64,000 bases of DNA, from positions 16,060,001 through 16,124,000 of the forward strand of contig NC_087245.1 of assembly GCF_037042905.1 (NCBI RefSeq), written 5' to 3'. The DNA comes from Lytechinus pictus. Its lineage: Eukaryota. A program made the translations under genes and the position numbers. The notes below the pieces were generated by a model. That model did no database searches, was not told the DNA's origin, and saw nothing but the letters and a program-made list of their open reading frames with translations. Positions 1 through 64,000 of this stretch are shown piece by piece (position 1 is the first letter of the stretch; each line of letters begins with the position of its first letter).

Positions 1-1550
1 GCATCAAACAAACATCAATACTCTCCGAACTAATGCGAGTTTTTAATATATTTTTACATGAGCGTGTAGGTAATTTTATAAGCTACACTCTGAGTAAATG
101 TTATGGACATATTTTACGTCATGCTTCAGTGAGCACCGTCAGAAGGCAAAAATGTCACTTTTCAAAAGTCACAAGCCAAATATCATGACTTTGATTCCAT
201 TTTATTGGAACCAATTCCACATTCTCATCATGAAAAATAGTCAGAAGGCTTGTAAAAGGTACTTTCTAAAAGACGATACAACTTTTTTGGCTAAATTTCA
301 CGGTTGAATAAACACAAGTCCAAATTTGTTATAATTGGATTTTTTACACATTTCTATCAATTAAGATGATCGAATATGATGACAGTTATTTTTGGGAAGA
401 GTATCTTCAACAATATTCATCGTTTCACGGTTCAATGAACATTTATTGAAAACAAAAAATACGATTTACAAATATCATAGGCAAGTATTGTTTCATTTTG
501 GTAACTGAAAATGATCTTTTCTCAACTTTTTCGTTCATGACCAATTAACATGTTTCAATGATTCAAAGGCGTTTAATTAAACATTCATGCTTGAATGATT
601 ATGTGGAATGTGATTAGCTCTTTATTACGTTATTGGAAAAAATGCAATTTGTAACTATGGATATCTGCCACAAACCTCCTTGCATAGTTCATTTGATTTG
701 ATTTTTTATGAAAATTCCGATGTTTCATGCGTCGGTGAGCACACAATATTCGAAAATTATGCAAATGAGAAGAAAGTTCAAGGCCTTGGCCCCACTCTGT
801 GCCGTATCGAATTGTTATTTTGGTGTGCGCGCCTATTGGATAGTGTTACTCTGAAGCCATGTGCGAAGTTTCATGAAATAACTGTTGGCAGAAGTAACAA
901 AAACCGTCCATGAAACAAACCCTCATTTCACATTTGTTATAATTTTGACTTCCTCTCTCATAGACAATGTGTACATTATGGGTGCATTTGTTTAAGAAAA
1001 GGTAACCCCTTGTTCAATATGGTGGAACTTTTTTTCAAGGCTGTCTTTAGCAATGTCATTTGGCAGTAATGTTTATCAACCTATGGGCAGAATTCTGTGC
1101 AAAAATTAAATCGATTTGTTTATTTATGGATGAGTGAGCATGCATCAAAGTGGGAAAAGGGGTATTTTCAATGCCGCAGACTCACTTTAAAGGGTAATAA
1201 AGTGAATATTGGGGGCAAATTCGGTTTCAATGTGACTTTAATTGCAGTTGTTTTTTATCATCCATCATTTCTATCACCACACACTTTCCGAACTTTTAAA
1301 ATTTTCATGGTTGAGCGAGCACATTCAAAAACTTGGGGAATGAATACTCTTTATACTGCATAAATGTATTCTTTTCATAACAATTTTTCAGGATCAGTTT
1401 AATTTATGGTCAAATCAGTGGTGGATCCAGAATTTTGAAATGGGAGAGGGGCCTATAATCGGGGGAGCCATCAACATTTTCAAATTTTAACATGATCTAA
1501 CAAGTTGTATATGATACTACCATAAACCCTTATGATGATACGTCACAATG

Positions 1551-1710
1551 CAGGGGCCGCAGAACGGTTTTCAAAGTGGGGGTGCTGAGCCAAAAGTAGG
1601 GGGGCCGACCATGCAAAAAATCACAATCGTATGGTCATTTTTACATTTTGTACATGCTTTTGGAGAAAGTGAAGGGGGGCTTCAGCCGCCCCCCGCTTCC
1701 GCGGCCCCTG
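1551..1710. mobile_element. Small hAT-like MITE
   Basis: TIR CAGGGGCCGCAGAA ... TTCCGCGGCCCCTG around a G/C-run interior; no clean TSD seen. Confidence 0.55.
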
Positions 1711-2261
1711 CAATACATTGTGCTCACTCAACCATAAACATACGATATCAAACTTGTGGAGTGGCTAAGTGATGGATATTGAAACGGCATTAACACCATA
1801 AAATTCACCTAAAAACAACTTTTGCCCAACTCTGTATTCATGTCCAGGTATTTGCACAATCTGAAAAACGACTCTTGTGACTTTAAAAATGGTCATTTTT
1901 AATTCAATCTTTAATTACTCATGCATGACTCAACCGATCAATTTCATTTTTCCCCAGAAGTTGCTTAATAAGTGTAAAAAACCACCTACGAAATATCATA
2001 TTTCAAAATAATTCCGTTCAAAAGTTACAAATTTTAGGGGGACTTACTTTTTTGTTGTGTATAGAATAAATCAGATGGTGTGATATATACACACGAGTTA
2101 TGATTGTATTTCTCTCTTCATTGATTCGTTTATGCACTTATTTTAGTAATTGATTTACTAATATATGTTTTTGTTGATTTATTGATCGGCTCGAGTATTA
2201 ATCATTTTTCATATTTTTTGTAATTTATTTCAGATAACGAGCATTTAGATAGTACTGCCAT

Positions 2262-2732
2262 CACTGGCGTACCTAGGATTTGCCAGAATGGGGGCAATTT
2301 TTTTGGAGGATATTTCGTCCGCGAAAAAATTTGACAAGCAAAAAAAAAAAGGGAAAAAAAGGTCTTCATCAACAAATAAAGGATTTGTTACTACCAAAAA
2401 AATTGACAAAGTCTTAATCCACAAATAATGGATTTCTTACCACAAAAAAAATTGACAAGCAAACAAAACGGTCTTCATCCACAAATAAAGGATTTCTTAC
2501 CACAAAAAAATTTGACAAGTAAACAAAAAAAAAGTCTTCAAGTTCAAAAGAGGTGGTACACGTCATTTTTTATTGCATTTTTACATTACAAATTATTAAT
2601 TTGGCTTCTCAAAGGGGGGGGGGGGCACGTCCCCTGTATCAGTTGTGACTCGTCAGGGGGGCAGGGATACGTCCCCTGCATGAATTGTGACTCGTCAGGG
2701 GGGCAGTCTGCCCCCCCTTAGGTACGCTAGTG
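2262..2732. mobile_element. hAT-type MITE with 8-bp TSD
   Basis: TIR CACTGGCGTACCTA ... TAGGTACGCTAGTG; ACTGCCAT duplicated at 2254-2261 and 2733-2740; internal ~60-bp repeats. Confidence 0.85.
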
Positions 2733-3899
2733 ACTGCCATTCGTAAATCACTGTATACTGTACAGCAAATGAAATATTGGCATGTCAATATATGTAAATA
2801 TAAAATAAGAACATAAATGTCAAAAATATGACCATTAGAGTGTAAATATGGGCTCATACGTAATACATATAGGTAAGTGAATGTATGTTGAGAACATCAA
2901 GTAGTACAATTCTATTACAAATATTATATTGATACAACAGATGTTGTTGTTGTTGTTTTTTATCATGGTAGACGGGAGCATTTTTGTAGTACTAGCCAAC
3001 TGAGTAGAACTATTCGCTCTTATGTTCAAATTGATTAAAGCAAATCAGAATTAAGCATGATACATTAATATCAAAGTCATTCTCAACAGCACATGTAAAA
3101 CATGTTGCCAGACCAGATGTGCTGATACTAGCAATTTTGGGTCAGTTGCAATTAATCTGCAATCATAATCCTTTAAAGAGTTTGAAATAATAGTTATATA
3201 ACCAAAAACCCGAATCCCTCTAGGGTAAGTGCTTCATACTTCACATTATAAAATTGATTATAAGACGATTTGCTAATGTACTCAGAATGGGGCACATGTC
3301 TGTAATTTTGTGTCCAATTAAGAGTACAATATTTTTTTTATTTGCGGTATATTTATCTGATTCTCTCGCCTGATTATGATATATGTTAGAGTAATGCCAA
3401 CTTAGAACAATAGTAATACCTATAAGTGCATTTTCTAATATCAATGCAAAACTTCATTCTCACAGGTCATCTGTAATCACGTAGTCAATACCAGATCATG
3501 AATCATTTTGAAAATGCATATTTTTTTCGCTTGTTTAAATCCATGTCTTGTTGTCTTTTCAGTTTTGTCTGCTCATGAGTTATAATTCTGGCACAAGCTT
3601 ATTTTGAAGTGACCCTGAACGAGAATGATAAATTATGACTATCATAACACACATACAATGGCATTCAGTGAAATATACAATAATATTACACATTTGTGTC
3701 TACCAATTACCATATAATAATGCTTGCCTTTCGACAAATATGATTACAATTTACGATATACCATCGAGGAAGGTCTAAAATCCATGCTTTTGATTGGTCG
3801 AAATTGATTTCAGGTTAAAGGTTACAATAATGTAGTGCAGCAAACGATTTTTCATAAGAATCCTTGAATCCTTGAAAATAAAGGTTTTGAGTCCTACGA

Positions 3900-6306
3900 A
3901 ACATTTATTGATATTTTCATGAGTCATGTTAATGAAAATATTCCTTTTGCAAAGCCCAATTCCAAAAATTATATAAGATCACCCAGACTACCTTCGATAA
4001 CGAATTCAATTCTTCGTTCAATAAATAGAAAAAAATCGATTATACTATAAATGTATATCAAGATTAACTGAGAATACTCGGAGCCAATATTCTAATTATA
4101 AGAATATACTAACAGGGGTCATCCGTACTGCTAAAAAGGCATATTACCATGATCAATTTAATTAATGCAAGAATGATCTAAAACACATGGAAATTGCTCA
4201 ATTCTACCATCAATAATGGACCAAAGTTTTCAAAGATAACTAAGCTTATGCATAATGATTCTATTATTGAATATAAAGTTAAGATGGCAAATATTTTCAA
4301 AAATTAATTTCCCAGGTTGGATTTAACCTCGCTAGAAGTATACCAACAAACTCCCATTTATTCAAATTTCTATGTTTTTCTCTCATATGAACGCACAGGA
4401 GATAATCAAAATTATATCTAGCCTAAAATCAAATAAAAGTGCAGGATTTGATAACATTGATAACATCCTTTTACAGAAAACTATGAATTATATGATTGAC
4501 CCTCTTATTTATATATTCAATTTGTCATTATCATCGGGAAATATTCTAAAATCAATGAAAAGATAATATCAGTCTTAAAAAAGGGGTGATAGTTCTTTAG
4601 CAAGTAACTACAGACCCATTTCATTGCTTACAAACTTATCTAAAATTCGTTAAAAAGTGGTTCACATACGAACGAGTTGTTTTTTTAAGCACAACATCCT
4701 TTCCGATACTCAATTTGGTTTCCGGGAAAGAGTAGGACTTCCCAAACAATAATTTCTTTAGTTCAAACAGTTGCCAAAGCTTATGACAAGTCTTCGAATA
4801 CTATTGGTTTGTTTTTAGATTTTTCAAAAGCATTCGATACAGTTGATCATAACATTTTCCTTTATAAACTTTCTCATTATGGAATTAGAGGGGAACCGCT
4901 AAAGTGGTTCAAGAATTATCTAACCGGGCGTTCATAGTTCGTTTCACCTGATTGAAATAAAACCTGTCCTTTCTGGAGTTCCACAGGGCAGCATTCTTGG
5001 CCCACTTTTGTTCATTACTTATATAAATGAGTTTGATATGTCATCTAGATTGCTTCAATTTATACTTTTCGCTGATGACTCTAATATATTTCTGTCGCAC
5101 CCCGACCCAGAGCAATCGACGCAAATGTTCAATGACGAACTAGAAAATGTTTTTAATTGGATAACAGCTAACAAACTCTCTCTTTACCTAGAAAAAACTA
5201 GCTACATGCTATTTAGCAACAAGATTACGAATGTACCAAAATATGTCATTTTAAATGATACTGTCATTGAAATAGTGCGATCTACTAATTTTTTGGGACT
5301 GATCATTGATGAAAAACGTTATTGAAACATATTGAAAATATTTGTAAAATCATTGCTCGCAACATTGGCGTCATTAGAAAATTAAGTCACTTCTTACCAC
5401 ATTATATTTTGTTATCATTATATTCAACGTTAATTTTACCTTACTTGAATTATGGACTTGTTGCATGGGGTAACGCAGCGAATTCTCAAATTAATAGACT
5501 TTTTATATTACATAAAAGAGTGATTCGTATTATTAGTAATCCAGAAATCAGGGCACATATAAATATTCTGTTTTTGAGAAATAAAGTCTTGAAGGTTAAA
5601 GATTTATATTCTTTTCCACTCCAACAGTTAATGTGCAAGTTTATTAATATACAATTACCATTACCTTTTAATGATATATTTGTAAAAAATAATACAATTC
5701 ATAAGCACTTCACTCGCCAGGCGAGTTCCTTTTATTTACGTCTGAATAGAACATCGTTTGCACAGAAGACATTTGTTTTTTCTGGTCCAAAATGGTCCAA
5801 AGTGGAATTCTTTTTCAAAGGATATTATACAATGAATTCAATACAAAATTTCAAAGGAAAATCTAAAAAATATATTCTGAATTCATATTAGATTATCGCT
5901 TTTCCCAAAGTAATGTAATTCAGAACATAATATGTAAACGAGTTTATTAGTTTCTCTTTGTATATATGTTTAATCGTTTTATGATTTCTGTATACAAGTG
6001 TATAATGAATCATTTATCTTTTATTAATTAATTTATTTTTATCGTTATTTGTTTATTTTTTATTCATTATATATGTTTTGGTTTGTTTATTTCTTTATTT
6101 CATCTTACTTTTAATTCATAAAATTTACTTATAAAAGGGGCCTTCACCCTACAAGCTCTGCTTTTCAGTTGGTCTCCTTCCCTTTCAATTTCATGGTATT
6201 ATTGTATTATAAAAATTGATTTAAATGTTATATTTTGTAAATATGTATATTGAACTATCAATTGTAAATGTAAAAAGATTGAAAGAGGAAATAAATGAAT
6301 TGAATC
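3900..6306 (+). pseudogene. Degraded, 5'-truncated non-LTR retrotransposon (CR1/L2 group): ORF2 reverse transcriptase plus 3' UTR
   Basis: Broken frames encode KSAGFDNI, NYRPISLL, FLDFSKAFDTVDH, GVPQGSILGPLLF, LFADDS and LILPYLNYGLVAWG with stops and frameshifts; short TGAAT-type tail near 6296-6306. Confidence 0.9.
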
Positions 6307-7737
6307 ATAGATCTAGATCTTGTACTTTGGTGTAAACTTATATTGCGAAATCGTGAAATCTTGGCTGAAACCCGATCATTCTGATGATCTTTATCACAGA
6401 AAAGCATATTCCATGAGGAATCCAGTCTAATTCTTTACTATAGGAAGAATAATTAAAAGAAAAATGATTTCTTATGTATGAAAAAATGGAGGGTGTGAGA
6501 CGTCATCGGATCCCTTATTTGCGTAACACCGGTGACATGCACATCACTGTGAACTAGCGAAACTTTAAAATGTCATAACTTTCCCTTTTTAATCCGATTT
6601 CGATGTTACCTGAGTGCCATGCTTGTTTAGTCTTTATATATGTATATATAGATTACTTCTGTGTTAAAGTTATAAAAGTTCGATATCAAATCTATTTATT
6701 TATTTTTATTTATTTTATTTCCATGCAAAAGAAAACAAGAATATGTACAATAGGAATAAATTACCACCGACTAGTGCCTGAGGATGACTAAAAGATGTGC
6801 ATTTGCGATGCTTAGTCCAATTCGAACACAATATTCGGTATTCAATTTTTAAAAGTAAGAAGAAATTGTGAAAATAAGAAGAAATTTTTCAGCTATAGCT
6901 TATTATTCAACCCAAGTGAAAATCCCATTATAATTCATTGAAAATATAAATACAAAATATTATACGCTTTGAACTAGTTCGAAAAGCAAGGGAAACCATA
7001 AAATAAATTACTCATATCAGCATAAAATCTTTTCATGCTGTTTGGAGGTTCTGTAGATAAAAGCAATGGTATAAAGCATTTAAAACTCTATTTGAATTAA
7101 CTGAAGAGCAGTAAATTATTTGTACCCTACCTTTTAGCTTGTTTAGAAAATGAAATGAAAAAGAAATTGCTGACCTTTGAGTTTATCAAATAAATACAGC
7201 ATTAAACGATAGGAAGCAAAAGAAATGAAACTAATGGATATGCACAAGGGTAATCGGCTTAGCATTACATAGTCATCACTCCAAAATATCAGACAAGTTA
7301 ACGTTTGATATCCGATTATACACGAGGATGAACTATGTTACGCCAGTAGGTTGTCAAAATGGATCAGATGCTAACATCTTAATATATGACGGTCTCTTAA
7401 TTCATAAATCTAAAAAGCAAAAAAGTGGTTTCACTACAAAATGAAGGTCATTTTGGTTATATTTTTCCATTTCTACACACCTTCCAGAATACCTGGGATT
7501 GCTGTCTATAATCATAGGTCCATGCTATAATACACGCAGCACCTCCAAATAAAATCTTGGGGCGCTTCAGCATCCCCATCACCCCCTCCCCCTTTCAGAA
7601 CCATGCGAAGCTGAATGATCAATTATTAATCGAAGTAAATAAATTAGGTATAAAAAATTTGAATGATAAGTGAATAAATTAGTTTGATATGCTTTTTCAC
7701 TTTGGTGTGATATAAATCGTACAGTCTACATTGCAGG

Positions 7738-7927
7738 GATTTAAAATAAATCCAGATGGAATGTAGTTAGGGACCAATCGAACTCTGGATTTATTTTCGA
7801 TCATAAAGATTCATTTTTAAATCTCAAGGGATTTGAATTTGAATCCTTTGAGGTTTAACAACGAAACTTTATAAATCCTGAGTTTGATTTATCCCTAACT
7901 ACACTCCACCTGGATTTATTTCAAATC
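7738..7927. mobile_element. Fold-back MITE
   Basis: ~58-bp imperfect inverted arms: GATTTAAAATAAATCCAGATGGAATGTAGTTAGGGA vs TCCCTAACTACACTCCACCTGGATTTATTTCAAATC. Confidence 0.6.
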
Positions 7928-10900
7928 AATTCAATATAGAGTGTGTATTCCATTCAAACAGTTGTATTCGATCTACAATTTAATGAGCGGCGATAGGATG
8001 ATTATTCTCTCCCTTTTCACTGTAATGAAGGATAACGAAAAACAAGTAAAACACATAGTACCCCCTTTTCCGCATTTTGTTTTTATTTTTTGTATGTGTG
8101 TGTAAATTATGTAGCGAAACTAAGTTTAGGGGCTTACCTTTCATACAAGCTTTGCTCTTTTGGCAAGCCCCTCCGTTTTACTTTAAATTACGAAAATCAT
8201 CTAAACAAGCTTAATGTATTTAACTGTGTTCATCAAATCTACAATTATGTTATACATTATATTTTTTTTGTAATATCACTTTGTTTTCTTAGGTTCATTA
8301 TATTATGTACAACATTGTGAAATGGAAACCAATAAATTGAAATAAAACGAAATGAAATTTTGGACTGAGTACTCTGTTGCGTTCGATACAAACTAAATGT
8401 CCTCGCGTAATGTGTTTTATCTGAGGGCAATACTGTATAATCACAACATCGTGCTTACTGAATTGATAACGATCGATTGAAATGTTTTCTTTGAAACAAA
8501 AACACTGACAACAAAAGGCCAATTACTTACTATTGAAATGTATTCTTCTATGGCGACAAAGGGCAAATTTATTATGAAACGTATTTTTTCGATATCAACA
8601 AATGTCAATTACTTATGAAATGTATACATCGATAACGATAAAGGGCCGATTACATAAGCTCCTATGATTTTATTATAATATATAAAAAGTTATGTTGCAC
8701 TCTAAATTGAAATACTTATTCGTGCTTATATCACTGACCTCATATCTGTCTATGGGTGAATTAAGCACGAACTTTACGTATATTTATAAAAAAAATTTCA
8801 GCTAAACATTTTGCCAGGGCATTGAAAACTCTAAATTATTCAATTATATGATCATGAAATACAAATTTATCAAATCATGTTATTCATTACTTTCACACAA
8901 GTTAAGTAACGTTTACAATGCATGAAAAATATTGAAATGTCAGGAAGTTTGAAGTTATGTCAAATTGTTAGTGTTCATGTTTTGTCACGTTTCATTCGAG
9001 GTTACCTTTTTTACATGAATGTCTGCTTCGAACAAAGTATGGAATATGGAATACTAGAAGTTGGTAAGGGATAAAAGAAGAAAGAAATAAAAAGTAGTGA
9101 TATTGACATTGCATGGGTACTAGGCGGAATGGTAATGTAGACATGGGCGACACCGGGTATTTCGCTATAGGGATGGCAACACGTGAACACGACCTATAAG
9201 TCTTTGATTTAATGACTGTGTTAAAGGTCTGATACCTATCTTACTAAGCTTTCCTTTCTCCTTTATTCCGTCTATTCCCATTTTTATTCCTTTTTATCAT
9301 CAATTTTGTGGTTATTTTTGCAGTACTTGACAAATCATATGATAAGGGTACTCGCCCCCCCCCCCCAACCATCCCTGCAGAGCCGCCCGTGGTTTAGGCA
9401 AATTGAGAGTCATTGACTAAACAGTGCACTATAAAAGGTTGGAGATTAGAGGAGTGATTACTGTTGCATGTACGACTTTAAATGTTACGACCCATTACTT
9501 AAATTTTGGGATTTAGGGATATAGCATTATGCAAGGTTGGATATAGAAAGATATTTGACATCAACTGCTTTCCATGGTTGAAAAAGATGTGATCATTTAC
9601 AACTTGTGTAATATCAAGGGTTAAAATAGATTAACCAAATATCAATTATTAAAAGCCATTGGTGTCTCCGTTTTTCATTCAGAGAGGAGTACCACTCCAT
9701 CCCTAAAAAATCCCAGTCATTTATTTCTTGACTTACATGCATCTATTTATTCAATTTGTTTAAATCTATGTCCTTATTTATTATTTATTAATGAACATTC
9801 TTGTTCGTTTCTTTATTTTGTATCTATGTGTTTATTCATTTACTAATCTATCGATCAGTTTCATCTTTCTAATAAATTTCCTTCCCAGACGTGATTTTGT
9901 TTTGTTTTGCTTGTTTGTTTTCATTTATTGATTTTTTTTAATTTTCTTATGATATTTTTTTTCTCAAAATATTAGTTCCCACGAATGCGAATTTAATTTT
10001 CATGGTTATTCTTCTTTATAACAGGATTTGCAGATATAAACTATCCGTAGTACCGGCCCACTCTCCAATTTCCATTACTGTGAATTCGATACTCTTCTAA
10101 TATCTGAGTACGTTTTGCAAATAAACCAATTATCTTTTATCCGTCCATGATCGATGTCCTATTGCTCACATGAATCAATAATAATAATTTAATTACGATG
10201 CGTGGGCAACCAAATTCGATAGTTCGCTGGAAATTCGATGATGAAATTTGTCCTCTGGTCCTTTCATCCTAACACTCCATGGGTGAAAATAAAGCGAGGA
10301 CATCATACATAATAAATTAGATGGTACATAAACGTTTCCCGTCGCCAAGCAGAGTAGGAACGAAATATATGAGTTAGAACATAGTGTGAGATAACTGACA
10401 CAGAGTGCTGAAGACATTTTCCCACGAGTTTTGCTGAACATTAACGGACGCAAAGATCCCCAGTGCAGAGAAGGGTATGTATCACACATTTCATCAATTT
10501 CGTAAGCTCAGGGAGTTTCCGTGTTTATTGACGATATTTTGGTTGAAAATTACAACTTACTTAACGTGTCCATGCAATTGTCTACAATGCCATTTGCGGA
10601 ACTCTAAAAGGGGTAAGGGCTTACAATTTGGGGATGGGGAAATTTGTAAAAACTTCACAAATAACACGAATTTCACAAATTACACGATCATAGAGTTGCG
10701 GCAACCATTTTCTGTAGGGAACCCTTGAAATTGTACAATAATCGTATAAAGTCGGATAATTTCTCCCTGTATGGAACTGATACGAGCGCGAAACGCAAGC
10801 TGAATATTTTCTTTAAAATTTCAGATACTCAAACAGGAAAACAGAATATTTCTATATAGGGTTTTTAATATCATGGGCAAGATGTGAATCTAACTAAAAC

Positions 10901-11045
10901 AGTTAATTCCAGCACGAAGTGCGAACTCATTTTTTTTTATTCAGACCTTGTTTTTATAAAGCATAGTTTTGTAATAATGAACATGATCCGTATCTTACAT
11001 AACAAATAAGGCGAGCGTGAAGCGAGATCTGATTTCCTTAATTAA

Positions 11046-14000
11046 TAGTCCAGGATAGGCCCCATATGAAACTGACCAAACCTTGTTTTTTTCATATATA
11101 CAATATTTTATTAGGTTTCTTGTCAATTCGAGGGTGCTGATTACGAATCTGAATGATGCCACTCGTGTAACCTTGAGCATTTTCTGCAAATTGGCAAAAT
11201 CCAATATGGCCGCCAAAATATGCAAAATACCCATTAAAATCATAAAATTGCCCGCACATTGGTTATAAAATGTATTTGTGTTGCAGGGGTGAAATACTCT
11301 CTGAATAAAAACGATTTTTGACCAACAAAAATATTTTCTAGATATTCAAAATGGCCGCCATAAACCCCTGTATACTATATTATGTACAATATGAATGGGG
11401 AAAACTTAATTTCACAAAAAATTAGCACTAAATGCAAGTAATTGTGATTTTTAGTGAAATAATGGATGAAAACATGATTGCTAACGAAATGTATCATTAA
11501 GTTATGTCATGTATGTAATAAATGAAGCATTTCAATATTCATTTTCAAAAAGCCACCAAATGCCCTGACAGTATTGTGTACAATGTAAATGGGGACAAAA
11601 GAAAATCACAAGGGTGAGTACTAAAATGCATATTACTAGTATTAAGATAAGCGAGAGGAATACTGGCTAAAAACATAATTTTTAACGAAATACAAATGCA
11701 ATTTATGTGATAAATGCTGTATTTTTACATTCAAAATGGCTGCCATAGGCCCATTATACATTATGTACAATGCGATTGGAGAAATTAATTTTCACAAGAG
11801 TAAGAGCTGTGAAATGCATGTAATTGTGATCACCGAGTAAAATAATGTCTGAAAACATGTTTTCTAGCGAAACATATAATTTATTTTGTTATGCATGAGA
11901 TAAATGCTGTATTGTGAAATTCAAAATGGCCCCTATTTGCCCTAAGAGTATTATCTACAATGTAAATGGGGACATGTAATTTTGTAAGAATTTGGATTTA
12001 CTTGACTATGAAATCCATAAAGTCCTGTTGTATGATAAAAAATTATTTGAAAACATCATTTTTATGAAATATAGCATTTCTTCTGCCATGTAAGTGATAA
12101 ATACTGTATTTTGACATTCAAGCTGATAGCTGATACAAGCCCTAACTAAATGATGTTACATGCGTACAGGGAATTTACTTTTTACAAGAGTGAGTGAGAA
12201 TCCTAAAAAGCATGTAGGACTCTTGTCAGTTTTCATGTTTTTTTTCTGCTTACAACCAATATTAAATTTCAATTCACTTTTCTTGTATCTTCTATTAATT
12301 TACCTCAAAAACCGGAATAAAAAATAAAGTTATATTCAAAAGGATATAAAATAAACGGGGCACACCCCACACCATTAGTTGGGGGAGGTTAAATCTTAAT
12401 TATTTCTTATAATAATAAAATAGAGTTTTCTATAAAACCACACTGACACAACAAAAAATATTTTGTTTGTTTTCTTGAAACTGTAGTGAAATGAAATTCA
12501 CTGTCGAACCATATGATTAAAAATAAGTAACCTTTTTTTTACTCTGTTTTGTCAATCTGAGACACTATACCCCCCAAAAAAAATTAAATGTACTGCCTAT
12601 CAACATATTAACTGATTTAGCAGTATATTCTGCCAAACCAGCCTCCCCCTTCTCTCTATCTCTCTTCCAATGCCTCTGTCTTGCCTGTTGTGTTCAAGTT
12701 TACCAAATCTTTTCAGAATATCATTAAGACTCAAAACATTCTTGTTGGTCAAAGATAATACAAGGAAAATCCTAATGGAATAGAAATCAACCTTGTTATC
12801 ATTCTTTAGAGTTACATGAAGCTATTCTTAAAGTATGAAAATTGTTGTCAAAATTGCAGTCAGATCTGTCAGAATTATTCCTGTCATAAAATCACTATAA
12901 TCTTCATCATTATCATTATTATTAATTTTGCCATTATCATCATTTTTAAACAACATATTACCAATGTTATTTTTCATCATTTTGTTGTCTTTGTTACTTA
13001 ATTATGTGATGATAATTCTTGATAATTAAAATTGATTGCACTGCTAAGTACACTTACTACTGCTGCTGCTACTGCTACTGCTGACTGGTAGTATTGACCA
13101 TTAGTTCCATTAGATATACAGAACAATTTAAACATTTTTAACTACTCATATAAAAACAAATGAAAGTACAAAATATAAAATGCCTTGAAAAAGCCTTGAA
13201 AATGCCTTGAAATTTCAAGGCTCAAAATCCTCCAGGCCAAGGCCCGCTCAAGGCCAAGACTTGAATGTTCAAGGCCATGGCTTTGACAAAGTAGGCCTTA
13301 AGGCCAAGGCCGAGCATCAAGGCACTACAACACTGGAGTAAACATATTGTCTTAAACGTGATTTCTAAATAAATACATCACATATTGGTCATGGAGGTAA
13401 TAAATGCTGAACTTTGAAATTCAAAATGGCTGCCATAGGTCCTAAAAGTGTTATGTACATTGTAATTTGGGACATATAATTTTGACAGAATTTGGCTTTG
13501 CTTGACTATAGGCATTGCATATAACTTTGATGCAAGAGTGAAATGTTGTCTAAAACCATGTATCCTAACGAGGTATATCATATCTGGTACATTTAAGGTG
13601 ATAAATTCTGCATTATGAAATGGAAAATGGCCGACATGGACCTTTATTGTATTATTTACAATTTGAATGTTTGGCCTGTAACGGCCATTTTGACTTTCAA
13701 AATACAGTATTAATCACATACCTGGCATAAGAACTGATATATCCTGTTAGAAATTATGCTTTCAGACAATATTTTACCCATAGATCACAAATATACGTGC
13801 ATTTATGGTGCTCACTCGTGTGAAAATTTATTTCCTAGTTCGCATTGTACATAATTCACTCAATGTCTATGGCGGCCATTTTGAAAGTCAAAATACAGTA
13901 TTAAACATAAAATTTTAACCTGAATGATATATTTTGTTAAAAATTCTGTTTTTTAGACAGTATCCCATTTATTCATCACAAATAAATGCATTTCAGTGCT

Positions 14001-14753
14001 CACTCTTATGATTTCTTTGGTTCTCTTTCTCATTGTACATAATACTGTTAGGGCCTTTGGCGGCCATTTTGAATATTAAATACAACAATTTTCCCATAAA
14101 TGACATAATAAATGATATATCAAGTTAGCACTGATGATTTTCATATATTACTTCGTCTATATATTACAATTACTTGCAGTTTAGCGATCCTTTTTGTGAA
14201 AAACTAATTTTCCCTATTCATATTGTACATGTACATAATAGGGTATACAGAGGTTTGTGGCGGCCATTTTGAATATCAAGAAATAAATATTTTGTCAAAA
14301 AATGTTTTTTTTTCAGAGAGTATTTCACTCCTGCAATACAATTACATATATTTTATAGGCAATTTTATGATTTTCATGGGTAATATGTATATTTTGGCGG
14401 CCATATTGGCTTTTGCCAATTTTCGGAAAATGCTCAATGTTACACGAGTGGCATCATCAGGATTTGTAATCAGCAACCATAAAAAAATATTGTATATATG
14501 AAAAAACATTTTGTCAAAAAATGTTTTTTTTCAGAGAGTATTTCACTCCTGCAATACAATTACATATATTTTATAGGCAATTTTATGATTTTCATGGGTA
14601 ATATGCATATTTTGGCGGCCTTATTGGATTTTGCCAATTTTCGGAAAATGCTCAATGTTACACGAGTGGCATCATCAGAATTTGTAATCAGCAACCATCA
14701 AAAAATATTGTATATATGAAAAAACAAGGTTATGCCTCTTCTATCCTGGACTA
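11046..14753. mobile_element. Non-autonomous DNA transposon with long TIRs, Academ-like
   Basis: Ends TAGTCCAGGATAG ... CTATCCTGGACTA; TAA on both sides (11043-45, 14754-56); several hundred bp of imperfect TIR; ~180-bp internal units carrying AAAATGGCCGCC; no transposase ORF. Confidence 0.75.
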
Positions 14754-14937
14754 TAATAATTAGCCAAAAAGTGAATGTTTTAAGTATTTTTTATTATGTA
14801 GGAAATAATGAACAATAATGCGAGCGAGAAGCGTGATGTGAACTATTTTATATTTATTGAAAGAATATAGCAATGATTGTATGAAGGAACTCATGTTGAT
14901 GATACATAACTCATTAATCAATAATACGAGCATGAGG

Positions 14938-16479
14938 GGCTTATTATATTCACTCGCGTTCGTAATCACTCGGGTCGGGTTGGTAATCACACGCGTTTTT
15001 GATTTTTGGCGATTTTTTTTTTTTCGGTGCGATTTTTTTTCTAACGGTGTCTTCAATGGGACAAACGTACTGGAAAAATAAAATGAAATTGAAATTCGAG
15101 TTTCGTTTTATTTTAAGCTGGTAAGTGCCTTAAATAAAACATTCTCGACCACTGTTTTAAGATAACAAGCAAATTTTGACTACTGTTTTAACATAATCAC
15201 ATTCCACATCTTAAATCTTAGAGCCATAGGCGGCGGAAGCGGGGGGGCTCCCCCTAAGAAAAGAGAGAGGGGGGATAAAGGAAGGGAAAGAGGGAGAAAA
15301 GAGAAAGAAAAAAAAAGACAGACAGAAAGAAAGAAGCAAGGAAAAAAGGAGAAAGAGAGGAGAAAAGGAATAAAGAAGAAAAAGGAGGAAAGGCTACTCT
15401 CGATTTAGCTTTGCCTTTGGAGGATTTTCCTAAAGTCTGTGGTATTCTTTATAAAGCATAGTGAGGTGCTACAATTTCATAATATCACTATTTATTTGCT
15501 TCTCCCTTTCTTTGTGAATTATTCTACACGAACGTAAAAATCAGGGAGGAAAAAAGTGCTGAAGAAGAAGCAAGAAGGAAGGAGGAGGAGAAGTAGAAGA
15601 AGAAAAAAGAAGATGGAGGACATAAGGGGGTAAAAATGAAACTAAAAAGAGAAAATTGAGGGGAGGATGTAGAAGAAGAGAAAGAGAAGATAAAATAAGG
15701 GGAAGACTGAGAAGAGAAAAGGAAGAAGTGAGAAGGGAGATGAACAATAAGGAGAAAGGGAAGAAATTGAGAAGTAGAAGAACAGGGAGAAGAATAAGAT
15801 GACATAATAGTGGGAATAAAAAGAAGACTGAGAAAAAAGAGAAGTAGGAGGGGGAGAAAAGTGCACTCTGGTTATAAAGAAGTAAATAACAAATACCGGT
15901 AATATTAGGAATTCTTTATTACCTGTGACTCCCTGAAGCCATGTCTTCTGTTTTCCAATCCATTATTTCTGACTCAATCTGAGTTACCTCGTGCTTGGAG
16001 TTGTTTAAGGGGCCTGGATAAATTACGTAGCCGACAACTTCTGTTTTCATGAAGGCACCGGGACGGTACGGTACCTTGGCTTTGATCGTCGCGCGAATTT
16101 TTACCGTGAGAGCGCGCACAGCCACAGGGGCGGATCTTGACCAAAAGCTTCGGTCTTTGTGTCTATTAATTATTATGTTGGTTGTTCCGCTGAACTCCGT
16201 TGGCTCCGCTCACCAAATACAGAGAAATTAAAAAAAAAAATTAAAAATGTTTGAAAAAAAACCTCCTCGAAACAGACTGCTGCCAGCTGTCTGGGGCGGA
16301 TCAAGCTTGTTTTCTATTCTTTAATTGCCGACTTAAAACGAAACTCAAATTTCCCTGCATGTCTGTCCCATTGAAGACACCGTTAAAAAAAAATCGCACC
16401 GAAATAAAAAAAAATCGCCAAAAATTCAAAACGCGAGTGATTACGAACCAGAACGCGACGCGAGTGATTATAAACTGCC
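14938..16479. mobile_element. Non-autonomous GGC...GCC element with 8-bp TSD (MULE- or Merlin-like), copy 1
   Basis: ~170-bp TIRs with ATCACTCG(G/C)G repeats; GCATGAGG at 14930-37 and 16480-87; purine-rich interior 15260-15860. Confidence 0.8.
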
Positions 16480-19400
16480 GCATGAGGCGCTATCTCATTT
16501 CAAAATTTTGTTTCAAATCTGAAACTGACCTTTTTCGTTACCTTTTGTAATCATAAACGTGATACGAATCTCACTTCTATAAAATGATTAGACTGCATCT
16601 CGCGTGTGAGCAGAAATTTATACCTATTTGTAAATTGACTCGAAAATGGGATGTTTTAAGGACCACAGTTAAAATGAAGTCCATGTCATTTTCACCAAAT
16701 TTTGCAGAGAGTTACATTGGTATCTATGCATTATGAAAATGCAAAAAAATAATATAGGTTCATGTGCTTATTTTTTTTCTACGGGACTTCGAAGTCGCCG
16801 CATTTGAGTGATATGAAATGTTGAGCAATCAAGAGAATTATGCCTCTCTTAGACCTCACGGATTCACCAAAAGAGTTCAAACCATCTTTACTCTGTCGAT
16901 ATCGCATTAAACTTCCTCAAACTTTCAGGATATGTAACTAAGTGGATACCAAAGTAAGAGAATATCTTTTCATTAACAAAATTGTATCTATTTGGAGTCA
17001 GCAGCGCCCTCATTTGACAAAAATGGTGCATAAACTTCCAAAAAACAAATCTTCAAAAGACGTGAATCTACTCGAAAATTAAAAAAAGTATAGTTTAAGC
17101 TGCACTTTATTCAAAATCCATGTCATTTTCATCAAATTCGGCATAATTGTAGAGAAATGCATTGTGAATGTGTAGGGAAATTAAAAATATGGGGTCCATG
17201 TGCTCGTTTTCAAATTATCAGTGTCCAAAGTATTGTGAGTTGGCTTGAAATGCGCCGAAAACAAGCAAAAGTCTGGTAATACCGTCTAAAATGGGAATAG
17301 TTCCGTAGTCTTGCTCCCAAACATTGAAAATCCATGCCATTTTCATCATACTTTGCACATATGTACATTAGCACCTGAATATTCCAAATATGCAAAAATA
17401 ACATGCATCCACGTACTTGGTTTTCTGCTATAGAGCTTCAAAGTTCACCCAAATTGATGTTTTTAAGAATTGCGTATTCAAAAGAATTTTGCAATTTTAG
17501 ACCTCACGAGATCACAACAATGAGTTTAAAGCTCTATTTCTCAGTCAAAATCCAAGAAGATTTCATCATATTTCTCAATATAATCAATAATTGTATCCTT
17601 AAGATGGATAATCTATTTATATTGCTATTAATTGTTTGTTCCTCTCAAGTCTAACAGCACTCTCAGTTCTTAGAAATTGCGCGAAAGATAACAAACACTC
17701 CCCAAAATTCCAAATCCTCTACCATTTTATTCAAACTCGGGGTCATATATTCGTCATACATTGCAGCACTACAGAGTAAAGTATTTTGAAATTGTAGAGG
17801 AATAAAAAAAAGGGTTCCTGTTTCTTTTTGTGTGTGTGAATAATTCCAGTTTATTAGCTCCATAAAATAACACACCGGATCTGCAGTTAGTGCAGAAAAG
17901 GGGAAAAAAATCAACTCATACCTACAGCTGATTAATGACCTGTTCATCTATTGTGACGTCAGCGCGCAGAGTGTAAAATATGCGCAGATCATTTTTCTTT
18001 ATTTTTAGGGCCAACAGTTTGGGGTCCCAGTCACTTCGCCCACCTTTGGATCGGCCTATGTAGATTATATTATTTTGTTACATCTATCAACCAAGACTTG
18101 CTAACCATCATCGGAGCTTATTAGCTATACGCAAAGAATAGTCCTATGAAAATAAGTGGTAACGTGGCAACGTGGCAACGTCGTATCTGTAGGAGTATGT
18201 AATTTTGTAATATCGATAGATTCACTGTCAGGTAATGAAATTTGACCCACAATGAAACAAAGAGTCCATTCATCGCATTATTGGTTCAGTTTATGAAAGA
18301 TTCATTACCCCAAACTGCAACAGTGCATTATAGTTAAATCCATACTTTTATCGGCTTTTCTCGCTTTAGTGAAAACTCGTCCTTGCCATTGCTACGAGAT
18401 TGAACAAATAAAATCATATGGATTACTGTTTTCTGAAGTGAAATTAGGGGGTGTATAGATTCTAATATCATGCTGACAGACGATTGTCACCGAAGAGGAG
18501 AAGGATCATTTGAATATCAATAAAACTATAAGAAAGTGATAAATCACTAGATTCAATAACTGTTGATAAATCAGCTTTCGAAATAGGGATTTCAAATAAA
18601 TAATAGTATTTGCATGAGCATTTTATTCTATGGGCGTGTGAGCATATGAGCCTATGCCAACATTGATTTGACTTTAAATAGCTAAGCAGCAAGGTCCAAC
18701 TTTTCGCATATTTATGTGATATCTTGAATGAAGCCCAGAAAAAATCGCGTCCGAAAATTTATTTAGTGCTTAAAAAAGTGAAATATAGACATGATAAAGT
18801 GACAGGAAACACCATTTTACTGTCTTTACATACACTAATGCACTTTATGTGTTCTAGTACCGGCTCGAAGATGCAAAATTACAAAAATCGTGGTTCGCGT
18901 TGTACTTATAGCTTTTAAATCTGAGAAATTGTTGTTTTTAGGGTTTGGTTTTAGTCCTTATACATTATGCATGTTTCATCCTGGTTTTTTTTTCGCAAAG
19001 CACTGCTAGCCTATGACTTAAATGGGGAAAAATCAGAATAGTGATTTGAAATACTAAAATGGAAATTCCAGTCCATTTTGAGCCTCTCTGAATAAAAGCA
19101 CATCCAATTCGAATTCGTAATGACGACATCATCGGATGCGACTTGAAGTCGATTTGGACTGTACTCAGACCACAGCAGCAAAGCAAACTTCTGTTTTTAG
19201 TATTCCTCGCATTATGACAAAATTCAACGTAGAAGGGTCGCGTAATATGCAACGGGCTTGGAACGTTAAATCTTATACAATTTGGGTTCAAACTCCAAAT
19301 AAAATAAAATGACTATTTCAGTGGAGGAATAAAATCATTTTCAGCTAGCTCGATTCACTCGCTCCCATAACATAAACAAATCTAACAAAATTGATTTGGC

Positions 19401-20086
19401 TATTTCCGATATTCCCCCCCCCCCTCCCAACCACAACATTAAACCGCCGCCACTTGTTGATATACATCACAAAAAATAAATCCAACCCAGCTTGATTATG
19501 TTGCTGTCAAATGAATATGAGGAGTTAAAATTGCAGGGAACAAAAGAGCCCCTTTTTCATCGAATTGTTCATTAATATTAATCAGTGCAACTGACAAGCG
19601 ATGAATATTAAATCGTTTCTCTTCGCGCGTGTTCTCAAGCTGAATTAATATCCTGCTCTTGCACAATGGATTGATTTGAGCAATGGTGTTGGATCAATAT
19701 TGTGATATTCTTGCACGCTATATTAAAATAGGGTTTCCAACACACTATTCGATACTACTTTCAAGATGAAATACGTGGTCACGTATTTGTCAAGTATTAT
19801 GCGATTGTAGGAGGATTAAACTCGTTGTTACATACGAATTACAAGTAAGTACCAATTCATAATTATTCATGCAATTTTATATTCCATTTTTAAGTTGTTC
19901 ATTCCTTTGTGCTTTTTTTTGCAAAATCTAATATCTACTTTGGATTTGGATAGAGATTTTGATCAAATTTAGTAATGTTGGATGGGTCAAAAATGGGCCA
20001 GAATGTTTTTGTTTAATTTTGTTATACCCAAACTTCGCATTACAACAATATGTGTTGTAAAGGAACATCATCTGTAGCATCGTGTT

Positions 20087-20286
20087 CACTTTTTAAAATG
20101 TTGGGCAACATACTGTCCACACAACAATAATTGGTTAAAACTTTATCCAATTCTGGGTAGTTTTAAACCAATAAAGTGTGCTTTGGGTGAAAACTACACA
20201 GTATTGGCTGAAAATTACCCATAGTTTGATAAAGTTTTTTAACCAATTTTTGTGTGGACAGTATGTTGCCCAACAATTTAAGAGTG
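20087..20286. mobile_element. CACT...AGTG fold-back MITE (EnSpm/CACTA-like ends)
   Basis: Nearly the whole 200 bp is an inverted repeat (TGTTGGGCAACATACTGTCCACACAA / TTGTGTGGACAGTATGTTGCCCAACA); TSD not resolved. Confidence 0.7.
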
Positions 20287-20653
20287 TAATTATTTTGCTC
20301 GATTCGGCAGTATGCTAGGCCGCATCAGGCAGATATAAACTCACAATGCACAGCTGATACTTTTTAGATGCATCAAAGCCGGGATCAAAGCATACCTAAT
20401 ATTATTTGTGTCTTTGATACCATTTTCTCTCCCACAATAGAACACTTATTTCGATATAAAATTATGTTTCGATAACGCTCATTTGTTATTCATTTTTATT
20501 TATAGCAGATTTATGAATGATGAGAAAAAGTGTGATTACAATTAGAAAACAGAGAAACATATCGGACGTCTTATAGATACAGTGGACTTGATGAAATAGG
20601 ATGGTAACTTTCCTGATGTTGCAGTCACATCAATCGAACCGACTCCAGCCAAA

Positions 20654-20922
20654 TTTTCTGTTTCTGTTTATGGTAACTCCCGTAGGAACTCGGCAGGACA
20701 GCATTTTGCTGGTAAACGCCAAGCTGGTATATAACCAATTACCTATGAAACAATTTACGTCTAGGTTAATCAGTCATAGTGGCTGACGTTATAGACGACA
20801 GATATCACTCTCGGAGTCTCGGGCCTTTTTATCAAAGTGGAGACAATTGCAGAGTTGGGATTCGAACTCACAACCTTGCGATTGTGAGTCCAATGCTCTA
20901 ACCACTGGACCTCACAACCCGT
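20654..20922 (-). mobile_element. tRNA-derived SINE
   Basis: Minus strand reads GGTCCAGTGGTTAGAGC (A box) ... GAGTTCGAATCC (B box), then a ~190-bp body and an (AAACAG)n tail. Confidence 0.7.
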
Positions 20923-21164
20923 AATTAAAAGCTTTTACGTATTATGGATCGGTATTTAGTCGGTTTCGTTATTGTGACTGGCAGGGCACCGGATCTGAGA
21001 ACAGTGATAACGAATTCAGCCCATACTCGCAATACATAACATGTGCAGAATTTACAGTGCACGCGGCACGCACACATGCTATTTTGTCAGAATAATGTAT
21101 TTTAAAGACGACTCGGCGATATAAAATGATTTATTAGACGGCGGACAAAGCCAGGTCATAAATA

Positions 21165-21600
21165 CCGTGTTTACACTTGATCGGCTTTTGGTTTAGAACC
21201 AAAAGCAGATGCAGAATCGGCTTTTGGTTTGCGTTTACACGTTGTTACAGCTCGCGGTTCAGAACCGCGAGCCGATGCAAAAACCTGAAATGATACGCAC
21301 ACCAACAATATACGTCATAATAAAGACAACGCTGGATCAGTGCGTTTACAATTACGTCACAATGATAAAGTAAATGAAATGCGCACAAATTGCCGATGCA
21401 GAATCGGCTTTCTGTTTACACGTAGTAAAAAAGCCGATTCTGCATCGGCTCGCGGTTCAGAACCTATACTACTTTGGTGGTGCAAATTGCCGGTTCTGAA
21501 CCGCGAGCCGATGCAAGTTACTCGCGTTTACACGCTATGAAAAAGCCGATGCTGCGTCGGCTCGCGGTTCAGAACCGCGAGCCGATTCAAATGCCGAAAG
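21165..21600. repeat. Palindrome-rich repeat, probable PIF/Harbinger-type MITE arm
   Basis: Five GTTTACAC/GTTTACA motifs and repeated palindrome TCGGCTCGCGGTTC-A-GAACCGCGAGCCGA (perfect arms at 21557-21585). Confidence 0.6.
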
Positions 21601-22625
21601 TAGTTTATAATTTGGGTTGGCGCGGTTGACGAGGTGACGCGTCAGAGCGCGCCAGTCTATATTGTTTATGCGCAGAATGACAAGAATCGATACTGGGCGC
21701 AAGGAGCGCGCAGGTTGTGCGCGCGCTTTGGTGAAGGCGCGAGAAATAGTATTGGCTTTCATCGGAGATGATCGTGCGAAAGATTCCTGATCTCAAAGGC
21801 GGGGAGGCTGGTATTCGGTATACACTCATATTTTTCGTGAAATTTAGGCCTCACCCAAATTCTCATGCCGAAAGGCTGGTATATAATTATGTATATGTGT
21901 ATTATGTATATATGTATATGATATGATATATAATAAGTATGCCATCTGTAATCCACCGATTTGCCGATAGCTCATAATATAGTTAATAGCAGTGCTGGTA
22001 TTCATGTCCGGCTAGCAGAGTACCAGTGGGAAGCAGCCGCGAAATTTAACGTTAATTTTCTGGGAGGGGGGCCATCTAGCCGGGGGTTTAAACCCCCCCC
22101 CTTCGGAGAGCTAAAACAAGGCTATCGGTTGGTTCCAGACATGCATGTATGTAAGTCTCAGAGGTATTGTTCATATTCATGTTTTATAGTTATGTCATCG
22201 TGACACCAGAATCCGAAAATCATTCATCTCTGCATAATAACGACACGACATAATCGCACATTATTTTGTTATTCCATTTTGTTCGCCGAGAACAATGTCA
22301 TGATGAAAACAAAGAAACCAAACCAAACCAATGAAGTTTTTTTTAACGCTCTTAAATTCTGCATAGGCATGTGACACTGCGAAAATTGGTTCGTATTTCA
22401 CAATGGAACTGTATTCTTTGAATCATTCCCATTTTTCGTAAATAAAGACCAATTAACTATCATTATATCTTTTCATTGAATTCACAATATAATCAGGCTA
22501 TTCGCAATGGATTTATGGAAACATGAAAAAGGTGTAACTCAAACGGGCATCTGACATGTCTGTCAAAAGATTCAACGTATGATCGAGACCCTTGGAGGAT
22601 TATTCCACTTTTGATATCTTTTCAG

Positions 22626-22632
22626 TATAAAA
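22626..22632 (+). promoter_or_regulatory. Candidate TATA box of the Ly6-PAN gene
   Basis: TATAAAA 150 bp upstream of ATG 22776. Confidence 0.35.
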
Positions 22633-22775
22633 GTCAAACAAAAAGCTAATATGCTGATTTGGTTTTCATAAACAGAAGTCATCAACCTATGCACCTTTGA
22701 ACCGGAAGTAAATACTGATTGGATACCAATGTCTTCGGATTAGAGGTTGAATTAAGTTCCTGCCTTCGATTAAAA

Positions 22776-22829
22776 ATGGAATACAGACAGCATGAAAACA
22801 CATACCTCGGCAGTCTAACGATAATTTAC
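22776..22829 (+). CDS. Ly6/uPAR-mucin-PAN secreted protein, coding exon 1 (MEYRQHENTYLGSLTIIY)
   Basis: ATG, 18 codons, then GTGAGT donor in phase 0; joins in frame to the hydrophobic exon 2. Confidence 0.6.
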
Positions 22830-23267
22830 GTGAGTATAATCACATTGATCAGCGAATCGTATTCGGCGCCAGTCATGTCATATTTCGTGACTCCTACAAT
22901 ATATTTCAGTTCATTTTCTGCCATTGGTATGTTTTTGTCGCAGTCATTTATTTGTTCGCCGATGCCAAATGGATTTTAACACCAAGGAAACTTGAAAATA
23001 AACGCTGCAAATGGGTGTGAAGAAATGCTATCCAAAACACTTGATTGTAAATTTTTTCATTCTATTCTTCAATCGTTTGACCCCCTCTTTTCTCCATTTA
23101 GTTTCCTCTTTTCTCTTTCATATCTCTATCGATATGCGCATGTCAGCCTTAGTAATCATTTGATCTGATGCTATAACCCACAAATTCAAATGCTGTGAAG
23201 TGTAAACGAACAATCATTACTTTCTTTGTCATCGTCGCCGTCGTTTATACCGGACTTTTTTCATTAC

Positions 23268-26200
23268 TACGGAGAACACTCTCTACAACGCAACAATTCC
23301 TTTACAAATGTAAGTCAAATCACAATGGAGAGCTGAGAGGCTCTTGTCGAAAGTTGGTGGACCGGGACGCGAATTTTTAAACCGTAGGATGGCCACTGAA
23401 GAATCATGAATTATTCATGAGCGATTCGCTTCGCAATCCGCCTCGCTCAACACACTAGTCTGTAATAGAGGCCGTGTTTTTTGTGAGCGTTTTAATGCTG
23501 CTTATGTTATGACAGTTATTTCGTCTTGAATTATATTCTTTCCTCATCTTGATAAAAAAAGAATATTGTATTTATTTATCCAAGATTAAATCTGGATCTA
23601 CTACGAAATATCTCGCCGCACAAAATATGAATTAATATTTTTAAGGACTAGAAAGCAAAGACTATATGGATAAATCGATGTTACACAGCTGAACTCGCGC
23701 CTGATTTGTGGGAAGTTTTGATGCCATTGAAGTTTTTATTGTTCAAGGTTTAACCAGTTGACTACTAACTTATATGATATCATGACGTTTTATAAAGGGG
23801 ATGGGTTAATATAAATCGAACCCCACATGGTACATACAATGGGTTAATGTTGGAAGCTAGAATTGGTGGGGGCTGCCGTATGTAAAGTTAGATCTAGATC
23901 CCAGCTGTACACAAGGCTCAGGGGTGCATACAGTAGATCGCTCTACAGAACATTTATATAAAATTTTAATAGTCAATCAACAATAATTTGAATTGGATGC
24001 CTTTCTTATATTGTTTGAATCTCCGCAGTGTAATTCACTTATTTGGGTTTGTCTTTCTGACAAAGAGGTTCTTTCAATCTTGAAATTGTAATTCATATCA
24101 GTGATATGATACTACTAAAAAAAAACCAGACAAAATATTTGACAAGAATTAAATACATTTAACAAAGATTAGAATTAAAGTAACGGTATGCCTAGTGGTA
24201 ATCCTGTTAGAAGAAAATGTATGTGTTTGCTGTTTTAATTGATAATACTATTTTAGAATAATACTTAAGACCTACATGTAGTTATGATGTCACTGGCGCC
24301 GTTTCAAAGCGTATTTATATGTTATGTTATGTTATGTTATATCGAGGTTTTTTTTTTATCTGACTGCTAAGAAAGCACGAATGCCTGTGAGCAAGCAACC
24401 CGGGGACCGACGGCTTAAGGTCCTCTCCTATATTGCTTGAAACTATAACTGCACTATCTTTTTATAATTTCAACTTTGTGGGACAGAGAAAGTTTATGTC
24501 ATTATGTATGTTTCATTTAATTGCATCACATTAATCTGGTTGATGAAGAAATTGTTTTAAATTGATATACCGTTCTTTGTATTTTATACCAGTTAAGTTA
24601 ATCAATTTCTTTTCACAACCACAGCAATAGCAGTTGGTATACAGTACAATCATGTTTTCGACCAACCCTATAACCTAGTATCGATGTGTTCACAAAGCTA
24701 AATAAATGCAATAAAATGAAGAAAAAAAACAGTGAGTGGGGGATGTAATTGGTCCCTCATTTGTATACCGACTAGGATGTGCTTATAACTGTTTTGTTAA
24801 ATTAAGCTGAACTTTAGCATGTCATAAATATCACATTTAAGTCAAATTTTGATGATTTTTTTAGTGTTATTCTTCTTTGATTTGTCTCTTTTTAATCAAA
24901 TAATTTTTTTTTTGAGGGGTGGACTTGCCCTTTAACAGTGATGGATAAATGTTAACAGCTGCTGAACATATCCCTGATTTCCTGTATTCATATAAATCAT
25001 TTTTTGTAGAGGAGAGAGAACAGAAATAAAGACACGTATGCTTTCATGATCGGCCAGTAAACATAATGCTTTCTATTATTATGTTCCATTTTGTCAGTTG
25101 TGTGAAGGGATGTATACAGTATAAAGTTACAATTTAATAAACCGCAATATTAACTGTAATGTTATATATAATTATGATCAATGTGAAAGAAAGTCTGATG
25201 GAGTAAGAGATAGAGGGGGGGGGTGAAGGGCGATGGAGCGAAGGGTCGGGTGTGATGTCATACATGATTGTGTTCAGTGATACATGACAGATGATAGATA
25301 CATAAACAGGATATCAATATTTAAACCGTAATATAACATGTAATTATGGTTAATGTGAAAGAAATTTTGAAGAAGTAAACGTGTACTTTGAGAGAGGAAT
25401 AAGAGACACAGAGACTCGAAGAGAGGGGGGAGAGGGGGAGGAGGGGTGGATAAGTGATGTTATACATGTGGTCAGTGATGCATGGCAGATGATAAATACA
25501 TGAATGGATAGTGTTAATTTCAAAATCATAAACATAATATCAATATTCATTTGATTAAATTGCAGTTAGATCTGAAGATAAACAACAATGCACGTGTTGT
25601 GCTAATTATATTACCCAAGAAGAATTACACACAATTAAAACAATTTGAATGTCATTCCGTTTAGGCAGTGTCCTACATTAGAGAATGGAAATTATCTGGA
25701 CACAGAACAATTTAAGAAAATAAACTTTTCCCCTCAAAATGTACGTTTTCAGTAAAGGAATAAAATGCAGATGAAAACGAAATTATATGAACAAAGCATG
25801 AAAAGATGAGAGAGACTCACTGAAAGAGAGAGAGTGGAGAGAAAACTTGCAAAGCACAACCACCCTGTCTGTGGTGAGTCTATACAACATATACACACTC
25901 AATAAATCTTTAAAATATAACTTTTGTCTAAAAAAAACACTAATAAAGTTGCATTCATTCAAATTTTGTTTTCATTCTAGACTCCCGGTCTAGACATACT
26001 TGGGATCATTTTTTATTCACCAGAACGCTCAAAAACTTTTGCTAAAAAATTATTTGTCATTATGATAAATACTGTAATAAAGACTAATAAAAACTGACAG
26101 TGTAAAAAAAAAAAACCCAAGCATTTATCCCGACGAATAAGAAAAAATAAGCCAAGCATTGTCATGTCAACCTCATTTCACCACACATGGGTAAATGGGA

Positions 26201-26733
26201 ATGAGGGGGAGAGAGAGAGAGCGACCGGAGAGATTTGAGCAACACCATTGTCGTCACGTTGTACATTTAGTCTATAAATAGAGACATATTTCTAACCTGA
26301 AGCTTCTAGATACGAGTATTCCTCCGTCAACAAACACTAATTTACTTTAAAAACAAAACAAATAACTAATCTTTATAATCAACAGGGGTGATTTAGAATA
26401 ATAAGCAATTGCTTTAATTTTTTTAAGAAGAGAATTTTATAAGGGTCTCCTATACCCTTGAATCAAAGACTAATTGATCGCAAGAAGCGAACTACTCATG
26501 AATAATTCATTTTTCTTCAGTGGCCATCCTACGGTTTAAAAATTCGCGACCGGGACAGCATCGGAATATCTTGCCTCTGGACACGACATATTTGCAATTG
26601 TTCGTCCGGTGCAAATCTTCGGATGTTCTGTTGTCCCAGTCCACCAACTTTCGACAAAAGCCTCTCAGCTCTCCATTTGTGATTTTAATCTTATTTTCAA
26701 AGGAATCGATGCGTTGTAGAAAGTGTCTCCGTA
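23268..26733. repeat. Diverged inverted pair (23268-23437 / 26477-26733) in intron 1; old TIR element or two inverted repeat copies
   Basis: ATGGAGAGCTGAGAGGCTCTTGTCGAAAGTTGGTGGAC and GAATTTTTAAACCGTAGGATGGCCACTGAAGAA match the reverse complement at 26515-26676. Confidence 0.7.
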
Positions 26734-26803
26734 CATGCGAAAACTCTCTCGTATCACCATTTACACTCCATGGAATCACCTTCTTTATTTCCCCTTTTAA
26801 TAG

Positions 26804-26852
26804 ATTATTGCTGTGGTACTTCAAGTTCTAAGTTTGGGATCAGTGTGCTCTG
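26804..26852 (+). CDS. Ly6/uPAR-mucin-PAN protein, exon 2 (IIAVVLQVLSLGSVCS, end of signal peptide)
   Basis: Pyrimidine tract plus TAG acceptor; GTACGT donor in phase 1; hydrophobic core followed by small residues. Confidence 0.75.
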
Positions 26853-28146
26853 GTACGTATTCTTTGGGAGATGATATTTCAGATTTTTTTTAATCAAATT
26901 AATCAGGTAAAAGTGAAAGAAGATGAATAAACTCTAATCCGCACTATAAAGATTAATAAAGCAAAATGACATTTCACTCCAAAATCATTCATTATATTTT
27001 CTTTGAATTTGATTGAATTTATTTGACAGCATTAAAACTCAACGTCAAAATCATTAAAATCCCATATGATAACATACACAATAATGAGCCAGGACCTCTT
27101 AAAACAATTTACACTTGTAGGATACGCCCTTAAATTAAATATTTTTTTTAAATTACTGTTTAAATAGTGAACAACTTCATTTAAACTTTTGAAGAGCGGA
27201 AAGCTTTTCGCTTTGATAGCAAAATAAGAATTTCACGAGAATGAGGGCAAAAGGGACGAATGCAGAAGAAAGACAGTGCTATTGTAAAGTGGAATAATCA
27301 GGAATACAGAAGTCTTAGACGATGTCAAATAGTTTTGATAGTTAATCAATGTATGGAAAAAGGAGACCGATAGTGCTATTTACCTTCCATTACGCGTCAT
27401 GACGGGCCGGAATCATTGCGCAAAATAATTCACTCTTACCCCTCCACCCCCCCCCCCAAAAAAAAAAACATTGCTTCGACGATTACGACCAAAATATCAC
27501 TGGCAACCGTTCAATATGTTCGGCAATAGGCATGATTATCATTATTATTATCATAAGTTTGGAACAAATTCAATTTTTAGTTCGAGACAAGAATAATGTA
27601 ATGAGGGAGTCACTATTGTCATCTCTGTCAATCGTAATTCATAATTCATGTAATTGTTATAATATCATGAGGTACTGGAATCGATTCGTTTAGTTTACAT
27701 CACCAAATGAGTCGACTAGGAAGATGAGATGCCACATTACTGTATAATTATTTTACTGGGTACATGAGCTGCGTTAAGAAAAGGACTGTTTTGAATTCTC
27801 TTATAAACTGAACAACCTTGAAAGAGGTGTGGGGCATCAAAAATTAGCATTTAATACTTAATTTCTGGAAGCGAGAGTGTTTCAAAATTGGTGAATGGTC
27901 AATACTGGTGAATTAATTTAACATTTTAAAAACACAAATAAATATCACTTTAAAATGTAAGAGCACCTATTTGTGGTCCTTAAATATTTATTGGAACCCC
28001 AAAGTTCTTAGCTTGTCAGAGATAACCACATCCATCAATAATTCAATATATTGATTAAAAAGATTATTAATAAAATGAAGCCCAAAGGTCGTTCAAAAAT
28101 TTAAGTGTCTACTTTAACACAATAAATATTATTTTTATTTGACCAG

Positions 28147-28223
28147 GAATCACATGTCAGTACTGCGATAATGTTCCATCGCTAGAAGAATGTGATTCAA
28201 CACGGGAATGTGCGTCAAATGAG
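28147..28223 (+). CDS. Ly6/uPAR-mucin-PAN protein, exon 3 (GITCQYCDNVPSLEECDSTRECASNE)
   Basis: CAG acceptor in phase 1, GTAAAT donor in phase 0; CxxC N-terminal half of a three-finger domain. Confidence 0.85.
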
Positions 28224-28253
28224 GTAAATTGGTATTAAAGAAAGTAAATTTAA

Positions 28254-28859
28254 GTGGATGATCCGGGCTGAAAATATTAATATGTAAATAAATAGAGTAA
28301 CATTCACAAAGCAAAATGCTGAAAATTTCATCAAAATCGGATAACAAATAACGAAGTTATTGAATTTAGAATTTATCAATATTTTGTGAAAACAGTTATA
28401 TGCATCGTGATGAATATTCATTAGGTGGGCTGACGATATCATATCCTCAGTTTCCTTTTTCTTATGTTATTACATGAAATCATAATTGTTTTATTTTTTC
28501 ATACATATGTAAATGATGTGTCTCCCTTATGATGAGATAAGTTGCGGCAATAAATAATTAATGCACTTGATCAGTTGTCAATCCAATTGTTTTAGTTCTT
28601 GGTATGTTAGAAAATGTTTGAATAAACCTAATTTCATATAATACAATACAAAAGAACAAGTGGGGATATAACATCATCAGCCCACCTAATTAATATTCAT
28701 GAAGACATGCCTAGAACTGTTTCACCGGAATAATGCAAATCTTTAAAATTCAATAACTTCGTTATTTGTTATCCGATTTTGATCAAATTTTGAGCATTTT
28801 GCTTTGTGAATTTTACTCTACTTATTGAGATATAATTACCTCCAGCCTGGACCATCCCT
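28254..28859. mobile_element. TTAA-flanked MITE (Kolobok-like)
   Basis: TTAA at 28250-53 and 28860-63; ~190-bp imperfect TIRs, right end GGACCATCCCT; related fragments near 24700-24935 and 6480-6610. Confidence 0.75.
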
Positions 28860-29421
28860 TTAATGATTACTTAACTAGACAAAAATGAGATATGTATATA
28901 TTAACGAAAGGGAAAAGAACGGTAACAGACTTATTGGAGCTACATGTAAATCTAAAAAAAGAAATATGAGTTAGCCCTTTTATGTGTTTTTTATGTATAT
29001 TTCAAGAAAGAAAATAAAGATTTCAGTCCAGACTTCGGAAGCATGTGAGTTTAAAATTTTGCAAAAAAAACAAACAAAACAACAATTGGAAAAAACTTCA
29101 TTGAGATTTATACTGGATACCTAAATCTTTCTCCTCTCTTTTCATTTAAAAGTCATTCTGGGACAGCGATCAAAATAATCCGTTCTTGGTTAATGTGTAA
29201 TAAATCCATACTCCACAAAAATATGATTCACTTTAATCTGGAGATTAAAGAATGTTACCCATGTGTTTTCCGAACAATAGCGATCCTATAATTTCAACCT
29301 ATAAATGAAACAAGAAAAAAACAATTGTATTGTCGTATTCGTTATAGCTGTTATTCTTTTAATTAGCATTGTTGCCAATCGTGTACAATCAGGGAATCAC
29401 AGTCGAAGGGTAATGTAAAAC

Positions 29422-31667
29422 GGCTTATTATAATCACTCGGGTCGCGTTCGCGTTCGAAATCACTCGGGTCGCGTTCGAAATCACTCGGGTTTTTTATTT
29501 TTGGCGATTTTTTTTTATTTCGATGCGATTTTTTTTCTAACGGTGTCTTCAATGGGACAAACACGCTGGGCAAATAAAATGAAATTGAAATTCTAGTTTC
29601 GTTTTAAGCCAGCAAATGCCTTAAATAAAATGCATCATCTTAAAGGCGCAAGTGCAATTAAAATGTAATAGAAGTCGCAAGCACGCGCGATGATTCGGAA
29701 CATGTTATTAAAATGCTTTGGGGAGCTAACGTTTTCAAATCAATTTATTACTATCTTCAGAAATTAACTTTTGATAACCAAGAACAATATATAAAAGAAG
29801 CGGGGTCCGCTATCACCACGAGGTTGAAGAGAAGTGTCTATCATCATAAAGGAGGTAAGAGAGTAGTGCAGTGATGTCCGTCGGTAATACGACCTTTAAA
29901 AGTTCACGGCGGCGTCCGCTATCACCACGAGGTTGAAGAGAAGATATCTATCCTCGTAAACATCGTCAGAGATAATACTGCGTCTTTCTCCCTGATTAAT
30001 GCGACCTCTAAATAGCTAGCACCTCAAAAAAATCTTGAAATATGTTCTGAACGATCACGCACTGTAACTAGATCTACGCCGATATTTTATATCCGATTTT
30101 TCCTTCAAGGGGCATGATCGAAGATTGGCAGGTGATCGCGCCGATTGTGGTAAAATCGGGAGCCGATTTTAAAATCGGTTAATTAGAACAGGTACAATTA
30201 CGATTTTAAAATTAATTTAAAATCGATTTCCAAAATCAATTTTAAAATCGATCTAAGATCAATTGTAGATCAGTTTTAGTATTAGTTTTTAAAAGCCCAT
30301 TCACATTTTTACTGATGCTGACGAAAAGTTAGTTTGGTTGTCAGAGCATTATTTGTCCTGCGTCTAAATAACTATGTCCGATCGAATTAAGGACCGTTTT
30401 AATTTCGGAAAGGTAGGAGAGATAGAGAGAGAGACTGATCCCCGTTCAGCTCAACGTATACGTTTGGCACGCGAGCACAAAGAAGATCAATTAAGCACAT
30501 CACCTAATGCAATGTTTCGAGAATTTAGGTAGGGAATTTTTTAGGTCTCCAGTTACTTAAAACATGAAATGGCGATTTTATCTATAAAATAAGACAAATT
30601 TTATGAGAAATGGACAATAGTTAAGAGCATAATTTTAAAACGCCTATCGGAAAGATCGTCCTCAAAGCTCATTACGTATTAGACAGCTGGCAGCCGTCTG
30701 TTTCGAGTTTTTTAACATTTTTATTTCTCCTCGTACACAGACGGCTCGCTATGGTGCAACCATCATTACGGGGTTAACAATGCAAAATCCCCCAGACAGC
30801 GCTCATCGATTTTTGTCTTTATTTCATAAAAATATATGGAAAGAACTGTATCAAATATATTATTATTCCGTTTTGTCCTAAAATGCACCAAAAAAAGAGA
30901 AAATAAACTTAAAAGGGGAAAACAGTAACTAATTGCTTCGGCTGTCGCGCAACTTCACTTCCCCGTTTTATTGGAACTTAATGCATAAACATATGGCCAT
31001 TGAGTCCCTGTACAGATCGAGCTAGAACTTCGGTCTCTGTATTGGTGAGTGGAGCTAATGGAGTTCAGCGGAACAACGAACATTACAGACTGGAGACCGA
31101 AGCTTTTGGTCTAATTGCGTATATATGCATTAAACCACGGATGGCTGGCTATGCATACCGCTGAATAAAATACTTTCGGACGAGCTGCAGACTGACTGGC
31201 ACTGTAACGTGGGATCTAACTCGGCTGGACTCACGTTACCTTGCTCCATGCTACCGATGCATGCCGTGTCCGACCGTGGCCGGGTCCCGCCTTGGGGCCA
31301 TTGCATGCAGGCATACATGTCCGTACATGGGAATGACGATGTAATATCGATGTGGCAGATATGGCAAGTTCCGACTCGGAGTCCTCGTATAAAAACAGTA
31401 GAAGTCTGGATGTATTCTAGGATAGTTGAGCCACATGGCTGATTTGCTTGTTTGTTATGTTAAGCAGTAGGCGAGTGCCTTTTTTTTAAGGCACTTGCCG
31501 GCTTAAAACGAAACTAGAATTTGAATTTCATTTTATTTTCCCAGCGTGTTTGTCCCATTGAAGACACCATTAGAAAAAAAAATCGCATCGAAATAAAAAA
31601 AATCGCCAAAAATCCAAAACCCGAGTGATTTCGAACGCGAACGCGACCCGAGTGATTATAACAAGCC
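29422..31667. mobile_element. Non-autonomous GGC...GCC element with 8-bp TSD (MULE- or Merlin-like), copy 2
   Basis: TIR GGCTTATTATAATCACTCGGG / CCCGAGTGATTATAACAAGCC; TGTAAAAC at 29414-21 and 31668-75; same TIR family as 14938-16479. Confidence 0.85.
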
Positions 31668-33244
31668 TGTAAAACTGTCAAGAAACAAACAAATATTGCA
31701 AGCATTTGTTCCCTTTGTCTTTATGCTTATATAGAATCATCAATTTTTGGAATGATTTTTATTCCCATAGTTCTCAATGCCACATGAAGATAACTGTTAT
31801 AACCTTTCGAAATATTCAAAAGAAAAATAATAAATTTGTAAATTTGGAAGACAAGAAAAATATTTGTCTGCACATAAGCAGACCCCACCTTTCCCACGAG
31901 CATGACGAGACCACGAGCATAACTTTCAACTTGGGATCGGTAAAACAAAACTTAGCAAATATTGTAAAATGACTTTACGATGCATGGGTTGTACATTATT
32001 TTCAAATGCGATCGGTCTCAAAAATATTAAAGCAATATGAAAAATAAGTCAACTTTGTGTTACCGAACCCGTATGTCACTGTTTATTTTTGACGGCTTTT
32101 CATGCTTTTGGGACCTTGCCCTACTTTTTAAACACACAGATTGATAAATATTTGAAATGTTTTTTATAATGCATGGGGGATTATAAGAATGCAACGTCAC
32201 GAATGTAGTAACAACATAGCATTAATATAAAGGAATCTGATTATATTCAGTCATCTCCCTTTACATACGATCATGATGATAGACTATTATCAGAACGTAA
32301 TCTTTGCTCATGAAATAATTCCCTTTCGGACCTTACCTCGAGGCAATTTCTAATTTGGGTGATGTAATATCTGTAGGTTTTGCTTTTTCGTCCTTCTGTA
32401 TAAATGATTTGCAATGTGCATGAATCCTCTAACAATAACAAATTGTCAGCACGAACCTATGAAATTATTTCATTGATTTTTTTTTAGGAAGAACAATATG
32501 TGAAAATTATGTTCAACGAGAAAGAGCAAAATCTAATTATATTTTGATTAAACAGGCCGATATGAATAAATACTGCATGACGTCACAATCCATTGTACAG
32601 TTGATTGTCGTTAATATTGAATCAGAGTGATCAATTAAGTTGATATATTAGAGGTAGCATCACAAAATCGTTAATTTATGAAAATTAGGTTGCCTCTTCT
32701 AAAATATGGGGAAAATGGATTACCTCTACTGATTTTGCACTGATGATAATGAAATTAGATCAGCCCTAATAAATATGTAGAAACTATTCAACGATATAAA
32801 TCTAAAAGAAAATAATGACAGTCTTTGTATTTCACTGATCTGAAATATATTGACTAAGATAATACATCTTGGCATGTTCCTTGTATGCTTTATCTCTAGC
32901 ATTTGGGCGTTGCTACAGGATTTGTCCGCTAATAAATTTTCAAAGTAGTGAAAAGGGGAAAAATAGAGAAAAGAGGGAAAACGAAGGTAGGAAGGATGAC
33001 GTCTATTAAAAAATATAGCTAATGATCATGTAACCCTATAATGTCCTGTAATAAAAAAATACGTTAAAAAAAATATGAGATCATCTTTACATGTACATCG
33101 TCTCCTCCCTCCTCCGTGCTATCAAAATATCGTGGTGTCGCTCCTGCTTATAATTCTTCATGGCTATTCTTTGAAAGGTTTTAATTTTTCGAATTTTCGA
33201 AATTAAAATCAAATTAATTTGGCCCCTAACGCTTAATGTTGCAG

Positions 33245-33560
33245 ATCTGTAGAACCGAAATCCGGATTCATTCTTTAACCTCGACCACGTATCGAATGGA
33301 CTGTCAGCAAGATCAAGCGTGCCTCAACGAACAGGGCATTTACGAATCTCAATGCACAGGCAATACCGGGTCTATTTGTGTGACCTGCTGTAATACGGAC
33401 CTCTGCAACGCCCCATCTGCCAATGCCGGCACTAACCAGCCCACAACTGCAGATGCAACAACAACACAAGGAACCATCGCCGTCCCGGAACCAGCGACAA
33501 CTGTAACAGACACAGCGACAACAGATGTTACAACGACACAACCTCCCACAACGTTAACAG
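33245..33560 (+). CDS. Ly6/uPAR-mucin-PAN protein, exon 4 (C-terminal half of LU domain plus Thr-rich linker)
   Basis: TTGCAG acceptor in phase 0; ICRTE...CVTCCNTDLCN matches the CCxxxxCN signature; Thr-rich stretch; GTAAGA donor in phase 1. Confidence 0.9.
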
Positions 33561-34173
33561 GTAAGACCATGTTTGTGCAATGGTTAGAACGCTATCGCTC
33601 TTCATCCTCTGAGTGATCATCATTATTAAATCGGCGTCCGTTCTGAAAACAGGACGAGGTGGCGCCAATATCAAAAAGCTAAGCGTAAAATGTGTACAGG
33701 ATGCGTAAGGGCATGAAGGGTGGTGGTTATGTTTTCGGGAGTGGTCTACTGTGGACAGCATGCTTGATGAGTTTCCATTTTTTCTTAGCTACCACCACAG
33801 AAATATTTTTTTTATTTCCGTGGCTACCACCCACAGACTAGTAACGTCGTCAATTACCAAGCTCTAAGCTGTCTGGCAGGCAGTAATTAAAGCGAAAGAA
33901 CTGTACGTGAAGAACTTACAAGATTGATGTAGTTATGTTTTATGAGGTATTCAAGTATTTCCTTTCTCTTTTATGCACTTTTTCTATTATCTATCCATCT
34001 TTTTACTTATTTGTCTTTTACTTTTATTCATTTATCCATCACTGCATTTATTCAGCCATCACATTTATATTCATCTATATATTGATTTATCATCTATTTA
34101 TTGCAATCATTCTTGTTTTTCATGTAAATTCCTGCAAGTAAATTTCATGTTACCGTGATATTTCAACTTTCAG

Positions 34174-34433
34174 CTCGTTCGAGTTCAACACACCTTAGCT
34201 CATCACTCTACAAACTCTACAGCTCAGCACGAAAGATCAAACCTCAGCACGTCTTAAGTACGAGTGAACCAGGCTCTGTCATCACATGCGCAATGACCTG
34301 CGCACATACGCCAAGTTGTCAGTCATTTGGATACAACAATGAAGATGGATTGTGCTATACAGTTGGATCCCCTTCAGATGAACTAACATTTAGTATCGCA
34401 GAAAAATGTAACCATTACATCCTAGAAATTTGA
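34174..34433 (+). CDS. Ly6/uPAR-mucin-PAN protein, terminal exon (PAN/Apple domain)
   Basis: TTTCAG acceptor in phase 1; SVITCAMTCAHTPSCQSFGYNNEDGLCY PAN-type cysteine pattern; TGA stop; AATAAA at 34475-34480. Confidence 0.85.
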
Positions 34434-35064
34434 AAACATGTCGAAAAAGGGATAGTGATTTATATTTGAGAGACAATAAAATGGCATTTCCAATTGGAAT
34501 TGGTGGTATGGGGAGGGGGCGGCGTATAAACGAGTTACGTCTATCTGTCAAGAACGAATGGTTGGAAACGAGTGTGGGACATTTTAAGAATGATTACAAT
34601 TATTGACTGACCTTGCTTTGTATGACTAAGGAATACTAACATGTACAAGTTTTGTTTTGTCCTTGTTTTGGGTTTTTTTTTGCTTCTGAAATAATAATCT
34701 GGTCAGAAAAGTTACTGATTTCGATTTCTCATCATATATAACTAATGACGAACAGAAGTGTTGCAATAATAAGACACAGCTGCCTTACATCAATGCTATG
34801 ACAAAAGTCAGTATGAAAAAAAAACATTGCTCGAGGTAATGGTCGTTTATAATAGTCACTAGCATATCCTGATTTCTCTGGGTTTAGTTTGAAATATTGA
34901 TGTCTTCTAAGTGTCACCAATATCTCAAATGGTTATTACCATTTTCAGTTTTCATTATTCTGAATCATCTGACTGGTAGATGAATTTAATTTGTTACATA
35001 TATATACCGTGTTGTCTGTGTTTATAATCTATTTTCATAAGCACTTGGTGGAAATGGGGTATAA

Positions 35065-36101
35065 TACCCCATTCCCACCAACGCTACGAACATGTAGTTT
35101 TCGCTACGTCAACGAAAAATCGCCATGACGCAGTGGGAACTGCTACAGCTTAGCGAGAACTACAATTTACGTGGCATAATCCGCATGATCTCCCGAGACC
35201 CATTTTCCGCTACGCGGACTTCGAACATGTCCAAACTCCACGTAGCAGGAGCACCGTCTGGACAGTGCGTAGTAATGACGCAGCAAGGACCTCCTTCGGA
35301 TCCACTAACAGTTCCAACGACGTAGCATCCACGTGGTTAAACGGAAAGGACGAGCAACAACTCCGTCCATGTCGCTGCCGCCACGCACATTCATTCGTCA
35401 CTACGTCCTATATCAGGTGAAGTTCCCACTACGTTGTTGAAATTCCGAAGAAAAGCTAGCACCCAGCGTCAGCTTCATTTGAATTTCTCAAATAAATGTG
35501 AAATTGTCAAGTGCATGCTACGTCCGCGCCAGGTTTTTATGAAGTTCACAAAATAGGTTTATTTTGCGCGCAAAAGCAGTACATTCTGCGTCGGGTGTGG
35601 GTGTGCGTGATGGCCGCGTAGTGGTCGCGTGGTAGCAGTACAATAGACATGGACAGACTTGTTGCCACGTTTCTTCCCCTGTCCTCTACGTCTATGCTAC
35701 GTCGGTGGAGTTGTTAGTAGGTACTTACTGCGTCATTACTACGCACTGTTCAGACGGCACTCCTGCTACGTGGACTTTGGACATGTTCAAAGTCCACGTG
35801 GCGGAAAATTGGCCTCCGGATATCATGCAGACTATGCCACGTCAACATGAGTTCTCGCTACGCTCTCAGTACGCTGTAGCAGTTCTCATTGCGTCATGGC
35901 CATTTTTCTTAGACGCGGCGAGAACCGCAGAATAAACTTAGTAGTCACACCACACACTCAGTAAAAATTTCACAATGACGTGGCGCGGACGTAGCACGCA
36001 GGTGAAAATTTCACATCTTTCGAGAAAATCAAACAAAGTTGACGCCACGTCCTATGAATTCTTCTGACATAGCGAGAACTTCATCTGGTGTAAAGGAGGT
36101 A
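35065..36101. mobile_element. PIF/Harbinger-like MITE
   Basis: TACCCCATTCCCACCA ... TGGTGTAAAGGAGGTA with TAA on both sides; long internal inverted arms (about 35120-35290 vs 35725-35905). Confidence 0.7.
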
Positions 36102-37325
36102 TAAGACGAAACGCTACTCCATAATCGATTTTACAATGTGAAATGTCAATATTTGGGGGCGTCTGTCTTGTATTTAATCATCTAAAAATGATATCTAGGT
36201 TTTCAGTTCATCTTTAATTAATTCTTCCAGCGTCGATGCAGTATACGACTATACCATTGTATACGATGCATCGATGTACAATGAGTAAATATGACTAATG
36301 ACCAGACCACATTCGCGGACTTATATTGATCATTCAGACGAGAACACATTCCTTTATCGATACGAATACGCTATTATCTGAAAGGGGAACTGCAACTGAG
36401 ACTGAATTTGAAAACGACTATCGGAATCATGACAAAGCTGAACAATAACTATCTCTTCTCTTCTCGATGTATGTATTATTCTATTTCACATATCAAAATG
36501 ATATTTACTGATGTAAAAAATGCGACTTTTCTGTAATTTAGAATATTGAAGTTGACACACCGTTATCAGTGTATATATCATAGGATAGGAATATTTATAT
36601 AAAAAAGAAAGAGTTTGTTCATTAAGGGTGGCTCTACATGGAGTAAGGGGCAGTCTCCGTCCTGCTTTTTTCTATCACGTGAATCGAAAAGGGAAAGGGT
36701 CGTTTTATATTAATATTGAATAAGAAATATGGAAGGAAATTTCCGGAGGGGTTGCATGGTCATCCTTACTAAAACCATGAATACCCTAGAATCTAAATGT
36801 AGCCACTGTTCGCCATAACACCCACAACAAAATACCATGACTCGATCAGCCCCTTATTTTGTTGATCAACACACGTAGTGATGATGCAATGTCAGAGATA
36901 GAGTGTGGACTTGTGCGCCGTGCGCGCCGAAAAAAGTGTCAATTTTTATGAAAAACTTGAAGATTTTGTCGTGCTTTTCGATATTTATTTAAACCGTACA
37001 TATAATTTTCAAATTCATTCGGGCAGGGCCAAAGCAATATGCCCCTCAATATTTTCATGAGGGCGATCGACCCCTCCCCCCTCAGGATCGACCCCTCTGT
37101 TACAGTATAGTTTTTCATATAACAATGATGAGAGCATTTTTGAATAAATGAAAACGAAAATTACTATTCCGGTTTATCTATTTGTTAGTTTGACATACCC
37201 CTAGATCCCTGATACGCATGCGTCGGGTTTGAATCCGCCTTCACGCCCGCCTGCAATTTGAAGCCGCCTCGAGACCATTATGCCTATTCCTTTGATACAC
37301 ATGGTCTGAGCCTGAGGCCCGCAAT

Positions 37326-38573
37326 CAGTGGCGTACCGTGGGTCATGGCATTGGGGGGGGGGCACCAGCAACAATTTTGAGTCACTTAGTGAGCGAGCGA
37401 AGCGCGCTCAGTTGCCAGGTATACTGACCTGATAGAGACATTTTAAGGACAATGTCATTAAACAGATATGTATCTCACTGATCAAATAATGCGAGCGCGA
37501 AGCAAGAGCTGAAAACTTTTGATATTCAGACCTAAAAAGGGACATTATAATCATTATCATTATAAACATTCGCGCTCGCATGAAATTTTTGTATATATTG
37601 ACCCCAAACAGGGAAATTTTAAGGACTATATTTTAGGAATCCATTAAGAGTATACATATCTCACCATAGTCATCTAATGCGAGTGCCAAGCTCTTGCTGA
37701 TTTTGTTGACCCCAAACAGGGAGATTTTAATGACTATATTTTAGGAATCAATTAAGAGTATACATATCTCACCATAGTCATCGAATGCGAATGCCAAGCT
37801 CTTGCTGATTTTGTTAGAATTACATCTAAACACATAAATCAATTGTAGTCAATGTAATAATGAATAACATACGTATCTCACTTATCAAATATTGCGAGCG
37901 CGAAGCGCGAGCTGCAAATTTACATAACTCAGACCTGAAGTGGGGCATTCTGTGGTTTACATGTAGGAATTAATTTTGACCATATGTATTTTATTAACCA
38001 AATGAAGCGAGCGCGAAGCGCGAGCTGAAATTTTTTGGTATTCAGATCAGAAAAAGAGACATTTTAACAACTGATTTTAGGAATTCATGGAGAGCAGAAA
38101 TATCTTACACATCCACTAATGCGAACGTAATCACGGACAGGACATGTTTCATATATATTAAGACCTTAACATGGGACAATCACTTTAAGTAGTCATAAAA
38201 AAGATGCATATGTCATTACATAAAACATTGATAACTCGAAGTGCGAGGAAATATATTTGGTGTATATTGGCTTGAAAACGGGAGGTTTTAGTCCAACAGG
38301 ATTATATATTTCGTTAAACAGACAATGCGAGCACCAGGAACAATGAAGCCATAGGCCCTGAGCAAACTATATTTCATAAAGTTATGATAAAAATGTTTAT
38401 ATAATGTAACATAACATAATTATATTATAACATTACAATGAATAATATTTTCTTCTTTCCCACTACGTTGCTCTTCCTTTTTGTCCTTTTCCTCGTTTAT
38501 TTTATTTTTATTTTTAGGTCAGCTGATTGGGGGGGGGGGGGCACGTGCCCCCCCCCCCGTAGTTACGCCACTG
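37326..38573. mobile_element. Non-autonomous hAT element with 8-bp TSD
   Basis: CAGTGGCGTA ... TACGCCACTG; CCCGCAAT at 37318-25 and 38574-81; internal GCGAGCGCGAAGCGCGAGC units and a ~108-bp tandem duplication (about 37598-37813). Confidence 0.9.
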
Positions 38574-39149
38574 CCCGCAATTGTGCGTCAACACCCCTGA
38601 TCTGAATACTAATGTACAGATCAGTGGTCTACCCCTATTCCGGTTTCACGTCGCCTATTCACGTAACACAAGCCACCATCATAAACGTTTGTTCTTTATT
38701 CGGTTCGTTAGCTATAACTATTGTTCGCCAATTCTAGTTTAGTGGTCAAGCCGGCCTGAGTCCACTTGGGGGTGATACACATACCAATTGCAGGAATGAA
38801 GCCGGCGTGAAACCGCCTCCAAACCATAGCCAGAGGTGGACTCAGTCCGAGCCAGCGTCAATCCGGCTTTTAAAAAAAGGGGGGCGATACACATAAGTCG
38901 AGCCGCCTCTGACGCCGGTCCTTGTATCGTACAGTCACACCCACGAAGACCGATCAATCTAATCAACGTAATTGTCAGTGACATAACGTCGGTCGGTTTC
39001 CTTGATTTGACTGCGACATTTTCACGTCTACTTTGACACAGGTCTTACCGATCACCATGATAGAGGGCGCTAGACAAGAATTACTTGATGGGTATTATTG
39101 AATGTTCAGTATCTCTCCTTCAACAAGCTGCACTTTGGAGGCATCCAAC

Positions 39150-40239
39150 TTGATGGGCCAATGTATGGTTTGACCCGGAACAAATTGAAACTAAAGGTTT
39201 TCAGCTGTTTCTGGCAGTACTTGACCTCAGCCAAATCCAAATCCAGGAAATATCCCCAGGTGCATTTTTAATGTTCTATATCAAATTTTGAGAAACAGCA
39301 GTAATTTAAGACCCCGTTTCTTTAAGCCATCTTGGATTTTGGATACCTGACTGTCCTTTTAATGTCTACTTTTAAGTAAGAACAGTCAATTTAGACCCCA
39401 TTTTTTGAAGCCATCTTGGATTCTTTTTTTAACATACCAGACCACTGACTGTTCTTGTAACTTGCCCTAGTGCATTACTTGACCCTTTAAACCATGGTTT
39501 AGACACCAAACTCATATCCAACAGACAAATATTAAACAAGCTATGTCCATTTATTGGTAACATCAGACAACTTTTTACTCCATTTTGGGAAGCAATCTTG
39601 GAATTTTGGACATACTAGACCACTGACTGTCATTGTAACTTGTCCCAATGTATAATTTGACCCTTAAAGCCATAGTTTAGACACCGAAATCATATCTCAC
39701 AGGCGGATATAAAATGAGCTATGCCACTTTTAAGTATCAACAACCATTTTAAACTACATTTTTGCAGCCATCTTGGATTTTAAGACCCACCAGACCACCG
39801 ACTGTCCTTGTAAATTGTTCCAATTTAATTGTTCCAATTTACTACTTCTCCCTTAAAACCATTGAGAAAGTATAAGCCAAATTAAAGCCACTTAAGTAAT
39901 AGGTGAATTGAGGATTTTAGCCTATACGGCAGTCATTTCGGGCGCCATCTTGGATTTTCAAGTACACTGGAGTGCTTAAATTCACTCTAGCCTGTATAAA
40001 CAAATTATTTTACCCCCCCCCCCTCCAGACCATGGAATATGAACCGAAATAGGATTCTAGGGTGGATAATGAGTGAGTTGTATCCATTTTCAGTGAATGG
40101 CGGGCATCTTGGACGCAATCTTTAAAATAACCACTTTCCCGGATTCCTGAGGTCAAAGAGTACCAAAAAAACGTTGAAAAACCATTTGTTGCAATTTGTT
40201 CCGGGTAAGGGTATTTTTGATCGTATATTGACCCGTTTA
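39150..40239. mobile_element. Second Academ-like non-autonomous element
   Basis: Inverted ACCCGGAACAAATTG / CAATTTGTTCCGGGT near the ends; degenerate termini with AAC on both sides; ~180-bp units containing GCCATCTTGGA. Confidence 0.6.
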
Positions 40240-40770
40240 AACACATATTTATTGCGATTCGGATGCGGAGAAGAAGACCGACACAATCACCTTGCAATTT
40301 TCATTTATTCTGTCGACAAACAAATCATATACGCTTCGACTCTCGTATCGACATGATTGAAGGCTCGTTTGTATGGTTAGTCTGCAATCGTGTATTTCCC
40401 GATCCAGCTATAAACTGGGTTACAACAGAAACTTACCAAACTTTACAAGGGCACTGAACAAAATCCACCTAGTCAAAATGAACAATATTTTTGCACATGC
40501 TAGTTTCAATAATCTTTTTCTAAGCACATGTCAATAATCAAGAGATTGGTTCAATCACAGAGAGGCTATAGTCCCTCACATCAATCATTGTTTCAAAAAT
40601 CCAAAGTTACAAATTAACAAAAGACCAATGGAAATGAGATTGGATTAAACAAACTTTCCAGTTTATCACACGTGTCCTTCAAAGGAATGTTAAAGCGATT
40701 GACTTGATCACAAAACAGTTACAGGAAGTTGAAATCAAAATTTTAAATGACTGGAACGATCAAACACCTA

Positions 40771-40909
40771 CACACATATTCCACGGGGATATCCCAGTTA
40801 GGGGGGGGGGGTAATCTGAACACGGTGTTTTCTATGTGTGCCTGAGTGAGATACACACAGACACTGTGTTCAGATTACCCCCCAGGACATCCCCAGGGGG
40901 ATTCGTGTG
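40771..40909. repeat. Short hairpin/MITE
   Basis: GGGGGTAATCTGAACACGGTGT vs ACACTGTGTTCAGATTACCCCC. Confidence 0.55.
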
Positions 40910-42123
40910 TTGCTGTGTGCACTCTAAAGAAATATTGGGTAAAAAGCGTCGGGTATTGGGTGAAGCGTTGGTAAATACAGAATATTGAAAGTTGACACTT
41001 TTTAATCTACACCTTTTTAGGTGGTCTGTCTTTGATTTCGTCAGAATTTAATTAATTTATCTATTTAATTATTTATTTATTTATCTATTTGTTTTCATTC
41101 ATTTATTTATTTATTTATTTGTTCATTTATTTATTGTTTAGCACCAATGTTTGTCGCCAAGTTTTCTCAAAGTTTGTTATGTCATTTAAAAAAAAAATTA
41201 AATTTATTTTAATGTATAAAGTCTATCATAGAGACGTGCAGCTAAGCTTTTCAAGGTCATCGGGTCATGATGACGTCTTCTAGGCGCCATTTTGCATTTG
41301 ATCATTTCAACATAACGGATCGTCAATAATAAATTGTATTTACACCAAAGATACTTTAAGTCAAAGGTCAATTGCCAGTGTCATCAAAGGTTGTGCAGAG
41401 GTCGCGTACGTGCACGTCAAAATTCGAAGCCTATGATTAACTTTGTGCACGTTTCAGGTCATTTTAAGCATTTCAACATTTTGCGCGCACGTTTTCGTGG
41501 GTAATGGCGTTCGTGACACAACATAAAATTGCTGTGTTTTATCTATGTGTATGCATTAATGGTATAATTCTGATCAAATTGATACCTCGACCAGCACTCA
41601 ACGATCATTAATGAGGGAATGAGCATTTGACCCTCAATTATATCATGACGTCATCAAAATGGCGTCGGAACTCAAAATTTCAATTTCCGTGTTATGACGT
41701 CATCATAAATATGCAAATATGACATTTACTCTGTAAATGATGGTAAATTTTCGCAACTTTTTATCATGTTGTAGCTGATGGCTTGTTATTTCTGAATTAT
41801 CACCTTTATTTTTCATTTTAAGATAGGGATCATCCTGAAAAATTGCAATTTGTAGAGGCATGCCATTTTTGCTAATTTTGCGTGTAATCTCTATGGGAGA
41901 TACACTTTTTCTTAAAACTGGATTCTACATTCCTCTATTTCGTGAGCCATATTTCTAGTATTTATTGTCGTTTTTCGCTAATCTTTGAATATTTTAAAGC
42001 TAAGGATTTTAAGCTTTTGCAAATGCTGCTATTTTTACGATCAGATGCCGGGATCATGCCCGTATTTTACTTGCAAAATTAGATTTGAGATTATCGTATC
42101 TTTCATACGTATAAAGTCAATGG

Positions 42124-42205
42124 GAAATATTGTAGCTCAATCGGTAAGGCGCCAGACTTGCATCTCAAGCGGTTACGGGGGCACGGGTTCGAGTCCGAGG
42201 GTGAA
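42124..42205 (+). pseudogene. tRNA-like fragment (SINE head or tRNA pseudogene)
   Basis: A box TAGCTCAATCGG at 42133 and B box GGTTCGAGTCC at 42186; acceptor and anticodon stems do not pair well. Confidence 0.6.
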
Positions 42206-42513
42206 CATGGGTGTTTTTATTATGTTGCACATGATTCTTTATAACAACTATCAAAATTGAAATAAATAAAAGTTGAAATATTGCAAGATTAAACAGATTA
42301 TATTATTACCTTTTTTATATCATATCTCAACTTTATTAGAAATTATATCCGAGTATCTATCCGCTATCTATGCTATCAATCAATCAAACAAACAATCAAT
42401 CAATCAATTAATCTATCTATCTATCTATCTTTCTAATCTAATCTAATATTTATCTATTTATAAATCTATGTATCGATCTATCTATCTATATCTATCTATC
42501 TTTCTATCAATCT

Positions 42514-43080
42514 CGTCACTTTGATATTCAAACTATTAAATAATCTGCTTCCAAATGTACTGGACTCAAAACTTACAATTAAGGACACGCACCACTCACT
42601 TAGAAATATCGAACACCAATTATTTGAAAAAAGCTTGTTATATCTTGCCAGTCATTTATTCAATAACCTCCCCCAATCTGTATGAACACAAACAAATCTA
42701 CCGGCTTTTATGCTTTAATGCATTCAAAATATCTTTCCTATTAGTTTTCCGTAATTGTTGCTGACTGAGATTCTGACCACTGTATTGTTTTCATTTTTTA
42801 TCATGTATATTGATTTGTACTTTTGTTTATGTTTTAAATGTGTATATATTTATATATTTTTTGTTGCTTTTTTTAGTTCTTATTCTCTTTCTCAAATCTT
42901 TATTTTTATCATGTAATTTCTGTCTGTTCAAATGTTTGTATTTATTATTTTGTTCATGATTTATAATTTATTGTTTTATGTTTTTCAACTTTTATGTACG
43001 GACTTGCTGAAAAACAGCTTTGCGGCTGAAAGCAGGTTTTTTATCCCGTATTTAAATAAATAAAACATACAAATAAAACA
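42514..43080 (+). mobile_element. Short 3' fragment of a CR1/L2-group LINE interrupting a (TCTA)n array
   Basis: Remnant LFNNLP-type ORF2 C-terminus, T-rich UTR, 3' stem-loop-like CAGCTTTGCGGCTG and AAATA-type tail. Confidence 0.45.
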
Positions 43081-43217
43081 TCTATCTATCTATCTATCTA
43101 TCCATCTGTCGGTGCACTGCAAAAAAAATCTCTGAATTAGTTTTAGGTTTTCGGAAAATGTCAATATATTTATTCTCACTGTTTTATTTGTTAGGATGAA
43201 CCAGTCACGTATAACTA

Positions 43218-43929
43218 AACCCCTCAAAAAAAGTTTGGAAATCTGAGTTTGGCCATTAATTTCTCCCAACTTCCAATTTTACACAATGCATATTTGATAT
43301 TATTCAAAGGATCATTTAATTTACTTTAAAATGATACCATGCTTGTTATGATCATGCCATCACGAAAAGAGCAGGATTCAAAAGTGTTGGACGAGGTCTG
43401 AATTGAAAAGTTGCAAAACGAGCAGAAATAGTCATGAAGGGTCAATACCATGAATACAGAACATGATCCTTTGTCTGTGTCAATAGAGATGAAAAACCAT
43501 TCAAATCAAGCCCCTGCTTCTGTAGTGATGGTTCTGTGAGATAACATGGTTTGAATCGTGGTTTGAAATACTCATGCATGTTTGTTTGTTATGTGTTTGC
43601 TTGTGCAGAGGTGTGTTTGATTGCATGTTAATGTTGATGTTAAGGTGCATGAAAATAATTAAAAGAAACCGCTGAGAAACTTACTCTTCACCACGAAAAA
43701 AAGAACAGTGACTTTCAATATTGCGTCATTTTGCAACTTTTGAATTTTGACCTTGCCCCACATTTCAAGGTACTGCACCTCCATGTGAACCATAATGATA
43801 TCATGTAGGGTATCATTTCAAAGAGAATTAAATTCTCTATTCATTATTATTACGTACGCATTGATAATTACTAAAACTAAGGAGAGATTATCGATGAAAG
43901 TCAGATTTCCAAACTTTTTTTTAGGAGTT
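43218..43929. mobile_element. Tc1/mariner-type MITE
   Basis: TA-flanked AACCCCTCAAAAAAAGTTTGGAAATCTGA ... TCAGATTTCCAAACTTTTTTTAGGAGTT; long imperfect arms. Confidence 0.75.
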
Positions 43930-44229
43930 TATAAATGTTAGTACCTATCGTGTACAGGTAAGTGACAATGCATAAAGTCTAATATTTGGATAAAAAATTC
44001 TAAGATGGAAATGATGCTACTGAAAGTGGGACGATGGGGGAGCGGACTTTCGAATCACGAAAGTCCACTACCCCATTTTATTTTTTATATTTTAGTGATT
44101 GTTTTACTAATTGAATCAAGTTGTTGTAACTGAATTTACTTGAGTAAAACGGGTGCAACGAAAATAAGTAAATTTTGATAAAACTGCCAAAGTTACGAAT
44201 ACTAAAAAAGAGATTTTTTTACAGTGCAC

Positions 44230-44780
44230 CGACAGATGGATAGATAGATAGGTAGATAGATAGATAGATAGAAAGATAGATAGATAGATAGAAAAGTTTA
44301 ATAGAAAGATATATTGCTAGATAGATAGATAGACAGATAGATGGGCATAATTATTTCAACAGATAAATAAATGTTACATAGATGGATAGATGGATGGATA
44401 TATAGATAGAAATATAGATAGATGGATAGATATAGATAGGTGGACAGACAAATATAATGTATTATTAACAAACGAACTCCTTGATGATTACCATAGTAAT
44501 GATGATAATAAATTGTGACCATGGCAATAATGGTCATTGTGACACGGATAGCTTGATGAGTGATAATGACTACACGATGGTGATATGATAATGATGACGA
44601 TAAAGGTGATGAAGATGATGAGGATGATGATGACGACGATGATGATGATGATGACTATGACGATAATAATGTTATAATGATGATGATGATAAAGATGATG
44701 ATAATGATGAGGATGATGATGATGAGGAGGAAGAGGAGGAGGAGGAAGATAGTGATGATCATGATGATGTTGGTGGTGAT
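44230..44780. repeat. (TAGA)n and (GAT/GAG)n microsatellites
   Basis: Visible simple repeats at 44230-44450 and 44560-44780. Confidence 0.9.
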
Positions 44781-45503
44781 GAAATTATATTTGATAAAAA
44801 CATAGTTACGTTCACCGACATATATATACACATTGTAAAAAGAGTTATTTAAAATTACTCAATAAAATTGAGGCAAATTATTGCCTTAATTTTTTTCAAG
44901 TATTTTAAACTTTGGCAGTTTTATCAAAATTTACTTAGTTTCTTTGCATCCATTTTACTCAAGTAAATTAAGTTACAACAACTAATATCTATTTATCTGT
45001 TTTTATATCCCTCTCATGAATAATCACGAGTATTCTAGATAAACGATTGATAAATCCGTGATTATGTGACAAAGTATAATTTCAATAGGAAAATACATCG
45101 CTGCAAATTACTCCGTATAGTTTTCTTGTAGCTCCGTATATTTTTCGATATACTTTCATGGGCAGAACTGCGCATGCCCATGCTCGATATTTTCTTTCAA
45201 CGTTGAACTGCGCATGCTCCCTGACCTGACCCAGATCATCTGCAATCGATCGTAAATAAAGTAAAATACAAGCTCTTGCTCAAACTACTTACCGACAAAT
45301 TGAAAAAAAAAACACTGGAATTGGGTCTAGATTACAATGCAGAAAATAAAATTCCGACGGCCATTCATACAGGATCCTTAAATTTTTAATAAACATACCT
45401 AACCAGGTGAGTCAAGATTCGATACTAATTTCTAGAGCATATAGATTATTTAGCCTGCGCGTATTTATTTACATTTTGAGTGCAACTGCAGCAACGGCCA
45501 ACG

Positions 45504-45935
45504 CAGTGCTTCCACTTTTCAAAACGGAATTTTCTGGAATTTTCTCTGAAAGTTCCTGGAATTTTACAAAATATCCTGGAAATTTCCGAATGTTATCCAG
45601 TCTCCCATAAGTTATAATTCTCTTCTATACACACACACACACAAAGTAATGGGCCCTGTGTCGTATTAAATTGAGCCAAAAATTTTGAGGGGGCGAAACA
45701 TGACGTAACGGGCAAAGCTTATGAAGAGTTGCGAGTGAGCAAAAAAAATGACATATTAATTAAAAAGATCTAATTTTGTGATAGATTTTGACATAATATT
45801 AATGAAATATTGTATCATTCCCGAAAATGATAACTTTCTGGAAAACTTACTGGAAATTCTCACTGCCTGGAATGACCCTGGAAAATAGCCAAACTTCCTG
45901 GAATTACCTGGATTCCAGGAAAAGTGGAAGCACTG
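45504..45935. mobile_element. hAT-type MITE
   Basis: Perfect 17-bp TIR CAGTGCTTCCACTTTTC; flanks GGCCAACG / GACCAACG (7 of 8 match); subterminal CTGGAA repeats. Confidence 0.8.
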
Positions 45936-47373
45936 GACCAACGCAGCGCGGCGGACCTCTCGTTCAGGGCAGTCGGGTAGAAGCCGCGCGCAGCCTACCC
46001 AGTAACTGTTAAGCATTAGTACGACAGGGACAGGCCTAGAGTAGGACTAGGTCCGGCAACGTTAGAGCATACATGGTTAGAGAGGGATACATAACAAATA
46101 TATCAGGCGTTTCTTTTGAAAGCATAGTGGGAACATCTATGGTGGGAATTATTAATCCTCAGTTGGACTGGCAATGTAACTATTTTCTCCTCTGAAAGAA
46201 AAAAGTAATTGCCAGTCCAAACTCGGATAAATAATTTCCACTATACTTTCTCAAAGCCTGATACATTTGTATAATAAATGTCTGTATAATTATATATCTA
46301 TCTCTCTCTCTCTCTACCTATCTATCTATATATCCATCTATATTTATATATCTATCTATCTTTCATATAATGTTGTTCAAGAAAACTGAGACGACAGACT
46401 ACCTAATTCGTCCGCATGACGAATTAAAATTTCGCATTTTATACCTATCTATCTATCTACATGATCTATAAATACGTATCTATCTACGACAGACCACCTA
46501 GTTCGTCCGCATGACAAATTGAAATCTAGTTTTAAAGAACACCTTAACGTCTACGAATAGCATCCAACTTATAGAGTTTGATGAGATTGATTGTGTGATA
46601 CTAAATATTCACTGTTATCGACCTGAATCTCTTTATTTTCTGAAAGAATACGGCAAAATTCAATTCAACCGAGCACTTTACACAGAATACTTCTTTCGTC
46701 GTAAGTAAAGTCATAAATGCATTTAGAGAGACTCATGAAGTTCTTTCACGATGTATTTCTTTCACATGAAATATGGAAAATAAAGAAACGTTCACATTTT
46801 TTTTCAATTCAAGTGTAATTTTGATATTTTCCTTTGAAGACATTTCATCTCGACTCTTATTCAGAGTAGCAGTATATAAAGCGAATTTTGAACTAATGGG
46901 AAAGACCTAATGTTGCCTTTACGATGCTGGCCGCCTGTCTGAGACTTTCTTATTCAGACATTAATATTTTATGTGCAGGAAATCGAAGACCGGATTATAT
47001 CTTCCATCTTGACGGCGGGTAGGCCTATTCATAAAATGTCAGAATTAACCCGATATTCCTTTTAGTCTTATTCATTCATATCATGGAAAGAATAATCGAA
47101 GTAACATGCAGTCACTACTGAAATGGAGAGCTCTTTCCCTGATTATAAAAAAAACCTCGCCCCCCCCCCCCCCATCCAAGATTGGTCACATACATTTATA
47201 CACAGTGATGTTATTGCCAAGTCGTCCTTGCAATTTTCACTACACGGTCGTATGCTACTGCACTGGGGACCTTTGAATTCATTTTGGTGTTTATTAAGAT
47301 GTGTCATGGGATTCTAAAATGGAAACTTGTTCATTCAAGGGCTCACACACAAACCCACACATCCTCACCTTAA

Positions 47374-48102
47374 GGCCTGATCACACTGCCAGAACTTTGC
47401 TGGAGCGTGACTGGAGCGGTGAAAAAAAAATCACCGCTCGTTACCGTTCTTCGCTGTTTAACAGAAGTTGGCCCCCGTTGAGGCGAAGCCGTATACGCTC
47501 GGCCACCGCTGACGGTCCCTCGTACCGTTCCGAAAGTTTTGAGCTGCACAAAAAATTGCGGTCGGTGAGGAGCGGGCAATTTTCCGCTACGGCAAAGTTC
47601 ACCACCGCTCTAACAATGCCCTATCAAAGTTTGGCACCGCTAGACGCAAGTTCGTGGACGCTTGGGTCCGCTAGGCCAACGAAGAAATCTTGAACGCTGG
47701 ACCACCGCTGCTTCGCCAGCTTTGCCCAGGCGGTGATTAAACGTTGCACAAACTTTGGTGGAGCGGTGGTAAGCGTTTTACGAGCGGACGCGGGATTGCT
47801 AGAACGGTGTCGGGCGTTGAAGCAAACTTTGGTTTGGCATTGGTATGGAGGTGTCGGAGCGGGACCAGCAGTTGGCTTTAAATACGGGGAGAAATGGGCC
47901 AGGAGCCCATTTGGAATCTATCAGAACTTCTATCAAACATATCCGTTCAGCTCCGTAGTCAAAAGCGGTATGCCACTAAACCAACTGTTTTCGATTCCCC
48001 CCCCCCCCCCCCATTTTCTGACCGGAGACGAGCGTTGTCGAAATTCGGTCTCTCTCCCGTTCAAGGAACGCTCCAACAAAGTTCCGGCTGTGTGACCAGG
48101 CC
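47374..48102. mobile_element. GC-rich MITE (Harbinger-like TIR, TTAA-flanked)
   Basis: GGCCTGATCACACTGCCAGAACTTTGCTGGAGCGT vs ACGCTCCAACAAAGTTCCGGCTGTGTGACCAGGCC; TTAA on both sides. Confidence 0.75.
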
Positions 48103-50193
48103 TTAAGTTCATAAACGCTATTACGCTATGATAATGGACAGTGTACCAGATTCTTGTTATTATTATTATTAGGTTGGAGAGGGGTAATAATTGTGTTATG
48201 CAGGGCCGCTTGTAGAGCAGTTTCCCAACTGAAGTGGCTACCCTGGGTAAATAAAACACTATTAATATTATTATTATCATTATTATTATTATTGTTCTTG
48301 TTATCATTAGTAGTATATAGTTGAAGTAGTATGATTTTACACACAAATGCTTACCCAAACAGTAATAAATAAATATTATTTCTATTAAAATTCTAGAAAT
48401 GGCTTTTTAAAATCAGTAGGGCCTATCAATATTTTCCTCAAACGGATGTTGCTTTAAGAAAACAAATGTTATTTCTATCGACGTTTTTTACCCCTTTGAT
48501 TTTTACTCTCATCTCTCCGTCTCTACCTCCACCTTTATCTCCTCCTTTCTCTCTCTGTCTTCCTCTCTTTCGCTCCTAATATCCCCCCTTTTTTTGCTAT
48601 CTTCCCCTCTCTCTTTCTCTTATACCATCTACAGGATAAAGAACGATATTAGGGGAGAGTATATAAATTAAAATCATAATTATAATTACAATGCTCACGA
48701 TTAGGATCATTAAGATAAAATAAATGATAACATCATTTTGACCTTTGCAATGTGGCTCAAAATAAAGTAATTACGAAATATACTCTGTTAAAAATGCATT
48801 AAATTAAATAATCATCAAAACCGTTCTCAATCATTTGATTGATTGCACAAACAATTTATTTTTCTACTTTTTTATACTCCCTATTTGTGTATCTGTTTTC
48901 TTTCTTGTCTGATGAAAAGGCGATATATAAATGAAATATATCATTTACAGCATAGCCTTGCCCATTCATAAATCTGGGCCAAAACAATGTGAACAATGAA
49001 TATATATATATACAATAGCTGATATATTAGCTGAGCTCCTCTAATTGGTTCGTGACCGAAGAAGAAAACTAATATCTCATTTCTAAAAGGAATACCATCC
49101 ACAGAAAAGAGCAATGAATTACACTATCGCTTGATTTTTACGCACGCTTTAACATTATCTATAATGTTTTTCCTAACCTTAGCTAATGATGGAGATAATG
49201 ATGTTGAACGCATTCAGTGGCGGTGCCATTGAATTTTGATAGAAGGCAACTTGAAGTAAACGTGATTTTATTTTTCATATATAGTTTATCATGTATTTCC
49301 CTGGCTCTCTCTCTTCTTTTATCTTTACTCGTGTTTGCTCCTTCTTCCCAATACCTGTCCCCTTACTCCTTTATTACCATTTGAAAATAGTAGATGTGTT
49401 CGTTATCCCACCCACCCCTTCCATTTCTTTGCCACCGTCTCGGTAGTATTATATTTAACAAGAAGTGAGAAGAAGAAAGGAATGAAGGTAGAAGGGCGAG
49501 TAAAAGTCAGATAGATATATAGAAGGTGGAAATGAAAAAATGGGGAAAATTAGCGAAAAGGATAAATGAAAATCATAGAAGGAGGAAAGGGGATGAAAGA
49601 GTGCAGAATTACTTCAAGCAGATTGTTTGAAGAAGATAGCTCTACATCCAGGGTGAATGTCAAATAAAAGCAATGAAGTCACACATGATGGGTATTACGA
49701 GCACAGTTCCATCATATCAAAGACACTTTAAATCTGTTTTCAAGTAACTACCATTGAGTAAAATAGACAAGTCACAATCATGACAATAGTTCTACGATAG
49801 AAGAGAAAAAATATTTACATAATGGTGCAACAGACATCATATACATTTCCGTAAACTGCCTCAAAATTTGATATTACTTTAAAACGACCTTCAAACTATC
49901 ATACCCAAATCCATTAAATTGCTATTCTATTCAACCGCGATTACATCTTCTTCATTATCTAGATAAACATTTGACAAGTTAGACATATACTTTAAATTCA
50001 TCAGATAACTGCTGATAATAAAATGCACATGTAAATATAAGTAGTTATGGGAGAGACCTCATACCTAATTGACCTTTGACCTTTGACCTTTGACCGCATG
50101 ACCTTTGACCCCAACTTCCGGTCACTGTTGACCCCGTGACCCCACCTTCCGGTCAATCATGACCTTTGACCTTTGGGTACGCGGTAAACAGGA

Positions 50194-50422
50194 AATTGGA
50201 TAATGAAGCGCGGGACGCGATTTTAATTGGATAATGACTCCGCGTGGGGACGCCATCTTAATTGGATAATGAAGCGCGGGACGCGATTTTAATTGGATAA
50301 TGAAGCGCGGGACGCGATTTTAATTGGATAATGACTCCGCGTGGGGACGCCATCTTAATTGGATAATGAAGCGCGGGACGCGATTTTAATTGGATAATGA
50401 CTCCGCGTGGGGACGCCATCTT
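50194..50422. repeat. Subterminal tandem array of 31-bp (A) and 35-bp (B) units, left arm (ABAABAB)
   Basis: A=AATTGGATAATGAAGCGCGGGACGCGATTTT; B=AATTGGATAATGACTCCGCGTGGGGACGCCATCTT. Confidence 0.95.
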
Positions 50423-51416
50423 AATTGGATATTCTAGGTCTTTAGTTTTACCGCCTTTTTGATCTATCCAGATGGTTAAGGATATGTCAACCGCCTCGCA
50501 TGACGTCACCGGCTACGTAAGCACCGTGATGTCATCCCAGGGAATTCCCCTTATCCCATCGTATCGGTATTGCACCACCGTGGCCAATCGTCACGTATAG
50601 GATACGATGCACGAAACAGACGTATGATTTCTACACAGTTTCCTATTGAAAAAATTATCTTTCTTTGCCTACCAGCAGATATGTCGAACCCGATATGTCA
50701 AGTGCCTCGCGGTTCACGAATCGATCACCCCACACACGACCAACGCCCGTCATTGAACTTGGGATATCCTATTCAAGGTGAAAGCCGGCTCTCTCTGTCT
50801 CTTATTACAACAATTATTGGTAATCCAACATGTGATTATAATCCTGATAACAGTGGCATCTCAAGCTCTACTCATTCCAGACTTTCCCCCATCAAAACTC
50901 TCTGACTTTTCCATACTGTTTTGTACATACCTCCATACTTTTCATTTTAACTCACATGACCTGCACGGCTCTCTGACCCGCAAAAGTATACTATATTGAA
51001 ACCCGTAGACGACTCCTTTCAATCAACTTCATTCATCCGCAGTACAGATGGTGATAACATGAAACACTATACAGTCAAGGATGATTCTTTATTATTACTA
51101 TCATTTATTCTATTCCATTTCAATGTAGATAGGTTCAATTAGTGTATAAACAGCAGATTTTGATACAAAGGTAAAAATAATGTAAGATATGTTCTCAAAT
51201 TACGTTGTCACAACAAAATAATTAACTGTTCATTGTTAATATTAAAGTGAAGTTCTCGTTTTTTTCTTTTCCTTCGCTTAACTTATTGGATTGTAACACA
51301 TGTCTATGGATGGCATTCAGAAAATATGAACACAATGAAGTTCAAACTGTCATTTATGCCCGCATTTATGTTGACGGCGTTTTCTTGGATTATTCGACAA
51401 GCTGATGTTTGTGCCT

Positions 51417-52067
51417 TTAGTTGTAGGTTCCATCTTCACCCTCCGTTTCTTCTCCACCATCATCATTATCGTCATCGTCACCTTGATACTGGAATAAACC
51501 ATCGAATTGTGAACCATGCCTGGCTAACACTCTCTGTACGGCTTTCCGGAATTCCATGCCATTCTCTAATCTTTCCGTGAGATCGGACACGATTTCATGA
51601 TTGATGTCAGCGTCTTCGAGGTACACGTTCTGCTGCAAGAACTGAGAGTACAGATCGAAAAAGATGCGTTTGACTGCCCACATTAGTTTCACGTGAGCCT
51701 TTGCTTTAGCGTCTTCTTCTTCCACTCCTTCTGAGATGTATTTCTGATATTTTTCGTCTCTCAAGTCCTTGGTGGCCGTCATGGCTTGCTCTAACCATCC
51801 TCGATAAGCGAGGTTGTCTTCAGTTTCTTCCATGTTTGCTGTCATTGACGATTCGTGTCCATCGCTTTCTGATACGCTCGTTTCGGAATCACCGTTGGAT
51901 TCTTCAACTCTTTGCATTTGAGAGGATGGGTCGGATTCTTCATCTTCACTCGTTTCTTCTCCAGTATCATGCTCAATTTGTTCATGCCTCTGCATGTTAT
52001 ATTTCCTACTAAAAGTTTTATCGCATCGTGAACAAGCGTAACGGTTGGACATATCCAATATATTCAT
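51417..52067 (-). CDS. Single C2H2 zinc-finger acidic protein, left-arm copy (216 aa from first ATG)
   Basis: YACSRCDKTFSRKYNMQRHEQIEH finger, Ser/Glu-rich linker, likely helical C-terminal region; frame open back to TTG at 52115; protein identical to right-arm copy. Confidence 0.8.
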   Translation of the reverse strand: MNILDMSNRYACSRCDKTFSRKYNMQRHEQIEHDTGEETSEDEESDPSSQMQRVEESNGDSETSVSESDGHESSMTANMEETEDNLAYRGWLEQAMTATKDLRDEKYQKYISEGVEEEDAKAKAHVKLMWAVKRIFFDLYSQFLQQNVYLEDADINHEIVSDLTERLENGMEFRKAVQRVLARHGSQFDGLFQYQGDDDDNDDGGEETEGEDGTYN

Positions 52068-52159
52068 GCTGACTCGATGATTATTTGTTGGGAAATGAAG
52101 AAAATTAACGTTCAAACTTGTAATTATACGTAATCATGAAACGCGCGCGAAGGTACTTT

Positions 52160-52979
52160 GATTCTTACGGATTTTTACGCATTCTTACGGATTCTTACTC
52201 ATTTTTACGGATTCTTACGGATGTTTACTCATTCTTACTCATTCTTACTCATTCTTACGGATTTTTTACGGATTCTTACGGATGTTTACGGATTCTTACG
52301 GATGTTTACGGATTCTTACGGATGTTTACGGATTCTTACGGATTCTTACTCATTCTTACGGATTCTTACTCATTCTTACGGATGTTTACGGATTTTTTAC
52401 GGATTCTTACTCATTCTTACTCATTCTTACGGATGTTTACGGATTTTTTACGGATTCTTACTCATTCTTACGGATTCTTACGGATTTTTTACGGATTCTT
52501 ACGGATTCTTAGGGATGTTTACGGATCCTTACGGACCCATGGATCCGTAAGGATCCGTAAACATCCCTAAGAATCCGTAAGAATCCGTAAACATCCGTAA
52601 GAATCCGTAAAAAATCCGTTAGAATCCGTAAGAATGAGTAAGAATCCGTAAAAAATCCGTAAACATCCGTAAGAATGAGTAAGAATCCGTAAGAATCCGT
52701 AAGAATGAGTAAGAATCCGTAAGAATGAGTAAGAATCCGTAAAAAATCCGTAAACATCCGTAAGAATGAGTAAGAATCCGTAAGAATGAGTAAGAATCCG
52801 TAAGAATCCGTAAACATCCGTAAGAATCCGTAAACATCCGTAAGAATCCGTAAACATCCGTAAGAATCCGTAAAAAATCCGTAAGAATGAGTAAGAATGA
52901 GTAAGAATGAGTAAACATCCGTAAGAATCCGTAAAAATGAGTAAGAATCCGTAAGAATGCGTAAAAATCCGTAAGAATC
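52160..52979. repeat. Central inverted array of ~10-bp units (GATTCTTACG and variants); symmetry axis 52539/52540
   Basis: 380 bp of units on the left, 440 bp of reverse-complement units on the right, meeting at ACGGACCCA|TGGATCCGT. Confidence 0.95.
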
Positions 52980-53071
52980 AAAGTACCTTCGCGCGCGTTT
53001 CATGATTACGTATAATTACAAGTTTGAACGTTAATTTTCTTCATTTCCCAACAAATAATCATCGAGTCAGC

Positions 53072-53722
53072 ATGAATATATTGGATATGTCCAACCGTTA
53101 CGCTTGTTCACGATGCGATAAAACTTTTAGTAGGAAATATAACATGCAGAGGCATGAACAAATTGAGCATGATACTGGAGAAGAAACGAGTGAAGATGAA
53201 GAATCCGACCCATCCTCTCAAATGCAAAGAGTTGAAGAATCCAACGGTGATTCCGAAACGAGCGTATCAGAAAGCGATGGACACGAATCGTCAATGACAG
53301 CAAACATGGAAGAAACTGAAGACAACCTCGCTTATCGAGGATGGTTAGAGCAAGCCATGACGGCCACCAAGGACTTGAGAGACGAAAAATATCAGAAATA
53401 CATCTCAGAAGGAGTGGAAGAAGAAGACGCTAAAGCAAAGGCTCACGTGAAACTAATGTGGGCAGTCAAACGCATCTTTTTCGATCTGTACTCTCAGTTC
53501 TTGCAGCAGAACGTGTACCTCGAAGACGCTGACATCAATCATGAAATCGTGTCCGATCTCACGGAAAGATTAGAGAATGGCATGGAATTCCGGAAAGCCG
53601 TACAGAGAGTGTTAGCCAGGCATGGTTCACAATTCGATGGTTTATTCCAGTATCAAGGTGACGATGACGATAATGATGATGGTGGAGAAGAAACGGAGGG
53701 TGAAGATGGAACCTACAACTAA
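53072..53722 (+). CDS. Single C2H2 zinc-finger acidic protein, right-arm copy (216 aa from first ATG)
   Basis: Intact ORF mirroring 51417-52067; TATAAT at 53011 upstream; AATAAA at 54030 and 54046 downstream. Confidence 0.8.
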   Translation: MNILDMSNRYACSRCDKTFSRKYNMQRHEQIEHDTGEETSEDEESDPSSQMQRVEESNGDSETSVSESDGHESSMTANMEETEDNLAYRGWLEQAMTATKDLRDEKYQKYISEGVEEEDAKAKAHVKLMWAVKRIFFDLYSQFLQQNVYLEDADINHEIVSDLTERLENGMEFRKAVQRVLARHGSQFDGLFQYQGDDDDNDDGGEETEGEDGTYN

Positions 53723-54716
53723 AGGCACAAACATCAGCTTGTCGAATAATCCAAGAAAACGCCGTCAACATAAATGCGGGCATAAATGACAGTTTGAACT
53801 TCATTGTGTTCATATTTTCTGAATGCCATCCATAGACATGTGTTACAATCCAATAAGTTAAGCGAAGGAAAAGAAAAAAACGAGAACTTCACTTTAATAT
53901 TAACAATGAACAGTTAATTATTTTGTTGTGACAACGTAATTTGAGAACATATCTTACATTATTTTTACCTTTGTATCAAAATCTGCTGTTTATACACTAA
54001 TTGAACCTATCTACATTGAAATGGAATAGAATAAATGATAGTAATAATAAAGAATCATCCTTGACTGTATAGTGTTTCATGTTATCACCATCTGTACTGC
54101 GGATGAATGAAGTTGATTGAAAGGAGTCGTCTACGGGTTTCAATATAGTATACTTTTGCGGGTCAGAGAGCCGTGCAGGTCATGTGAGTTAAAATGAAAA
54201 GTATGGAGGTATGTACAAAACAGTATGGAAAAGTCAGAGAGTTTTGATGGGGGAAAGTCTGGAATGAGTAGAGCTTGAGATGCCACTGTTATCAGGATTA
54301 TAATCACATGTTGGATTACCAATAATTGTTGTAATAAGAGACAGAGAGAGCCGGCTTTCACCTTGAATAGGATATCCCAAGTTCAATGACGGGCGTTGGT
54401 CGTGAGTGGGGTGATCGATTCGTGAACCGCGAGGCACTTGACATATCGGGTTCGACATATCTGCTGGTAGGCAAAGAAAGATAATTTTTTCAATAGGAAA
54501 CTGTGTAGAAATCATACGTCTGTTTCGTGCATCGTATCCTATACGTGACGATTGGCCACGGTGGTGCAATACCGATACGATGGGATAAGGGGAATTCCCT
54601 GGGATGACATCACGGTGCTTACGTAGCCGGTGACGTCATGCGAGGCGGTTGACATATCCTTAACCATCTGGATAGATCAAAAAGGCGGTAAAACTAAAGA
54701 CCTAGAATATCCAATT

Positions 54717-55011
54717 AAGATGGCGTCCCCACGCGGAGTCATTATCCAATTAAAATCGCGTCCCGCGCTTCATTATCCAATTAAGATGGCGTCCCCACGC
54801 GGAGTCATTATCCAATTAAAATCGCGTCCCGCGCTTCATTATCCAATTAAGATGGCGTCCCCACGCGGAGTCATTATCCAATTAAAATCGCGTCCCGCGC
54901 TTCATTATCCAATTAAAATCGCGTCCCGCGCTTCATTATCCAATTAAGATGGCGTCCCCACGCGGAGTCATTATCCAATTAAAATCGCGTCCCGCGCTTC
55001 ATTATCCAATT
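54717..55011. repeat. Subterminal 31/35-bp array, right arm (one extra AB pair)
   Basis: Reverse complement of 50194-50422 plus 66 bp. Confidence 0.95.
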
Positions 55012-55841
55012 TCCTGTTTACCGCGTACCCAAAGGTCAAAGGTCATGATTGACCGGAAGGTGGGGTCACGGGGTCAACAGTGACCGGAAGTTGGGGTCAA
55101 AGGTCATGCGGTCAAAGGTCAAAGGTCAAAGGTCAATTAGGTATGAGGTCTCTCCCATAACTACTAATATATATACATATTTAAATTACAACAACAATCT
55201 TAGATTTTTTCATAATCATATAGGAAACTTTCTTAATTATACTATAAAAAGAATAATAAATCAGATTGTATTCAATAATATATACACACTTCTTTTGCTT
55301 CCGACATGATAATGTAAATAATTAATTCAAAAGTTATGGCATTTTCGGATCTCCATGCATTAAACAACAAATGTTTTAACCATTTCAGTGTGTCTCATAG
55401 AAAGGGAATCTTGCGTAGGTGTCTCCCGGGCTCTAAGAAATACTTCTTAACGTTGTTATGTTAGAAATAAGATATTATTTACACACATATAACGATAACG
55501 GACAAAATAACAAACTATTACTTTAGTGCTGGATAGTAATAATGATAATGATAATAACAAGATATAATTATAATCAACTACAAGAAAAAAATGGTAATAT
55601 GCTGTTACGGGGGGGGGGGGGTCGTTAATCAAGAGAGCAGGTTTAACTGGTAAAAAAATCACGGAGAAACCAGTAATAAATTTCTACAATGAGTGTTATG
55701 ATGATTAGATCTTGTCAAGATTGGGGGTAATTAATAAGCGTAAGTTTTACGTTGCCCAATCCAGATGAATGAGTTTAATTCAAGACAATATTAGATACAC
55801 AAGAGCTAAGGAACGGTAATCTCGTGTAATGTCTTGTCGAG

Positions 55842-56888
55842 TTAAATGTTAGTCATCGTCTCACGCCTCTCAGCGTTATCATCCCCGCTTTCGTTTTGAT
55901 CAAATATCGGCGAAGAGGTGCTTGCGATATTACAGTTAAAAACTTGCTTAAGGGCGGAGCGGAATTCCGGAAACCAGGCAACATATATGATAGGGTTGAG
56001 GCAGGAGTTATACGCCGTTAGAACAATTACGAACGTGTGGAAGGTACTGCCAATGAAGGTTGGCGGAATCGCCCCTACTGAATAAAGGAAAAAGACGATT
56101 TGTCCTGGTCCCCAACAGATGATGTACACCAGGATAACAATCAACATCAGTTGTAGGACACGGTTACGAGCTTTGACGTGGAAGGAAACACCCTTCTTGG
56201 GACCGTAACGAGCCGAACGAAGATGGAGACTTCTCGCAATGAGAATCTGAGTAGTGAGCATAACGACAGTGGGTAGGATAAGACGGTAAATCAAATAAAA
56301 CACTCCTGTTACAACCTGACTCCCTGTGGATGCATAGTCAAGAATGCACTTGTGAGATCCAGGATCCACTGTTACAACGGTCATGACGAATATGAAGTAA
56401 ACACTGAACGTACTGAACCAGATGAACACCAGGATGGCTGGGAGGAGTCCTCTACGAGTTACAAGACGACCGTAGACTAACGGGTAAACAACCGCCATGT
56501 ACCGTTCAATAGATATGGCCATCAGGATATAGATAGATGAAGTGAAGCATACAAACAGGAACAGTCCAGGCAACACCATCTTGCAATAGATCTCTCCCAT
56601 TATGGAGGACGGAACCGTTTTTGCTCCGGGCAAAGGGATAATGAATATGGATGTCAGAAAATCGGCTAAGGCCAAGGCACCAATCAGCCTGTCGGTAGAA
56701 CGAGTGGATGCTCGCCGTTTCCAGAGAGCGAGCAAGACGAGCAAGTTCCCGATGATACCCAGAACAGCAGAAATAAGGTGCATCATGTCAGACCATGTCG
56801 ACAAGAATGGCTTCCAGGACCATCCTACATCAGTAGCCATATCAACATTCGTTATCATGACTGCAGTATCCGTAGCGTTTGACGACAT
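55842..56888 (-). CDS. Intronless rhodopsin-family (class A) GPCR, 348 aa
   Basis: Seven hydrophobic segments; GN in TM1, LALAD, ERY, CWGP and NPIIY motifs; extracellular Cys pair; N-terminal NAT sequon. Confidence 0.95.
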   Translation of the reverse strand: MSSNATDTAVMITNVDMATDVGWSWKPFLSTWSDMMHLISAVLGIIGNLLVLLALWKRRASTRSTDRLIGALALADFLTSIFIIPLPGAKTVPSSIMGEIYCKMVLPGLFLFVCFTSSIYILMAISIERYMAVVYPLVYGRLVTRRGLLPAILVFIWFSTFSVYFIFVMTVVTVDPGSHKCILDYASTGSQVVTGVFYLIYRLILPTVVMLTTQILIARSLHLRSARYGPKKGVSFHVKARNRVLQLMLIVILVYIICWGPGQIVFFLYSVGAIPPTFIGSTFHTFVIVLTAYNSCLNPIIYVAWFPEFRSALKQVFNCNIASTSSPIFDQNESGDDNAERRETMTNI

Positions 56889-58895
56889 TCTCAGAAAGTG
56901 TTGTGTTCGACTGATGTCCTGATGTACCTTTTAACCAAACAAAGTTATAATAATTCTGTCTCCTCGTTATATACAACATAAAATGTGAAGGTATCACCAG
57001 TAAGATTTTGTATGATTGAGCACTTAATTAAAGGCATTCAGATTTGTCTAAAAACAATCTGTTGAGCTCAGGTGAGAGTATATTGTAGGAACTGTCATAT
57101 TATACACAGTCGTTGTAATCGTGTTGAATAAAGCTAACTCATCTAAAGTGCGTTTGTTCGGATGCGACATAATTTTCCCGACGCTGTAAAGTGAGGATCC
57201 GATTTTAGAAAGTCTTCTTTCATAAAGGAAGATGAATAGCGTTCAAGTGATGCAAGGTCGATTGTTTCATCCTATTTGCATGAATGACATTGAAAACAAA
57301 TGGGAAAGGGTGACAATCACCATGATCAACGAATCATTTGGCAGGCCAGCTATATGCTAAATAGGCCTATATTCTGTTCATTGGTTTCAAAGATTTTGAA
57401 ATGCATAATTAATAAAAAGGCTAGAAGCATGACATTCATATCAGTTTTAACTATTCAGGATAATACGGACAAGTTACTTCCGTGCGAGTGCGTTGGGAGC
57501 GTTCGCCGAAATATAAGGAGGCGTGTGGGTAAAGGCATATGAGTTTGGGGTATGTGTGTGTGGGGGTGTAGGTGGGTATGCGTGTATGGAGGTGCACACG
57601 TACATGTTTGAGTTGAACATGAGGGAAGGAGTTCGAAAAGGAAGCTGCAAAATTTCTGTTTCGTTATGCTTTATGATATTAAGTGTGCCTAATGATAGGT
57701 CTAAATCAATTGCAAAGGTGAAATCACTTTTAATAAGCTTTTGAAAAATGCATTTTTTTATATGCATTCTTTTAAAATGCATTTATGAACCAGCTGCTCA
57801 CATGTGACGTCACAGAATGAAAAATTGTAGAAATTCATTACTTATTCTTGTTAAGATCGGGTCAATCTTTCAAACAATAGTGGCGGTGATCTATCTTTAA
57901 AAATATGTTTATCTGCACAAAATAAATCCTACAATTCCATATAGTATGTTCTAATGTTCTAATCACATTATCTATTGGCAGGTGAACATTATTCTTTTTC
58001 TCTCTTTTTTTCTTTTATCATTGCATTTTGCAACGCCTTGGGCTTTTAATGAAAGTGAAAAAAATGATACAACGCGGTGTAATATCTCTGTTATTACTTT
58101 TTTCGTGGTCATAGGCATTTAGGTGTTCAAAAAAGGACGATTATGATTGTATGACAAGATAAATCAGTCAGAGAAGTTAGATTGATTCATGTGGAGAACT
58201 TTCTTTTGTAAAAGTTTATTTCTATTTATCATGCTTGCATAAATATAAAATTGGGTGACCATCTATAGTGTGAACCCCTCCCCTCTTTCACATACACACA
58301 CACTCACCCACACATTCACTCACTGACAGCAAATGCGTACAGTATGCTGCGGATTTTATTACTTTAATTACCATCTGAGTTTCAAGTATATCATGTTAAA
58401 GTTGTTACCAGAAGTAGTAATAGTGTTTGAAGATTTTTCCGGAGATATACTGTCCGTTTCAAAACGGTTCGAGGTAGAAATAACAATTAACTTTCGAAAT
58501 AAATCTATTATGATCGACCTATTTTTCCTCTGTTGAACAAAATTTCAATGAGGGAAATATTAATTGCGTTAGCTGCTGGGAATTATCCTTGAAATGATCT
58601 CTCAAAACAGTGTGCGGGAATCGATAAATCCATAATCATCATCCCACACCAAGAAAGATTAGTGACATGTAAAAGATAATATTGCCATCCTCTGAATGAT
58701 CAGGGCATCTTATCGGTCATTTTGATAATTATTACTTAGTAAGCATCGTAACTCCCATTAGCTATATCGTGCTTAACACGACATTGCCGTTTCCAACTTG
58801 TTCCTACGTGCTACATAGTGACCTATCTAATTACAGATTAAACTTACATCCGTCAGCATCTGATGCTTGAGCAATCATCTTTGCATCTCACAGCG

Positions 58896-58919
58896 ATGTC
58901 TCCTGTCACTCCCCAATCC
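58896..58919 (+). CDS. CTL-CTL-PAN secreted protein, coding exon 1 (MSPVTPQS)
   Basis: ATG, 8 codons, GTGAGT donor in phase 0. Confidence 0.55.
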
Positions 58920-60026
58920 GTGAGTTTACTTCGTTCATTTACTGTCAGCTTTATTGGATTTGTATTTATTTGGGGCACGTTTCATCTTTGTAAATAGCAG
59001 AGCATTTGTATCATAAATTTATCAGGTCATCATGATCACGATTCTGGTACAATTGAAGAATTATTATCGGGAATATTTCCACCTTCGTTATTATTATCTA
59101 CGAATCAGGTTAGCCCATCGGTAATGAGGAATTATACACATTTTTGATATTTTAGCCAAACTCGATATCGTACAATTATACGCAAGTCTACTAGGTATTG
59201 CAGTCTGTTTGCAGACATGTCCTTTAGTCATGCCTTTGTCAATACTCGTATGCCATTAAATCATGTCGTTTTTATCAAGACGTAAATTCATGCGCAAGTC
59301 ATTTTTTTTTGTGAAAGTACTGTGGTTCGTCCAAATACGGAAAGTGATCTTAATAAATGAAATACAGGCGATCACTGTAGTTTAACATAATTCAAATGTC
59401 GTTTTGGGGTAACGTCAGCAACCAATGTTCAGGAGATCTAAAAAGACACGTGTATCTGGGACTGTCTTAATAGAAATTTAAACCTTTTACCTTAAATCAT
59501 TTGTGTGCATGGGCAAGATGACTTTGCATGTTCTGTCATGTTTGTAGAAATCTGTTCCATCAGATACGTTTCTCAAGTAGGTTTAGGACCAAAGTACAGA
59601 ATAACTAAATCTGTAAACGTCCTAATTGTGTCTATTTCCTTTGACACACCGAGTGCCTAGGCTGTGCGCCTATAGGCACCCTGTGGTGGTTTTAGTTGTG
59701 CAGAGAAGTCAAATACTTTGATCATGTTGAAGAAAATTGAAACCTTTTAAGGTATAAAGGAGGAAAGAGTAGAAATAAACTAGACCAAATGAAAAAGAGA
59801 GACATAGAGAAAGAGATGAAAAGAGGCAAAGAATGAAATAGGAAAGATCTAGAATTTCCGACTCCTGACTGCTGTAACATGAACCAACCGCCAAAAATAA
59901 TTGGAAAGATGAATAAGTTTATTGTCTGTGAAGAAACTAGATTGTTCAACGAGGACTACTGAGATTGGGGAATTTGCAAGCACCAAAATTATCCGTCTAT
60001 TTTTTTCCCTTTCCTGTTCATTGTAG

Positions 60027-60093
60027 TTTCTGGGAATCTATCTTCATTTACTGCTAATCGGATATTACTTATCGAAGCATGTTGAGGCATCTG
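60027..60093 (+). CDS. CTL-CTL-PAN protein, exon 2 (FLGIYLHLLLIGYYLSKHVEAS, signal peptide)
   Basis: Pyrimidine tract plus TAG acceptor; GTATGT donor in phase 1; VEA cleavage-like motif. Confidence 0.75.
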
Positions 60094-60598
60094 GTATGTA
60101 TAACTATTTTACACGGTGGCATATAAGCCAACGAACATTACTAACTAGTGGAAAAAGTTAAGTAGCAAAGAAAACTAAATCTCTTTCGGCGGTATCAAGA
60201 ACTGTTGATCGACTGTCCCTAAGTAGTCTGCTGGGCAAACCCTTCACTCGAGTTCAGGGTCTGAATGTGCAGCCTACTAATGCCTGTGTACTGAAGGCTC
60301 TCTCGCTGTATTGGAACAGCACGTTTTGTTTTGTATGTGCTAGTCTTTGTGTGGAGGCACACTTGTTGATCAAAGTTCCAATGAGGGTCTGTGCCTGCAG
60401 ACTAGTCCCGAAGCACTGAGTAAATAAGGCATATCTCTATCAGATATCAAGTCATGTTTGACACACCTGAGCCTGTGAGCCATCATAATCATAGCAAATC
60501 CATGTATCAGCAACCGCTCTTAGAACTATATAGATTAAACCGTTTCAAACGAACGTATTTCCAATCAAAATCTTCATTTTCCTCACTCCACACGCCAG

Positions 60599-61003
60599 CT
60601 TGTCCCTCTGGTTTCATTCAACTCAATGCCACCTGCTACTACTTCAGCCAAAGACCTGCGACTCGAGGGACTGCGCAAGACCTCTGCTCATCCGTTGGCG
60701 CAACCCTTGCATCACCGTCTACTGCCGAGGAAGAGGCCATCCTGGTCGGGTACCTGAACTCTTTAGGCGGAGGCTTCAATTACTGGATCGGCATTACACA
60801 ACATAATGCTCTGCACTTTGAGTGGGCGGACGGGTCACCACTGGATGATAGTTTCTGGGGAACAGCGGTTGATCCACACGATGAGAGGACAAACTGTATC
60901 AGGATGGATGCTACGCTTGGTTTCGGCTGGTACGACAAAAGCTGCGGATCAGGATATTACAATTTCATATGTGAGACTCCATTCGAGAATGCACAAGATG
61001 GAG
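60599..61003 (+). CDS. C-type lectin domain 1 exon
   Basis: CPSGF...CYYF...AQDLC...WIGI...WADGS...C...WYDKSC...FICE; phase-1 acceptor; weak donor GAG|GTCTGT, otherwise stop at 61011. Confidence 0.88.
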
Positions 61004-61447
61004 GTCTGTAACTTGGTCGTTATTTTGTAATTTTTCCCACTTTTTATTGCCATGGATGATGTTGTTGTGTGTGGGTATGTATGTGCGCTTGATTCTAGAA
61101 TGTTATTGTTTCGAATTATTTTCACAAACGCTTCGATAAATTCTTTAATGTCTTTAGTAAATCTTAAAGAAAATATAATAATCATGCAATGCAAAAGTCC
61201 ACGTCATTACGTGTTTATTCTGAATACTATCAATCTGTTGTTGCCCCCTCCCCCCCCCAAAAAAAAAAAAATCATATGACCAACGAAAAAACAAACGAAC
61301 CAACACAAAAAATACGGTTAAATATGATATAATTATCTCTGTGTCTTTTTTAAATAAATCAAGGCTTTCCTAATGTTCCTGATCTTTTTTTTTTAAGTGA
61401 GGTAAAACGAGGCAATATTGTGTCCAATCTTTATCAATTTGGTCCAG

Positions 61448-61636
61448 ATTGTTCAAACTTGTTCCCGCTTGGGCCAGTGCAGTTCGGCGATTCGTGTTAC
61501 TTTGTATGGAACCAGGCGTCAAAGCCTGAGACATACCAAGACACACAAACAATGTGCAGTAATATTGGCACACACATGTTGACATTGAACACTGAAGCTG
61601 AAAGATTGTTCATCGTAGAACAAGTCAAAGCACAAA
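61448..61636 (+). CDS. C-type lectin domain 2, N-terminal exon
   Basis: CAG acceptor in phase 1; FGDSCYFV...TMCSNIGTHMLTLNTEAE; GTAAGG donor in phase 1. Confidence 0.85.
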
Positions 61637-62249
61637 GTAAGGTACCATTCATTTTCTCCTTTTAATTGTGCCTGTATAGGCATATTGTTCATTATATTAA
61701 ATTACACCAGTTAACTTTACATGATTTACAGTCTACTATACTTGTATTTTCCTTTGATTCCTGAAAATATATCATAACTAAGAACGAAATCTCTTAAAAA
61801 AACTTTCCCACATGCTCAGTGCAATTATGTTATCATCATAGTACTGCTAGATTTTAAAGTTTATAGATTTTCCGTAGCTTGTTGTTATCAAAGTAATGCG
61901 AGAAGAAGTCAATTTAACCGCCAAAAAGCAAGACGTTCTTAATCTCGATTTGCGTAAATTGAATTCATTGTATGTTTGAATAATAGTTCCTTGATGTTAC
62001 TGAATGTTTGAATAACGGTTAAAATAAATTTATGTATGAATTACTAGTTCGTTTAATGGGTAACTTCGCCATGCGGCTGTGGCTATTACAGATATTTTAT
62101 TTTGATTGGATGTAATTGATTGCTAGGTCATGAGGTGCTGATTATTTATCTGTCAATATCGATGGGATTACATATGAATTTAAAGATTAAAGACCTGTAT
62201 CAATCTATTACCATTCACCTTAAACTGACCGTTTTTTTTTCATTTCAAG

Positions 62250-62456
62250 ATTATACTGCTATCTGGTTGGGTTTGGTGCAACCTGACTACGGAAATTACA
62301 AGTGGATGGACGGCGAAGATTTCAACTACACCAATTATGTCCCTTCGCCTTTTTACGATGGATCGGATTGTTTTAGGATGAATGCTGCAGATGGATATAA
62401 GTGGACAGATGATCTTTGCACAAGCAAAAATCACTTCATATGTGAAAAAGAGATAG
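62250..62456 (+). CDS. C-type lectin domain 2, C-terminal exon
   Basis: T-tract plus AAG acceptor; IWLGL...WMDGE...CFRM...WTDDLC...FICE; GTACAT donor in phase 1. Confidence 0.88.
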
Positions 62457-62749
62457 GTACATTTATATATACCCAGGACAATCTTCACCTATAACATGTC
62501 TAAAGATATTGCAATAAGATAACAATTGTGTCTTTATGCAAACTATCTTAGTTTATTCAGTGGTGGTATTGAATAAAAATTGTATAATTATATTTAGCAA
62601 TAAATTATGTTAGAATCTCCATGGCGCACCACAGTTATGAAAAATCGAAATCACGTAGTCCAACATCGGGATTGTTTATTAAGTGGGCAAATTAAAATTA
62701 TTTTAGTGAAAAGAATATCGAATGAATACATAATAAATGTTCATATAAT

Positions 62750-63334
62750 TAGACAGGGTGGTTCACGAATCACGACTCTCGTCTGATTTCGTGATCAATA
62801 AAATATGCAATACGATCTTTTGACCCCTATGACTTTTTGCCCCATCATCCTCAACAACACACATGTGGTATTATCCAAGGGTCATTTCTACCAATTGTGA
62901 AAAAACTGATGCAGAAATAAATAAATGAGAGCAATTTCAACAAAGATTTTACCTTTTTTTAAACCTTACATGACCTTTGACCCCATAATCCTCATGAACA
63001 CACATGTGGTATTACCCAAGGATCATTTTAACCAGGTGTGATCAAAATTGATGCAGAAATAAAGAAATGAGAGCAAGTTGAACAAAAACTTTTAAAATAG
63101 GATGAACATAACCTCATATCATTCAAACGTTTGACCCCTATATTGACCTTTGACCCCATTATTCTCATAGGGTCACATGTATTACCCAAAGATCATTTGT
63201 ACCAAGTCTGAACAAAATTGCAGAAATAAAGAAATCAGAGCAGGTTGAAAAAAACGTTAAATTTTTCAAACAGACCTACATGAAAAGTGATATACAGTAG
63301 GCCTCTGCCGAACTTCGTTTAGGCGAGACAAAAA
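62750..63334. mobile_element. Probable Helentron-associated (HINE/DINE-1-like) non-autonomous element
   Basis: Subterminal inverted motif TCTCGTCT / AGGCGAGA, short 3' hairpin then an A-run, three ~150-175-bp internal units with TGACCTTTGACCCC. Confidence 0.5.
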
Positions 63335-63447
63335 GTAGATGCTTGACAATTGAATCCACAAATGCCATCCAATAACGAATATGCTATGATGTAAATTTTA
63401 AAACTGTTTGCATGGCGCCTTTGCTTGAAACTATTGTTTACCCACAG

Positions 63448-63708
63448 GCGTTACGCTCGAAGAGGAAATAAAGATAAGATCATTTATTGTCGGGAGAAAA
63501 GGCAACGTCCCAATTGCTCAAAACATTTTTTCCAATGAATTTTCGTCGAACCTAATGAGATGCGGCTCTTCGTGCATCTCCAATTCGAGTTGTTCAACCT
63601 TTGCTTACAAGGAGAAGACACGGGAGTGTATTCTTGCTAACCCATTGAACCAAGTGGATAGTTCTGATGACTCTGATGTGTACTTTCTTAAAGTGAATAC
63701 ACCAGAAG
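63448..63708 (+). CDS. PAN/Apple domain exon of the C-type lectin gene (not in ORF track)
   Basis: CACAG acceptor, 261-nt open phase 1-1 exon encoding NLMRCGSSCISNSSCSTFAYKEKTRECIL, GTGAGT donor. Confidence 0.85.
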
Positions 63709-64000
63709 GTGAGTAAAATATTTGTAATACAAACAGAGGTTTAATTTGAATCATTTGAAAAGAAATAATAATGGAAAATGGGCTTGCTATGTAAACTTAT
63801 TTGAAAGTAGAGTACAAATAATGAAAAGTTTATAGGGCTATATCCTATACTTAAGGCACCCGCAGGTTTCCAAACTGTATCAAATTACTCGCAGAACAGT
63901 AAGGTTATTTTGCCGACGACATTTATTGGTTCAAATATAAGACAAATACTTTCTTTCTGTTTTTGTTTTCTATGTACTTACTACCGCGCATATGGAAGCT

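Follow-up and report, generated by a model that had tools for sequence, protein, structure and literature searches.

Results

A palindromic element in Lytechinus pictus

The window analysed here is a 64,000-nucleotide stretch of Lytechinus pictus DNA (assembly GCF_037042905.1, contig NC_087245.1, positions 16,060,001 to 16,124,000, forward strand), and positions are counted within it unless another contig is named. It holds, in this 812-Mb genome, a palindromic element of 5,126 bp with one copy of the same gene in each arm (Table 1). An earlier note on this DNA had described a single inverted repeat of 2,500 and 2,626 bp, beginning AGTAGT, ending ACTACT and lying between identical AATATA hexamers. 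When the right arm (52540-55165; 2,626 nt) was reverse-complemented and globally aligned to the left one (50040-52539; 2,500 nt), these lengths were reproduced exactly; the termini and hexamers were read at both ends, six being the sole duplication length that fits. The arms gave 2,497 matches and 3 mismatches. They also differ by three indels, all in repeat number: compared with the left arm, the right one is longer by 66 bp in its 31/35-bp subterminal repeats and by 40 and 20 bp in the 10-bp satellite. A repeat search of the window returned the inverted arms as 50278-52448 and 52691-54861 (2,171 nt, given as 100%), along with a second inverted pair at 50032-50431 and 54774-55173 (400 nt). 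The terminal inverted repeats (TIRs) extend over almost the entire element. The left terminus starts with (AGT)2 and contains a conserved GACCTCAT box, TGACCTTTGACC runs and two CTTCCGGTCA boxes. Each 500-bp flank is single-copy in the genome, and a genome search with both flanks found no paralogous empty site.

Table 1. Coordinates of the element and its parts in the window
Feature	Position	Strand	Basis
Left target-site duplication (TSD) copy, AATATA	50034..50039	.	Identical to 55166-55171
Whole palindromic non-autonomous Maverick/Polinton-ended element, 5,126 bp	50040..55165	.	Arm alignment and family copies
Left terminus	50040..50193	+	Alignment with 17.2-kb Polinton (nearly identical there); genome terminus-pattern search
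Left subterminal array, 31- and 35-bp repeats alternating	50194..50431	+	Repeat family; BLAST
AATAAA signal, left gene	51104..51109	-	Sequence; mirror of 54030-54035
Left 216-aa gene copy	51417..52067	-	ORF call; Pfam zf-C2H2 E 2e-5
TATA-like box, left gene	52121..52128	-	Sequence; mirror of 53011-53018
Central array of 10-bp units	52140..52990	.	Repeat families; axis/centre comparison across copies
TATA-like box TATAATTA, right gene	53011..53018	+	Sequence; 24-31 nt upstream of RNA/contig start
Right 216-aa gene copy	53072..53722	+	ORF call; BLASTP/hhalign to Maverick packaging ATPase tails
AATAAA signal, right gene	54030..54035	+	Sequence; run X1 contigs end 54075, 54126
Right subterminal 31/35-bp repeat array, 66 bp longer than left	54673..55011	-	Repeat family; arm alignment
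Right terminus ending ACTACT, mirror of 50040-50193	55012..55165	-	Sequence
Right TSD copy, AATATA	55166..55171	.	Sequence

An intact 216-aa gene in each arm

The two 216-aa copies are the only open reading frames of at least 200 aa in the element. The protein comprises a C2H2 zinc finger, an acidic linker, a helical domain and an acidic tail, and Pfam finds the zinc finger only, with a score barely at the cut-off (25.2 against 25.2). Inspection of ORFs and Pfam matches gave no PolB, rve integrase, capsid or protease gene and no transposase in the element, and no Pox_A32 match in the 216-aa protein. The AlphaFold2 model had a mean pLDDT of 57.4, weak outside the helices, with helices 86-192 at 74-84. 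Foldseek returned no match to this model in the PDB at E <= 0.001; the protein atlas gave no usable match for the protein, and the IMG/VR viral contigs no relative. The frame is intact (215-216 aa) in 42 of the 47 family arms, and the helical domain is kept in relatives at 41-75% identity. The most diverged alleles show 11 synonymous differences per 124 sites versus 15-17 non-synonymous ones per 524, a pN/pS of 0.3-0.4.

Depth of RNA reads and contigs is zero across 52960-53041 and begins at 53042. At 53080-54126, contigs of run X1 reach a depth of 65-267, leaving the promoter side and 54190-54435 uncovered; the ORF is also covered thinly by raw RNA reads from three runs. Each arm holds an intact gene that is apparently transcribed, on RNA evidence that is family-wide, of low depth and in both orientations, the RNA nature of one run being a guess.

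A dispersed family with individual target-site duplications

A search of the genome for the terminus pattern yielded 50 forward and 50 reverse matches, against 0 and 0 for the control. These include about 35 plus/minus terminus pairs, spaced 2.6-7.4 kb apart and located on many contigs. A search for family members gave 99 matches from the 40 scored of 259 candidates. Perfect 6-bp TSDs, all different, bound 23 of the 25 copies with both ends; the remaining two have no matching TSD. A second subfamily (C18:24397800-24405200) is palindromic too, its arms being 99.7% identical over at least 3,548 bp; its protein is only about half identical to that of the window element. The palindrome is far beyond chance, since its 2.5-kb arms are 99.9% identical and the architecture is repeated at many loci. 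Had the window copy been the only one, it would have counted as a one-off rearrangement. The terminus pairs dispel that concern, and palindromic copies with different TSDs and a common axis, which had been envisaged, are numerous, most of them having one axis structure. A host gene palindrome was ruled out by the Maverick ends, the individual TSDs and an axis without termini.

The symmetry axis falls between 52539 and 52540, within an array of about 880 bp whose 10-bp unit reads approximately TTACGGATTC to the left of the axis and its complement to the right. The two sides of the array are just 76-92% complementary in gapless alignments, and the mirror match at the axis covers 52 nt with at most 3 mismatches. 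In most family copies the axis is marked by a small hairpin and a one-sided segment of 41 bp; the window copy has neither. Both features also occur in the diverged lineages L036 and L047. The spacer-less state of the window copy is derived, the hairpin and the 41-bp segment having been lost, and the absence of a spacer that the earlier note reported holds loosely for this copy but not for most others. Because the 41-bp asymmetry persists across diverged lineages, it counts against repeated simple copy-back.

A palindrome would also result if two monomers had inserted back to back at the same site, or if palindromic reads had been misassembled, and monomer forms do exist in the family (L043, L046 and L045). 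These look like one-sided deletions, with one breakpoint adjoining the axis. The axis itself has neither termini nor a copy of the target site, and the same layout recurs at the roughly 35 loci, each with its own TSD. We give these two origins next to no chance; the independent copies with different 6-bp duplications rule out an assembly artefact.

The two arms of a copy evolve in concert

In 20 of 21 copies the two arms differed by 0-3 substitutions per ~1.37 kb, whereas the nearest other copy was up to 20-50 substitutions away. The arms are alike within a copy while the copies have diverged, and thus evolve in concert. In L037 the arms differ by 23 substitutions and 9 gaps although the TSD is perfect, so the arms are not equalised at every insertion. 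Some arm-to-arm correction probably keeps the two arms of a copy alike.

A 17-kb Polinton with the same ends

A putative helper was found at C21:5789358-5806584. It is 17,227 bp long, has a GATCCA TSD and 420-bp TIRs at 94%, and matches the Pfam families DNA_pol_B_2 (99 bits, E 3.8e-28), rve integrase (42.5 bits, E 8.3e-11) and Pox_A32 ATPase (34 bits, E 2.8e-8). Its PolB region is split over three frames (273, 510 and 683 aa), so the helper copy examined may itself be broken. Two more close copies of this PolB (97% and 94-96% identical) adjoin the same terminus type. BLAST showed that the helper and the palindrome have the first ~400-475 bp in common at 88-90% identity, and on alignment the first ~160 nt are nearly identical. 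Element positions 155-392 match both Polinton TIRs in BLAST, and the 31/35-bp repeats are thus common to the Polinton TIR. Since the helper, with its common ends and 6-bp TSD, encodes PolB, rve and the A32 ATPase, the Polinton/Maverick link is real, and the identity of the ends proposed in the earlier note is borne out.

The arm interior was absent from the helper in BLAST, tblastn and two profile comparisons. Of the full-length Polinton colinear with the 2.5-kb arm that had been looked for, the terminal part was recovered but not the interior. For the idea that one Polinton end had been copied back inverted, the common ends stand on one side, and the non-colinear interior and the 41-bp axis asymmetry of most copies on the other. 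One 6.4-kb family member contains 67 and 265 bp of the helper PolB region; these pieces directly record recombination with the helper.

Foldback elements, such as Drosophila FB and the sea urchin TU elements, typically have very long inverted repeats, made up in part of tandem sub-repeats, and a unique centre that is small or absent; the present element resembles them in this. It could belong to an unrelated superfamily of cut-and-paste foldback transposons, with ends that merely look like those of a Maverick. However, its ends are 88-93% identical over more than 400 bp to the TIRs of elements encoding PolB, integrase and ATPase, its TSD has the Maverick length (FB duplicates 9 bp and TU 8 bp), and each arm has a protein gene of viral, Maverick origin. 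We therefore consider an unrelated foldback origin very improbable. Tetris is a further foldback example (PMC4079207).

The 216-aa protein corresponds to the tail of long Maverick packaging ATPases

Two proteins, P0114 and P0094, combine an ATPase part with a tail. In BLASTP, P0114 matches the helper ATPase with its ATPase part (38% identity, E 3e-41) and the window protein with its tail (28% identity, E 8e-12); the corresponding E values for P0094 are 6e-29 and 4e-10. A profile-to-profile comparison by hhalign aligned finger, linker and helices with a probability of 99.8% and E 4.3e-29, the match spanning only columns 293-469 of the long-ATPase alignment, behind the ATPase core. Judged by these alignments, the 216-aa protein is homologous over its full length to the zinc-finger and helical tail of long Maverick packaging ATPases. 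As a free-standing version of that tail, it is of viral origin. The protein differs from the long ATPases in lacking the ATPase core and in being encoded on a non-autonomous palindrome, not in a Maverick. The earlier statement that no Polinton genes are present holds for PolB and integrase, but has to be amended for the ORF in each arm, a homologue of the ATPase C-terminal module.

Long ATPase forms are common, with named members from bivalves (Mytilus, Pinctada, Pecten, Mya and Mercenaria, among others). In this genome, among the 98 scored of 247 candidates, ATPase matches were core-only, in open frames of at most 264 aa, and none had a tail; matches to the module part of P0114 in the same search were module-only. 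No copy of the module was found inside the helper by tblastn and two profile comparisons. The division raises the possibility that the palindromes and the 17-kb elements are obligate halves of a two-segment Maverick, in which a packaging-specificity module, having moved out of the ATPase gene, resides only on the palindromes and the helper needs its satellite too. Core-only ATPases, module-only matches and a helper with no trace of the module would all suit such an arrangement, and the fusion of module and ATPase in many other animals is a classic hint of a functional link. On the other side, short ATPases of 264-322 aa without a tail are also found among the listed relatives, so the tail may be optional, and we think mutual dependence unlikely.

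Discussion

The best explanation of the data as a whole, to which we assign a probability of roughly 80%, is that the window element belongs to a young family of non-autonomous palindromic Maverick/Polinton derivatives that is present in many copies and has a viral tail gene. The palindrome, having no polymerase or integrase, would retain the terminal ~400 bp of its helper, that is, the (AGT)2 end, the TGACCTTTGACC runs and the 31/35-bp repeats. The protein-primed PolB and the rve integrase of related 17-kb Mavericks could replicate and insert it in trans, and insertion by such an integrase would yield 6-bp duplications; mobilisation by helper enzymes is what the common ends and the TSD alone suggest. 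The inverted repeats may have grown until they covered nearly the whole element, giving each arm its own putative transcription unit, from TATA to AATAAA, directed outward from the central 10-bp satellite. A displaced single strand, being self-complementary, would immediately fold into a hairpin, and the end distal to the hairpin tip would rebuild a duplex origin, which may favour such elements. The most likely role of the 216-aa protein is to recognise DNA when the element is packaged or replicated.

Part of this scheme could be dispensed with if an integrase alone moved a cut or copied duplex, chromosomal gene conversion equalised the arms with no snap-back or protein-primed intermediate, and the gene encoded a transcription factor acting on its own expression alone. 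The persistent 41-bp axis asymmetry suits arm-to-arm conversion better than repeated copy-back, and both subfamilies have a short CCGTA-containing repeat upstream of the gene. Conservation with the helper of the (AGT)2 repeat and the entire origin-like terminal 160 nt speaks against this reading, as do the PolB-region pieces in one member and the chimeric arms in one copy, which suit template switching during replication. We hold it to be a minority possibility, with about one chance in four.

Among incomplete adenovirus genomes are forms with inverted left ends, as well as symmetrical minichromosomes that have hairpin intermediates. Snapback genomes are also described for adeno-associated virus (PMC8235507). 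Like such snap-back or copy-back defective genomes, the palindrome is a subgenomic, self-complementary derivative that retains the parental replication ends. Unlike them, it is heritable, integrated with TSDs, diversified into subfamilies and equipped with a conserved gene, and most copies have the small conserved axis asymmetry. The TIRs of Polintons/Mavericks end in (AG)n or (AGT)2. Autonomous Polintons/Mavericks have characteristic ends, 6-bp TSDs and long TIRs (PMC3014272, PMC10748475), and those of vertebrates are reported to have an (AGT)2//(ACT)2 end motif with perfect 6-bp TSDs (PMC8097293). The palindrome matches them in these respects and has TIR sequence in common with an element of the same genome, but it is 5 kb long as against 13-25 kb, has no PolB, integrase, capsid or protease gene, is covered almost completely by its TIRs, and has a free-standing ATPase tail as its sole gene type. 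Transpovirons are small linear TIR-bearing DNAs with few genes, among them a stand-alone zinc-binding protein, and need a larger virus (PMC3671162). The palindrome is similar in form and gene, and probably in its dependence; transpovirons differ in having giant viruses of amoebae as helpers, other genes and no palindromic body, and no sequence relation to the family was found.

The literature searched hardly describes non-autonomous Maverick relatives. It held no report linking Polintons/Mavericks to palindromic, foldback, snap-back or defective-interfering derivatives, although a curated Repbase or Dfam entry may exist, and none linking them to a zinc-finger ATPase tail. New here are the intact gene in each arm, its ATPase-tail homology, the absence of the tail from the Maverick ATPases scored in this genome, the concerted arms and the palindromic second subfamily.

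Mavericks/Polintons are viewed as ancestors of many eukaryotic DNA viruses, and to our knowledge their replication, packaging and even virions have never been directly observed. The family looks like a satellite riding on an endogenous virus, and the ~400 bp common to helper and palindrome narrow down the cis-acting DNA requirement of Mavericks. The split pair found here (short ATPase and free tail), fused in bivalves, indicates which portion of the packaging enzyme may read DNA. As a natural, heritable analogue of snap-back genomes with concerted arms, the family is a test bed for models of hairpin replication and palindrome stability, and it shows a viral-transposon origin for small zinc-finger genes that sea urchin annotations list as 'uncharacterised'. 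A bolder and doubtful proposal is that sea urchin Mavericks are two-part, the 17-kb elements supplying enzymes and a tail-less ATPase while heritable palindromes, with two copies of the DNA-recognition tail of that ATPase, control the choice of what is packaged, their arms kept identical through hairpins of protein-primed replication. If that were true, the palindromic second subfamily would point to a general, undescribed way of life for Maverick satellites.

Structure and insertion site of the palindrome

The palindromic element in the window is real and unusual. Global alignment of its left arm (2,500 nt) with the reverse-complemented right arm (2,626 nt) gave 2,497 matches and 3 mismatches, reproducing the 5,126-bp inverted repeat that an earlier note had read from the sequence. 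The three indels in this alignment (66, 40, and 20 bp) were each located within tandem repeats. A repeat search of the window detected one arm pair of 2,171 nt and one of 400 nt within the palindrome. The termini AGTAGT...ACTACT and the AATATA hexamers, which had been claimed in the same note, were read at both sides of the element, and the flanks are single-copy in the genome (812 Mb, 368 contigs). Among named proteins, the best matches come from the sea urchin Lytechinus pictus. The axis lies inside an array of 10-bp units of about 880 bp, where mirror symmetry is approximate. An intronless ORF for a rhodopsin-type receptor is present nearby, and the palindrome is situated about 680 bp past its stop codon.

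Table. Positions and sizes of the palindrome, its relatives, and neighboring features
Feature	Location	Size	Basis or content
Palindromic element	window 50040-55165	5,126 bp	arm-versus-arm alignment, ends, flanks
CCGTA-core repeats, window element	window 52140-52990	ten-bp units	about 40 units per arm
CCGTA-core repeats, second subfamily	L050:2642-2674, 3188-3220	11-bp units	three units
Coverage by run X1 contigs	window 53080-54126		
31/35-bp subterminal repeats	window 54682-55009		deepest raw RNA reads
Receptor ORF	window 55842-56930 (-)	362 aa	7tm_1, E 6.4e-42
Helper Maverick	C21:5789358-5806584	17.2 kb	GATCCA duplication
Single-gene form L043		2.9 kb	
Single-gene form L046		3.1 kb	
Single-gene form L045		3.9 kb	
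Single-gene form L040		4.1 kb	
Palindrome with unlike arms, L037	C8:2329368-2334366		perfect TTTATT duplication
Copy L025	C5:41108400-41115900		
Copy L026	C5:41083000-41090600		
Member with PolB pieces, L049+L039	C18:5541928-5548315	6.4 kb	duplication ATCATA
Palindrome of another subfamily	C18:24400488/24401907	arms at least 3,548 bp	250-bp loop
Array of palindromic units	C17:8136554-8180115		at least 22 gene copies

A mobile family of palindromes

When one arm was used as the query, 99 matches were found in the genome (40 scored of 259 candidates), nearly all as plus/minus pairs. When up to 3 mismatches were allowed, the 26-nt terminus occurred 50 + 50 times, compared with 0 + 0 for the reversed control, and by our own count about 35 terminus pairs are spaced 2.6-7.4 kb. 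The search for further palindromic copies with different target-site duplications (TSDs) of 6 bp, suggested in the earlier note, yielded many. Among the 28 loci examined, 25 copies had both ends, and 23 of these were bordered by perfect 6-bp duplications with no evident target consensus; the duplications did not match in L031 and L044. The end pattern was fitted by neither end of L022 and L028, and by one end only of L025. The copies L025 and L026, 25 kb apart, agree in internal layout, and all four of their arms are identical; they are probably a segmental duplication that included the element.

Two genes and a full palindromic layout are found in the majority of copies. In most of them, the axis has a hairpin whose arms are about 19 nt long, a segment of 41 bp adjoining it on one side only, and satellite to either side. 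The hairpin is missing in L021, L037, and the window copy. The window copy is also devoid of the 41-bp segment. The earlier description of a palindrome without spacer holds for this copy in a loose sense, and most of its relatives have both features. Four single-gene forms were found, with terminal inverted repeats (TIRs) of 0.4-1 kb, each with its own TSD. The axis regions of L043 and L040 were read, and in both the body resembles a palindrome in which one arm is largely missing and one breakpoint lies next to the axis. Because these bodies resemble one-arm losses, we infer that the palindrome is the older state, and that the monomers and the spacer-less centre arose by deletion.

The two arms of a copy evolve in concert. 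Over about 1.37 kb of unique arm, 20 of 21 copies had only 0-3 substitutions between their own arms, and the distance to the nearest other copy reached 20 (L036), 24-25 (L048), and 39-50 (L047) substitutions. The hairpin at the axis and the one-sided 41-bp segment are common to these lineages, so the palindrome is older than their split, and transfer of changes from one arm to the other must have taken place. The surviving asymmetry argues against repeated full copy-back and is consistent with paired arms being corrected against each other, whether in a snap-back hairpin or through chromosomal gene conversion. L037 is likely a chimera or recombinant of two elements; its unlike arms fall into different sublineages, with 23 substitutions and 9 gaps between them.

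Searching with P0010, a relative about 53% identical, revealed several subfamilies, mostly as divergent minus/plus gene pairs 0.7-1.7 kb apart (150 scored of 372 candidates); C14:13691413/13692598 and C6:24554712/24555931 are examples. One pair on C18 belongs to a multi-copy palindrome with arms 99.7% identical over the region read, C18:24397800-24405200, which stops short of the ends; its DNA similarity to the window element is confined to the conserved part of the gene. A further locus, on C17, is made up of palindromic units in tandem, in which zinc-finger gene copies, all of the same score, alternate in orientation at regular spacing. Paired genes start about 1.5 kb apart there, the pairs repeat about every 4.1 kb, and no match of the 26-nt terminus was found inside the array.

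An enzyme-bearing Maverick with related ends

The genome also contains a related Maverick/Polinton with enzyme genes, here called the helper, whose paired termini are 17.2 kb apart, with 420-bp TIRs at 94% identity. Its ORFs contained DNA_pol_B_2 (99 bits), rve integrase (42.5 bits) with a sub-threshold chromodomain, and Pox_A32 ATPase (34 bits) domains, together with a weak adenovirus-protease-like match (E 0.04). The PolB region is split over three frames in the examined copy. PolB 94-97% identical to that of the helper was found at two other loci, with the same terminus type at matching distance.

The earlier note had proposed looking for a full-length Polinton colinear with the arm. Such similarity was found over the first 400-475 bp or so (88-90% identity), but only these are shared with the helper. 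The first 160 nt or so are almost identical, TGACCTTTGACC runs included. We take the TGACCTTTGACC runs to resemble direct-repeat nuclear-receptor sites, and CTTCCGG presumably resembles an ETS site. The family member L049+L039 holds 67 + 265 bp of the helper PolB region. One of its arms is replaced by other DNA, which includes these pieces and a 246-aa ORF that matched no Pfam family (best E 0.033). An (AGT)2//(ACT)2 motif with 6-bp TSDs is reported for vertebrate Mavericks in PMC8097293, and size, TIR, and TSD ranges of Mavericks in PMC10748475.

A conserved gene related to the tail of Maverick ATPases

In each arm, a 216-aa ORF is accompanied by a TATA-like box and an AATAAA signal. Of 47 arms, 42 have an ORF of 215-216 aa; shorter reads were obtained for the other five, namely L034 (both arms), L024 (left arm), L045, and L046. 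Between the most diverged alleles pN/pS was about 0.3-0.4, based on small counts. Closer alleles showed no synonymous change in the ORF, though their arms differ by up to 3%, which may reflect recombination between subfamilies. The C2H2 finger and the helical domain are retained in relatives at 41-75% identity. Some public gene models (P0012, P0015, P0164-P0166) fuse the family with other parts or name it unusually, as sialyltransferase-like, hydroxylysine kinase-like, or 'U3 small nucleolar RNA-associated protein 25-like', and are probably annotation artefacts from element insertions and the acidic linker.

Contigs of run X1, the RNA nature of which is our guess, gave coverage over a single stretch (Table). 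Raw RNA reads of three runs gave thin coverage of the ORF in both orientations and deeper coverage of the subterminal repeats, reaching about 12-14 fold over the 31/35-bp repeats in two runs. Loose ends of the latter reads point to other copies, and the repeats also occur in the helper TIR, so the helper may be a source of these reads as well. No RNA reads were found on the flank of the palindrome in the same runs. The reads show transcription of family members, not of the window copy in particular. Short repeats with a CCGTA core are located directly upstream of the gene in both subfamilies and are a possible shared binding site.

When 1.84 billion representatives were searched with a profile, 229 proteins were retrieved at E <= 1e-10, three longer ones among them. 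In P0114, an A32-type ATPase with 38% identity to that of the helper (E 3e-41) precedes a finger and helical tail whose identity to the 216-aa protein is 28% (E 8e-12). The same arrangement is seen in P0094, where an extra finger stands at the start, and P0097 is the C-terminal part of a long protein of ATPase and this finger-tail module. Relatives of P0114 are numerous and mostly 400-580 aa, and the named ones are from bivalve molluscs; some of their gene models continue into integrase or chromodomain. Profile-profile comparison matched the stand-alone family to the region behind the ATPase core from the finger to the helix end (99.8%, E 4.3e-29). In this genome, the ATPase part of P0114 matched the core only, in open frames of up to 264 aa, and the module part matched the module only (98 scored of 247 candidates). 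Nothing of the module was found in the helper. The earlier view that the palindrome encodes none of the Maverick genes thus stands for polymerase and integrase, but a gene of Maverick ATPase-tail origin is present.

Classification and proposed mode of propagation

The palindrome has Maverick ends and TSDs, concerted arms, and a conserved, transcribed gene derived from an ATPase tail, and is classed as a non-autonomous Maverick derivative. Lacking both polymerase and integrase, it is not itself an autonomous Maverick. No description of such a palindromic Maverick family was found in the literature searched; Repbase or Dfam may contain a curated entry.

We propose that the palindrome would be replicated from both identical ends by the protein-primed polymerase of the helper, and inserted by its integrase. 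A displaced strand could fold into a hairpin, which would rebuild the duplex origin without a long-range panhandle; the panhandle idea is discussed in PMC11886824. The 216-aa protein may act in DNA recognition during packaging or replication. In its way of working the palindrome would resemble a snap-back defective genome or satellite, but unlike these it is heritable, diversified, and gene-bearing.
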